Assembly (NCBI GenBank): GCA_038496445.1
Contig: JALMLS010000321.1
Location: 62,001-126,000, forward strand
DNA: 64,000 nt
Direction of reading: 5' to 3'
From: Trichosphaerium sp. ATCC 40318
Lineage: Eukaryota; Protista; Tubulinea
Shown here: one piece after another, positions 1 to 64,000 of the stretch
How positions within the stretch are numbered: the stretch's first letter is position 1
How the letters are laid out: each line of letters starts with the position of its first letter
Notes under the pieces: generated by a model
Database searches by the model: none
Told to the model about the DNA's origin: nothing
What the model saw: the letters and a program-made list of their open reading frames with translations, nothing else
Position numbers and translations under genes: made by a program

Positions 1-951
1 ATTATACGTTGCCTTTGATTTACTGGTCTTCTTAGATGCCAGTTGGGCTCAAATACTTTATTATTAGATCTGTCATCTTGAATAAAATCAATACTGTATA
101 CAAACAGAAAGACAGAGTCCAACAACAAAACAGTTTGTGTTGAACTAAAAATTTCGAACTGAAAATAACAAAGTTTGACTTATTCGTCAACAAGTTGCTT
201 GCAACAAATATAAATAGTATTCTAAGAACACGTATTGATTACGAGTGGGCTCTTTTGGTTTTAGTTCACGCAATTGAAAAGATGGAAGGGACTTTGTTAA
301 CTAATCCGAAAAAAACAAACAAAACTTCAAATGTAAAAAAGAGATTTTAACGTTTCCTCGTACCCAATATTGTTAACCTCTTGTTAAATGCACTAAGTAA
401 TGTGTCATTCCTGACAGCATATAATGCAGTGATTTTCCAAGACCTCGGCGTAGTAGCATTAAAGTAGTCGGCCACAAAATTATAAGCAAGTGGAAAATTT
501 GTTGAATTAATCCCGTCTTTTATCAACCGATGTTTAGAGTTGCTAGTCCACTCAGCCGATAGTAACTTATCCGAAAACTGCCACGTATTCTCGCTAGAAC
601 CCATACCGCGTTCTAGTTTATATAAATTAACAATCACGTGGAGAGGATACCAAGTAATCGCTTTGCAAAGGAAAAAAGAGTAAAACAAGAATGTGGCGTT
701 GACGTACTGACAATTGAAGAAATAGCCAAGTGACTTGGCAAACTACTTATGTAAGCACCTTGCTGTCCTCTTAGCAATGTTATATCAGTTTCTTGCTTTT
801 GTATCTTATCAAGAAGACCCTTAATCGTTTCTTTTTGCTCTAGAACCTCAACCTTTAATATTGCTACTTCTTTGTTAAGCTCCTCATTCACTTGATCTTG
901 CTTAGCCTTATCGGCAGCATAAGTATTCATAAACTTGTTCAAAGCATCCAT
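1..951 (-). CDS. Coiled-coil protein with possible PARP/ADP-ribosyltransferase-like domain (runs off the left edge)
   Basis: Spliced ORF MDALNKF...(coiled coil)...YNFVADYFNATT..WKITALYAVRNDTLLSAFNKR resembles the start of PARP-like catalytic domains. The catalytic motifs are not within the window. Confidence 0.4.
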
Positions 952-1660
952 TATTGCAGTATTGCTATTTGACCCACGTTCCTTCAATTTTCATTAATCA
1001 CGTGATAAGAACCGTCAACAACTTTTTTTTTGAGACAAAAAAAAATACAAAGAACAAGTGCGTACTTTATTTTGTTTTGTTTTTGGTTTTGACGCGTTAG
1101 ATCCGCCCCTCGTGTTCTAAGAGATGTATTCAGTAAATAAATCGTTTAAAAACCGAACAAACTAGACGTACAGTTGCCGAATTACCGCGTCGGCGTGGAG
1201 ATTGTTTTTTAACGTTTGCGGTAATCTGAGATAAACTTTTGCCTGATTTTAACTCATTTTTACACCAATCAATCTCTTCAGCTGTTGGATTATTAATACC
1301 CTTACAAAATACGAATTATTTTCATATTTACGTCAAAACACAGAAAGATTCGAGTTTTTGACGTTTATTCTTCATTAAAAATAGTCTGTACCATTTGTTG
1401 TAGCATCTGTGCTACTGTTGATCTATCTCTAGACATTGCCGAAGTATTTTTTACCTGGCTAATGGCAAAATTCTAATGTCTAAGTTTATAAACTTGATCA
1501 TTCAATGAAACTGGGTTCCTCAACTAAAACCAATTTGCTTTGTTCTTGCCATTGTATAGCTTTTTTCCTCATTTTAAACATACTCCAAAGTGCGTACACT
1601 AATATCCTATTGACTCCCTGTAGCTGTCCCAATGTGCCCTTCCTCTGAGATAACACAGTT

Positions 1661-3353
1661 TTAGAGTGCTCGCGGGCTTTGCATTGCTCTATATGTGTTC
1701 TTATCTACTGTAGAGTATGGACTAACTGGTACCATCATAGGGTGCCATACTTTACCTTCGGGAAATGGTTATGACTGTAAGTAAATGAGCGCTTGTACCT
1801 GTGCGTTCACGAAAGTTCATAGATTCTAGTTTGTTTTCTTGCGGAAAATCTATTGGTAGGTTTGGCTCATGGTATTTTAAAGTACACCCTAAGCTATGCA
1901 AGTCACCCTTCCACCTTTTTAAATGATAAGTAATAGAAAGTAAGCACAAAAGGCATACCAGAATGGTATAGCGACCAAACAAACACCTACAAAAAATTAG
2001 AACTTATGTTAGAACTTATTTAAGATTCAGTAGGCACAAATCTTATTTTATCACGTGCCGTTGTCACTACATTTTTGAGCTTTTTCAATATCTCTCATTT
2101 TTCTTGTGTCAAGATTAGAGCGATGCGGAATAGCATCAAAGTAGTGTTGTTCACCTAATCGATCTTTAACTTGGTGTTTTGGTAACAATATGCTTTTGTA
2201 CCTTGATACTCAATCGCCAAGTTGTAGTCTACTACGAATATATCAACTACCAAACTCCTTCCTGATGAGTCTCTTGAACCTATAGAGAGTTCTTGGACGA
2301 TCGTGGAACCAGGAATTAATGTTTTAACGCTCTGAAAGAGCAACCTTACCTTGTTATTGTCGTTTGATAATAGTAGAAATAAATGTACCTTTGTTGAGCA
2401 TTTTTTGCTATCGCTGTAAACTTTGTCCACTCCCAACTTGTATTTGGTTCTAATGTTGCTAGAGCAGATGGAAAATATTTAAGTACGCCTACACCACCCA
2501 ATCCAATGATCTGGCGTGATGATATAGCGTACCAACCATTTGGTGTGTCTAAAACAAACATTACAAAAATGACAAATTGTAGCAATACAACATACTTATG
2601 CCAAGTGTCATTGCAGCACGCTTAAGAAACTTTCTTTGGTTGCTTTTATCAGACCAATACCCAGAAGGAACTGTTACTCTTGTATTAAAGCGCCAATCAT
2701 GCGTTGGGTATGTGTCCTTTAAAGCAGCTGCCATTGATCCATTGTACCTGCAATAACACTAAGTTATCTCACAAAACATACAAAATTTGTACTTTCTAAG
2801 GAGATTGTGACCTCCTTGCTTGTGCAATTGTACTGTTTTTACTTCATGCCAACCATCAAGATCCTTGACATTTAGACGCCTGGCAATCGTATTTAGAATT
2901 AGTCTCTCATGTGCAAAGTCACGTTGTAGGTCAGAACTGTAAAACCGTTAACTTTTGTTAACAATGAGAAAAAACAATTACCTAAATTTCCATTGGTGCC
3001 AGTTGTACTGAGGGTAAATTGCCTGAAAACACGAATACATATTCCCCTTGTATAATCTACGCGAGCGCTATTAAAAAAAAGCAATTCGTTGCGTTTTGAC
3101 GTTAAGCTTTCTTTTTTTTGTTGTAAAATGCGTGCTTACGCTTTTAGAATATCTTTTCCACCATTGTTGTAAATATCTTTCTTTGTTGCTCTGTACCAAG
3201 CATCTGTAGTACATATACGAAGTTTTGGCGCTACGACAGTATCGAAAAAATGTCGTTGGTTGCTTATAACACCTTTCTTGCAATTTAGCCGTTTGTTAAC
3301 AAATACCAATGAATACGGGTACCTTGAGGTGCTAAAATGCGTAGTTTATGCAT
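1661..3353 (-). CDS. Trp-rich ~70-aa tandem repeat protein with C-terminal PD-(D/E)XK-like (DUF559/Vsr-like) nuclease domain
   Basis: Multi-exon. About 3 repeats of W..NQR.F...A..L.I.....WY......I...GG..L..Y....L...YP...W, then LVVDIFVVDYNLAIEYQG|EQHY...RDIEKAQKC..NG|VCLVAIPFW. 5' end uncertain. Confidence 0.7.
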
Positions 3354-3502
3354 TGCGAGTTGAACAGGACGCTACAACGACAGAATAAGCAGATACTGAA
3401 AGTCATGCGAAGTCTCTGAAAAGCACATTGTTGTAAAAACGCAGTGGTGTGATGGCCTAACGTAAAACATACGAAACGGGATTAAAAATTAGTAAATACA
3501 AA

Positions 3503-6500
3503 ATGGACAACTTGAGATTTGGGTTAGAATGCGTTGATAAGGTTCTAAACGAACCAGAACTTCTAAAAGAAGACTCAGAAGAGCTTGCTGAAGAAATAAA
3601 GAAAACTCTGAAGGGTCTGTACGATTTCGGTACGTACACGCACTACTACGCCTATTTCGATGCTTTCCAGTGCGACATATTAAATAATATTATTATAGCC
3701 AAACAAAGCGAGACAACATTCACAGGATCGCTCGGAGAGCTCGATGAGCTATTCGTAGACGGGTTAGAAATTGATCAAGTTTGGGAAGAACTGCAATTGC
3801 GTAACGCTCCTCTTGACGACTTTTTAAAGACACAAATCGGTTCCTTGAAGAAAAAAGCTGATTTAAACATGATTAACTTCTTTGCTGATGTTGACATGAG
3901 CAAATTCATGGGCGTTGACGCTGAAGCAATCGCAGACGTACGTTCTTTTTATGATATCAATAGAAATCAGCCTAAGAGCGTTTTAAAACAAATTGTCTTC
4001 AATTGAAGTTTTTTTATTTTATTTTCGATTTGTTTTGTTGTCACGTGATTGAAGCCTTGTGGGCTTTGATGTTATATGTTCTAATATTTTTTAAATAGCT
4101 TGTCGATGGATCTGAATCTAGTGGAGAATCTGAAGAGAGCGATGAGTCTGATGAGGATAAAGAAACTTCAAGAAAACGTGTCAGCTTTGCTGAGCGTGTT
4201 AAGCAACGAATAATCCCAAACCGTTATGGTGATGGCGAAGGAGGTGAAGAAGACAGAGTAGGCAGACTAAATCGTGAGCGAGAGGATAAAATTTCAGATG
4301 GCCAGGAAGACGAAACTGAGGTTTGCTTTTTTTTTCAACAATTTGAAATTGGAAAAAAAATTTTGACACATTTCTGCCTTTCTTGACACATATTTTTTTC
4401 CGTCGATTTTTCGTCACTCAAATGGCTTAATTTTTTACTCTTCTCATAGGAAGACATTGTTGAATTGTATGAAAATATGGAAGACTTTTTGGACTATCAA
4501 GCCCGAAGAGACAAAGGAGAGCTTGAGTCCGATGATGAAGATTGGGAAGAACAAGAAGAAGCTGATTTACTTATGTATGGTGATTCCAACATCAAGACAT
4601 TTGACAAATTTGAAGGAGGTAAATACTACGAACATAATCTTACAATTTTTTGAAAAAAAATCTGTTCTTTTTTCTTTTTTTTTTCTTTCAATTTATACGC
4701 GCACTACTCGCTTAGTCGGCTTTCTCATAAATTGTGCAGATATGGATGCTGAAGATAAAGAACTTGAGAAAGTATTCCAAGAGACATGGGCTTCATTAAA
4801 AAACACAGAGCTTAGCTCTGATGACGAAGATGAAGATGAAGACGCTCCTATCTACTATGAAGATTTTTTTGATCCAATTGGAGAGCCTAAACAGCCTCGT
4901 GATGATATGGACGTTGATGATATGGGTGATATGACTGATATAAGGGAGGAGCGCCGTAAAGAGCGCGGAAATGTAGATTTAGAAGCCGAAGAGGCTGGTC
5001 TCCCAGAGTTCGGTTCTATGAATGGTAGAGATGCATTGATTGCTGATTTATCTGGTGCTGTCGATGATGACCTTGATGAAGATGAGTTAGAATTGGAGGA
5101 GGATGAATTACCACCAATGTCAGCTTATGAGATAAAACAAGCAGAAATGCAAAGGAAAATAGGTAAGCGGATCTCAAACAATTGTTTCAAAGATCTTCCC
5201 TTTGGTTGGGTTGGTGAGACGTTTTTCTTATTTTTTTCTTTAAGAGGAGCTTGAAGAAGCAAGAGAGATACAAAGAGAAAAGGATTTACAACATGAAGAT
5301 GATGATAGATTCATAGAATCCGGATATGAAGCTAAAAAACGAAGGTTGCGTATGCAAATCGCTGAGCTTGAAGATGAGATTGTAGCAGAGAAGCCTTGGC
5401 AACTTACGGTACGTATACTTATAATTAAACCATTCTCACATCTGTTAGGGTGAAGTGCAATCCAGAGAGCGCCCAAGAGACTCTCTTCTAGAAGAGCCTC
5501 TTGAATTTTCAACAGCTGGAAAGCCTGTACCTTCAATTACTCCAGAGTTTACTGAAAACCTTGAAAGTATTATCAAAGAGCGTATTAGAGATAACGCTTG
5601 GGATGATGTTATACGAAAGGATGTAAGTGTACCCCAGCGTTACTCGTTTAATGCATTTGCTTATTCTGCGGTTATTTAGCCTGCACAACTTGATAGAAGA
5701 CAGGACGCTATAGCTCTTGATCACCAAAAGTCAAAGAAAGGTCTTGCTGAGGTTTACGAAGACGAGTTTATGAAGAAGAAAACAGGTACATAAAAGAGAC
5801 AATCATTGCTTTTCTTGTAGCGGCTTTCAGCTTTTGGACTCCAAAAACACAAATTACTAAGATTGTTGGTATTCCATGTACTCGAAACTAATACCTTTGG
5901 TAGGACAGGATTTGATGCAACGTGAGCACGAAGACGAAGTTATAGAAAAGCAAAATAAGGCCGTAAAGTGCGTAGTCTACTTGCAAATTGTCAATTTTCT
6001 ATACTTTCTTACATTAAACCTAGAATGCTCAAGAGTTTGTTTGCTCGGTTTGATGCTTTGGCTCAACTATCTTTTGCACCTGTACGTTCAAAAAAATCAT
6101 ATTTTCTTTTTACCCTTTTTTTTTTGTCGTTGAAACTCACTGTGTACGTAGATTAAAGTCAAAGACGATGAAACACAAGTTAAAAACAGAGATGCAATGG
6201 AAGTTGAAGAAATTCTTCCTGTGGCAGAATCAGAAGGAGCACGTCTTGCACCTGAGGTAAATACTTGAGTAGTTGTAATAAGAAGAAAACTAACAAAACG
6301 CTTTTAGGAAGTATTCTCAAGAAACAAAACAACTTTGTCCCAAATGGGCAAATCCGAGCGAACACGCGAGGATAATTCAGCTAAACGCAAGAGAGACAAA
6401 GCGCGGGTACATACAGTTGTTATTAAACAATACAGAGCATTAAATGTTATATTAAGGCGAAAATCAAAAACAAAGGATTCAAGGAAAGACAAGCAAAGAA

Positions 6501-6808
6501 AGCAAGATTGGACCCCAACTCACGGGCTGCGTTACAACAAGCTCACGACCAAATCAAGGGACAAGATGTACGTCTTTTTTCTACAAGTGATTATTGTTCG
6601 TTGTTTTTTGTCTTAATTGTACTTCTAGATGGCTGAGTTTGTTAAAAACACTGAGTATACACAATATAATAGAAGCTCTGCTATTCATGATCAACTACAA
6701 GCAGATGTACGTAAAGATATTGATAAATTCAAAGAGGAGCGTGGTCTCTCAAACCCAGATGCACCTAAAAAGCGTAAAAAAGGAAAATCAACGCAGTACA
6801 AGCTGTAA
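3503..6808 (+). CDS. MPP10: U3 snoRNP protein Mpp10
   Basis: LFVDGLEIDQVWEELQLRN, acidic middle with IYYEDFFDP, EKPWQLT|GEVQSRERPRDSLLEE, IIKERIRDNAWDDV, KSKKGLAEVYE, MEVEEILPV, ends STQYKL*; GT-AG introns. Confidence 0.95.
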
Positions 6809-7209
6809 AAAAATAAATTGTAAATTCAAGATACTACAGATAGTACAGCTAAGAGCCACTTGGTGCGACAACCAATTAAAGTATCCTTACCTAAAAAGGG
6901 AATAAAGAAAACTCACAGGGTTTTCGGCTTTTTGCCTGGCTTACAACGCCTGAAACGCATACAAATTATGGCGAAAGGCAAATCCTTTCAACTTTAAAGG
7001 GATGCACTGTTAAATGGATGCGGACATAGTTTTGAGGTACGACGCAATGTCAACGCATTGTAAGTCAGAAAAGGCTTGGGACAAGTGCATGTTGCAGGGA
7101 GTAGATAAAAAAGACATCTGCTTAATTCAAATAACGGACGTAACTTAAATCGTTGAAGTTTCAACAGCTTTCCCGCCAAGTTATTAAATTTACTCTAACT
7201 AAAACTAAA

Positions 7210-7965
7210 ATGCCACGAAAAGGACCAAAACGCAAAGATATCAATAACATAACACCTGGTATCTCCAAGGAACAATTAGAACAATTTTATGTAGCCACAC
7301 TGCGTGAGTACTGTAGAAACAACAACATTGCTTCTACTGGCACAATGAATGCTTTGGCGACTCGCATTATGGCGTTTCACTCAAGTACGAGGAATCAATT
7401 TATCCACACCAATCTAAAGTCGTTGTAGGTGGTGCAGAAGATGCTGAGAATGTAAATCCACAACTGCAAGCCCGATCTCCACTGCGTAAACAAACGCGCA
7501 AAAAACCAAAATTCAAACAATGCTTTTCAATCTTCGACAGCACCATGCCATGCACGTTTAAAAAGTGTAGTAATATTATAACTGACATTTCTAAGCTGAA
7601 CAAGTCACCTTGGACACAGAACAATTGACACGGGACCAATTGATCCAACAAGTACGTTATAAACGTGCTATCCTCTGTTGTACCAATTTAACGTACTTTA
7701 GCTTCACACATTTAGGCTCTCCACAGAAGGAACAAGACGTGAATGTCAACATCGTCTGGACGCTTACTTAGAAAAGGTCAGTACACGAAACCGCGTCACG
7801 TTACGCGTGCACGTAAACGGTTTTCGTTTTTTACACTTATTGTTCTAACTACTTGTACAGCAACAAGGTATTGACACCACAACAAGGTCGTACCAAAACC
7901 AAGTGCTAAAACCGAAGCCAAAGTTCTTAGAGAGGAAAAATCGCAAACTACGTGCAATGCGATAA
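7210..7965 (+). CDS. Small basic protein with two SAP-like DNA-binding motifs
   Basis: Four exons: LEQFYVATLREYCRNNNIASTGTMNALATRI and TEQLTRDQLIQQ|LHTFRLSTEGTRRECQHRL; one intron is GC-AG (7552-7595). Confidence 0.65.
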
Positions 7966-8241
7966 ACTCCAAGAAACCACATTATATTGTACAAAAGCAA
8001 GCAACAAGTTGTTAATAAACTATTACGAAAGTAATTTTCTGAACATTGCCAACTATACTTGGCACGAGCGACTTCTTGATATTCAAAGTTGCAAAAAGGT
8101 ACTATGCAAAAAAAACTAATTCTGCGTTTGCAAAAAAAGATGAGAATAAAAAACCTTGTGAGTAAAAGAACAAACATTGAGTGACAGCTGTGGATGTTCT
8201 GTTTTGGAACAGGCGGTGTCGTAATTTGTCACCATCACCTC

Positions 8242-8314
8242 CTCACCATAGCTCAGTTGGTAGAGCGGGAGACTGTAGATCTCTAGGTCACTGGTTCAAA
8301 TCCGGTTGGTGAGA
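8242..8314 (+). tRNA. tRNA-Tyr(GTA), intronless
   Basis: Full cloverleaf: acceptor CTCACCA/TGGTGAG, A box TAGCTCAGTTGG, anticodon arm GGAGA-CTGTAGA-TCTCT, B box GGTTCAAATCC, followed by a T-run Pol III terminator. Confidence 0.93.
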
Positions 8315-8497
8315 AGTATCTTTTTGCGCTTTTGTGGTCCATGGTGCATCTCTACACTTCATTTTGCATACTCACGCTGTGCATGCGTATTTTGTCCTTT
8401 AGAAAAAAGTACAAGTTTGTCTCTAGGCCCGTTTTTGGCCGAGATAAATGCTTGTCAAAAAAAAAACTTCAATGAATTTTCGTAAACAACGTGATGC

Positions 8498-8561
8498 TGA
8501 ACCAGTGACCTAGAGATCTACAGTCTCCCGCTCTACCAACTGAGCTATGGTGAGGAGGTGA
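8498..8561 (-). pseudogene. Inverted 5' fragment of tRNA-Tyr truncated in the T-loop
   Basis: Exact reverse complement of about 8235-8298; ends at GGTTCA. Confidence 0.9.
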
Positions 8562-8599
8562 GCGGGTTGCTTTTTAACCGATTAAAATGTAACAGCTCA

Positions 8600-8640
8600 C
8601 TGTAGATCGACAGTCTTCAGCTCTACCAAATGCGCTTGTG
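8600..8640 (-). pseudogene. Degenerate tRNA-Tyr-like fragment (D arm and anticodon arm)
   Basis: Reverse complement CACAAGCGCATTTGGTAGAGCTGAAGACTGTCGATCTACAG aligns to the tRNA with several substitutions. Confidence 0.6.
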
Positions 8641-9038
8641 ACATGTATGACTGAACACCACTATAAATTTTACTCCATTTTTAGTACGCTATACGCTCAA
8701 ATTAGATGGTATCACAGAGCTCACTAACTTCGCTAACAGTAATACCAAAAGCTGTAACAAAACAAACTGCCACGCTATTAATATTAAACCAATGTAGACT
8801 GCCAAAAGTGTAAAAACATGTTGCTTAGTGCAGTTTAGGGCAGTTTAGCGCAACTTTACAGAGGAGTAATCTGGGTGTGCGTTTTACTCACTAGTTCATC
8901 TAAAGTTGTCGCTCATTGAACACTCTAAGCGGTACCAGTGACAGCACACCGTCTAAAAAGAAAAAAAAGTCAACACGGTTTTCTGAGAGAAAAAAAAGTA
9001 TTCTAAAAATATAGTTTTACATCAACAACAAATCCATT

Positions 9039-9726
9039 ATGAGCCAATTGCAAGTCGGAGACGATATCCTAGAAGCATACAACAAAGTTCGCTCTGACGA
9101 CGACCAAACCTCATGGTATGTAGAGCGGGTAGCTCCAAACCACTACTTTCGCACTAAGATGCGCTTGCGGACGCCTATACTGACGTTCTAACAGGGCTGT
9201 ATTCAAATACGGTGAGGCCAAAACTGATCCACTTGTGGTAGCCGCAACTGGCGAAGGAGACATCGATGAAATGAAAGGAAACCTCGCTGAGGACGAGAGA
9301 GCATACTGCTTCCTTCGCGTCACCTCTGGCGACGATCTGTCTGCAAGACCAAAGTTCGTCTTCATCTCTTGGGTAGGTGAGCGTGTATCACCTCTCAAGA
9401 AGGCTAGCGTGTCCACCGACAAAGCTTTCGTCAAAGAAATTTGCGAGGTACGTTTCTAAGCTAAAATACTCTCTTATGCGTGGAAAACACGATTTACGCT
9501 TACAAACTGGTTTCTACGAACTTTTCGGTCGGTCTTTAGCGTGATCTTACTCCTATGTTTAGAATTTCGCCGTTGAGCTCCATGCTACCTCTGATGATGA
9601 TATCTCCTCTGAGGAAATCATGGGTAGAGTCAGAAAGGCTGGTGGCGCTGACTACGGTACGCTTTTTACTACGTTACTTATCGCGTTACTAACCCTATTG
9701 TAGGTTCCGGCAGTGCCAGAACTTAG
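9039..9726 (+). CDS. COTL1: Coactosin (ADF-H domain actin-binding protein)
   Basis: Four exons: AYNKVRSDDDQTSW|AVFKY...GDDLSARPKFVFISWVGERVSPLKKA...RKAGGADY|GSG. Confidence 0.92.
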
Positions 9727-9893
9727 ATTTCTTGAAATCGCCCTCAAGACGTTATTTTGACTGTAAATGTAATAAGTACACCCAAAATAAACCTGTGATA
9801 ATAATTTATACGCTGGGCGTTGTTTTGTTTCTTTTTTTTGTGAACGGAAAAAAAGGTAACACTGTTGTCGCTATCACAATTGTCTTTATTCAT

Positions 9894-12800
9894 TCAATTG
9901 CCGTTTTGTGGCGAATTGCCTTGCTTGGGATCGTTCACAATGATTTTGCTTTGCATTCTGTTTTTGGTTTTGGAGTTCTTTCTGTATCGACCAATTTTTA
10001 GATTGTTGTGGAGGTTGTATACTTTGAATGTTAGGGATGCGCTTGATTTTTTACGTGCGATATCGTCTTCAACAATAAGAACACTTTTTTCCGTTTTGAT
10101 TTGGCTTGAAATAATGGTGCTTTGAATCTTTTCGCACAACTTGTCAACGAACTCTGATAAATATGTTAATAGTTGTAGTGATGACAGTACGCGCCTTTAG
10201 ATGTAAGATCAAGTGCCGAGTAGATTTGCTTGCTATGACTGGATGATACTTGCTCTGGATCGAGCTCTATCACCAAACCATATCCCTTTTGTACGCATGA
10301 GAAAAAAAGTTCAATGACAAAAAAACAAATAAGTACCTTGTTCTTTTTGTGAGATAAAAAATTGCCTTTTGTAATTTGCAATACATCCTTATGAGAATAC
10401 TTTCTGAAGTGATCGATTTTTTTCTTTTCAAAGTCATACTTCATTCTAAAGAAACCCTAACCAACAAAAACATATCAGAATAAACATCAAAATTTTTTTG
10501 TTGCATCGCACCTTATCAGTGAGTACTAAAATCCGTTCTTGTTCCAAGTTCTGTCTGTTTACAAAAACAACAATCCAAGCCCCTTCGATAGTTTCATCCT
10601 CTTCCAACTCTTCACTTGTCTCAAGATGTTGTGTGCATTCCTCCAAAGCATGCATTTGTTCATCAGTCTAAAACAAAAATTATGAGACATCTCAAATGAT
10701 CTACACTTCTCGTCTCTTTTTCTTACCCATAGAACATCCATATCAAGCTCATCATCAAGCTTATAGTTACCAAGGAGTAAATCAATAGCGATCTTCAAAA
10801 AAGGTAAGGAACGAAGAAGACTGGTCAAAGGAATTGTTTTATATTACCTGTTTTAACCTATCACGGAAGTTGTTTATGTAATACCTTGATAGGCTATTAA
10901 CACCATCCATCATTACTCCTCTAGTTTGACGTTTTCCAGTGCGTGTAACATCACCCTTCAAAGCTGAAGTACCAGCATACTGTAAAGAGATCATATCTCC
11001 ATTATTAGCCCAAGCTAAAAGACGTCTATTAACAAAATTGTTTATGATAATGAAGTGTCTGGTTACCTTCTTTGAACATTCTTTCTAAGACTGGTTCCTC
11101 TTTCTCAAGAGAGAACCCTAGCCTCTTCAGTTGTGCCAGTAAACTAGCATGGGCGAAGATACTCTATAAAGGAATTAAGCCACAAAACAAAAATAGAGAG
11201 CGCTTTCTGGCTTAACCAAGCAATCTACATTTGTTTTAAACTTACCTGCACGAGATTTGTTCTGTCTAAGCAATCTAAACAATTTGTACGAATCACACCC
11301 GTTTGTTGACCCATAGTTTTACCGGAATCAACAACTGTATACCTAAGCACAAGGATTAGTATTAAAGTAATAAAAAAAAAAGAAAAAAAAAAAGAATGTA
11401 CATCAGTGCGTTGATTGCAGGGTTCATTTTATCCAATAGTTTCTTTACACTACTGAACATAGAAGATCCTCTTGTTTCAGCATGGAAATCGAATTCTACA
11501 AATCTACAGAAACATTAAAAAACGTTGTATTTGCTCACGTTTATTTTCAACTTCAAAAATCAAGAAAAGTGCTTTTGTGTTGTTATGGTACCTAACATCT
11601 CGTCCACTGTGTTTTTCAGCCTTCTCACGATCTTCAAAAAGCGTATGAGAGTGTTCTCTATAAGCCATAGCCAAAGGCGCTTCAACCCCATGGAGATCAA
11701 GTAATGTTACAATTATTTGTTTTTTATAGTACTTTAGTTGTTCATCAAAGTGCGTTGTAAACAGTCTATGCTACAAAAAAGTAAGATCCCTCTAAATAGA
11801 GTATCAAAACCAAAAACGAACATTAAGATCTTCATCTGGATCCAAGGTTGGCGTAGGCTTGTACTTGTATCCTAATAAATCAATCAGGGCGCTGTTGAAG
11901 TAACAATCGGATTTCCGAAAAATAGGTTGACTCGTTGAGCAATTAAATAAAGGAGTATACCTGATTGTGTCCATAGTAGTGGTACTGAACCACGTGTTTC
12001 TACATATGACATCCATATGTCATCCATCACTACAACCTATATAATAATAGCTAAGTGACATGAAGAATAATAAATAAAATTGATTGTTCATAACAAACCT
12101 GCTCCGTTTCTACAAAATTTGCCACGTGACCGCTTGCATCGACACCACGTGTAAAATAACGTGTTCCTACAATCCATTAATACATAGTGTCACAGATAGT
12201 GTATTTTTGAACCTGCACGATATCGACTAAACAAATGGTATTAGGATCGTAAAAAAGTTGTTGCAATAATACAAAAAAAATTTAGTTACCTGCGTCTGGA
12301 TATTAAAGCAAATTCAAAACTTTTTCCTTGAACCAAGCACGTGAATAATTGGATAGCTTAAGAGATGGAAAAAAGTGAGATATTGATACGTCACGTGATT
12401 ATTTTAACGTACAACCCCTTTGAACATAAAAATTAGTAAAAAAAAATACACGACCTTAAACAATGCTTTCAAAGTGATCGTACCGTATAACTGGTAGTAT
12501 CCATTCAGTAGCATTGTGTTGTATCAACGGATCCTGTAGTAGTAAAAAATAAATACAGTCACTTGACTACCATGATTATAGCTTACCTGAATGACTCTAT
12601 TCCAGAAAAATCTGTCATGTGCCTAGACCAACATTTTCAGCAATTTCATTGAATGTAAAATGTTTTTTTAATTTAATTTGACACATGTCTACATCATTGT
12701 TGTTTGTGTATGTAAAAGTTACGTACAATATTAAATAATGTTTGTGGTGATGTACTATGTAGATTTTGTCTACGTTCAAGCGTATTTGTAAGATCACACC

Positions 12801-13530
12801 TAGTTTATTTAAATGAAGAAGAAAAAAAAGATCAGCATAAAAATTGTGTTAAAAGAAGACTTTGGTAAAGCCATACGTGTACGAAAAGAAGAAATCCTTT
12901 GATCTAAGAAGACGTAATAGTTCTCTGAGGTATGTATTTTCTTGTTTTTGCTATAAAAGGATCAGTTTGTTTGAAGTAAGACAAGCAAACATAAAAAAAA
13001 CTGATAACCAACATCAAAAAAAAAAATAAATCATGTGACAGATACCTGCTTTTCCGGTAGTTCTGACCGCGTTTGAGAGAAAGGAAAGCAACCAACGTCG
13101 TCTATCCTGTATATACAATGTCCGCTCTATTTATGGTAAGGCTGTTTAAATATGATAATGCTGAGGGAGTGTCAACAATGGAGGGTGAGTTAACAGAAGC
13201 GAAACGGTATTATTTTAGAAAGTAAAATAGTACTTAGTATGTACTACGGAGATTCTACTTTCAAGCTTGATAGCCACCGATTTCAGCGTATATTACGTAC
13301 CAATAGTCCTACTAGTGATTTTTCTGTGATAACAATTACAAAAGCGCTCGATTCAAGTCTGAATACGCCCAATATACCATAGACAAGGTGGCTAGCCGAC
13401 TTGGAGATTTCGGCTTCAATTCTTGTACTTGGGACTAATAAAAAATGAATTAAAGGACTTTAGCGCTACCACACACCTGAGACGTCTAATTTTTGCTGCT
13501 TTCTATCAATTATGACTGCTTTGTGCTCCT
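9894..13530 (-). CDS. Sac-domain phosphoinositide phosphatase with C-terminal hSac2-like domain (Sac2/INPP5F-like)
   Basis: [56 protein letters not shown], catalytic [32 protein letters not shown]-terminal [10 protein letters not shown]. Start codon uncertain. Confidence 0.92.
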
Positions 13531-14042
13531 CAATTAGAGTAGAGTCCGATTTAAATACATAATAATCGTTTGGTTTGTACACTCGAATAGAGGAGTATAC
13601 AGGTAAGTACGTTTGCATCTTTGAGGCGCTTTAATGCAAATTATCAGACGTTTAGGTGTCACAACATTAAACGGTGTAGTTGCTGTAAAAAGGTAGCTGT
13701 ATGAGCTATGTGTGACTCGCTTGTAAAATACGCGATTGCGAGGATTTTTATCTGTCAATGCGAGGTCAATGAGCCACCTTCTTGCTGTTTTATCATAAAC
13801 AAGCGGTGTCAGAGCCATTTACTGTACAGGCACAAAGTACATTGTGTAATTTGTCTGTACCACCTTAATGGTTAGTCTATAGTCATCGCAGTAGCGTAAG
13901 TAGTCGGTTTTATGACTTCTAACCATTGTTCATGGTGTAATTGTTTTAATTGCTTTTGCTAACAGCCATGCACTTAGGAGACGATCCACAAACTATCACA
14001 GATCCTATCAAGCCGCCTATACGCGAAAACCGATAAGCAGAC

Positions 14043-15810
14043 ATGAGGGCTAAGTAAGAAGCACTTTACCGTATAAATCTATCTAATTGCAAGGTACTGG
14101 AGAGCTTATTCGGCGGATCTAAAGGAAACTGGAACAACAAAACACTCTGGGAGCAAGCATGTGAATGATTCAGTTGAGGTTCGCCGTTCAAGTTTACATC
14201 CGTATGGTAAAGGAAAGCGACAAGGGTACGCACAAAGGGAAAATCTAGGTTACTCCAATCCCATTGAGGTATCGGTAACACTGTATAGGGAGCACAAAGG
14301 CGCTGACAATAGCACTAAACTGTTCAAGCACGTGTTGGTCAGAAACTATTTTATTAATAAACTTTTCAGGCGTGCTCCTTCGTCATATTGGAGCAACGTC
14401 GCGAACCAAAGATCTCTACTTGAGAATGTAGCAAAGAGATTTGGTATTAAAGTATTAGAGGATTGGTACAATATGACCAAAGAAGATATAGGCGAGCATG
14501 GATCACAGTACATCGTGTAAACTAGTTTTCACTTTTAGTCTCGAGGATTGATGTATTAACACTACTACAGGAGGTTACACAATAGCTCTGTATATGCGCT
14601 TTTGCTATATGTTTATCCTAACTATGCGTGGGAGCCTTGGAGATTTGTGTAAGCCTTTACAATATAAGCCTCTCAGTAATAGATTCATAGTTTAACACCA
14701 CATAATTTTTGGAGTGACATGACTGTACAACAGACGAGAATGAATGCCATTGGCGAACAATTGAATATTAAACATCTAGATGAATGGTATAATATAAGCT
14801 TAAAGACAATGATGAAAATAGAAGATTCTAAAGGGCTTATGTACGCTCTCTTTGACAATTCTTTTGATAAGTGATGACACTCATTATAGCAGTTTCTACG
14901 GAGGCTCTTTGTCCAAGACATTACAAACATTGTACCCAAAACACGAGTGGATGTTATCCGAATTCAAGTAAGTGCAAAAAATCACGTGATCTTCACGTGT
15001 CAATGTGTAATGGGACTTATTTGTTATAGGGCCAAACCACAATATTTCTGGAAAGACATTAAACATCAACGTTCAAAGTTTGATGAAGTCGGAGATAAAC
15101 TTAATTTAAAAGATTTGAGTGATTGGTATAATGTCAAATACATCACATTGCTAACAATGGGCTGTGGTAGTATCCTTACGTACGCACTAACATTTAAAAA
15201 AAAACAATGCAATGACAGAACAGACGTGAAATTTAAGTCAGAACAACACTTTTTTTGATGATCTTATCAATATGTTGAACTGACGATACTATTTAGTAAT
15301 AATTACTCAAGTACGCTTTCTAATTGCTTAGCTCATTTGTATCCTGATTATCCATGGGAAATTATTAAGTTCAAGTAAGGAACAACAATCTTTTTTTTGA
15401 CATCTTGCTAATTCCAAAATAAAAAAAAAGAAAAACACAAAAGTGTTGGCGTGAACCGATCCACCAAAAGGAGTTTTTAAGTCATATTAGTAATATATTA
15501 GCTATAGATAAACCAGAATCTTGGTGAGTATTTTATTGGATAAAAAGCAGTTACTGACTTGGTGTAGGTATCTTGTTTCAAATGATCAGATTAAGAAATT
15601 TGGTGGAGCAGGTTTACTCAAATACTGGCCTCACACATTGGCTCTATTTAACACAGAGTTTCCATGGGAATGGCATAGATTTAGGGGAACAAACAAGGCT
15701 ACTCAGATGTACTATTAATTGCTGTACGAATGAGAGAATGTAACTTTTGTTATTTTAGGTATTTGGATCGCCAAATCAAATCCCTCTTCAAACGATTACA
15801 CGCTGCTTGA
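14043..15810 (+). CDS. Trp-rich ~70-aa tandem repeat protein (paralog of 1661-3353) lacking the nuclease domain
   Basis: About 4 repeats (YWSNVANQRSLL..AKRFGIKVLEDWY; FWKDIKHQRSKFDEVGDKLNLKDLSDWY; FGGAGLLKYW..WEWHRF). Stops shortly after the KATQM motif where the paralog continues into the nuclease. Confidence 0.75.
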
Positions 15811-16446
15811 AACCAAGAAAGTCTTTTAATACTTTGTAAATAAACAAGGCTTGCTTAACAATGCGATCTATGTACGATTAGAAGGTTCCACCTCACCCCG
15901 ACAGCGAGTGTTAATACACTTTTGGCAATTGGTTTTAAGATGGGTTACAATCAATGGATTTCCATGAATCTAGAATTCACCAATTCCGAGTTTTCTGAAC
16001 TTTGTTAAGCGTTACTCAATTGCACCTAGCTCTTTGGCGCTCTCTTGCAATTCAAGCAGGCGACTTAGCACTTCTAGGAGAATAATACCTGAACGACAGC
16101 TTAGTTCTATTGCTTATCTTATACATTATGTTGTATAGAAAAGTTGTGCGAATATCACTTGACAGACACTCTAAAAAGCTACAATCGGATAGTGTTGCAC
16201 TTAATACACCTTGATCTCCTTCACTTGCCACAAAAAAATGTTAGGTTTTATGCGATCATACACTTCGCTACTATTTGAAAGCAAACGTATTGATACAGGC
16301 GATCGGTTGTTAAAGATAAATATAAGACAATAACTAGTACTGTTATCAACCCACTTACATACATTGTTTTATAAGTGTATCAGGTACATAGTAGTGAGAG
16401 TACCTTTGACATCTTGCATCAAGGTATCTTCCGTATGAATGGCTGT

Positions 16447-16562
16447 ACAGCTGTGTATGTTCTGTTGTGGAACAGGCGTCGTAATTTGTCACCATCACCT
16501 CCTCACCATAGCTCAGTTGGTAGAGCGGGAGACTGTAGATCTCTAGGTCACTGGTTCAAATC
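16447..16562 (+). pseudogene. Truncated tRNA-Tyr copy with ~55 bp of upstream flank
   Basis: Near-identical to 8184-8302; the tRNA part (16502-16562) stops at GGTTCAAATC. Confidence 0.9.
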
Positions 16563-16721
16563 AACAAAATAAAAATCTTGGCTTACCTTTAGAGTGGTAA
16601 CACGCAACAAAGAGTGGACCTAGGATGTTGTCTTGTGATGTACACATCCATCTGCTTGCCAATCTCGAATTGACTTAAATGGCAGTCAAGCGAATGTTTT
16701 GGGTGTAGCTTGGCTTGACGT

Positions 16722-17911
16722 ATGGACGAGTACGATAAGTTGGTGCGAAAAGCGCAGAAATATGTAAACGCTGCTGGATCTGCCGTTATTAAGCAAACAG
16801 ATGCCGTCAAAAAGTTTTTTGCCGATAACGAAGATTATTGTACAGTATTGAAATACGTACGCCTAGATATACTATTTGAAAGGTATTTTACAATTGCTTA
16901 CACCTAAACAGTGTATTCCTGCCGCATGTCTCGGTGTAGCCATCCTAGGTGGCTTAATGATCAGAAGAGGGCTTGTACGTTACACTTCAGCGGATCTTAT
17001 CCCAGAACGCCTTATCAAGCGCAATAAATACTTACGGGGATACGTAACTCATGTTACAGACGGCACGCACTATTTGTAACGTAGATACTAGCCTTTTATA
17101 AAAACAACCTTTGACATCATCCTACATGGCTGGAATAGTTGTATTCCAGCGTCATTACGTTGAACTCACTAATATAACTCTAGGTGACACTTTCTTCTTT
17201 TACCACATGGTACGTTGATGTAAATCTCAAAACGCTTACTTCTCTTGAAGCCACTGCTCCGCAGGATCACTCCTTTTAGTCGTGTCAAGAGAATATCACC
17301 AGATGAGACTATAAGGGTTCGTGTATCGGGTGTAGATGCCCCTGAGATTGCTCATGGACCTGGTAAAGAAGGACAAGCTTTTGGTGAGATTGCAAAAGGT
17401 TTTTTGAAGAAAAGGATAGAACATAAAATGGTTACAATACAGCTCTTTCAAAGAGATCAATACTCAAGAGTTGTATGTAATACTTGGTATAAAAAGTGGT
17501 TTTTCTACAATGTCAATGCATCAAAGGAATTATTGAATGCAGGTATGGCAAGTATGTATGCAGGACGTTCTCCTCTTCCTGCAACAACTACAAAACGCCT
17601 TTTGGCACTAGAAGAGTACGTAATAATTCTTTACACTCAGTGGTTATCCTCCCTTACCACTGCTATGAGACTGTAGCTAGTGAAGTGACTGAGGCGGCAA
17701 AGTTGCTTTTTCGTTCAATTTTTTTTGACAAAAATGTGTCAGTTGTTCTTCTTGGGAAAACGATCTAATGTTGTTTTGTTTAGGAGAGCTAAAGCTTCAA
17801 AGATTGGTATTTGGAGCCAAGAGAATTATATCAGTCCTACGGCATATAAGCACAAGTACAACTTATATTTTTTCTTTCTTATCACTGAATTGTTATTTTT
17901 CAAGGAAATAA
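16722..17911 (+). CDS. LCL3: Staphylococcal nuclease-family (LCL3-like) endonuclease with N-terminal TM segment
   Basis: LRGYVTHVTD|GDTFFFYH, TIRVRVSGVDAPE, QAFGEIAK, RDQYSRVV, AKASKIGIWS. Confidence 0.88.
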
Positions 17912-18206
17912 GAAGCGAGTGCACAAGAGTTTTTTTCAACAAAATGCAAGAATTTAGAATAAATATTTAATTACCCCTACTTAGTTGGTAGTCACATGGA
18001 TTTTGTAGCCGACACTTCAAGTGACTGTAACACAGTCGTATTCGGCTATTCTATAAGTAGCAAGTTTCAAGACAAAAAGCAAAGTGCGTTTGAGGTTATA
18101 CAATCATTTGATGAAATGACATGTTGTCAAGTCATTGTTCGAATAAGTTAAGTTGTAAAATTACACTAGCCACACAATAGGACCTCGTTGGTTCCTAATA
18201 GCAAGA

Positions 18207-19023
18207 ATGACCACACGCAAATCTCGTAGGCATAGAATAGACATAGCTGACATTAATGACTCTCCATACGTTGATACTCCACACGTTGATACTCCAAGGC
18301 GAAAAAAAGTGGTAAAAAAAGAACCAGAACCTGAAGGAACTCTTTTTGGTGAGTTAACTTTGTAGAATTGTTTATATTCATCAATATAGCTGTAAACGCA
18401 TAACCTTGCGTTGGCTATTATTGTAGATACACTTGTACAGCTTTTTATTGATTAACTATAAAAGGCGACATCAGACGCACAGGAAAGACGTTACGCAATC
18501 AAGTACCGCTCCTGGTCGTTATTTTGACCTTTATCGTATTTTATTTGATAAACCATCTCGTTCAAAAGCCACTCCTACGTGGTCTAGGTACGTTCTACGC
18601 AGCCACAACTGCTTTAAACCAAAACCAAATATGTTGTTATTCGCTAATCAAATCCCAAAAAACCCGAAAAAACAGAAAATCTATCACAAACACCACTTCA
18701 GTGATATTTAAAACCTTTTTGAGCGTATAGTACTGTTACATGATCTTTGACGTTTTTTTGTTATTTTAGGCATATTCGCGCTATGTAACGTTCTATTCAT
18801 CAGTGGCCTTTGGAGAAGCTTCTTAAAAGTACCAGAGGCAATATACAACTTAATACAAAGCTTCCCAAAAGACATTTTATTTACGTTATTCTCGACAATT
18901 GCTGCTTTTGCACAGAAGATTGCAGTTCTATTGCATAATAATTGGAAGATTCCTGCAGCTATATTCTTCTTTGTCAATGTGATTGTAGTAGTATTAGTAA
19001 TTGCTTATGGCATAGCAGATTGA
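18207..19023 (+). CDS. Small multi-pass membrane protein, unknown function
   Basis: Three exons join in frame; basic N-terminus then several hydrophobic segments. Confidence 0.6.
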
Positions 19024-19792
19024 AAAAAGAATTGTGAAAAAAAAAACCATAAAAATGTTGACGTCTGTCATTTGTACTTCGAACTTTTTTTTTTTAATTA
19101 CTACTCACAAAGTACAGCGTATGTCTTTGGAGATAAAGTACACCGCCCAACAGATAAAAAAGCTATTGCATGTGGGTAATAAAAGCAACGAAAAAGTTAA
19201 GGATGCTCATAGGATACAGCTGCAGTATGAACTTCAGTACTAAAACGAGAGTGAATAATTTCATCTCGGCATTGCGTTACCAAAATATACAAGAAATACA
19301 CAATGGGTAGACCGGTTGACGTAGTTTCATCACTTTTCTCCTACAACACAAATAGCTTTCTTAATTCTGTTGGCTTTTTACAGATTTTCACACCATATCC
19401 ACCAATGACTTACAATGCGAGCGAAGGTATGGTTCTTGTCCCAAACGAAACAAAATGACGGACCGCGCCCAGCCAACAAAGCCCTTTACTCACTGCGTTC
19501 GTTGTCCCACTCGTATACCTTAGGTGAGGCAAACAGAATGGATGTTTTTCTTCTTTCCTAATCGTAGAACTAGTTCCTAAACCAGCTACGTATGTAGCCG
19601 GTTTCCGTAAACATTAGCACAAGACCAGTGATTAATTGAGAACAGACAACATTGTGGTTGTCAATTTCTTTGATTCCAAAACCAGAAATTATCACATGAA
19701 TAATGTAACACAACTTCTCGAAGTACACTTAACCAAATTTGAACAAGACACGTATTTTTAGTAACATATTGTCTTCCTCAAAGCCATTCACA

Positions 19793-21324
19793 ATGATTAA
19801 AGCACTTCTATGTCTATTTACTCTACTTTCCGTTGCTCTAGCCTTTGGTACGTAGTACAGAATACCCATAGAACATATTTAAGTTTAAAACGAAGAAAAA
19901 ACAGCCTCAACAAGCTCAAACACTTTGTGATTAACAAATGTCGCATATTAAATAACAAAACCCTGTTTTCTATAAATCTATCTTTTTTATCGAGTTGACA
20001 AGAATCGTATTTCGGGTTTTGAGTTTGTGTGGCACAAAAAAATATATATAATGTCGGAATATGGTTTTCAATAAACATTTTCAAACAATATATTTTTCTG
20101 TGCCACACAAACCTCACATGCCTTTTAAGGACCCAATAGCCTCTTTTTCGTTTGTACAAAACCATATTTTACCAAAGCACTTTTCCTTTCACAATTGCAT
20201 TACACGTCAACCACACGCCTACCTCATTTTATGAGGTTGAAATATTTGAGAAAAAAAAACTAACATCCCGAACAGGCGAAGGTGATGGAGGAAATTGTAC
20301 CCTAATTTTTGGGTCACGTAATCTATTAGACAGTTCTGCACAACCGAATAACCCTGACTTCATTATTTCTAATACAGCAGTTGAGTATTTTGCATTAGCA
20401 TTCACTTCAGAAGCGAGAGTCACATTTGATTTTAACGATAATTCCTTTTTGTTCAGCCTTGGTGTTGACGGCACCACTGCTTTCCCACCTCTCGGAGTGG
20501 AATGTTTTATGGATGATCCAGTTATAGCAGGTACTACAGCCTTTCTTAATAGCTTGTTTGCTTTGAGTTTTGACCTACACAAACAAAACTGTTGTTCATT
20601 TAATTTTTTAGCTTCACATCAACACCTTGTTGATTAAAAGTACCTTTTTCTGACCTTTTCTTAGGGTTTTCGTTACTCTCCTCAAACTTTACTACTGCCC
20701 CTACGCCACTCAATTTCGATTCCAATTCATTCAGGTACGTTTAATTAGCCTTGAGCTCTCGTGTATATTCTTTTAAACTCGTACTGATGGTTTTGTAGTT
20801 TCACTTTTCCACAACAACAGCTAGGGTCGGGACAAGTTGGCATTATGATATTTACAGTTGATAGTCCACCAACAACAGCGGCTCCAACTCTACCACCAAC
20901 AACGCCTCCCCCAGTTGTACCAACAACACTACCACCAACGACACTACCTCCAACGACACTGCCTCCAACAACACTACCTCCAACAACACTCTCACCAACG
21001 ACACTACCTCCAACAACTCTACCACCAACAACTCTACCTCCAACGACACTGCCTCCCACAACACTATCGCCAACAACACTCTCACCAACGACAATACCAC
21101 CAGCAAGTCCGCCTACAACTCTACCTCCAACAACTTCTGCTCCAACAGCATCAACGTCAGTAACAGAACCACCTACAACTGTAGCCCCATCTCAATCTAT
21201 TCCAACCACAGAAGCACCAACAACAACAGCACCTACAACTGCGGCACCTACTTCTTCTTCAAAACAACTGAATTTTGTCAGTCTTGTTTTAGTCGTTTTT
21301 TCTTGTATTGCTTGGTTGTTTTGA
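19793..21324 (+). CDS. Secreted/GPI-anchored mucin-like surface glycoprotein
   Basis: Exon 1 signal peptide MIKALLCLFTLLSVALAF, globular exons (20276-20531, 20665-20734), Pro/Thr stalk and hydrophobic C-terminal tail. Confidence 0.85.
20884..21135 (+). repeat. 15-bp coding tandem repeat encoding (PPTTL)n
   Basis: Repeated CCAACAACACTACCT-like units. Confidence 0.9.
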
Positions 21325-21637
21325 GTTTTAATAGGCTGTAATACACCTATGTCTATTGACACAATAAAATAAACAATTTTTTCAGAATCACTTCGAAATC
21401 TATTTTTTCAAAACGATTTTCATTTTTTAAGCAGTGCCCGACTAGTGACTTATTTGGCCGTAAATTTCTAAATAACCAATAAACAAGGGCAAGTATGTTG
21501 TCTTTTTAAAGATTAGATGCTTTGACATTGCTGTAGTTACTACACGTTAAACAACATACGATTTACAAACAGAAAGTAATGATGTTAATGTTGTTTTTTT
21601 ATTTGATAAACAAGTTACTTATTACATGCCTGCCTCT

Positions 21638-24600
21638 TCACCGTGTTGGTGGAGCTTTTCCAAACAATTTATACCTTGATCTTGGATCCAATGCAAAGTT
21701 ATTATAATTCTCCTTTAACCCTTCAGGTAGCAAGTTACGTAACCTAGAAACCCAAAACTTCAAGTTTTTACTCTACAAAAACACAAGTTAAAAAAAAGAA
21801 ACAGGCTTGTAATCACGTACAATCTTTGCTGGAGGAACTCCTTTAGACGCTCTTACTATTGCAAATGCTGTATCCAATACACCATGAAGCGCTCTATTGA
21901 CACCTGTGCCATCGGGCCAGAAAGGTGGTATTACTGCATCACCAACAGTGAAGGCATGAAGCTGTTAAAAAATTATAAGTACAAAACAACCTTCTGAGAA
22001 ACAATAGCAAGACTAGTACCTTTGCACCTGATTTTTCTGAGAATACATATGGTGAAGGTGTATACGTATTTACTGAGAAATCGAATATAGCTACATCATT
22101 TTTTTCACCGTCTCTGGACATAACTTGTGCGAACTTTGTTCCTTTTGGAATACCCTAAAAAAAGAACTTAAGTAATTTCGAACTTAAACTACCAAACCAA
22201 CGGCTCAGCAAGACCCTTTTAGAATCTAGTAATAGAAGTATTTTGAACGTACAATACACTCAGCTACATCTTTAACATACTTTTCAAGGGCATTTTTATC
22301 TACATTCTCAGCACCAAGAAGCTTTTGAGGATTTGCAATCTTTTTTTTTAAAATCCCTTTTTTGAATAAACCCTTCTTATTACTATTCTTTATAGCCATT
22401 ACTAAATAATGCGTATGTAACCTGTAATATACAAGTACTTCCAAGTCAGCACCGCGTTTACGCATCTCTAAATAAAAATCACATGGTAAGAAAAGTAAAC
22501 CAAACACGTGACAATTTTTCATCGAAAAAATGAGAAAAAAAACTATCACTTACTAGCAAACAAGTCTGGGCTAGCATATGCCCATAATCCACCAAGTTCT
22601 TCGACATCAGCTTCCGCTTTATTCTTGGTATCAAACTGAAAGTTTGCAGTGATACCAATCATTGCTCCTCTGCCTCCAAAACGTATCTTGCTTGTCTTCA
22701 TTTCAAAAGTTTCTGAAACCTTACTGTTCACGCCATCAGCGCCTACAATAACATCGTAGTATAGCCTTTTCCCTTCCAACATTGTGTAATACATAGTGCG
22801 TTTGAACTCTTCACTTCTTTCTACTTGTGGTGAAGCATTAAACTCGCGACCAAATACGCAATTAACACCCAAAACAAGGCATATTTTTAGTAAACCGAGC
22901 TGTAACTCTAAACTCGTGAGTTAGCACGTGTTAACACTACTGATATCTATTCAATGAGAATCTTACCCTTAATGTGAATGTACTGTCTGTTAAGGCTTCC
23001 TAAAGTAGGTACAAAAGGACGAACACCAATACTCGCAAGGTCTCTAAAAGTAAAATTAGATTTGACTCAAAATAAAAGAACAACCTTATACTTGCAGCCC
23101 ATACATGGACCAAGTTATTACGTTGAAAGCTCTTACGCTTCTCAACAATAGTAACATGAGCGCCAAGTAATTGTAGCTCAATAGCAAGTCTGAGTCCAGA
23201 AGGACCTGCACCAACAATAACAACACGTGTTTTAGATAAAGGTGCTACTTTATACTCCGGTCGACTACGTCGCTTCTTAATCATGTTCCAGAACCAAATC
23301 TTGTATCTCTGGCTACCAAGAGGCCTTTTTTGATAGCAATGTAAGTAAGGTATTACAGGAATCAACACTAAAGCAAAGGTACCGTTGATGAACATCAGCT
23401 TCTTTGCCAACAAAAGCTAGCAGTTTACCATACAACTCAACAGCTTCCTGATACAAATGTTTAGGATAGAGCACTAGTATACTTAACAGCATACCCTGCA
23501 TCCAGATGCTTGTGCGAATGAATCAAATGCTTTATCTGCTGCAGGAAGGTTTACAGATTTAACTCTGACAATAGACTTTAAAGAACAAAAGTCAGGTTGT
23601 GACAAAGTTCGAATCAACTTAAAAAAAAAAAAGTTCTTACTTGTCTTAAATCAAACATCGACTCTTTTAGCCTATTAATGCGTCTACGTCTACGCTCTGC
23701 AAGCATGTTCCTCGAAGATGGTTTTACTTCTGTACCATTTCTAGCAGGGCTAGCAGTGCGTTTGTTTGGTTCAATCACGCTAACTTTCTTTGCAGCAAAA
23801 GCAACCTTTCTTTCTCCAACTTGAACAGGGCTACTTTGTTTCTGTTCTATCCTCTAGTTTAGAATTATGAGCGTCTATAGGTGTACTAATACTAGTATAT
23901 ATGCGGCTAAGACTTACGTCATAACTTCTAGCTTTAATAACTTGATCTGTTACTTTAGTAACAGGTTTAGGTGAAGAAGGTTCAGCTGCACTGAAACTTG
24001 TACTTTTTGTTAATTCATTAGAAGTATCAGCAGTCTTCTCCTTTAATATCTCTTTAAGCTTCCCAATATAAACTGTAGGGAGTTTATAAAAGTACTCGAG
24101 TTCTAACCAATTTTCTCTAGCACACTCTTCTAGTACTTCTTCAATCTCGTGCAAAGCAAAACCTAGAAAAAAAAACTTAGAGAAGATATGTTATTTTTTA
24201 GCTACCTTCGTCCTTTAAGTCCACCAATAGAATCAATGATAATATACGTGTAGGATGAAGTGTAATATCTTCATATACTTGTATTATATCTTCCAAGGAC
24301 TTTTGAGTTTGCTTTCGGAAATGTCTACGAGCTAAAAACTTGATGTACCTAAAAGTTTCTGTTGGAAACAGTTTGGCTATTTTTGAAACAATGGTTGCGT
24401 ACTTGATATCTAAGTCAGGGAGCAGTGCTTGTAATAATGTAATATACTCTGACTGATCAATATTTCCGCTATTATTAACATCATGCTTCTTAAACTGAGT
24501 TATCAGTCGTTTCACATCATCTTCATCAATATCTACAAAAAATTATTTGACAAGAAAAAAAAACCAACCAAAATACTTACGATAACGTATGGACAACTCT

Positions 24601-25520
24601 AACGTTAGAGAGCTCTCTGTGCGACTTTGTTGTCTCTGGTGTACTTTTTTATGATAACTAGCGAGATTTTTCTTTGTAGCCTCTGACACATCTGATACGA
24701 AAAGTGTCAAAACATGTGCAATATTAAAAAACTAAGAATAGTACTTAGAGACCCTTGTTGGGCACTAACAAGCCTTCTAGCAGGTCTCCTTCGTATAGTA
24801 AGATTTCTAGCTCCCCTAGGACTTGATGGACACTGCGCGCCTGCATTAGCACTTGGTTGAGGCCTATTAGATGGTAGACAAGTAAGTAAGTAGTGATCAA
24901 ACAAAATCCAAAAAAAAGATCGTACTCAAACGAGTCTGTTGTTCCAAACTGATAGACTATATTGAGATTCTGTGTCATAGTAACACGAGGAAGAGATACA
25001 AAGTGTGCTACATCTATATCTGAGAGATCACTGATGTACACAAGAATAGGTCTAGGCCTTATCAGATTCCGTACAACGTTAATAGTATCAATGCCAATAT
25101 CTTCAGGATCTAAGCGAGTATTTTAGCATTTCGACTTCTGATTTCCCGTTTTTGGCGTTAGTGTGTTTAAAAATACGTACTAGAAGATTGATTACGAATG
25201 CCTGACATTACCAATCGACACTTTTTGTTTAATTTGACGCTAGGGTTCGCAGTAACAAATTGAGTCGCTGCAGCGACGTCCTCCATCTCAATAACGACAG
25301 TTGACGAGCATTGGACAATGAGTTGGAGTACGTTTTTTTCGGCCGGCGTAACTGCAGCGTGTAGCCATAAAAGAAGTGACGCAGACGCGAAATCAGTCGT
25401 TTTCTCATCTCGGCGATGTATTTTTACTTTTGGACCAGCCGATTTGTCAATAGATTGCTCACTATAACCTCCCATTGCAGCAGAACCCATTTCCATCAAC
25501 TTGTTGATACTTGCGAACAT
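21638..25520 (-). CDS. MICAL-like FAD monooxygenase with N-terminal EF-hand region
   Basis: VVIVGAGPSGLRLAIELQLLGA.VTIVEKRKSFQRNNLVHVW, IHIK|ELQLGLLKICLVLGV, YDVIVGADG, AMIGITANF, YYRLHTHYLVM, DVAIFDF, GDAVIPPFWPDGTGVNR, FALDPRSRY; EF-hand DVNNSGNIDQSE. Confidence 0.88.
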
Positions 25521-25789
25521 TTAATAGCTAAAAATGTCGTTTGTTACGAACCTGCGTTCAGAATCTTTATCACAACGATTATATATGTTTATAATAAAGT
25601 TTGGCGCAAAAACTTTGCTGAACATTGATATCAACGTCTGAACTTCCGCGTCCGGAGGAGGACTACTGGCCATTATGTATTAGTGTTGAATAACAGGAGT
25701 TTAAATAGAATTAGACAAAACGTGAGAGTTGGCTTAATGCTGAAACTGCCTTATTCGCTATTTTGTCAAAGTTGCGACGGTTCACTCAA

Positions 25790-27989
25790 ATGGCATCAGT
25801 AGCATCTCGAGTACTTGGGATAGTGTGGTTTAGGTACGGAGAAACAAATTTCCTTCCAAAACACCCGATATCGATTCTAAATACCTCAACAACACTCCTT
25901 ACGCGTAATAGAAATGATCTAAGGCTTCATGACCACGAACCATTATTAACAGCGGTGAGAGAAAACGATGGCAACGTTCTACCTGTGTATTGTGTTGATC
26001 CAAGACACTTTGGCAAAACCCGTAACTTCAAATTCCCCCGCACAGGACCACACAGAGCAAAATTCTTGGTGAGAAACTTAAGTTTTTTGATGAAATTTCA
26101 CTACTTTATATCCACCTTCCTGAACACTTGACATGACTCTATCACATAGGTAGAGAGTCTTCAAGATTTGAGATCTAACCTAAAGAGTCTTGGAAGCGAC
26201 TTAATAGTCCGTATGGGCCACCCAGAAACAATTATTACCGAGGTACTACAAATTGTTATTACATTGTCAGCTTAACATCTTGTAGCTTATCCAAGATCTT
26301 CAAGTCAAGCACTCTATAAGCGTGTCAAAAGTATACGCACACCAAGAGGTATTTCTTACGTGCATAAGAAAGTCAAACTAAGTATTTTAGATTTGTTCAG
26401 AAGAGGTTAATGTTGAAAAAAAACTTGTTAAACATCTTAAGAAGAATAACATTAGTACCATCTTAGAACGTCATTGGGGAGGGCAAACAATGTGTCACTT
26501 ACAAGACTTACCATTCGATCCAGAAAATCCAAAGGTCGTACAAAGAACTCTTACATCCTGAGTGCGAGAATCGTTCGCTAAAAAAATTCTAGGAAAATGG
26601 TGTTTTGGAGCAATACACAAAGTTCCGTACACTCGTTGAGAAGCAAACTGAAGTTCGCAATCCTGTTCCTGTACCCACAAAGGATATTGTAACTAAAGTT
26701 TCAGATATCCTACCTTCGTCTTTTATCGCAGGAGATGTGCCTTCAGTCAGCTCTTTAATGGCAATAGGAGACAATACAGACTTTTTACAAGAGTACTTGA
26801 ACGGAAAATATAAGAGCGATGTATCCCTTCCTGGCGGTGAAAGCAGTGCGCTATCACGTTTAAACCATTATTTTTGGGATCACAAGTTGCTTCAGACGTA
26901 CAAGGATACAAGAAACGGATTGCTCGTAAGTTGTCTGTTTCATGGTTTTTTTAATGTTTGTTTTAAGGGCATGGATTACTCTAGCAAGTTTTCTCCATGG
27001 CTTGCTTTTGGTTGTATATCTCCAAGATATATTTATAAACAAGTGATGAAGTACCAAAACGATATTGTATCGAATAAGAGTACATACTGGCTTACTTTTG
27101 AGGTATGTGTTTTGTTTTTTTTTACATACCGATTGTACGATTTTCGACTGACACTGTAAGCTCCTGTGGCGAGATTACTTCAAATTCCTGGCTTTAAAGT
27201 ACAAGAATCGTTTCTTTCATCTGAATGGTATCAAAGAATTCCCAAAAAATGTGCAATGGGGTCAAGATATGACACTTTTTAATAAATGGGCACATGGACA
27301 AGTTGGCATTCCTTTTGTAGATGCAAATCAAATACAAGTACCAATCAACTCGTATCTCATGGTCCCTAACATGTATATAGCTAAATGCCACTGGATTTAT
27401 GTCAAACAGAGGACGCCAAAATGTTGCTAGTTTCCTAGTGAACGACTTAAAGCTAGATTGGCGATTGGTACTTTTCCTTCTTTTTGTTCCTTATTTAGTC
27501 ATACATGTTTTAGGGTGCTGAATGGTTTGAGTCTGTTCTCATAGATCATGACCCTTGTGCGAATTATGGAAACTGGCTATATGTAGCTGGTGTAGGTACT
27601 GATCCTAGACCAGGGAGATACTTTAATGTACACAAACAAGCTACTGTTTATGGTACGTCAAAGAAATTCTATTCTTATTTTTTTCCAACATTTCTGATCC
27701 ACTTCTAGACCGAAAAGGTGAGTTCATCGCTTATTGGCTCCCTCAGCTTGCGTCTCTACCACCTGCATATAGAATTCGACCTGAAACAATGTCAAGAGCT
27801 GAGCAGATTAAACTTGGATTCAAGGAAGGACGACCGTACCCTGCGCCTATTGTAAAAGTTACATACACTGGAGGGAAGAGTAACAAGAATTTATCAAAGA
27901 TGCAAAGAAATGTATCTCGGAATCAATCCAAAAATCGTAAAAATACGCCAGGTCAAAGAACTACAAACCAGTATTTTAATAAGCAATAA
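25790..27989 (+). CDS. CRY-DASH: Cryptochrome DASH
   Basis: WF|[39 protein letters not shown]|[28 protein letters not shown]|[38 protein letters not shown]. Confidence 0.95.
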
Positions 27990-28375
27990 ACTTGATTCTA
28001 CAAGATTCATATCTCTTAAGCCTAAGTCCTCTTATTCACTAAACAATTTTTGACAGTATTGCTTGCATTTGTCGAAATAAATGCTAGGTTGTCGCAGATC
28101 CAAAAGTCAATAATTCTCTGTTGTTCCTCTTTAGAAGTGTTCTATGCCATTACGCATATACCTTTTTGTTAACCTTGCTTACCTTTAACTGATGTGCCAC
28201 CAATCCCTGACAACGATCTGATTTGTAGCACTACGTCCAACAGCACATTATTCTTCGGCCTTAGTGATATCAGTTAGTCGGATTTACCTGCCTTAGCCGT
28301 ATGTTCTTGGAAATATCTTCGCTTAAAATTATCACAGTGCTCTTTATTCAAAGTAACCTACACAGCAGTTAAACA

Positions 28376-29596
28376 ATGAATTTCACCGGCGTTTCAGTAG
28401 AGCAGGTGCTCAAGTACTATCACAATAACCACACGGAAGAGTTTGGTAAAATAACGAAAAAACAACACGAAACGCTAGTAAAACAAGTTGAGAGTGTATT
28501 AGACGTTTCAAACAAGCAACTTGAAAAACAACTAAAGAACATTCTTTGGAACCACATAAACGCCGAGCCTAGTAGCAATACTCTCGTACCTGAGAACGCA
28601 GCACCAAAGCAGAAGCAAACAAGAGAGTATGCCGTTACTTTTTGCGTTTCATTTTGCTAACATTTAATAGTACGCACGTGACAGCCTTGAATATTTTAGA
28701 TTTTCCACCCAGGTCATTGTGAGTATTATACACCATACGGATGCAAACGATAGATTCTCTATTGCACAATCTTGTATCTTAATGTCTGATATCATCCATG
28801 ATATTGTTGGATACAAGCGAGTTTATCTTAACTGTGTACCAGACATTTTAAAGATCAGACAATACAAAGGAATCATGAAGAACAGTTTAATCAAGCTATG
28901 CTACATGGATTGTACTATGCATTCGTTGCTTGCAGGTTGTCAAAACATCTCTGTAAAAATTGATAATTTGTTACGTCTTGGGTGTGATATAACTGATAGT
29001 GACCTCAAACAGCTCGAAGGTGTTCTTCCATTCGACTTTACAATTGTAGACAAGTTACTGATGAAGGCATGAAAGCGCTAAGACATGCTCATACTGTTCA
29101 AATTACCTTTTGTCGTAACATTACAGCCCAAGGTCTATGTGCCCTCAAAGGTGTGCATACAATTACACTTCATACTTGTGAACAAGCTACAGATGATGTC
29201 ATCGAAGCACTGAGACATGTACATACAATTAAACTTAGTAATTGTATAAATATTACAGACAAAGGTATCAAAATGCTCAGACTTGCTCATACTGTACATC
29301 TTCAGAATTGTTACAATGTCACAAATGAAGGCATCAAAGCACTTGGAAACGTTCATGCCATACGAATTAACAATTGCAAAAGGGTCACAACCGAAGGAAT
29401 TAAAGCACTAGGACATGTTCATACCGTTGAAATTTTTAAATGTCTGGTTACAGACGAGGGTATTATAGCACTGACAGGCGTACACAATTTAAAGCTTAGA
29501 AGTTGTTGGCTTGTATCTACCGAAGGTATCATGGCACTTGAAGGGGAGTGGGTAAGATATGGATGTTTTAAATCTGGAAATGTTAAGGAAGTGTGA
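28376..29596 (+). pseudogene. F-box plus ~24-aa leucine-rich-repeat protein, apparently frameshifted
   Basis: F-box-like LNILDFPP.VIVSII and repeats ITDxGIKALxxVHTIxLxNC; single-base frame breaks near 28710 and 29025. Confidence 0.7.
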
Positions 29597-30650
29597 TGGA
29601 AGTGCTTTTTCTCCCCACACCATCTACAAATTGAGTCCTCAGCCGCCGGACATGGGCTATAGCACCCCGGCCCTCAAGGAAGGAAGATTATGTGGTATAT
29701 TTATTGATGGTGTGGTGAGAAAAAACACTTCCATCATACTTCCTTTACATTTCTAGATTTTAAAAACTTCCAGATTTTACCTTTTCCGACTTGAAGGTAG
29801 TTTTGGTATTATCATGTGCTAACAAGTTACCAAAAAGTGCTTGTAAAAGCCAGTGCCAACATACACTTACATATCTAATACACAATAAACCATTATGTTG
29901 CTATTCATCACATGAAAAATATTGTGTCTGTAATTCATATGAAAGAAACATTCGTTTAGAGATGCCGAAGCAAAGGCCTTTTCCTAATAGTGAGTGGAAA
30001 AATCATTGACACTGCTTGTGGCGAAGACTACGAAAGATTACAAGAAAGTTTGTAGATGCTTTTATGTCCAAACAAGGGGAAACAAGAAAAAACCTTCTAT
30101 TACACTTGGCTAAAATGTACAATACGAAAATCACCAAGTTGTATCGCCATAAATAATAAAGAACAAACTTCACAAACATGCTTATTTGGTAATTGCATAA
30201 CCTTTTTGTGGTATTCCTTAACGAAAATGATTGATTGAGTCAAGTTACAGCTCAACTTTGGTATCTTTGTGTGATTCACTTTTCTTTAAGCGAAGGTTCT
30301 CAAATAAAGTGCCTAATATCAGTACTGTCACACAGCCTAGTCCGTATGCCTACATTGAATCTTCGTTCTTCCCCGTTCGCAGTGAACACCCCAAACTTTT
30401 GAAAAAAAGTTGATCTTATTTTGTTCGAGTTCTTGGCGGAGCTTGTTTTAGGATTTTACGCCTCAAACACCACGTTGTGTTTGGCACAGTCTGGTTACAA
30501 CAAAAATATTACCATACATGTTTACGCACGTGTTCACTAAATATCTGTAGTATCCAATAGAGCTATTCACACTACGCTATGCCCCTTCTTTAAACAATTT
30601 TACACAAAAAGTGTGAAATTGTCAATAGAAGTTTCGATATCAAGCACAAA

Positions 30651-33208
30651 ATGCAGCTGCTAGTCTTTATTGGCTTTCTTGCGTTTGTTTCATCAACTTA
30701 TGGAGCTACACTCACTGTTTCTAACGGCGTACCCGTCAATCCGATGCTATTCGCAGGAAATGACGTGTGGATAAGTGCTCAGCTTACCTACGATTCACGT
30801 GCGAATGAAAAGGTATTTGGATCGGTATTTGACATTAACATTTTTTAGCTGCTTTAAAAACAGGTCTTGGAGGCACATTCATGGGTGGTGTACGGTTTCC
30901 AGGTACTATTAAACACTATAACTTAGAATAATCCAAATAAAATTTAAAAAACATCAATCTGCTCAGAAACTACTATTGTCGAGTCAGGTCAAGTTAACGC
31001 TTCAGTTTTTTTTTTTACTTTTCTCAAAAAGGAAACCCAGCAACAGACTTTATCCGTTTCATTTTTTTTTTCAAAAGTGTAGTACAGCGCCCTACGGTCT
31101 CATTGCACATGTTTTTTTTGGAAAGTTTTTTTTTTGTTGAGTAAGGAACAGTTACAGATTTATGTCAAACTCTGGTACAGGAACGTAATTTGTCCCATTT
31201 ACGCCATGCTCGTAACAAACAGTATGTTGTACATGTTTAACAGGGGTATCAGCTCTGTTGAGAGCGGTTTGCATGACGCCTTTCCACGTGGTAAAAAAAA
31301 TTACTATACTAAGAAAACCAGACCGTTAACTTGACCTGACTCCACAATATTTACAGTACCTTGTGGCCAACACTCTCATTTTCGAACTTCAGTTTTTTTA
31401 TTCACGTACCAATAATCTAAAAGCAGCGTAGGTGGCACAGTGGCAAATTACTGGAACCTTACGTCATCACAATATGTAAAAGGTATTTCGTGATACACCA
31501 GAAAGATTGAGAGATTAACAGTTCTTCTTTTCGTTTAGGATGCAATGTTGGGGCATGCGAGAAATGGGCAGTACCAACGTCCAAGTTTCCTGCCAATACC
31601 TTCAGCACAAAGAATTTTTTCAATGGAGTTGTTTCACATGTGAAATCACGTGCGCAATCTTATAATCCATTGAAAAACTTAATCTGTTTTAGAATCAGCG
31701 GTGATTGACCTTAACTTGCTTACTATGACGGTTGAGGAAATCAAGGCATCGCTGGATACAATAAAAGCATCGAATGTTGATGTCATGTATCTTGAGCTTG
31801 GTAACGAGTATTACCTCGAGCAATACAGGCCTGTGTTTCCAAACTCTACAGTGTACATGGAAAAATGCAAACCTGTTATTGCATATGCCAGAAGTACGTC
31901 CCTAAAAGCACCTCCCATATCTTTTTTTGTATTATATACTGAACGTGATTCTAGACTTATTTCCTAGCGCTAAGATCGCTGCTGTCGCATCATTTAGTGA
32001 GGTAAGGCATTTTTTTTAAAACCATTTTCTTGATTGTTCTATTCTCATTATTTTCTTTGCGAAACAGATTCTTGAAAAGCCTGGTAAACCAGATGCGTGG
32101 AATAAGGAGATAAGAGAATATGTTGATATGGTTGATGCCTTGACCATACATTTATACCGAATGAATGACATCGAAGCAAAAAAGTTTGGTATAGATAAAG
32201 TCCCATCAGTGTAAGGAACACTCAAGTAGCTTGTTTTAATATTAATTTGTTTGGTAGACTTGCTTCCTTTTGGGGAAGCTGCATTGAGAACAGCCACAGA
32301 AAGTAGTCAAACACTTTTTGGAAGCAAAGTAAAGTTTTGGTTGACAGAGTATAATATAGCAGGACATCAACCGTACTTGGAGTCTATTCGTAATGGTCCA
32401 GCTCACGCGTTTTTCATGGTAATTTTTTCCTTTTTAGTCTTGAACTCAGTTTTGATTAGTTGGGACATATGCTTACAGGTGTCAACTACCATGACCAAAT
32501 TGAAATGGTAATGATACATTCAGCCACAAACCTAGCATGGGATACAAGTGCCGGTATAATCAAGGTTGTAGGTACGCCCGAATACTCAAATACAATTCAA
32601 ACTAATATTTCCATTTAACTCTTTGTTGAGATGTATCCTACCCACAAGTCAGCGAAACCTCACAGTTCATGGCACTCCTAAACTACATTGCATTATACAA
32701 AAGCGAAATGATGCATCCAGTTGAAGTATGTCTACAAAGCGCTTGAATAACCAGAGCTGTTTTTTTTTTTTGGCTGACTACAAACCAAGGTAACAAATGC
32801 TCCAACCATTGGCATTGAGAATCTTGGATTTGCCAATTTATCTTGTATACAAGCAGCCGCTTTCACAGGGAAAGATAGTATGGCATTGGCAGTATTGAAC
32901 AGATGCGATGAAGATATTGTCATTGAATTGAACAAAGAACCTGACTTCAAAACATTCAAGCAAATATCCTACAAAGCGAATGCTGAAGACAAAGGTAACC
33001 TTGAATCTTCTTGAAATTTGTTTTTACCTACAATTCTCATCACGTGATCTTTTCTTACAAATTTATAATAGCAACATGGAGCAATATACCATCTTCTTTA
33101 CCACCATGGGATGTACCAGCCAAACCAAGTATTTCAAGTGGCAGTGTTGTATCCCCTTGGAAATGTAGTTGTGGTGGATATACTTTTTCTGTTATTGAAT
33201 TTCAATAA
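30651..33208 (+). CDS. Secreted clan GH-A glycoside hydrolase (GH79/GH51-like)
   Basis: Signal peptide; VRFP|GGTVANYW; YLELGNEYY (acid/base); FWLTEYN (nucleophile); C-terminal beta-sandwich. Confidence 0.85.
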
Positions 33209-33447
33209 AGTCAACACTTTTCATAACCTATACTACACAGTTTCAAACTACTTAATACGTCGATTAACATTGCACAGCTATCTTTCACTTGGCACAATAT
33301 GCAATGAAACGAGAACCAAAATTGCTTCTGTATAAACAGCCAAGTCACTGTTAAATTTTCACACAAATATTCGTAAACTCAATTTACGTCAGTCAACCTA
33401 AGTCAGAATGGTGCAAGTGTTCAAAATTAGGCTTCCCTACAAGTAAC

Positions 33448-34445
33448 ATGGCAGCAAAGTACCCTTCCACTTTTTTGTTATGTCCAGTGCCCGAGGAGAT
33501 ATTCATTTATCATATTGCGCCAAATGCTCTGTATTCGCTAAATGATGTACGTTCCTTCACGTTAATAAACAGTACAACATACAACACGGCCAAGAGAAGC
33601 AAAAACCTGTGGAAACCGTTCCTTTCGCGCGTACGCGCAGCAAGACTCTCTTGGATGGCGCACAATGACTCTCCCGACCTCAAAGCCATGTTTTCAAAGC
33701 TCCGCTCTCTATTATCGGCTGTAGACGAACCATTCCCTGTTTTAAGGACAGAAGTCGTGTGTCTGAGCGAATGCAACTTGTTAGAAGTGCTACGACATTT
33801 ATCATTTCAAGTGTACTCTCAAACCAATACTCAGGCTTTCCTCATGTATCTTCTGCTCCTCCGTCAAGCCGAGGATATTTCTATTTAAGCCCTTCAGCAG
33901 TTTGCAAGGTAGGTGGTAGCTGGAAAAAGATCATAGGAACAAAGTTAGATGAAGAACTTGGGCATACAGAAACAATTGATGTTGAAGATACTGTTCTGGC
34001 ATACAAAGCAACTCTCGATAGCCCTCTGCCCGACATGGAAACTGTGGCATACCTCAATGCGTATTTGCAAAGGAGAGTATATCAATCAGGAGCTGTAATG
34101 ATCTTTAGAGGACAGAAGTACAGCACAAGGCCAAGAAGCAGAGGAACACATTATTTAATTAATGGAAAAATGGAATTATATTCTTCTGGAGGTGGTACCC
34201 TATTTTCATTTGCTGGAACATTTCATCCATGCCCTGATGGTTTGAGTGTTCAGAGTAAATTGATAGAAGGTACCTTAATAGTGAAAGGTGAATCTTTTTG
34301 TATAGATTCAGTTGAAAATTACATGTCATCTTCATGGAGTGCTCCAAGTTTATGTGATGGTCCTAGACTTGTTTTTACAGTTAAACAATCTTCTAAAACA
34401 TTTGTATTAGACCTATGGAAAGGTTGTATACAAGCAGTAAGCTGA
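33448..34445 (+). pseudogene. Intronless F-box-like protein split by a frameshift
   Basis: N-terminal PVPEEIFIYHIA...LWK motif; two overlapping ORFs with a frame switch near 33755-33790 and no obvious intron. Confidence 0.5.
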
Positions 34446-34737
34446 CATGTGACATGATCTGTTTACTGTATAATCTTGCAATTTCTTCTTGTTTTGTATT
34501 GTTTTTGTTGCAGTTGGATACAAATCCACTTCTCACTCCCAACTTTACCTTCGCTCCTTCTATTTCTTCATTCATAGTCAACTCTGAAGTCTCTATCTGA
34601 ATGCAATAGGTAATCATAGCTTAAATAGGAACACAAGGTGCACATGGACAGTCAGGTCCACAAACGGTCAGACAGCTATGCTTTTTACCAAATAATAGCA
34701 CAACAGAAACTACTTTTTATTGAGAGCTATAAAGAAG

Positions 34738-36659
34738 CTAAGCAAGCTTTAACTCGCTGTTACATTTAGTTATAAACAAAGATAATTCATCATCGCCCTC
34801 TGGAACAGGCCACCTTTAAAGAAAATAATAAGCATTTTAAATTAAAACGTCATTAACGCAAATACTCACTCTACGAATCCAAATACTCTTTTACCAGTAG
34901 CTGTTAGGTCTTTTGGTGTTGCCCTATTTGAACACTTTCCTTCACCGCTCTCATCTTGAGGGAAGTCGGGACCTATGCATATGGTTAATGCAGTTGTTAT
35001 TTTAATAATAGCTACATACCTGGCTTGCCATCAATAAAGCTTTGGCGTTGCTTTGCCTAGTTATATCGTTTTTAGTAAAACAAGTAAATTGAGACTGTGC
35101 GTACAATGTATCTGGAATTTTTCTCACATAAAGGAGTAGCAGCAATATATACAACATTCGAGTACCCTGTACCTTCATGTTTTTGCTCTACTGAGTGTAT
35201 AAGATCAGGATGCCACCAAACTCTAAAGAAGAAAAAAACGCTGATTAGAATGTGAAAAGAAATGCAGTTGTCATTTTCGACATACGTATCGCCTGGGTTT
35301 ACTTTTGGAATAGTAACAATACCCTTTAGAAGATCCTCATGGAATTTAGGAACTATTTTTTGGCTCTAATTTTGAGTGTGATCAGCATTTGAAGGTCAAA
35401 AACTATAAATGACTTACTTTTCCATATGAAGCACCACACAAATCCGCATCATCTGTTGCCTCTACAAGCGGTTTGAGTAGCATATAGCTTGTAGCCAATT
35501 TGACACTTGGTATAACACGTAAAGTACCATCTCCAGGACCCTACACGAACTCGTAAGTTGAAACCAACATCAAATTTGATGTGCCTGTGAAGTTAATGCG
35601 ACCCATCCTTGAAATGAACGAAATACTGTAGAGTTATTTGGAGACTCAATTTCCTGTACTTTTACTCTATGTTCTCCATCTAAATTTTCCGTATCAGAAA
35701 GAAAATATACAGAATGTCATTTGGCATGGTTTTGCGAAAAAAACGAGAATGTCAAATCAAGAAAACGTACCCCAAGGATCAAATGATTCTATTTCGCCTT
35801 TGAATACCTTCTCGTAATAATTTTGATAATCACTATCAACCCATCTCTCTACACTACCACCGTCCTAAGGCAAAAAAAGTCAATGACAAAGTGACAGGTG
35901 ATGTTCACTGAATATGTTGTTAAAGTAAAACTGTTTGCTTCTACGCACAATGTGGGGCATTAATCCGCGGTTTGTTTTTGGTGCTCTTATTCTACACCTA
36001 TCCGCATAAATTGTTGGTCTGTCTGGATCAAAAAATATCTGCTTGTCGTCCCTACATGCGCGTCAAAAAACCCAACTTACAAGTTCATCTAAAACTCGTG
36101 CCTCCAACGCCAAAGTCTATTTAAGAATCCTGTAGCCTTCACCATATTATCGTGTTGGCGAAGAGCGACTTGCGTAGGCGCCCAATACACTGGAAAGATA
36201 GGAGAGGCGCCTTTTCTTGAAAAGTACTTAGAGAGGCTATCTGCGTTGTTCTTAGATCCGTTAGTACGTAAATAGAGCAAGAGTACGTACTGTAAGGTTG
36301 TTTTCAAGAGCATAAGTCTCAATAGCTGAATTGAGTTGGTTTACTTCTTTTTCAGGTATAACACCGCGTATAATTATCGCACCGCGTCGTTTACTACGCA
36401 ATTCAAGTTAAACGTGATTTAACTGAAATTGCTGGCCTTACCACTCGTTTATTTGCTCTGTAGTCACTTTACCATCTACTATATCTTGAAATTGTACCTC
36501 AGCAACTGCTTTAGGACCTAATTTCGCTATTTCCTCCATTTCTTTTTGAACAGCATCAGATAGCGCATTAAATGTCTTTTCTAGCTCTTCCTTTGATTCA
36601 AACTTTGCGCGTAGTTCCTTCTTTGCTTTTATTTGTAGCTTAGTGTATGCGTCAGCCAT
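34738..36659 (-). CDS. Gig2/YbiU-like (DUF1479) Fe/2OG-type oxygenase
   Basis: KRRGAIIIRGV, VYWAPTQVALRQH, YADRCRIR, PH|.DGGSVERW, FRSFQGWVAL, VWWHPDLIHSVE, YIAATP, PDFPQDESGE. Confidence 0.88.
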
Positions 36660-37284
36660 TGTACTTGGTTGCTTATGTCAACTGAATGAATTCGTTTACT
36701 TTTTATCAATTTTATAACGGGTAAAAACGTTCCGTTAAAAAAAGCGCTTGGCACCTTCTGTACTCAGATTTTTCTCGTTAATACTAAATATTTAAATCCC
36801 ATTGCTTGCACAAGGAATGTCCATTCTAAGACATACAATGGAGCTCCAGATCCGATATAATATTGTCACTGCCTACATAACAATCTGGACCTTTCTTGTT
36901 AGGCAATTTCTTCCATGTTACCTTACCACTGTTTTCTCAACACGCACTATTTTGGTGATAAAGGCACATGAATGATCACATGTTTTTCCGCACGCGAATA
37001 TTTATCGCAATCAGTCCCTAACCAAAGCAACACAAACTTTTGCTTTTATTCTGGTCAAGATTCTCCTTAATGTTCCGTTAAGTTCTATTTTACAAGTATT
37101 GTGTACAAGTCAAAATCGTCTTGTCGCAGTTTGGGATATCATCAACAAAAGGTAGACTAGACTGTAGAATACCTCCCTAGCGCGATCGCGCGCCCAGCAC
37201 ATAATTTCAGCCAACAGCTCAAAACTGGACAGTTATTAAGTGGCGCAAACATTCTTCATCAGTCTTCACCTTTTGACTTACTCT

Positions 37285-38676
37285 ATGTCATTCGCCATTA
37301 GAGGTATCAAGAAGTCGTTCCTTGGTACTTGCGAGACATTATACAATCAAATTGAGTTAACGTATTTTAAAAAAGAGCTCAACGCATCTAATTTCATTCC
37401 AAAGCTCCCTGTGGAGCTTTTATACACCCTATTCGAGACGCTAGCAGTAATTGGTAGTAAAACGGATGTACAAGCGCTAGGAGCTATAAACAACTTTAAT
37501 AATATTGTTTTCAAAGCAATTGAACAAAAAGCAAGAAAATACGTTATTCGCAAATACCACCTTGATGATCAAAGTATTACTCGTTGCACCAAGCGTTATA
37601 CATGGATACAAGCCAAGATTGCTTTCAATGGATGGTTTTCTTATTTTATAAGAAGGAATTTTGGTGAAGACAAACACGTGCCACAATTACTTATTGTACG
37701 TTGAAGGTTGCTTAAAGTTGTACAACTTGGTTTGTTTTTTTTTCCGTTATCAACTTTTCAAAAAAACCGAAATTACACCGTAACTTGCTTCCACGTGATT
37801 TTACAAACCTTTTTTAATTATCAGGCACTATATGCTGAAGCGTTTTTACAACATGGGATGACGTTTAAAGGTACTAATAAACCAATTTGTTCAGGGTATC
37901 TAAAACTTATTTATTAGCACCTGAGGAAGGTACAAATAGTTTGCTTGATGACTGGTCATTTACATGGAAAGATGATTTAACACCTCATCTCAAATATTCA
38001 GCGCCATATCGTCTTAATAGTGGTATTACACTATCAGTAAGGAGAGTTTTAAAGCACTACAAAGACAAGATTTTATGGATAGCAATAGCAGGCTACGAGT
38101 CTGAAACGCAAGGGTACCCTACAACTAGCCTTACGAATTGCATTGCGCTAACCATACAAACCAAGGTTTGGATTGTACAAGAGAGATGAAGTAGATGACT
38201 GGGGGAATGCTGCAGTAGTAGAAATGTAAGTTTACTAAAAATTTACAACAAAAATAATGCAGAATCTTCTGGTGTTAGCTTTTCGCTATCTATCGCACCA
38301 AAACTTTTGCGTTTTTATTTTCACATTAAATTATTTCGATTACACCCAATCAACAAAGTTCATCATCAAAATTGGTTAATAGACAAAAACTTGAAACTTT
38401 CCATTTTGTTTTTTCCCAACTCTTATTTTACTTTTTTTTGATAGGTATCTTTTCTATGGTCGTAGTGCTATGACACAATACACAAATTTCTATATGTTTG
38501 CAAAATCAAGATCAGAATGTATCTATTCAGAATCAAAATGGAATAATTATTTAAAGGAACATAACATTACAGATACAGACAAGTATGTTTCAAATGAAAA
38601 AGTTTTTACTGATTTGAGTGATGTAAACTATAACCTTTGCCTTGAAGCAGCTTCTCATAATAAATCAATAGCATAA
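37285..38676 (+). CDS. Hypothetical protein with F-box-like motif
   Basis: IPKLPVELLYTLFETL near the N-terminus; three large exons; boundaries approximate. Confidence 0.5.
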
Positions 38677-39064
38677 CAACCCTTGTAAAACAACGTCGTT
38701 TTTTGGTACACTAAAAGACATCTAGCAACTAAAAAAAACGGTTTTTTCGAGAATTTCGGTCATTATTTTTGATCTCTTTTTTTTCTGTTCTACAACTGCC
38801 TTTTTTCGTTTTAGACTGCGTTAAATGTCCACTACTGCTGTATTAGATGTTATACATTACCCAGAAGAAAATTAAAGACTAGTGAACGTTTTATCCTTTT
38901 TTGGTGTTCAGCAGAACAAGTAAAAACGACTCTGGAGATATCCTAGCACTCGCTAAAGTAAGTGGAAAACAACGATAGCATTAATAACCGTTGCAACTCG
39001 GTTTTTTTTTCTTTTCGGGTTCTACGTGTAAAAAAACGATTTTATCGCTACTAACGCGCTGCAG

Positions 39065-40521
39065 ATGAGTTGTAAAACGATTTGTTTGATTTTGGTTGCA
39101 CTTAGTTTGTTGGCTGTTTGTCGATGTTTTACGCCGTCAGATGAACCTTCTGTTGTCATAAAGCACGATAGAGACTTGTGGTGGCTTGGAGTAAATTTTG
39201 ATCCAAAACAAATCGATGACAGCTACACGCTTGTATCAGGTATTGGATTGCCTCTAGAAGTATCACTAGTACGTTTTTTTGCGAAGTTTTAATCAAAATG
39301 AGACATTGTGCTATTGCACAATTTCTACGTCGCTTTTTTATGCTCTTGATGAGACAAAGCTGATTTTGCGCCGTTTTAATTCGTTACAAAAAACGTACTC
39401 GATTTTTCTCTCTTTTCAATCCACTGACAGCTTTGGTAGCATTGTGATTCAATAAGAGTGAGCCTTACATACACAAATGAAGATGACACGCACGCTGAAA
39501 TTGACGTGCCATCAATTGTACTCGCATCAAATGCAAAAACGACAAAATCATTAAGCGCAGTGTACCCAGATTACGTATGGAAGGGTTTTGATGGTGTCAT
39601 TGATGGAACAGAGCAAGTTGATTATAACGACGTATGAACAAAGCTAGTTAGAGTTTACTCTATGCCTCTTAATTTGTTATTATAGCACTGTCCAGAGGAT
39701 GCAGATTGCGAGTTTAGAGTTTGGTTTGGTTGTGAAGACAAAGGTCAAACATTTAGTGTTTTCGACTCATTTGCTTTCGCTATTGGCAAGGTAGGGTTGC
39801 TTCTTGCATGCAAAAGTTAACTTGTTGCTTACGCCTACAACAAAAGGGAGATACTCTCGGAAATGCTGTTTTTAATGAGAAGCTACCGTATCACACAAAA
39901 GTAATAGAGATGGACATTGGTTCTAAAGATGAGACATCGAGCGACGTTGAAGGTAAGTAGTATTCAGTGAATATACCAAGTAGTAGTTGACGTGGGTTAC
40001 ATGAAGTTGCTCTTGAGGAAAAGAAGAGTGCTCCTGTACATATTCGCGTAGGTGGAGATGGAGGAAAGTTTAAGAATATAGACTCTACAAAACACAGAGA
40101 AATTTCTTTCAAGTCTGGTGACTTTGTAAATGCCTTTTATCTTGATGACTACAGGTTCGGCCGTGGTAGAGGTAGAGGATCTAGGACTCTCAACATTGAA
40201 AATGGTTTCTCGAGCGCAGAAGTTTACACATCCTTCGTGCGTAGCAGTAGAAAGGTTTTGGCTTCTTATAAGACACCGTTCATTGTAGGTTGGCGGAAGA
40301 AACGTTGTGACGTATATCAAGTTATGCGTAGACGGTGACGATTGCGTGACAGCTGGAAAACAATCACTAGGTACTGTTGTTTGTAGTTTAGGGCGTTTTT
40401 GTAGAAACTAATCTTTCGCGTAACAGATGAGAAAAAACTTGTTATCAATGAGTGTGTATACATAGATTCAGTCCGCACAGGTGGTTTCCTCGATCAAATA
40501 GGATTCCGCACTTGCGAGTAG
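39065..40521 (+). CDS. Secreted protein with C-terminal jacalin-like lectin domain
   Basis: Signal peptide; C-terminal region from VGGDGGKF to RTGGFLDQIGF matches the GG...GxxLDxIG jacalin pattern. Confidence 0.6.
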
Positions 40522-40902
40522 TGCAGGGTTTTTTTATGTACCGCCTACGTTGACGAAGAAATAAAACTTGACGAAATTTCGTTGCATTTGAGAATTTTTT
40601 CACTTTATTTGAAACTTCTGGGCAGTACCGGCCCACTAGTTTCCCCGAACGTCTATAATGATATCTATGTCTAACCTGTAAGCTCATAAATCGAAATTGG
40701 TGATAGCGTCAAATGGAGTTATTTTTTCTCCACGCTTTCATCGTGCCAATTTAGGAAGTACACGCTTTGACTTTTTTTTTTTTTTGGGCGTTGAAAAATT
40801 ATTAATAAAATACTCTTATTAGTATAACAACAACTCTAAGGTATCTAAACCGCGTATAATGAACTATTTTAATAATATCCCAATAGTTTAAACGCTCTAA
40901 AC

Positions 40903-42020
40903 ATGTCAGAAACAAAAAGAAGATTAACCAAGGCAGAAACTGGTCTCCAAGTTACCCCTGAGATGTACAAATATATTCTAGCGCATGGAACAAGAGAAGC
41001 GCCAATTCTAAAGAAGATTCGAGACGAAACAATAGAAAAACTTGGTTCAAAATCTGTACGCGTACAAACTTGTTTTTGGTACCGTACTAACACTTTATAA
41101 GAGAATGATCATCGCACCAGGTACTATCACTTGACACTAAAATCACGTGCTTACTGTAAGCACTTCAGAGCAAGGACAACTCATGGCTATGCTTGCTAAG
41201 CTAATGGGCGCTAAGAGAGTTCTGGAGGTTGGCGTATTCACCGGGTATTCTTCAACTGTTGTTGCTATGGCTCTGCCTGCAGGTAACGGTTTTACAATGG
41301 TTACAGAGGCTATAACGGTTTTTTATAATAGATGGAAAAATCATTGCTCTTGATGTAAGTGAGAAATTCACAAGTCATGCCAAGCAATACTGGTAAGCAC
41401 CTTTTGTTCAGTTGTATGTTAAACTAATTTCTATGAAAGGAAGGAAGCTGGTGTTGATGATCGTATTGAGCTCCGTATTGCACCTGCATGTACTATACCT
41501 ATATCAAACTTACTTATGGTTCGAAGTGACAATATAATAAGACCGTTATAGGTGACTCATTGGCGAAACTGTTGGAAGAAGGAAATGCTGATAAATTCGA
41601 TATGGCGTTTATAGGTAATTCACCGTCCTACGCTGTTAGTCTCTCTGACTAGTCTTTTTTTTGTAGACGCTGATAAGGTCAACTACATGAAGTACTATGA
41701 GCATGCTCTTAAACTTCTTAGAATAGGTGGTATCGTCGTTGTACGTCCATTTCTTGGACCTTACTTTGTTTGTGAAAAAAACAATACTAACACGTGAGAA
41801 TAGATTGACAATGTGCTGTGGTCTGGAAAGATTCTTGACCCTAAACCTGACGATGAGGACACACTTGCTTTAGACAAACTGAACAAGTTTATCATCAAAG
41901 ACGACCGTGTTGAGGTGACAAGTACGTAACACCTTTGCAAACTATTCAACATTTTTGGTGACTTTTTACTTAGTGCTCGGCATTGCTGATGGTGTTACGA
42001 TCGCTAGACGTATCAAGTAA
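40903..42020 (+). CDS. Class I SAM-dependent O-methyltransferase (CCoAOMT/COMT-like)
   Basis: [35 protein letters not shown]|DADKVNY..YYE, GGIVV|[19 protein letters not shown]. Confidence 0.95.
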
Positions 42021-42585
42021 AAAAAACATAAGAAAAAGCATTTCTTTTTATTTGAGGCATCTTGTGTTGTTTAGTGATCCTAAGAAGTATTCAAATGTTG
42101 ATACTTTCCGACATACAAAAAAAAACAATAATAAAAATGACATGATTTTATGTTAGAATAGTCTTACTCGTAATGATTGTTTGTATTCGAAGATCCACCA
42201 CAGTCTTACGGTCCATTCTAACCAAATATGCAATAAGTTGTGACAGGAATACAAGTATATGAAGGTGTGCATGACTGGTGAAGTTTGGTAAGCTGAAAAA
42301 AAAACTGCTGCTAGTCACGTGTTGATAAATCTGTTCATGTAAACATTGGTTCGGCGAATCCCGACCATTGTTAAGCCAGCTACACAATTATAAAACAAGC
42401 AAAGAACGTTGACGTAACGCTAAAATACAAGCAACAAAGGTGGTAATCCAATACTCAAACGGTTTTGTACAGATATCGCGGGGCGTTGGGTTTTGATCAA
42501 TTGTATGTGCGTGACTGCAGAAAATGAGTCTAAAATGCGTTGATTGCTTGATTTAACGATTTTTATAGAAGTTAGCCCAGACACT

Positions 42586-43640
42586 ATGTTTCTGTCTCAA
42601 AACACATCAAAAGCATCGCTTATCGCTCTACCTCCCGAAATTCAGCAATATATAGCGTCTATGCATGACCTAACAATATTTAACAACTGGTAAAATTTGT
42701 GTTCTTTTTTTTCTTTTTTTTTTTTTTCCTTGCAATTACTGTGTTTGCTAAAGCTTGTTTCTGTAGGCATTGTATCTGTAAAGAAGCAGCAATATTGACA
42801 CACTTTAATTTAAATTTGGAAAAACAAGGCAACTGGTACACGTGGTACAAAAACGGAAACAAAAAAACACAATATCATTTCGTCAATGGTGTACTTAATG
42901 GCATTTCAAGAATATGGAATTCATCAGGTATCCTCATATGTGAAAAAATGATGAAAGATGGTGTTGAGAATGGGTACTATAATACTTACAATAAAGACGG
43001 TAAAATTAAAGTAAAGATGCACAAGGTAAACGGAAAAAGAGACGGGAGTTACAACAATTTTTGGCAAAACGGAAAAATACAGGTGTCATTCAATTTTGTA
43101 AATTTAGAAAGGGAAGGCATTCACAGACAATGGCATGATAATGGTCAACTGGAAGTACTTTGTTTATTCAGAAAAGATATTTTAGAAGGTAGTTATTCAA
43201 GCTGGTATAGCACCGGACAAAAGAGAACTGAATGCTCATACAAAAATGGTAACAAACATGGATTTTATGAAACTTATCATGAAAATGGTAAAATCGAAAT
43301 GAACTGTATCATGAACAATGGAGTTAAAGATGGTACATATAGAGCATGGTATGATAATGGTCAACTTGAAATTAAGAGTTTTTATATAAAGGGTAAGACA
43401 GAAGGAATACATAGGCTGTGGTATGACAATGGTACTCTTGAGATGAGATGTTTCTTCAAAAATGGAAAAAAAGAAGGATTGTATGAGGCTTGGCATAAGA
43501 ATGGTATTATGGAGACTAGGTCTCAGTACAAGGATGGTTTGGAACAAGGGTTATGTGAGGTTTGGTATCCCAGTGGTCGACTTAAATATAGATGGATAAT
43601 GAAGGATAACGAACTTGAATCTGAGCTACCACTTAATTAA
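42586..43640 (+). CDS. F-box plus MORN-2 (YwqK-like) repeat protein
   Basis: Exon 1 SLIALPPEIQQYIASM..., one intron, then about eleven 24-aa repeats G.Y..WY.NGQL.......NG. Confidence 0.85.
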
Positions 43641-43827
43641 AATGGAAAAACCGGTGTACTGTTTTTTCCTTGACTGTGGCAGAGGTCAACACAACAATAT
43701 CTTATAAATATGTGATTTCTCTTTCCATTTGTTAAAATCGAACACTCAATCCCAACATATGTGGGTTGGATTTTTTAATTTCTTTGTAAGAATTTTCTTA
43801 TTGCACTTAATTTTTTTTTTTTTATTG

Positions 43828-44989
43828 TTACATTAATGTACATCTTTGTTTGTGTTTTAGTTTACCTGTATGAGCTAAATGTACAACCATAGCCTCATGT
43901 ACAGCTATAATAAAGCAAATATAAATATAAACATAGTTTCCAGGTACCAGAAAACTAACTTGACAGCCAGTACAAACAAAATAGTTTTGTCCCAAAAAAA
44001 AAAAAAAGAAGCTTACCTTCATCAACACCAAGGCCTAATAGTGAACTACAATCTACGTGACTGTACGCCTTAAACCTCTAGTTAGATAATAATAAAAGAA
44101 AATATGTTATTAGTGTTTTACCTCTAGCTTTACAGACATATCTATGCCCTCATCAACTGATATGCAGTTTCCATTTAAATCACTTTTTCTCAAATCACTT
44201 TTGAGACCCAATACAATAATTGGTATACCAGGACAATGCCGTGATAGTTCTGGTTTCCACTGTACACAAAACAAAAAATGAGAAGAAAAAAATTCTTCAC
44301 AAAAAAACCACGTGATGTTGTTTGAATAAACTGGTTGTTTCTACGTACCCTTTTTTCAAGTTCATTAAATCTAGAGCGATCACTGATATCATAGCAAAGC
44401 AGGAATATATCTGTTTGCTGGTTTTTCGAGGAGAGTTAGCAAAAAAACGCGAAAGAAGGTATTCAATGAATTGTTTTGAGTTTTTTGATTGTTTGATGTT
44501 TTATGCAACGCACTGGGTACACTAGTGGTCTTAATTGATCATATGACTTTTGTCCGGCTGTATCCCAGAATCCTAAGCATTCCTGTTAGCTCTCCCACTG
44601 GAATTATCGGAGTACGCGCCAACGTTAAATTGACGCCCAAAAACTGCTATTTGGGTCCTAAATAAACAATCATTCGGTTGTGACAACCAATCAAGTTGAA
44701 ACGACTTTTATCAAACAATAAACGCCTAAATCCGCACAGCTATGTGCTGTAGGGTACTATAGTGGCGTCTATTACAGCACGTACATGTAACCATCAATGG
44801 CATACGGAACTAGACTCAAAATGAGATAGAAACGCTTGTAAAATACGTACGGGTGATAGATGGATAGACTTTATTCGCAAACGTTGATAAGAAGCTCGTT
44901 TTGCCTTAAACATGGTTAATCGGCGTACATATGTAATGTATATGAGCACCTACGCCAGCATTCCCTACAATTACAACTTTCACTCGCAT
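43828..44989 (-). CDS. Divergent Rho/Rac-family small GTPase
   Basis: KVVIVGNAGV|GKT, FWDTAGQKSYDQLRPLVYP|QTDIFLLCY, WKPELSRHCPGIPIIVLGLKSDLR, CSS, CAAX CTLM*. Confidence 0.9.
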
Positions 44990-45527
44990 GTAGAGCAATG
45001 GTACTACAATCCAATCAAAAAGTTTCTGTTATAAGCCAAACAGGCGCTGCCACTATTGAGACCGCCTTTTTAACGCTTTTCTAAAGAAACTGAATAACGT
45101 TTTGTGTTAAGTCCGTCGTAGGGATGCTGTGTTTAGAAAATGTACCCAAACAAGTGGTTGGTACTACTACTATGATAGCAGTGTTAACAGCTACACTAGT
45201 AAGACTTAAAATGGCCGTGATTACTTTAGGCACTGATCAAAAAACTTGTGCCTGGTTGCGAAGGTCTTTTCAACACACGTGGGTACAAATTGTTTGAATT
45301 CAAAGTACAGTATAGTGTTTGAAGATGATATGTACGCATGTCTGTTAGATGCAGTGAACGTATGTTAATTGTACACTAATATTATTGTAAATATAAACGT
45401 GCTCAGATAATCATTCCATGCAGTAGTGTATTGCCTAACACTATCTATGTGAACCATAAAAAAAGTACTTTTGTAGGTTTAAACATGGACGCTTTTTGGT
45501 GTAAACAATAGATTTATTGTGATCATT

Positions 45528-46491
45528 TTAATCCTCAAGCAAGATTCCAATGATTTTACCAACCCTACAATCACGTGAGTAAAAAAAGGATAATCAGGAA
45601 GTCTTGTTAAATGATTATTTATGGTTAGGTGTCACGTACGATACGCCTGATCCAAGGTACTAACACGATGTTAGACACATAGAAAATAAAAAAAAGAAAT
45701 TAGAACTTACTTCTTTATTCTTCCATGCAGAGATGGCAAACTTAAAGTCACTTGATAAGTCCTGTCCGTGGTAGAAAATATTGATTGCTTCCTTTACTAC
45801 AACCTTAAGAATACCTAGAGGACCTTCCTCTAATTGTTTGGCGATGCTCTCAATATCATCAGCAATCTTAACAAAGCCACAATCCTAGTAACAACAACTT
45901 TAGCAAAAGAGAACAAAAAATGAAAGCCATACGCGGACAATATCCTAGATTAAAGTCAGAGCGAGAATAAATATACCACGAACTTGCCTGTATGTCATAA
46001 ACAGCGGTTCCAAGGTCTTAAGAAAAATAGAGATGAGTACAACTGTAAGAAGACAAAAACTTTTGGTGTAAAAGTTTACCTTTCAATCCTAGTTCAATAG
46101 CAGTGACATTGAGCTTTTCAAACCCTTCCTCGAGTTGCGTAAAAGCTTTGTCCAAGGTAATAAGAGTTCTAGTCTCATCAGGGATGCACGCTAAAATAGA
46201 GTGAACACGTGACCAAAAGTTTTTCTATCAAGCAAAAATACCCTTTAATCAACAGCAAATGCTTATCACATGCGTCAGATACAGCAAGTGAAAGGAAATC
46301 TACGGTTGATGCGTACTCGTTAAATTACCAAAATCACTTTCAAGTCCAATACCAATACCAGTGATGAACCTATATCACGTGAGACTCAATTACTAAATAT
46401 TGAAAATGTCTATGTACTTCTCCAAATCACCAGGAGTAAATTGAGCAGTAGCTACAGTGACGAGCAAGACAAGAGCGAGAAGAAACTTCAT
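45528..46491 (-). CDS. Secreted helical protein of unknown function
   Basis: Signal peptide MKFLLALVLLVTVATA; many short exons; ends VGKIIGILLED*. Confidence 0.7.
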
Positions 46492-46581
46492 TCGGGTAGA
46501 TTTTTTTTTTCTGGTGGGCTTTAAGTAGCGCCAAGTGCGACTTAAGGTTTTCTGGTTTGAGATAACAGAAAGAAGTCCAAT

Positions 46582-48863
46582 ATGTCTATGAGAGGAAGGA
46601 GTTCGGGTCGTAGAGCTGGTAAAGATCAGTACGGTGCCAGAAAAAGCGAACAAAAGCAAAATGCTCCAAAAAACCTTGACGTTCGTGCGTTTCCATCAGA
46701 CGGTACCATATCCGCTATGAATCCTCAAAAAAATACGTGAAGTTCTATTATTTTTCTTTCTTACAAAAATTACGGAGGCTATGGGTAATGATGAAGAGAC
46801 AAGCAAAGACAAGTGAGCGTAAAGTTAGACGTAAAAAACGACTTCAAGAACAGCAACAGTTAGGAGCAGAGGTACGACGCCATAAATACCTTGAATACGC
46901 CTAAAATAATATTATAAAGGCACCAGAGAAGCTTAAACCTTCAACTCTAGAAGATAGACGTGTACCTGATCCTACATTCGTTGATATGGAAGATGAAGAG
47001 GTTAAACTAACTTTGTAATATTTTTTGTAACGTACAAATTAGATTGGAGACGATTTTGACGTTGATGAATTTGCAAGTTATTTCAAAGGAGAAGAAACGC
47101 CAAAAATCCTTATTACAACAAGCCATGGAGCTAAAAAGGTATGTATTATATACACCAAGTATATGTGTACCAGTATAGACACCTCAAACGCATAAATATG
47201 GCTGTAATGGCGAGGATGCGACGAAATTCGAGAATCATTTTCTTTGATTTTTTTTTTTTTGGTTTGAAAAAAAAACGTTTATTTCGCTCTAGAACCACCG
47301 TTTATGAACGTTTTGTTCGTTTAAGCGTGTTTTTATTTTTCTTTCACCATGAAGCGATCCTTGAGACTCTATTTACTTGTTTTTCGTATTCTCATGTTTA
47401 TTATAGCAAGGAGAGCAACTTGCAGAAGAGCTTTCAGCTATTATACCAAACTCAACATTCAGAAAAAGAAAAGCTTACAGAGTCAAAGAAATTATTGATT
47501 ATTGTCAAGAAAAAGAGTTCACCTACGTTGTCGTACTAAATGAGGATTATGGAAAGGTTAATGGTATGCTCGTATCTCATTTACCTGAAGGTCCTACAGC
47601 GTACTTCAGAATAAGATCAGTAGTATTTCACAAAGAGATTATTGTACGTACACGTGATTGTCATTTTGTTTGGTCAGCTCTTTTTTTTTTTTCCGCTTGC
47701 AACAAAGTTCTTTATTTTATTGGAATTGAAGACCCTCTTGTTTTCCTATTTAACTATTTATACATTAAATCTCTATATATGAATTTATTCATTGCTATAA
47801 TGGACACGGTGACAGAAAAATAAGAGCAGCAATCAGTGGTTGTCAACGCTTTTCTTTTTTTTTTTTTTTGAATACTAAAATTGGAACTATTTGAATTTGT
47901 GCTTGTGGATTTCTTTCTATCAAAATTAGTTTGTACCTGATGTACTCTCACAAGTCCATGCCATGGTATTTTATGTTATATTGATGGCTTACTGTATTTG
48001 TATTAGAATCATGCAGCTGCGAGTGACCATTATCCAGAACTCATCATGAGCAATTTTTCTACACGTTTAGGCCACACTGTTGGACGTATTGTACGCTTAA
48101 ATATCATTACCATGGTTTGTTTACTCACACAGTAATTGTAGTTTTCTGCAATATTCCCTCAAAAGCCTGGTACGCACCTCACACTATTTTTTTATTGAAA
48201 ATAGTTTGAAATTAAAAACACGTTTTTTTTCGGCGTGTCACGCAAAGCACGATATTATTTTTTGTTCCTCACATATCTTCTTATTTTTATCTGATCGTAC
48301 TCGCTGTGATTTTATGAAATATCAATAATGAAACGATGAAACAATGACAATATTGCAAATTGACTTTACACCAAGCATTTTTTTTTGTTGTTGTATTTTT
48401 TGTAGTTAGATTTATTATTGTTGCTTGTCCTAATTAAAGTCTATAGAGTTTAAAGGAAGACGTGTAGTTACATTCCACAATCAACGTGATTTCATCTTTT
48501 TCCGACATCACAGGTACCCAAAAAGAAATAAACTTTAAAGACAAAACCATATACTTATTTTTCTAAGGTATGTGTTTGACAGTGCAACTTCATGCCGACT
48601 TCAAGAAGTCGGTCCCAGATTTACTTTGAAATTGGAAACTTTACAACTTGGCACATTTGATAGTAGTGGTGGTGAGTTCATATGGAACCCTAAAGTAGAG
48701 CATCGCGCTGTGCTTAACAGAAGAAAATGGGTCATATAAACAAAAACAATTGGAAACAAAAAAATCAATGAAAATCAATTTTTGGCCACAGCAAGCCATG
48801 CAACACTCGAGAAGGTTTTGCAAAACCAAAAAAGCTATCCCCTCTGGTAGGAGAAGGAAGTAA
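46582..48863 (+). CDS. RPF1: Ribosome production factor 1 (Brix domain)
   Basis: [78 protein letters not shown]. Confidence 0.93.
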
Positions 48864-49135
48864 TGTAAATAAACGAGGTTAAATTAAAAACAAGAGCACG
48901 TGCTAGCACACGGTACTTACTAAATAAGGTATGAAAGATACCGGTCCAGTGTTGAACAGTTAGTACAATTTCATCGCATCGATGGTGCTTGAAGTACCAT
49001 GATTATTTACACTGTTGTCCTAGTGACACTTACTATTAATAGCAAGAAACTTGCTTGACTATATTATTGCATAGCGTCAAAGCAATTCAGCTTCATATTT
49101 ACTGAGCTAGCACGCTAGTTACGAACTTGAACAAC

Positions 49136-51260
49136 ATGGCAAAGCTGTTTAAAGTTAACAACCCACTTCCTAAAAGGTATTCAAAAGATAACGTTATTTT
49201 ACGTATACTAAAGGCGCACAATAGCCTTGCAGGTGAATGTAAAAAGGCAGCGAATACGTTATCATACTTTTTAACACCAGCAGATGACGAGAAGAAAAAG
49301 TACAAGTCAATCGATAAGTTTATACCTATGAACATTCTAGAGCACTGCCAAGGCACGTGTTTACCTTTAAAAACCTCTAGAAATCACGTGTTTTACAAAA
49401 TAACATAACCGTATTCTGGTCTACCCTCATAACACCTGCTTTGGTCACAGTATGGCCATGGCGCTTCCAACATTTAGAACCAGCTGAGTAACTTTTTTTT
49501 TAGGTATTGCTGTACTAACGATTGTGAAGGCAGGGTTCGTGCTTTCTGGGCGTGTAGGTAAGTTTATTGTTTAAGCATAGGAGCAATAATAATAACATGT
49601 TTTTAAGGTTCTGGGCTTGTCTTGGCCCGTCTTGATAACGGCAGTACGAAGAAAATACATGTCTTCAAAATCAATCAGTTGCGACGTGTTGTGATTTTTT
49701 ACTAAGGTTGGTCGGCTCCTTCATGCATTGGAGTTTCCGGAGTCGGTTGTGGTTTCCAGATTGGTGCAGAAATTACTGATTTTGTAATGGTACTAAATAA
49801 TGAAAGGTAATGCATCGAGGCACACTGACTTCTTCTTAACCCTTTTACAAAGCGCAATAAAAGCATTTTCTGGAGATGGTAATGTTACTCTTGGAAGTAA
49901 CCTCAGCGTAGCTGCAGGACCAATAGGTAGGCAAGCAGAGGGAGATGCTATTATTGGAAATGGAGCAATTGCAGCTGTGTATAGCTACAGTAGAACAGGT
50001 AAAAGACAAGTATAGCTGATCATCATGTGAAGAAAAAAGTCACTAATAATACCGAAGGTGGGCTTTTTGCTGGTATTTCTCTAGAAGGCACAATTGTGCG
50101 TTAAACAAATACTTTTTTCTCGTTAAAAAATCACGTGATAAGCCGGTTTTTGCTCGTTTTTATGAAATAACATTAACGACTTTTTTTGTTGTTCTAGATA
50201 GCAACAAGAAAGGACGCAAATAAAAAGCTTTATGGAAGAGCTGTATCATCTAAAGAACTTCTAAAAGGCGATGTAAATCAACCTATGGAAGCTCAATGTC
50301 TATATGATATTCTTGCAACTAAAGTGAAAGGACATAAGACACAAGCTCTTTTTTCAGGAACACATGATGTTGTGCCAACAAAACTTAGTGGAGATAAAAA
50401 AATAATCAAGCCTAAACAAAAAACTGAAGAAAAAAAACCAAATCAGAATGTCTCACAACAGAAATCAACAACAGTACCTCCGAGACCTAAGTCTTCTTAT
50501 GTTCAGGCACCTCCAAGACCTACATCTTCATATGGCCAGACACCACCGAGACCTACTTCATCTTATAACCAAGGAAATGGCTCAAACTCGATAGTAAGTC
50601 AAATTTGTTCCAACATGTTCTCGATTGCTTACCTTGAATACAGGGAATTTCGAGTCAAAGGGAGGGTGCAAATAAGAAGCAAGAATCTACTGTAGAATAT
50701 GTAATTGGTAAATACGATTTCCAAGCTGCAAGCAAGGCTCAGATAGGTAAGGAAAATAACATTCTTTGCTGCTTGGATTAAATTAATTGGTATAGCATTT
50801 AAACGAGGAGAAAAAATGATCTTCCACATAGAGAGTACGTCACTACAAACAATGAATTGCACTTTATTTAAATAATCACGTAATAGGAGGTGATTGGATG
50901 CTTGTTGAAAAAGACGGTAAACGAGGTGTTGTACCTAAAGCATTTTGTGAGAAAGTTCCAAAAAAAGTAGAGCAAAAAATAGAGGTATCGCCTGAAATGC
51001 CGAAGAAAATCACGTATCGTCCTCGAAGAGCAAAAGCAAACTTTAAATATGTTGGTGAAGATGACAGTGAGGCTTCTTTTGATGCTGGGGATATAGTTAC
51101 TGTACTGGTAATTAACATTTTAATTATAGAACACAAATGTAAAAAAAGTTTTGATTTTTTTTTGATTTTTTTGTAGGATGAAACGACACATGATATGTGG
51201 TTGGTAGAATGTGATGGGCATAAAGGACATGCACCTAGTATATATCTTGACTTTATATAG
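49136..51260 (+). CDS. SH3YL1: SYLF-domain protein with two SH3 domains (SH3YL1/Ysc84/Lsb3 family)
   Basis: NNPLP, ECKKAANTL, KAGFVLSGRV|GSGLVLARL, WSAPS, GFQIGAEITDFV, LSVAAGPIGR, GLFAGISLEG; Pro-rich linker; two SH3 domains. Confidence 0.92.
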
Positions 51261-51934
51261 ATAAATTATAAACACCAAAAGTACAACAACATTGACACAG
51301 ACTTGTTTCTTTTTACAGTTTTTTTTCGGAGAATCTGGTTTTTTTTTGGGAACTATTTTGGGCTATGTGTCATAAGAGTTGGCAATTTCTGCTACTACAG
51401 TATAGATACTTCTTTTAGAGTATCATAGGACCTTAAACGGCAGAGGAAACGGATTTCTGACTGTCTGCTGAGTTTTACAGTTATATGACGTTTTTATCGT
51501 TTAAATCGCTTACTAGGTGCACCACTATATTAATTATAACAGTATCGTGGCTCATATACCTCCTAAAAACAACATCAGAAAACAGTTTTTCAAACAAACC
51601 TGTTTTTGGCTTGTTTCTTGACCTAAAATACTACCCCTTAAACGTCATTACAACATTATATCTTTATCTTTATGAGGTATTGAGATATTCTAAAGTTGTA
51701 CTCAATCAAAAAAAAAAAAAAACCGCCAAGAAGAACTGCAGGCGCACAACCTTAATTTAGACAAAAACTAAAAAAAAACTGACGGTTGAACTTCGGGGGT
51801 CATTTTTTTAGTAAGCTTTTATAGTATTATTGCGTTTTTATGTGAGGTAGAAGAAAAAAAAAGAGCGAGTTTTCTTTTTGTTTTAATTTAGCCTCACGAT
51901 CAGATCCTTAGCTCTGTAAAAACCCGGTAATAGC

Positions 51935-54334
51935 ATGCTGTTCATACTACTATTGCTAGTATCCAGTAGCACCTATGCTTTACGGGTATACGACGGAACT
52001 GACAGTTTCCTTACACACGCTGTTTACAGAAAAGCTGTACAGTCTTGGAATAACGTAACAGGTGCGTCTATCGTATTTGAACGAATTGTATCGCGTGTTT
52101 TGTTAACGTGTAGATTTTAGGACCTCTCGCTAGGTTTGATATGAGTTTCAACGTGACTGGTAGCGTTCTTATAGGGCCTGAAGGCTATAAAAGCATGTCT
52201 CCCGCTTCAATGGCGAAAAAAGCAAAGGACCTTGGCGCTATCGGTTTAATTATCATAGAGAGCTTTTGTACGTTATTTTCACAGGTTGAGAATGTTTTCA
52301 CAAGTTTACGTTTCCATTCGAGTCATGTATTATAATACAAAGCAGTATTATACTACGGAATGCTTGAGCGCTGAGAGCTTTTGTTTCGTTATCAACAATT
52401 TACTAACTCTCGTCTACAGCCACTGAACCGGGCTATATTGTTGACTACGGTGCTACGAACGTCCAAGAAGATACAGTGCCCACAATAACTGTTGCGCATC
52501 ACAAAGGGAGTAAACTCGCAAACAACTTGAAAGAACAAGGATACAACGCTACAGTAACATTCGAGTTTACAAGCACGTTAATTCTCTCAATTCAAAAACA
52601 GTAACTGCGCTCAAAATATTTTTTCCTTTTCGGAAATAACGTTGTAGATTACATGTTGTATTATAAGCTAATACTGTAATAGAAGAAAACAGATGGTTAG
52701 ATATCGCTAATTCGCTAGCGTGGGTGAGAAAACGAGAAAACAAAAAAAAAAGGCCATAAAATTGCTTACAAGCTGTTGTTTAGGTTCTTGGTTTCCAAGT
52801 ACTTCATGGTGCAATATCTACTATACTAGTTGCGTATTCCATTATAAAGTTATACACATTTGTTTACGCGGATGGTATTAATATCAGATCTATTGCACAA
52901 GAGACTCTTGTACGTCTAACAACCTTCCGTTTCCCCGTTTTTTGTAAACCGTTACTTATTTTATCTACGCGTAGTTTGCAGAAGTATTTACAAATATACG
53001 TACGCCCTTGGTAATAAAAACACCAAAGCCAGTGATGAAAGTCGCAGAAAAAACAAAACTAAACTTCGCGTAGTGCGTTTATTATTTGTGGTGTTTTGGG
53101 CCAACTCACCTTCTGATAACCCTTTAATAATATATGATAAATGGGTTGTTGTATCTGTGCTCGTAACACCACATTGGTATATCAGTTTGGCAACTACATT
53201 ACTCATTACAATGTACACCTTTTTTTGATGAATACGTATTTTATTATGCGTTTACTAAGCTCCCTATGCAGTTACTGGTTCGAATTGACTTTGGCTTTGA
53301 AAGTCAAAACTATTACGTCAACTACGCAATTGTACGCACCGTTTATGTGCGCCATTGGGTTCCTGTGTGTTGAATGGGTGGCTTTCTTGATAGTTGGCAA
53401 GTATTTACGCGTTGAGTTTGTATTAACATCTTTCCAGCACTGCTGTGGCAACCAATTGCAATCACAGGCCTAATAGGAGGTGGTCCGTACGCAGCTACTC
53501 TGATGGCTATCACAGTCTTCTTCTTTTATTCTGGTAAACGTATGGTGTCGGATTTACGACGTATGCGTGAGAGTAAGTTAGCAAATCAGCTTAGAATGGT
53601 ACGATCCTTTTGTTGTTGCGTGAAATTTGCTAACAAAAAGTCAACGTATTTCTACTTCTTGTCACTTTATTCGCGTAGCGTCATTCTTACTTTTTGCACA
53701 GACATCTATATTGGTACTGTGTAGTGGCGGTGTTAACATGCTGAACCTTATACTACTCACTGTAGTAACACCCTCATTTCTATGCGCTTGCGGGCCAGCT
53801 GCCAGTCCTACTGGTTGGTTTATTTACTGGTGGTTAAACGTATTCCTTTTGGAAATAACCAGCGCTCTACAAATATCAGCGTTTACTAGCGTTGACAATT
53901 CTCGTGCTGTGAGCAGAAATGCATCATCTTCTTATTCTGCATCTGTTTGTGACCGCTACGCGCCAACTCAACCAACTCAAAACAATCAAGACTCTAGTTC
54001 TGAGATCTCTAGCAAAGGTGGTGAAGATACGAGTACAACGAGTAGAGCATTAGATATATCTGCTTCCTCGTCCTGCGAGAGCAATGAGGTTGTAGATATG
54101 ACGAAGAAACGTCATGAAATAGAGATATCTGCTTCTTGCTCCTACGTAGAGAGCATGGAAGTTGTAGATATGACGAAGAATCGTCAACAGGTGGATGGAT
54201 CTACTAGTAGATCCAATGGTACCTCTTTAAAGGCAGTGGAAACTACACAAAAACGTCCATCTCTAGATATATCTGTTTCTTCCTCGTCTTCCTTAGAGAG
54301 TATGGAAGTTGTAGATATGACGAAAAAGAAATAG
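51935..54334 (+). CDS. Signal peptide plus PA-like domain plus multi-pass (7TM-like) membrane protein with Ser-rich repeat tail
   Basis: Signal peptide; AKKAKDLGAIGLII (PA-like); about 7 hydrophobic segments; cytoplasmic tail repeats. Confidence 0.65.
54051..54331 (+). repeat. About 70-bp imperfect coding repeat (LDISASSS.ESMEVVDMTKKR) x4
   Basis: Recurrent GATATATCTGCTTC...GTTGTAGATATGACGAAGAA units. Confidence 0.8.
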
Positions 54335-54565
54335 TAAAGTGTAAATAAAATTTTTATGTACATAAATGTCTACAAACCTACTCTCGCTAGTGAAGCTAAG
54401 TTAGCTATCTTCCGACTTAATTCGCTTCTTTTCCTTAATCAAGCGACAATATTCAAGCACCCGAACAACCTTGTATGTGCTCATCAAAAGAATATCAAAC
54501 GCCAGAGTTTCCAAAGTGTTTTATTGTAGAATAACACAACGTGTTTTAGTTCGTGAATAACATTT

Positions 54566-57500
54566 TTAAAGAGGAACAATAGTACACTTCAGACCATCAT
54601 TCCATTGCTTGTATTCTGGTGTGTAATATAAAAACGCACATGAAGAAGGACCTGTGTAACTACCAGGAACAGCAGCCTAAAATCATTGTAAATAAAGCAC
54701 ACCTTTAAAAGCAACTTGTGGCTCTGTCGTACCTTGACATCAATTTGAATTGTTGATTTTTGTTTTGGATCCATGCCACGCCAATACAGAACAACCTTTC
54801 TACCAATCACTTCATAGAAATCAATAGATTCACTCTTGACGAGCTCCTATCAAAGTACGTCAGTAAACAATACAAAACCACGTGATATTCTTCATGTGGA
54901 ACAGCAATACCTTTAATTTCTCATGGCGAGGCTCAAGGCCTCCTGGAAGTCCAATGATTGCGATGACCATGGGCAAGTCAGTATCTTTTTTATTTTCGAT
55001 ATCGACTTGGATTTCACCAGTCTCTCCTTCCTTGATTGACTCTGGCTTCATTTGAGTTGCAATTGATATTGCGCATTCATCAGAAGAAGGTCCTTTCAAT
55101 GAAAAGTAATTGATATTCACATTGTATGGTATGTTTCCTGATCCCTTGGGCATAGTTATTTTGAATTCGTGATTGCCAGGCTTGAGTTTTTGTGCAGCTT
55201 CACTGAAATCTACAAAAAAACCGAAACAGTTAGTTGGTTGGTTGTTACACATCTCAACAATTGTCTAGTACCAAGAGATATAGGTTCTACACTTGTAGTA
55301 GACATTGTCGTAGATATTTTGACACCACCAATAGTCTAAAAAACCCAAGTAAGGTCACAGTTTAATAGCTAGAACACAAAGTAAAGAAGAAAATAAATAG
55401 AAAGTCGCACAGCAACTATATTGATATCCTCATTTGTTGGATTCTTGTTCATTTGACCGTATGTGAATATAGCACGAAGAGCTTGAACAGTTGATTGTGA
55501 TGTACTCCAAGATCCATTTGATACTTGAGATTGAAGGTATTTCATTCCTGCTTGGATGTTTGATGAGTACTTGTTTGGATCATCACGCAACCATCCAGTA
55601 ACTGCAAGACCAGTTGTTTCAACAAATAGGGATTGTCCATATGACCTTACAATGGATGATGTGCCGCCTTCCACCTTACCATCTACAGATCAGGTTAGGC
55701 GATAAAGTCAATCAAGATGCGATGACAAAGTTCGACAAGGAGACTATATGCTTACCTTTGGCTTGTTTTGAAGCTAGATAGTCACCTGCTTGACATGCAG
55801 CTTTCTTGTTCTTGGCGTTGTTGAACGCCATGTACATGCATGCCCACACGTATGAATTTTTGTTATCAGATAGGGCTTTACCTTGAACATCAAGTTCCTT
55901 TGTAACGTCATTGGCAGCACCAAGTTCAGTGAGGCCATAAAGACAGTATGCTGTAAACTTTATTAGAAACAGCCAGTGAAATGGGTGTACATACCATTGT
56001 TGACGTCTGTTGGAGGTGAAGAGAAGGCATAACGACCATGACCAAGTTGGAAGCCTCCTTTACCATCTTTACGTGATAAAAGCCAACTCTTGGCTCGATT
56101 AACAAGTGCCTCGTTCGCCCCTGATATTCATGTTTTGCGTTAAGGTATGGCGGATCACCGGCTCATGAATCATTGACTTCATACGGATTAATGATGCTTC
56201 AAGATCTCGGTAAATCAATGGAAGGTACGTATAAGAAACAAATACCATTGTAGCCAAGTTAAAACCATTGACTTTGATTCATAGTTGATAATAATCTTTT
56301 TTTGGAGAGCACGTTGATTACCATTCGAATCCTGATGTTTTCTTTGTTTCATATCCAACTATTTTCTTGTATCCAACCATCATTTTACTGTGCATGTCTG
56401 AAATCAACGATGGATCAACGCCAACTGTGCCATCATTGAAGAACATGCCAGCCATAGCCATTGGATATAGTGTTGATCCAACTTGTTCAAAACATCCACA
56501 AGGTGTACGAATCATACCCTTCAGAGCTCTTTGAAAGTTGGCTGCATTTGTTGGTAGGATAGACACTTCAATACTTAGCGTATTGGGAACTAAACATAAC
56601 ATGTTAGATGCAACTGTTTGAAACACGCGAAGAGCGAAGTGCGCCAAAACAGCCTAAAATTACAACTTACCATAATCGGGCAGTATGTTGAACGTGTGCT
56701 TTTCTGTTTTACTCTTACTGATAGTACCACTTGCAGATGCTTCCAATGGGAATCCCTTGGATACAGTGTAAGATACTTGTGATACTCAAATATTGGTAAC
56801 GGTACCTTTGGTTGAATACGAACACTGCGAACAATATTGTCTTCACGCTCACTTGAAGTACCAACGACTTTGAGCTCGCTTGTGAGTGGTACATTCTGTA
56901 TATCGATTGGAATAACAGCACGTTCTATGAACAAGTTAGGTTCACATTAGTACTAGATAAGAAAACGCTAGAGTGTAAGTGACATACGTCTCTGTTCTGG
57001 TCCAAGTGTGACTCCTTTTCCTTTGTTTGTTTCTGGATCCAAAAGAAAACCATCTCCACCCCATACTTCGAATCCAACGTTTGTGATTTTATGTCCGGTG
57101 TTATTGACCATGAGTACAGGTAATTGTACTTTGTCACCGCAAGATACTTCGATTGGCACTTTGAGATCAACAGAGAAAGGTTCCTTGCAAGGAACAAGCC
57201 TTTTTAATAATTAAGTAAACAAAAGTATTTGATGAGCAAAAGATAACGTACAACTCATTGTAGCCTAGTAGATGTGCATGATGAACAGAATCACACATGA
57301 CATTAAAGCTTGTGATACTGTCATTCATGTCAAACTCAAAAGAGGCAAAACCTGTACAAGTTCAGTGAGTGCTATAAAAAAAAAGGTACATACCAAACTT
57401 ATCGGTGACTAATCCTGCATTCCAGTACAAAGTCTCTTTGAATTCAGTTCTGCAAAAGAAGAAAAGTAAGCTATGCAATACATAAAAAAGGTAAGTAATT

Positions 57501-60500
57501 GGTACCTGTCACCATCTGCTGTAGTAGGAGGCCTGAAAGGGAAAAACAAAAAGTCAGTTAAAGTCAGGAAAGGTTAAAAAAATGAAGTTGCATACGCGGT
57601 AAATGAGAACACCCTAAGCATCTTAGGTATGGGTTCTTTTTTTTGGTCTAAAAACCCTAAAAGGTATAAATAAATCGTCCATAACATGTCAACTACCAAG
57701 GTAACTAGATAAGCTAAAACGAGACTTGGGAACAGCCTCCCGTGCTATACTAGGAGCTGGCATAGACCTCATTCCCATGCTAGAAGGCATGCTTTGGTCT
57801 TGCATTAACATCATTTTAGAAGACTCTGGCCGACTTGATATCTTTGAAACCTTCTTCCTAGACTTAACCACTGGCTTTGATGCTTTCTTCATTGCCTTGG
57901 TTGGTTTGGGTTTTGGAGCAGAAGCCACAGATCTTACAGATGTACTCTGAAGCGTAATGCTTTCTGGAATGGCGCTATACTTTACTTTTGTGACGAAGTT
58001 ATAACCGTCATCTTCTTTCATGTAACAATCATATGGATTCTAAAAAGAAGGCTAATTAATTTCAACGTATTTCTCACTATGAGCCTTTTCAACATACTTC
58101 TTCAATCTCGGGTTGCTAGAACAACAAAAGTTAGTTTTGTGCACAGAAAAAAAAAAGCAAAGTTTAGATTGTGATTGCGTTCTTGTTTTTTTTGAGTTTG
58201 ACTTACACCAAGTTTCAATCCAGGTGCGCAAGCTACAACTTGTTGTGCTTTAGATCCATGTTCTTTCATAAAAGCTTCAAGATCCACTTTGTTTTTTACA
58301 AATACAAGTTTTCTCCAGCCCTAAAGTGCTTGTGTTATTATTTGTTTTCAAAAAAAACACCTTCATTTGCTTCTATATGGTTGCGTACTTGAGTGCCGAG
58401 TAGTAAATCAATTGCTGTGTTTCCTTTCTCATCATGTTTGAGGTATACGTGGGCATCGAATAGTTCTTTGACTTCACCTTCCAAGTAAGCCATTTCTTGC
58501 AATCTAGGTGCCTTTTTTCGGTTCTAAGCAAAACATTAGATTACAGTCAAGTTCTTGTTTTATTCTCATCCTAATATTAGCAAAAATAAACATACTTCTA
58601 CCATCTCTAGAACTGAGTTATCAACAACTGTAGTTCCAATAGTCGCATCTCTATATTTATACATGTTAATCACGCCAACAAAACACAACCGCAAATTCGA
58701 AAATAAAACATACGCAAGAGGTTGTCCGTTTTCTCCTGTTGCATACAATAGAACACGAACTTTGTTTCTTGGTGCATACACACCTCTTTCAGGCATGATT
58801 GAAACATTGACATGTTTGGATGGTTGTCTAGAACACGTGATTAGAAAAAAGAAACGAAAATGGTATCAACAAACCTGTAAACAAGTCTTTCAGCAACAGC
58901 AAGTCCAGTTCTCATCTCATAAGCAGTGACTCTAATTACACCTGCTGTTGATGTAGGAGGTGTAAAGAACAACTTAGATGCCTTCTTTCCCGTGATATCG
59001 ACTTTGATAGAGAGAATCTCAGTGTCACGTTTAAACAAACCAACATAATAAGCACCAGGTCCTAAACAACATCAGTAACATAATTATAGACTAACACTTG
59101 AACTCACGTGTTGTCTGAAGTGTCATCTCGATGGATGTATCAGTATTGACAAAGGCACCTTTCTTTGTGTTCAACACAGCTCCTGAAGACTCGAACAAGC
59201 TCTTATAACAAATTAGACACAAACAAAGGTTGAGAATTGTACTTGTTCAAGATAGATAAGGTTATCAACACCAGCTGGTTTTAAAATACGTAAAGCATAT
59301 TTTGAACCTTGTTTGGGTTTAAATGATAATTTACCACGTCCTTCATGTTCAGTCTTGAAAGCAGTAACTACTTTACTAAAAACAATAGTTAGTGGTATAC
59401 ACTACTAACAAAATAAACACGTGCCCACTTCTTGCTATCACCAACTCTCCTTCAATATCTCCAGGATCTCCAGATGGTGTGAAGCATTGCAAGTATAATC
59501 CACATTGCAATCCGTAAATAAGAGAACCTGACTCTGGATACATACGAATATCGAGTTTCTAAAGCAATTTAAGAAAAATCAGAGTGACTCCATTGGTACC
59601 TTTAGAAGAATAGGAATCGTTTTAGCAGTAGACTCTACACTACCTCCATCTTCAACAACGAATGTCAAACTGCCTTCACCAACCTCAATCTTGGCAGGAA
59701 GGTCAAAGCTGACCATACAATTTCCATCAGCGCCAACACTTGTGTCGCCTCTATCATTGTGGTTAGAGAAGTCTTTTTACGAGAAGTCTAGTACCTGTAT
59801 ACTTCAGAACCATCAACACGTGCAACTGCGTTCACTTTGGCGCCAACTGGAATGCCACCCTCAACACGTGAAACCTGGAAAGAAGGTTAGGTTTGTAGCT
59901 GTAAATTGAAGACATACAGTGAGTGATGCTGAAGCTTTATCTCCTGGTCCAAGTCCTTTACGTAAGAACTCAGCTTGTAAGTTAAGCTTTGGTGGCTGGT
60001 ATTCTCGAATATCAAATTTTCTTTCCTGAGTTACAAGCACGCAGTCATTTGCCCTAAACAACGTGTTAGATTAGTTGGTTTTTTTTGAATGGTTTGAAAA
60101 ACAAGTCAACGCACATTCCAGCATCAAACTGTATTGTATACTCTCCACCTGCTTTTCCTTTTGGTATCTTCCACTGATGAGCAATGCAAGTCATGCCTTT
60201 GTTCTGGTTTTCGCCCTTGAGAGTAAATTCGTTGGAGCCTGTTGAAAGAGGGAGCAAAGTGAGCATGTGGTAAGTCAAATAGTTTAGTAACATGTAAACC
60301 AAGCGTTACCTGAAGGTCCTGTTATCTTTCCGTTAATCTGAGTAAGATTCATTACATCTCCTCTCAGAGGTTCAAACGTATGAGCATCAAGGTATGTGAC
60401 TATCAACAGATAATTAGCCACAAAACTTGATGGCTGCAAATTTGCTGAGAAGAAAAACTTACCTCTAATCCAAACAGTTTCTTCTGGTTTGTACAACGGT

Positions 60501-62101
60501 TTATCTGTAGATACATATCCAATATATCTCTTTTTAGCATCTATGTTATAACTAGAAAGCGAAGGAGTGACACCAAGAGTAAGAGAAGGTAGTGACGTTT
60601 CAGCTATTAAAAAAAACATTATACTTTAAAAGTTTTTGGAACAAAACCAACTTCTAACTTCAGCTTACCTTCAACATACTTAAACGGTGTGTAAATACCT
60701 CCTGTGGTATTGATAGTAACAACAGAATAGTGATCGAACCCAACAGTTGGATAAATATCTCCTTTCTTTGGCAAATCAAAGGTGCTTGTTACAACCTTTT
60801 CACCGTTTTTTGTCCAGAACAATTTTTTGCCTTGAATTCCACAACCGATCACATCACCAACGCCAAAAGTGTTCTTTAGAGATTGAGGTTTCTGCTCTCC
60901 ATCATAAAAGACTAAATCGAACATTCAATTGCAATACGACTCAAATTGATAGAGAATAAGGAAAGAAATCGATCGCCTATACGTACTATCTCCATCGTCA
61001 CTGTGGTATCCATAACTACCTTTCACCCATCCAGGGAATTTAGTGTCTGTAGGGAATGACTGTAAAGCATATCCCACGCCCACAACGCTATCATAAAAAA
61101 GTGAGATAATTGAGTAGTAACTCCATAAAAGTAAGAGTACCCAGAATCTCCTTCTCGTTTCATACTGACAATGGACACTTCAAAGTACTTCAACGAGTTT
61201 AGGAACTGTACTGCGTGTTCACCTCCGCGACCTGTCTTAGTTGGTCTTGAGCGTATAATAGATCCATTGACTATTGCACTATCACCATGACGTGTTCCTA
61301 TCGCCAAAAGGTAAACAAGAAAATAATCACGTGACTAGAAATAGAAAAAAAAGTAATTAAAACTCACGTTCATTGTAAATCAGAGGTATCTGTAGTGTCC
61401 CCGTTGTCACAGTGAGCGCAGCTTTGTTATCGGCACCAATACAAGGGAATAGGCGAGGTCTAATAGATGGAGGTACTTTCTCAGGTGATTTACCAACTCG
61501 TTCTCCATTCAATGTCCTTTTAAACACTTAGAACATCTTCAGACCTTGAAATAGTAATCGTACCAGAATACAGTGCCATCTGTCTCTATACCACAGCCTA
61601 CAACTGAACCCTCACCGTACTTTGTTGATAATTCAGAAGCAATATCATTAAAATAGCTCTTTCCACTTTCACCGTGGTAGCCCCATGAACTAATGGCGAA
61701 TAAACGGTTGCTTATCAAAAGATAACGGTTTTACTCAATTTTAAGGTTAAAACGCACTTTTTGGCCCAACCTGGAAAGTCATCAGTCAATCCAATGTCTT
61801 TTGTTGCGTATCCAATGGCACAACCGCTATTTTAGTCACCCATTAGATATTTTTACTAAAACTGATTGGTACCCTTCTCCTTTATCTCCTACGTGAAGTG
61901 ACTTTATGTTTACTTCATAATACGCGATATCTGCAGTACAGAGTTGAAATACCTTTATTTATCAACAAAACATCCTCAAAACGCTATAAAAGAGTGTCTT
62001 ACTTGTTCTGTGCCGGCTTCTTTGACATTTACAGATAATTCAACGGCTTTTCCGCTTTCAAGCTTTTTAACAGAGTACGCCAAGCTTTGGCGTGTACTCA
62101 T
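54566..62101 (-). CDS. Thioester-containing alpha-2-macroglobulin-family protein with two N-terminal SPRY domains, no signal peptide; one exon inverted
   Basis: SPRY x2 (YYEV..GCAIGYA..FPGW..SWGYHG; YFEV..YGYHSDDG..GDVIGCG), VSTDKPLYKPEETV, DLLLGTQ|GWR, ETLYWN, thioester PCGCFEQ, STVQALRA, MVIAIIGLPGGL. Confidence 0.9.
56145..56224 (+). other. Inverted exon of the minus-strand thioester-protein gene
   Basis: Plus-strand ...TTAAG|G-TAT-GGC...ATG-GAA-G|GTACGT encodes (W)YGGSPAHESLTSYGLMMLQDLGKSME(G), exactly bridging the minus-strand exons ending SGFE-TG (56322) and starting GG-ANEALVNRAKSWL (56120). Confidence 0.92.
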
Positions 62102-62418
62102 GGCTATTAGTTGCTTTTTAATAGCTGCTTTTTGGAAGTTGTGGTCCAAAACCACTTTTGAAGCCCGAAAACCGAAGACACTGACTTTTTCAGTTGGATT
62201 TTCAAATAAACTGATTAATAGTACCTTTTGTGTATGATTGGTTTGATTGTTTTTGGCTTGTTACCCCAAGTTTTGTGTTGTCACGTGCACAAAACAACAA
62301 AATAGTTTGAGAAGATTCATTTGCGCTTACGTTTACTGTGACATGGCTAGGTTGCTCAGTAAGTGCGAAATTTTGCTCTGAAACAGTTTACCGTGATAAG
62401 AACTTGACACGTGAACAC

Positions 62419-62542
62419 TTTATTAATAGCAGAAAGTAATCCCACAACTACGTTTCCAAAGGGGTACAACAGTGCCACTTGAAATACTTGGTTTGGCTGG
62501 TACGTTCCATGGTGGTAAAGAAGACGGTATATCGCTCCATAT
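62419..62542 (-). pseudogene. Dispersed inverted copy of the last exon of the GH-A glycosidase gene
   Basis: Reverse complement matches 33075-33210 (TCTTCTTTACCACCATGG..TACCAGCCAAACCAAGTATTTCAAGTGGCA) with substitutions and indels. Confidence 0.85.
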
Positions 62543-62685
62543 TACCAATTTATTTTTGCAGCACCAGCGTTAAGTGTAGTAGGAGGCAGTTGTAGGGATT
62601 GGACCAAGGTTAACAATAAAAAATAACATTGTTTTATTTTGTGGATTATAGAATAACGTAAATCGTCTTTAATTTAGTAACAGTT

Positions 62686-64000
62686 TTAAAGAGGAACAAT
62701 AGTACACTTCAGACCATCATTCCATTGTTTGTATTCTGGTGTGTAATATAAAAATGCACATGAAGAAGGACCTGTGTAACTACCAGGAACAGCAGCCTAA
62801 AATCATTGTAAATAAAGCACACCTTTAAAAGCAACTTGTGGCTCTGTCGTACCTTGACATCAATTTGAATTGTTGATTTTTGTTTTGGATCCATACCACG
62901 CCAATACAGAACAACCTTTCTACCGATCACTTCATAGAAATCAATAGATTCACTCTTGACAAGCTCCTATCAAAATACGTCAATAAAAATCACGTGATCT
63001 AATAGCAATACCTTTAATTTCTCATGACGAGGCTCAAGGCCTCCTGGAAGTCCAATGATTGCGATGACCATGGGCAAGTCAGTATCTTTTTTATTTTCGA
63101 TATCGACTTGGATTTCACCAGTCTCTCCTTCCTTGATTGACTCTGGCTTCATTTGAGTTGCAATTGATATTGCACATTCATCAGAAGAAGGTCCTTTCAA
63201 TGTAAAATAATTGATATTCATATTGTACGGTATGTTTCCTGATCCCTTGGCCATTGTTATTTTAAATTCATGTTTGCCAGGCTTAAGTTTTTGTGCAGCT
63301 TCACTGAAATCTACAAAAAAACCGAAACAGTTAGTTGGTTGTTACACATCTCAACAATTTCTCTAGTACCAAGATCTATAGCCTCTATGCTTGTAGCAGA
63401 TACTGTCTTAGTGACTTTGATACCACCAATAGTCTAAAAAACCCAAGTAAGGTGAAAGTAACAAGAAACAACAAAACACAACAAATGAAATTGAAATGTT
63501 TGCCGTACCGCAACTAGGCTAATATCGCCGGTATCTGAAGTCTTATTCATTCGACCATATGTGAATATAGCACGAAGAGCTTGAACAGTTGATTGTGATG
63601 TACTCCAAGATCCATTTGATACTTGAGATTGAAGGTATTTCATTCCTGCTTGGATGTTCGATGAGTACTTGTTTGGATCATCACGCAACCATCCAGTAAC
63701 TGCAAGACCAGTTGTTTCAACAAATAGGGATTGTCCATATGACCTTACAATGGATGATGTGCCACCCTCTACCTTGCCATCTAAAGATCAGGTTAGGCGA
63801 TAAAGTCAATCAAGATGTGATGATAAAGTTCGACAAGGAGACTATATGCTTACCTTTGGCTTGTTTTGAAGCTAAATAGTCACCTGCTTTACATGCAGCT
63901 TTCTTGTTCTTGGTGTTGTTGAACACCATGTACATGCATGCCCACACATACGAATTTTTGTTATCAGATAGGGCTTTACCTTGAACATCAAGTTCCTTTG
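62686..64000 (-). CDS. 3' part of a second, tandem thioester/alpha-2-macroglobulin gene (continues beyond window)
   Basis: High nucleotide identity to 54566-55901 including introns (offset about 8.1 kb). Confidence 0.92.

What the first reader, a model, noticed from the sequence alone, without database searches (positions are those of the whole stretch)
56121..56322. An essential exon of an otherwise intact thioester-protein gene sits on the opposite strand
Seen: the minus-strand exon containing GCFEQ ends in phase 2 (GAA TG|gtaatc, 56322) and the next minus-strand exon begins with GG (needs phase 1, 56120), so direct splicing would frameshift. Between them, the PLUS strand carries an 80-nt exon with its own acceptor (TTAAG, 56144) and donor (GTACGT, 56225). 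It supplies the G completing TGG, 26 codons (YGGSPAHESLTSYGLMMLQDLGKSME) and the G completing GGG. Knowledge: this matches the GFEW.G..P.HE.LT.YGL segment that follows the thioester in bacterial-type alpha-2-macroglobulins. Flipping about 56130-56282 (bounded only by AT dinucleotides) restores two normal-sized introns (~54 and ~67 nt) and creates a 10-bp palindrome ATTCATGAAT at one junction. I found no other lesion in the ~30 other exons. Inference: (a) a reversible DNA inversion acting as an on/off switch, (b) trans-splicing from an antisense transcript, (c) a recent inactivating micro-inversion tolerated because of the tandem paralog, or (d) an assembly artefact.
Basis: partly seen in the sequence, partly recalled or inferred. 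Interest (0 to 1): 0.92.

Follow-up and report, generated by a model that had tools for sequence, protein, structure and literature searches.

The report
Flipped exon in a thioester-protein gene
One 80-base exon of an otherwise intact thioester-protein gene does lie backwards in this assembly, but it looks like a very recent local inversion or an assembly error in one of two tandem gene copies, not a genetic switch or a trans-splicing system.

Summary
A SPRY-SPRY + alpha-2-macroglobulin/thioester gene lies on the minus strand (about 54566-62101). Its exon after the thioester exon lies on the plus strand (56145-56224) and keeps its own AG acceptor and GT donor. A profile of this segment from 109 homologues hits that spot alone in the six-frame window (E 2e-9; next 1.5).

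The exotic readings find no support. No inverted repeats flank the segment. The only spliced contigs that carry the exon in sense orientation belong to other copies. The one that can be checked has the tandem paralogue's bases at 12 of 12 checkable sites; another is a third copy.

Contigs that look like the window copy exist and are spliced on both sides, but none reaches the junction. No run covers the introns. So independent reads neither confirm nor refute the inversion.

The copy is otherwise open (a 40-exon model), and pN/pS against the paralogue is 0.10. The inversion is therefore very young or not real. Direct exon skipping gives a stop after 6 codons.

Earlier notes of this scan report two more genes in this assembly with an exon on a small inverted segment; in one, the mRNA is intact.

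My odds: assembly or library artefact about 0.45, young null allele about 0.40, switch or trans-splicing under 0.1.

The parts
54566..62101 (-). Gene copy W: SPRY-SPRY + MG2/A2M/TED thioester protein, about 40 exons, about 1684 aa in my model
   Evidence: Pfam hits on single exons: SPRY, MG2, A2M, TED. tblastn of homologues. Codon-trained exon chaining gives an open frame from ATG 62101 to the stop at 54566 once 56130-56282 is flipped.
56322..56589 (-). Exon 32: thioester exon (PCGCFEQ ... SGFEW), ends two bases into a codon (TG|gtaatc)
   Evidence: The intron in front of it (56590-56670) is confirmed by spliced contigs. phmmer finds 502 homologues, the best at 46% identity.
56145..56224 (+). 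Exon 33 on the opposite strand: 1 + 78 + 1 bases, YGGSPAHESLTSYGLMMLQDLGKSME, with its own AG acceptor (56143-56144) and GTACGT donor (56225-56230)
   Evidence: Homologue segments. Profile hit E 2e-9, unique in the window.
56130..56282 (.). Approximate inverted segment (about 153 bp). Bounds are uncertain: left 56128-56140, right about 56245-56295. The ends share only 3 nt of reverse-complement ambiguity (ATG/CAT).
   Evidence: Flipping gives introns of 54 and 67 nt. Ambiguity and palindrome check. No flanking inverted repeats above chance.
55995..56120 (-). Exon 34: starts with the last two bases of a codon, (G)ANEALVNRAKSWLLSRKDGKGGF...
   Evidence: The downstream intron 55951-55994 is confirmed by spliced contigs. 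The paralogue's transcript has 6 letters where W has 9 at 56112-56120 (my reading of the record coordinates).
62645..64000 (-). 3' end of tandem paralogue P, which runs off the window
55210..55442 (-). Hypervariable block between W and P: 82% identity against 96-98% elsewhere. It contains about 95 coding bases.
   Evidence: Spliced contigs of all copies carry 92-95 letters here that do not align to W at 86% or better.

Best explanation
The inverted exon is not a device. It is a non-programmed local inversion of about 150 bp confined to copy W of a tandemly duplicated SPRY-A2M/thioester gene. Most likely it is an error of the assembly or of the sequenced library rather than the state of the organism's working gene.

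Shown:
- The exon is the true missing exon and lies on the wrong strand in the assembly.
- The paralogue is transcribed with the exon in normal order.
- W has been under purifying selection for nearly all of its history and has no other visible lesion.
- W-like transcripts exist and are normally spliced on both sides of the lesion.

Inferred:
- A perfectly clean gene with a single balanced inversion, in an assembly where earlier notes report two more exon-bearing small inversions (one with intact mRNA), points to a systematic technical source.
- If the assembly is right, the same data mean a very young null allele (first rival).
For: - Clean gene apart from the flip: the 40-exon frame is open, and the 440-codon stretch on transcript-confirmed introns is open.
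- pN/pS between W and P is 0.10 (23 synonymous and 8 non-synonymous differences, pS 0.118) over 900 coding bases. Any real inactivation must be much younger than the duplication.
- W-like contigs in run X1 carry W's bases at 7 or more W/P diagnostic sites. They are spliced at 55682/55756, 55950/55995 and 56754/56805. Their depth (about 6) is not below that of the non-W contig in that run (4.8; the paralogue or the third copy). This gives no sign of nonsense-mediated decay, but it is weak evidence.
- Earlier notes on the same assembly: a dioxygenase gene with 233 bp inverted and 144 bp lost but intact mRNA (s1-378527), and a filamin-repeat gene with one exon on the opposite strand (s1-401035, s1-401037). 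I did not check these myself.
Against: - The inversion is balanced. Nothing is lost or duplicated, and both restored introns are of normal size. A chimeric read or a misplaced contig does not easily produce that.
- No inverted repeat exists that could mislead a graph assembler.
- The inverted exon is error-free.
- The window has no N.
- I could not see a single genomic read, so the artefact is inferred and not shown.
Confidence: 0.45

Rival explanations
1. The inversion is a real, very young micro-inversion in the sequenced strain or haplotype. It arose from two breaks rejoined, or from a replication template switch. It makes copy W a null or truncated allele (exon skipping gives GFEW-GERGTC-stop). 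It is tolerated because the tandem paralogue P and at least one further copy are expressed.
For: - The inversion is balanced and restores introns of 54 and 67 nt.
- The ends share only 3 nt of microhomology and there are no long repeats, as expected for end joining or template switching.
- Short in-place inversions are a documented mutation class (PMC5453318, PMC8604942).
- Redundancy exists: P and a third copy are transcribed.
- The family has many members in this genome (unchecked notes).
- The clean gene and the low pN/pS fit a very recent event.
Against: - It requires catching the gene in a very narrow time span: no second lesion in about 5 kb of coding sequence.
- Micro-inversions are a rare class of disabling mutation, yet this assembly reportedly has three.
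- No skipped (56322 to 56120) or other aberrant junction was seen in four RNA runs, although coverage of W there was nil.
Confidence: 0.4
2. The segment is a programmed, reversible DNA inversion acting as an on/off switch for this copy, like a bacterial intragenic inverton.
For: - The exon is flipped together with both of its splice sites, so flipping back would restore a perfect gene.
- Other small inverted exon segments are reported in the same genome.
Against: - No inverted repeats flank the segment; the best is 8 nt, and it lies inside the segment.
- No recombinase or transposase domain was found in the 14 ORFs of 130 aa or more that I scanned.
- No contig shows W in the other orientation.
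- The known switches of this kind are bacterial and depend on inverted repeats plus an invertase (10.1101/2023.03.11.532203).
Confidence: 0.04
3. The DNA is truly inverted, and the cell still makes full-length W mRNA by trans-splicing the exon from an antisense transcript, as mod(mdg4) in Drosophila uses exons from the opposite strand.
For: - The exon keeps an AG acceptor and a GTACGT donor on the plus strand.
- W-like transcripts are present at normal depth in run X1.
- Sense pre-mRNA and an antisense transcript would pair over about 150 nt. This is my own inference.
Against: - The sense-joined contig that can be assigned is paralogue-type: 12/12 sites for X2 record 8, with non-W bases on both sides of the exon. 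Others are paralogue-type or a third copy.
- An internal exon would need two trans-splicing events.
- mod(mdg4) joins only 3' terminal exons and relies on dedicated intron motifs (PMC4387717, PMC13490949).
- The retained splice sites are simply what a young inversion leaves behind.
Confidence: 0.03

Closest known systems
Short in-place inversions from replication template switching or two-break rejoining (micro-inversions; Loytynoja and Goldman 2017, PMC5453318; yeast IR-spacer inversion, PMC8604942)
   Same: A balanced inversion of 100-200 bp with nothing lost, at most a few bases of microhomology at the ends, occurring in one copy of a duplicated gene.
   Different: The yeast type inverts the spacer between short inverted-repeat arms, and no such arms exist here. 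Most described events are shorter. Whether this one exists in the organism's DNA is unproven.
Local mis-orientation in genome assemblies
   Same: A small segment reversed inside otherwise colinear sequence. The gene is otherwise perfect. The same kind of defect is reported in other genes of the same assembly, once with intact mRNA.
   Different: There is no gap, no N and no repeat at the junctions, and the event is balanced. That is not the usual signature of a misplaced contig or a chimeric read.
Bacterial intragenic invertons and phase-variation switches (Hin, Fim; 10.1101/2023.03.11.532203)
   Same: A DNA segment inside a coding region that would change the product if flipped.
   Different: Those depend on flanking inverted repeats and a site-specific recombinase, and both orientations coexist in a population. 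The first was tested here and not met. The others were not seen.
mod(mdg4) trans-splicing in Drosophila (PMC4387717, PMC13490949)
   Same: A coding exon with its own splice signals on the strand opposite to the rest of the gene.
   Different: mod(mdg4) joins alternative 3' terminal exons, uses conserved intron motifs and is ancient. Here the exon is internal, the paralogue has it in cis, and no copy-specific joined mRNA was found.
Thioester proteins of the A2M/C3/TEP superfamily
   Same: The CxEQ thioester motif (PCGCFEQ), MG2, A2M and TED domains, and the conserved GFEW-(F/Y)GxxPxHExLTxYGL segment that the flipped exon encodes.
   Different: Two N-terminal SPRY domains. The best sequence relatives are only 46% identical, among them intron-free genes of Anaeramoeba ignava. 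The 'bacterial-type' assignment is not supported by the solved-structure search.

Membership tests
A2M/C3/TEP thioester protein superfamily | Thioester motif CxEQ in the TED domain | tested here: met
   PCGCFEQ in exon 32. It aligns to GCGEQ of A2ML1 and to CGCFEQ of the homologues.
A2M/C3/TEP thioester protein superfamily | MG2, A2M and TED domains in order | tested here: met
   Single-exon Pfam hits lie in the right order but each falls below the curated cut-off. phmmer finds 502 homologues. The closest full-length one carries MG2, A2M and TED_complement and matches human A2M at 3e-26.
Bacterial-type A2M (YfhM/YfaS) | Closer to bacterial than to eukaryotic A2M | tested here: not met
   Through homologue P0003 the best solved matches are human A2M, A2ML1, CD109 and C3. 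YfhM matches only an MG domain, at 5e-5. One metagenomic homologue is named YfaS by its source. No tree was built.
Programmed invertible DNA switch (inverton) | Inverted repeats flanking the invertible segment | tested here: not met
   There are only chance-level repeats of 8 nt or less, and none brackets 56130-56282. The ends share 3 nt of reverse-complement ambiguity.
Programmed invertible DNA switch (inverton) | Both orientations present in DNA of one strain | tested here: inconclusive
   All four runs laid were spliced RNA contigs with no intronic coverage.
Programmed invertible DNA switch (inverton) | Site-specific recombinase nearby | tested here: inconclusive
   No recombinase or transposase domain was found in the 14 ORFs of 130 aa or more that I scanned. 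Spliced genes were not modelled.
Trans-splicing of opposite-strand exons (mod(mdg4) type) | mRNA carrying this copy's own variants joined to the opposite-strand exon | tested here: not met
   The joined contigs carry the paralogue's bases (12/12 checkable sites for X2 record 8, with non-W bases at 56032-56039 and 56377) or belong to a third copy. Coverage of W at the junction was nil, so absence is not proven.
Trans-splicing of opposite-strand exons (mod(mdg4) type) | Independent plus-strand transcript over the exon | not testable with these tools
   Contigs carry no strand information and no raw reads were available.
Micro-inversion (mutation) | Ancestral orientation in a close relative; balanced event | tested here: met
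   The paralogue's transcript has the exon in cis order. Flipping restores introns of 54 and 67 nt with nothing missing.
Micro-inversion (mutation) | Inverted arrangement present in genomic reads | not testable with these tools
   No DNA coverage in the runs laid. The window's proteins are absent from the protein collections. The metagenome scan found only distant relatives.
Assembly mis-orientation | Genomic reads contradict the assembly | not testable with these tools
   As above. Recurrence in the same assembly is known only from earlier unchecked notes.

The most novel reading that the evidence does not exclude
Exon-sized inversions recur in this genome: three genes have been noted so far. 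They could reflect a real biological process. One possibility is an unusually high rate of in-place micro-inversion. Another is a system in which flipped exons are still used, through DNA re-inversion in part of the nuclei or through trans-splicing from antisense transcripts. Either would make this protist a natural case of exon-level gene scrambling.
Probability: 0.07. Interest if true: 0.8.

Novelty: already known. Interest (0 to 1): 0.25.

Why it matters
If the inversion is an assembly error, it matters only for annotation. A gene predictor will drop or mangle this gene; an in-frame cryptic path that deletes 37 residues exists. The assembly may hold more such local flips.

If it is real, it is a textbook young null allele in a tandem gene family and a clean example of a balanced micro-inversion.

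It would matter much more only if W-specific full-length mRNA coexisted with inverted DNA. Nothing here suggests that.

Tried and rejected
1. I looked for the organism's own proteins or independent contigs.
   - The search of all representatives with exon 32 gave a best identity of 46%.
   - The word-indexed search gave no candidate.
   - The metagenome scan found two distant loci only.
   - So I had no route to the paralogue's genomic sequence or to another assembly.
2. I treated the sense-joined contigs as possible evidence for trans-splicing or a switch. I rejected this after the variant comparison.
3. The weak tblastn hit at 411-449 (+) suggested another A2M gene at the window start. It is a chance match; no homologue aligns there.
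4. A naive exon-chaining model that maximises coding length read through introns, so I discarded it. I replaced it with a codon-trained model that reproduces the transcript-confirmed introns.
5. The palindrome at the restored junction depends on the chosen breakpoints and is common in this sequence, so I did not use it as evidence.
6. I tried to judge the assembly technology from tandem arrays. Nothing informative came of it.
7. The organism was not identified. The closest homologues are in Anaeramoeba ignava, but those genes are intron-free and 20-24% GC, so that is a different lineage.

Full report
**1. The observation**

The minus strand of 54566-62101 carries a many-exon gene. Its exon translations hit SPRY (twice), MG2, A2M and the TED domain of alpha-macroglobulins.

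The thioester exon (PCGCFEQ ... SGFEW) runs 56589..56322 and ends two bases into a codon (GAA TG|gtaatc). The next minus-strand exon starts at 56120 with the last two bases of a codon.

Between them, the plus strand holds an 80-base exon at 56145-56224. It has an AG in front and GTACGT behind, and it encodes YGGSPAHESLTSYGLMMLQDLGKSME.

Exon 32 has 502 homologues in the representative library, the best at 46% identity. All ten that I inspected continue after GFEW with (F/W)GxxPxHEALTAYGL..., which is the segment the flipped exon encodes. A 28-column profile from 109 homologues finds one significant hit in the six-frame translation of the whole window. It is the plus-strand piece 56125-56250, at E 2e-9; the next best is 1.5. 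So the exon is the true missing exon, it exists once, and it is on the wrong strand.

With the introns that spliced contigs confirm, and the exon read in sense, 440 codons are open. After flipping 56130-56282 in silico, a codon-trained exon-chaining model gives 40 exons and 1684 aa, open from ATG 62101 to the stop at 54566. It reproduces the confirmed introns and gives introns of 54 and 67 nt around the exon. Without flipping, direct skipping yields GFEW-GERGTC-stop. The only in-frame path uses a cryptic acceptor and deletes 37 conserved residues.

**2. What the public runs show**

One search found 8 runs holding parts of 55400-57000. I laid four of them on 54900-58100. All contigs are spliced (CT..AC joints, that is GT..AG on the minus strand), so they are RNA. 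No run covers an intron, so none tests the DNA orientation.

Two 'opposite strands' joints (56111 to 56224 and 56148 to 56319), together with loose ends, show contigs in which exon 33 sits in sense order between exons 32 and 34.

The 1313-base contig of run X2 carries this form. It differs from the window at 5 + 7 places in 55502-55950. In the part where the paralogue lies inside the window (63102-64000), all 12 of its differences are exactly the paralogue's bases. It also differs from W on both sides of exon 33, at 56032-56039 and at 56377. This contig is therefore the mRNA of the tandem paralogue P.

The other contigs over exon 32 are either P-type (X4 record 14, X5 record 15) or a third copy 91% alike (X4 record 13). 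Both X4 contigs carry the joined loose end; the X5 contig stops short of the junction.

Contigs of run X1 carry W's bases at 7 or more diagnostic sites. They are spliced at 55682/55756, 55950/55995 and 56754/56805, but they stop at 56021 and 56342, short of the junction. Their depth (about 6) is not below that of the non-W contig in the same run (4.8; the paralogue or the third copy).

In summary:
- The paralogue is normal.
- A W-like gene is transcribed.
- Nothing shows what W's mRNA looks like across the lesion.
- No 56322-to-56120 skip was seen.

**3. Tests of a mechanism**

No inverted repeat brackets the segment. The longest perfect one is 8 nt, and its left arm lies inside the exon. The ends of the proposed segment share 3 nt of reverse-complement ambiguity.

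Such palindromes occur 1.6 times per kb here. The breakpoints themselves cannot be fixed. Splice-site and intron-size limits place the left one at 56128-56140 and the right one at about 56245-56295.

None of the 14 ORFs of 130 aa or more that I scanned has a recombinase or transposase domain.

**4. Age of the lesion**

W and P are 96-98% identical in exons and similar in introns. Over 900 coding bases they differ by 23 synonymous and 8 non-synonymous changes (pS 0.118, pN 0.011, pN/pS 0.10).

Both copies have thus been under purifying selection for nearly all the time since the duplication. Together with the absence of any other lesion, the inversion is either much younger than the duplication or not present in the organism.

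**5. Context from earlier notes (unchecked by me)**

The same assembly has a dioxygenase gene with a 233-bp inverted segment plus a 144-bp loss. Its mRNA is intact, and the follow-up judged it a lesion or an assembly error (s1-378527). It also has a filamin-repeat gene with one exon on the opposite strand (s1-401035, s1-401037).

Three clean exon flips, in an assembly whose genes otherwise look intact, are hard to explain as ordinary decay. In ordinary decay, stops and frameshifts would outnumber micro-inversions by far. This raises the weight of a systematic source, technical or biological.

**6. Verdict**

The switch and trans-splicing readings have no support. The defining features that could be tested (flanking repeats, copy-specific joined mRNA) were not met. 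Two ordinary readings remain.

- **For an artefact (0.45):** a perfect gene apart from one flip, normal W-like transcript depth, and recurrence in the assembly with intact mRNA elsewhere.
- **For a real young null allele (0.40):** the event is balanced, error-free and without any repeat or gap that would mislead an assembler. Short in-place inversions are a known product of template switching or two-break repair (PMC5453318, PMC8604942). Expressed paralogues provide redundancy.
- **Switch (0.04) and trans-splicing (0.03):** the remainder goes to these. The known models for them are repeat-dependent bacterial invertons (10.1101/2023.03.11.532203) and mod(mdg4), which joins terminal exons with dedicated motifs (PMC4387717, PMC13490949).

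The decisive test is to map the assembly's own genomic reads over 56000-56450.

**7. The family**

The gene is a thioester protein of the A2M/C3/TEP superfamily with two N-terminal SPRY domains. Its nearest sequence relatives are 46% identical in exon 32. They include intron-free, AT-rich genes of Anaeramoeba ignava.

Through the closest full-length homologue, the nearest solved structures are human A2M, A2ML1, CD109 and C3, not bacterial YfhM.

Noticed in passing
window 55210-55442 (and 63310-63540 in the paralogue): A hypervariable block between the two tandem copies: 82% identity against 96-98% elsewhere. It includes about 95 coding bases (about 32 aa between the TED and the C-terminal domain).
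   Followed up: partly
window 56112-56120: The paralogue's transcript has 6 letters where W has 9 at the start of exon 34. This is an in-frame one-codon difference 10-20 bases from the left breakpoint. The paralogue's length matches homologue P0003 there.
   Followed up: partly
window 56319-56590 and 55090-55531 (runs X2, X4): A third expressed copy of the gene exists, about 91% alike in the thioester exon, with its own variants at 55154, 55175 and 55470-55501. It also has exon 33 in normal order.
   Followed up: partly
window 56447: W has G where all four runs, including the W-like contig of X1, read T. The change is synonymous (GGC to GGA). It is a private variant or an error of the assembly.
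   Followed up: partly
window 60622-61730: Two SPRY domains sit in front of the MG domains of the thioester protein. No signal peptide was looked for. Other first-stage notes cover this fusion.
   Followed up: no
L001 (Anaeramoeba ignava, JAPDFW010000069.1): A homologous thioester protein of 1935 aa carries ubiquitin-like domains between the MG2 and A2M domains.
   Followed up: no
window 8242-8314 (+) and 8481-8554 (-): Two tRNA genes in convergent orientation; the second only just reaches Rfam's cut-off.
   Followed up: no
window 3503-5254 (+), 17245-17676 (+), 42699-43640 (+): Exons of an Mpp10-like gene, a staphylococcal-nuclease (Tudor-SN-like) gene and a MORN-repeat gene.
   Followed up: no

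Follow-up and report, generated by a model that had tools for sequence, protein, structure and literature searches.

Textbooks describe complement C3, A2M, the insect TEPs and bacterial A2M as traps that work outside the cell or in the periplasm. The animal proteins A2M, A2ML1, TEP1, CD109 and C3/C4 belong to the same superfamily as the gene analyzed here (copy A) and share its presumed mechanism of bait, rearrangement and CxEQ thioester, but they are secreted and disulfide-rich, carry GCGEQ and have no SPRY domain. The name 'bacterial A2M' usually designates the YfhM/ECAM type; YfhM/ECAM and Salmonella A2M are likewise large MG-domain thioester proteins of bacteria, and the enterobacterial A2M (YfhM/ECAM) are lipoproteins with CLEQ. 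Bacterial proteins of the CFEQ type, annotated as 'A-macroglobulin complement component' or 'MG2 domain-containing protein', occur in Myxococcota, Planctomycetota, Melainabacteria and others and are 35-39% identical to copy A over the whole macroglobulin part. They share with it the order MG2, A2M_BRD, A2M, TED_complement and the CFEQ motif, but differ in carrying N-terminal signal peptides, or anti-sigma zf-HC2 plus membrane anchors, in having neither introns nor SPRY, and in forming a separate group in trees.

Among protists, the Anaeramoeba ignava protein KAJ5074214.1 is colinear with copy A from MG1 to the C-terminus (33% identity, E 5e-155), and the comparison set also included homologs from A. 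flamelloides, Gefionella okellyi, Cantina marsupialis and Andalucia godoyi. These relatives have in common with copy A an invariant PxGCFEQ, the lack of a signal peptide and the same side of the tree, but they are ~1,400 aa long and without SPRY, most start with a myristoylation motif, and they are known from annotation only. RanBP9/RanBP10 (CTLH/GID complex) and SPRYD3 share the GDVIGCG...F(W/Y)TKNG core with the second SPRY domain of copy A but are without a macroglobulin part; the likeness is one of sequence and does not imply common ligands. A parallel pattern, to be read as analogy only, is found in a different family, the CAGE complex, whose ~2,300 aa proteins have MG-like beta-sandwiches in a novel fold with no thioester mentioned; bacterial members carry signal peptides while members from unicellular eukaryotes are intracellular (bioRxiv 10.1101/2025.09.22.677704). 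Our search of the literature found no SPRY-macroglobulin and no cytosolic protist thioester protein.

Locus and gene model

Copy A lies on the minus strand of the window, the whole stretch of 64,000 nucleotides of Trichosphaerium sp. ATCC 40318 that was analyzed, with its ATG at 62101 and its stop at 54566-54568, and forms the downstream half of a tandem pair with its upstream twin, gene B. A third close paralog, C, is located on another contig (contig 21), and six paralogs were found in total over five contigs. The splice model, 39 exons and 38 spliceosomal introns, was derived from comparison of the three paralogs and corrected with RNA joints, the exon limits of the bait region being uncertain. 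From N- to C-terminus it comprises a hydrophilic N-terminus, two SPRY domains, MG domains, a bait-like stretch, A2M and the thioester domain. Its introns are GT-AG, conserved among the paralogs and continuous in reading phase, with a GC-AG intron at 59376-59424. An intact protein of this lineage-specific gene family has ~1,700 aa, with a short hydrophilic N-terminus and two RanBP9-like SPRY domains ahead of a thioester macroglobulin complete from MG1 to the C-terminus; the order SPRY then macroglobulin is kept in copies A, B and C and also in a short SPRY-TED paralog. The features are as follows.

62003..62101, minus strand: exon 1, start codon and 33 hydrophilic residues (MSTRQSLAYSVKK..., MSTRQS...), without signal peptide
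61368..61952, minus strand: SPRY domain 1, exons 2-5 (Pfam SPRY, introns confirmed by RNA joints)
60669..61297, minus strand: SPRY domain 2, exons 6-8 (Pfam SPRY above cut-off)
60604-60668, minus strand: intron of 65 nt between SPRY2 and MG1
58207..60603, minus strand: MG1-MG6 region, exons 9-22 (Pfam MG2 and colinearity with relatives)
57596..57979, minus strand: bait-like region, Lys/Ser/Pro-rich, of low complexity, exon limits uncertain (indels between paralogs)
56988..57532, minus strand: A2M (MG7) domain, starting with the conserved TEFKETLYWNAG motif (Pfam A2M and RNA joints)
56322..56589, minus strand: thioester exon (exon 31), the last before the break (Pfam TED_complement profile 3-81)
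56112..56291, plus strand: inverted segment (strand flip relative to paralogs B and C)
54566..56111, minus strand: remainder of the thioester domain, followed by the C-terminal domains, 389 aa in 7 exons, the first exon without acceptor
62686..64000, minus strand: 3' end of twin gene B, intact and transcribed, running off the window

Domain composition

Domain searches were run exon by exon, and the joined protein was used for alignment, dN/dS and trees. Both SPRY domains named in the preliminary description were recovered with Pfam SPRY (PF00622): piece 60622-60924 of the second domain gave E 7.4e-8 and 32.9 bits against a cut-off of 26.3, and piece 61542-61730 of the first gave E 1.4e-5 and 25.6 bits, just under that cut-off. 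The best PDB matches of the second domain were the SPRY domains of RanBP9/RanBP10 (E 1.7e-4), followed by SPRYD3 (4e-3).

Since no single exon contains a whole MG2, A2M or TED domain, their per-exon scores were below the cut-offs that Pfam sets for whole proteins, and membership is based on colinear alignment with full-length relatives. Pfam MG2 matched piece 60287-60625 with E 7.4e-4, below cut-off, and the MG series (model residues 346-881) is colinear with relatives that pass the MG2 cut-off. A2M (PF00207) matched two adjacent exon pieces (57361-56971) at profile positions 13-50 and 53-86 with 14.4 and 19.1 bits against the whole-protein cut-off of 21, which the relatives pass. Pfam TED_complement matched pieces 56321-56653 (profile 3-81) and 55372-55689 (profile 252-312). 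The thioester motif PCGCFEQ is present in copy A, with the CGCFEQ codons at 56500-56483, and P-x-G-C-F-E-Q was invariant in all aligned members of the CFEQ family (19/19). No usable Pfam match was obtained on the middle exons (57692-59776) or the inverted exon, and NCBIfam returned no family for ten exon pieces and three full-length relatives. The thioester exon, searched by sequence against the PDB, matched A2ML1 alone (E 0.44).

The bait-like stretch sits at the expected place before A2M, and across model residues 881-978 there is no homology to the relatives; dN/dS between A and B was ~2 in this stretch, over few sites, and no RNA contig covered it.

Relatives and phylogeny

Alignment of copy A with full-length relatives revealed that its MG region shares 39% identity with a Corallococcus protein (residues 48-565) and is colinear with Anaeramoeba P0002, while its C-terminal part is 36% identical to Corallococcus residues 1005-1393 and 34% identical to Anaeramoeba residues 994-1400 (Corallococcus alignments, E 3e-106, 2e-52 and 4e-75). 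Copy A has both the motif and the full-length colinear similarity of the CFEQ family. In bacteria this family counts at least 580 loci, and the full-length ORFs mostly start with a hydrophobic signal-like segment. The named protist members (Anaeramoeba, seven proteins; Gefionella; Cantina; Andalucia) are signal-less, 7 of the 10 distinct proteins start with the myristoylation motif MGxxxS/T, and one Anaeramoeba member carries five ubiquitins ending in LRLRGG at the bait position. No SPRY domain was found in ~30 long or top-ranked matches of an exhaustive search, nor among the 120 best matches of a word search, judged by their precomputed Pfam lists, with 229 weaker matches lying outside this coverage.

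In the phylogenetic trees the amoeba genes grouped with other protists, separate from 41 bacterial sequences, and the branch between eukaryotes and bacteria received SH-aLRT values of 99 (LG+G4) and 92 (LG+C20). The macroglobulin had been called bacterial-type, and this holds in that the CFEQ family has bacterial members. It fails in the ECAM sense: bMG3/5/6 gave no Pfam match on the exons of the window, NCBIfam none either, and a bacterial CFEQ member searched against PDB matched human A2M (3e-28) and then TEP1, CD109 and C3, animal-type chains only, with no ECAM-type chain at E <= 1e-3; the tree position of the amoeba genes likewise speaks against the name. A recent acquisition from bacteria, or contamination, would make the missing signal peptide uninformative on the site of action, and the thioester exon does resemble Archangium (49%) and Anaeramoeba (44-46%) to the same extent. 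Against this stand the 38 spliceosomal introns, the spread of the paralogs over five contigs and the gathering of the eukaryotic sequences on one side of the supported branch, so that such an origin is extremely improbable.

N-terminus

Exon 1 of copy A (33 aa) is without a hydrophobic core, and no 19-aa window of the whole model exceeded 1.0 on the Kyte-Doolittle scale; no membrane segment was found by hydropathy. An RNA contig of gene B ends at the position matching 62110 and continues into the SMART template-switch oligo. This 5' cDNA adaptor thus stands ~11 nt upstream of the ATG of gene B, too close for a signal-peptide exon to fit in between, and conservation among the paralogs begins ~15 nt upstream of the ATG. 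The absence of a signal peptide, as originally proposed, was therefore borne out. An upstream signal-peptide exon was sought over 62102-62711 and rejected: of the five short ORFs in this region, two, each of 19 aa, are mildly hydrophobic, and neither of these is conserved in the paralogs B and C. Copy A and its twin B start with MS, while paralog C starts with MGTRQS (MGxxxS/T). The template-switch oligo may also join broken RNA ends, and an internal example was seen at 57280.

Transcripts and continuity of the gene

RNA contigs were examined over 56230-62229, the left breakpoint of the inversion and the last exons lying outside that span. All listed contigs from the assembly's own strain (X2) carry the letters of gene B, those of X1 and X6 derive from another strain and show mosaic letters, and within this span no transcript of copy A could be assigned in the assembly's strain. 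RNA joints were found for introns of the SPRY1 and A2M regions. Contig X6 record 12 appears to bridge the SPRY2 exon (182 nt) to the MG1 exon (~32 nt); this bridge is taken from the depth table and is absent from the listed joints.

The fusion of SPRY and macroglobulin parts into one gene, as first described, is supported by phase continuity through conserved GT-AG introns and by this apparent bridge. That the two parts are adjacent genes misread as one is very improbable. Such a reading could appeal to the fact that no RNA contig covers the whole gene and to the shortness of the overlap with the MG1 exon, but the 65-nt GT-AG intron preserves the phase in A, B and C alike, SPRY2 runs on to MG1 without a stop, a start or a gap, and the same order recurs in the three copies and the short paralog.

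Inversion in copy A

Comparison with both close paralogs by blastn and alignments revealed that bases 56112-56291 of copy A (~180 nt, limits +/-2) are inverted, and the strand flip is confined to this segment. Within it lie 33 nt of an intron, a thioester-domain exon of 80 nt, the intron after that exon and the 7 nt with which the next exon opens. The exon of 80 nt encodes YGGSPAHESLTSYGLMMLQDLGKSME and is found on the plus strand (56145-56224) with its frame still open, and the acceptor of the exon after it was carried off in the inversion. One additional base is found at the junction; inverted repeats were looked for at the breakpoints and none was found. When the segment was projected in the orientation of the paralogs, all splice sites were AG/GT and there were no stops, and all remaining exons and splice sites of copy A are preserved. 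As assembled, copy A can only encode a protein cut off ~55 residues past the thioester motif. An uninterrupted thioester domain is absent from copy A and present in paralogs B and C; of the MG domains and intact CGCFEQ thioester reported earlier, the MG region and the motif stand, while the copy that carries them is not intact. Two routes of rescue were considered and rejected: if both exons are skipped, 203 nt are lost and the frame is shifted, and a cryptic AG at 56111/56110 is out of frame.

Between A and B, dS was 0.117 and dN/dS 0.21, and the changes were symmetric (47 synonymous and 20 non-synonymous against 46 and 25). Absence of relaxation in dN/dS is equally compatible with an assembly error and with a very recent event. 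Because the rest of copy A is preserved, the inversion is far younger than the A/B duplication, and copy A either became a pseudogene very recently or is misassembled. A misassembly, or a minor allele, would mean that the organism has copy A intact and working, as the third SPRY-SPRY-macroglobulin of the family. The undamaged 80-nt exon on the plus strand, the intact state of the other exons and splice sites and the unrelaxed dN/dS on the lineage of copy A are all in keeping with this, but artefacts seldom lie so deep within a contig (229 kb here) with two clean breakpoints, an extra junction base is also seen in real rearrangements, and the RNA contigs listed from the assembly's own strain all represent gene B. 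We regard an artefact or minor allele as rather unlikely, though of appreciable weight, and copy A as probably the newly dead twin of a working neighbor, gene B. Annotation of copy A as an intact gene is unwarranted unless the inversion is checked.

Proposed function

On balance we lean towards copy A being the inversion-broken downstream member of the tandem pair and its intact twins being a cytosolic covalent trap or tag. The intact protein would be made in the cytosol, with no signal peptide or membrane segment, and would be docked to a partner or target by its SPRY pair. The usual macroglobulin rearrangement could then be set off when the fast-evolving bait region is cleaved or bound, after which the exposed Cys-Gln thioester would link covalently to nearby molecules. 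Such a protein would trap or tag molecules inside the cell, plausible targets being the proteases or effectors of prey, parasites or viruses. The stability of a thioester amid cytosolic thiols and amines was counted against a cytosolic trap.

The sequences give good support to the view that the family acts in the cytosol, and an intracellular location would fit the signal-less protist relatives, most of which start with MGxxxS/T. All thioester macroglobulins characterised so far act outside the cytoplasm, and signal peptides are present in the bacterial CFEQ members; both facts would suit proteins that leave the cytosol by non-classical export, or are delivered to phagosomes or the medium, and act there as ordinary macroglobulins. 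We consider this unlikely: neither signal peptide nor membrane segment was found, the SPRY domains are of the cytosolic RanBP9/10 type, N-myristoylation motifs recur in the protist relatives and in paralog C, and one relative has a polyubiquitin bait. If true, an intracellular SPRY-bearing thioester family would extend thioester chemistry to cell-autonomous defence or proteostasis and would bear on the origin of complement-like immunity.

It is possible, but doubtful, that these genes belong to an old, protist-wide set of intracellular thioester macroglobulins, signal-less and often N-myristoylated, that forms a cell-autonomous complement-like system, to which a SPRY-SPRY recognition head has been joined here. 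Such a system would covalently trap proteases, deubiquitinases and other effectors of invaders inside the cell, and an arms race might then have left its marks in the rapid change of the baits among the tandem copies and in the recent death of one member. The A/B pair, one broken and one intact at a dS of 0.12, constitutes a natural control for expression and selection studies.

Gene structure and domain organization

Analysis of the minus strand between positions 62101 and 54566 of the window (gene A) revealed a string of short open pieces separated by GT-AG introns of 41-81 nt. The gene model was built from three paralogs, namely A, its tandem twin B located directly upstream and the close paralog C on contig 21, and was then mended with RNA joints. 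The 5' part comprises 31 exons running from the ATG to 56322 and is stop-free over 1,289 aa, while the 3' part comprises 7 exons (389 aa) from 56111 to the stop at 54566-54568. The intron at 59376-59424 is of the GC-AG type and is backed by an RNA joint; a GT-AG alternative 21 nt upstream would lose 7 conserved residues. Pfam domain calls were made per exon, the spliced protein being used only for script-based comparisons, and the thioester motif was read in the gene A model.

61542-61730, minus: SPRY, first match (Pfam E 1.4e-5)
60622-60924, minus: SPRY, second match (Pfam E 7.4e-8, 32.9 bits, above the cut-off)
60287-60625, minus: MG2, exon piece
57361-56971, minus: A2M, two exon pieces
56321-56653 and 55372-55689, minus: TED_complement, two exon pieces
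56500-56483, minus: CGCFEQ codons of the PCGCFEQ thioester motif

The order of these matches agrees with the two SPRY domains followed by MG domains of the preliminary description. Residues from ~346 onward form a complete macroglobulin, MG1 to C-terminus, and residues 1 to ~345 a SPRY-SPRY head added to it, because the two parts of gene A are colinear with full-length relatives from Anaeramoeba ignava (residues 44-962 and 994-1400 of 1,403) and Corallococcus (residues 48-565, 684-974 and 1005-1393 of 1,395).

An inversion interrupts gene A as assembled

Comparison of gene A with B and C by blastn showed that the strand flips only at 56125-56291, and alignments placed the breakpoints at 56111/56112 and 56291/56292 (+/-2 nt). 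The inverted segment is 180 nt long and, by alignment to B and C, contains the following.

part of an intron, 33 nt
56145-56224, now open on the plus strand: the 80-nt exon next after the thioester exon, YGGSPAHESLTSYGLMMLQDLGKSME
the intron 3' of the 80-nt exon
the first 7 nt and the acceptor of the exon after it

When the segment was turned to the orientation of the paralogs, as a projection only, all splice sites were AG/GT and there were zero stops. The junction carries one extra base, and no inverted repeats were found at the flanks of the inversion. The product of gene A as assembled is predicted to end ~55 residues past the thioester motif, because skipping both affected exons loses 203 nt and shifts the frame, and the closest cryptic AG does not keep the frame either. 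Member A, as assembled, is broken: the thioester motif described as intact is present, but the thioester domain is not whole.

The A versus B comparison gave a dS of 0.117 and a dN/dS of 0.21, and codon changes polarised by C numbered 47 synonymous and 20 non-synonymous on the A lineage and 46 and 25, respectively, on the B lineage. Since neither measure showed any sign of relaxed constraint on gene A, the inversion would be either much younger than the A/B duplication or an assembly error. Large indels set A apart from B in the bait-like stretch at 57596-58206, whose exon limits are uncertain and which has no RNA cover; taken alone, this stretch has a dN/dS of ~2 on few sites (2.5 synonymous versus 18.5 non-synonymous changes).

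Transcripts

Spliced RNA contigs were found in three runs, X2 from the strain of the assembly and X1 and X6 from another strain, and their joints confirm 15 introns. Every listed X2 piece mismatches A in exactly the positions and number expected of gene B, so the X2 transcripts are those of twin B, which is transcribed. An X2 contig departs from the window sequence at 56319 and continues into the 80-nt exon in normal orientation with the letter of B. An X2 contig also ends at 62110, followed by the SMART template-switch oligo, which places the 5' end of the B mRNA ~11 nt before the ATG; this mark is good but not absolute, since a second oligo, also in X2, lies internally at 57280. That internal junction marks either RNA that was broken there or a transcript starting within the gene, 5' of the A2M domain.

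In X1 and X6 the letters of A and B form a mosaic. Of one 214-nt X6 contig, 182 nt fall in the last SPRY exon and the remaining ~32 nt, as read from the depth table, the joint being unlisted, in the first MG exon; this contig would join the SPRY and macroglobulin halves.

Absence of an export signal

Exon 1 of gene A encodes a hydrophilic N-terminus, sequence shared by all three copies begins to be conserved ~15 nt before the ATG, and scanning the 585-nt spacer for an upstream signal-peptide exon yielded only five ORFs, all short and unconserved. No 19-residue window of the gene A model exceeded a Kyte-Doolittle value of 1.0. The earlier statement that a signal peptide is lacking is borne out by exon 1, by the spacer and by the 5' end of the B mRNA.

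Some 320-440 nt before the ATG lies a 118-nt block (62422-62539) that shares 89% identity with the corresponding position upstream of B and is absent from C; it is probably part of a duplicated promoter. Just downstream of gene A, the plus strand carries a Ser-rich open frame (53627-54334) with two copies of an ...EVVDMTK... unit.

Paralogs in the genome

The thioester and C-terminal exons of gene A matched six loci in the genome, which holds a family of fused, signal-less SPRY-SPRY-thioester macroglobulins; A, B and C have this architecture and are the sole carriers of this SPRY2 exon. The contig 14 paralog (L003 ~1200-3834, minus strand) has one SPRY followed immediately by the thioester domain and C-terminus, lacks MG1-6 and the bait, and has a motif decayed to CGSFEH. 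The paralogs on contigs 6 and 33 are without SPRY and have the N-terminus MAAVKALLNMFG. In the trees the SPRY-bearing copies formed one clade within the amoeba clade, which fits a single SPRY fusion event in the Trichosphaerium lineage. The start codon of C (L002 8392, minus strand) opens MGTRQS, an N-myristoylation consensus, unlike the MSTRQS of A and B.

Relatives and phylogeny

An exhaustive search with the thioester exon retrieved 379 proteins at E <= 1e-3, none exceeding 48% identity among hits that span the bulk of the exon (one 61-aa fragment reached 55%), and nearly all carried CFEQ. Named eukaryotic members came from Anaeramoeba ignava, A. flamelloides, Gefionella okellyi, Cantina marsupialis and Andalucia godoyi. 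All named protist members lacked signal peptides, and 7 of the 10 distinct proteins (P0002, P0158, P0020, P0159-P0161 and P0046) start with MGxxxS/T, the N-myristoylation consensus. No SPRY domain was found among the relatives examined. The scan of bacterial genomes gave at least 580 loci, chiefly in Myxococcota, Planctomycetota and Melainabacteria; the bacterial ORFs, of 1,350-1,450 aa, mostly have hydrophobic, signal-like N-termini, and some relatives carry anti-sigma zf-HC2 heads.

Phylogenetic trees, which were unrooted quick searches on labelled rows only with composition bias flagged, showed that one branch separated 10 eukaryotic from 41 bacterial sequences (SH-aLRT 99, LG+G4); under LG+C20 with 20 bacterial rows its SH-aLRT was 92. 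A recent transfer of the amoeba genes from bacteria is very unlikely. Searched against the PDB, a Corallococcus member matched human A2M (3e-28), TEP1, CD109 and C3 and no ECAM-type chain, and no NCBIfam model was found for the CFEQ family. From the trees and these searches, the term bacterial-type holds only in that most members of the family come from bacteria; the family is not of the YfhM/ECAM kind.

Putative intracellular role

Among solved structures, SPRY2 comes nearest to those of RanBP9/RanBP10 and SPRYD3, proteins of the cytosol or nucleus. The signal-less CFEQ macroglobulin P0027 (Anaeramoeba ignava KAJ5074730.1) carries at residues ~640-1180, ~80 residues before its A2M domain, five ubiquitin repeats ending in LRLRGG exactly in the place of the bait. 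This protein may serve to trap deubiquitinases, or its gene model may have merged two genes. Together with the myristoylation motifs of the relatives, this member suggests an intracellular role for the SPRY-SPRY-macroglobulins, which may act in the cytosol, the SPRY domains doing the targeting and a bait event triggering covalent capture. Full-text searches of the literature returned no description of SPRY-macroglobulin or like proteins. A preprint on the CAGE complex, a separate and different large protein family, describes a similar split, in which bacterial members have signal peptides and those of protists are intracellular (10.1101/2025.09.22.677704).
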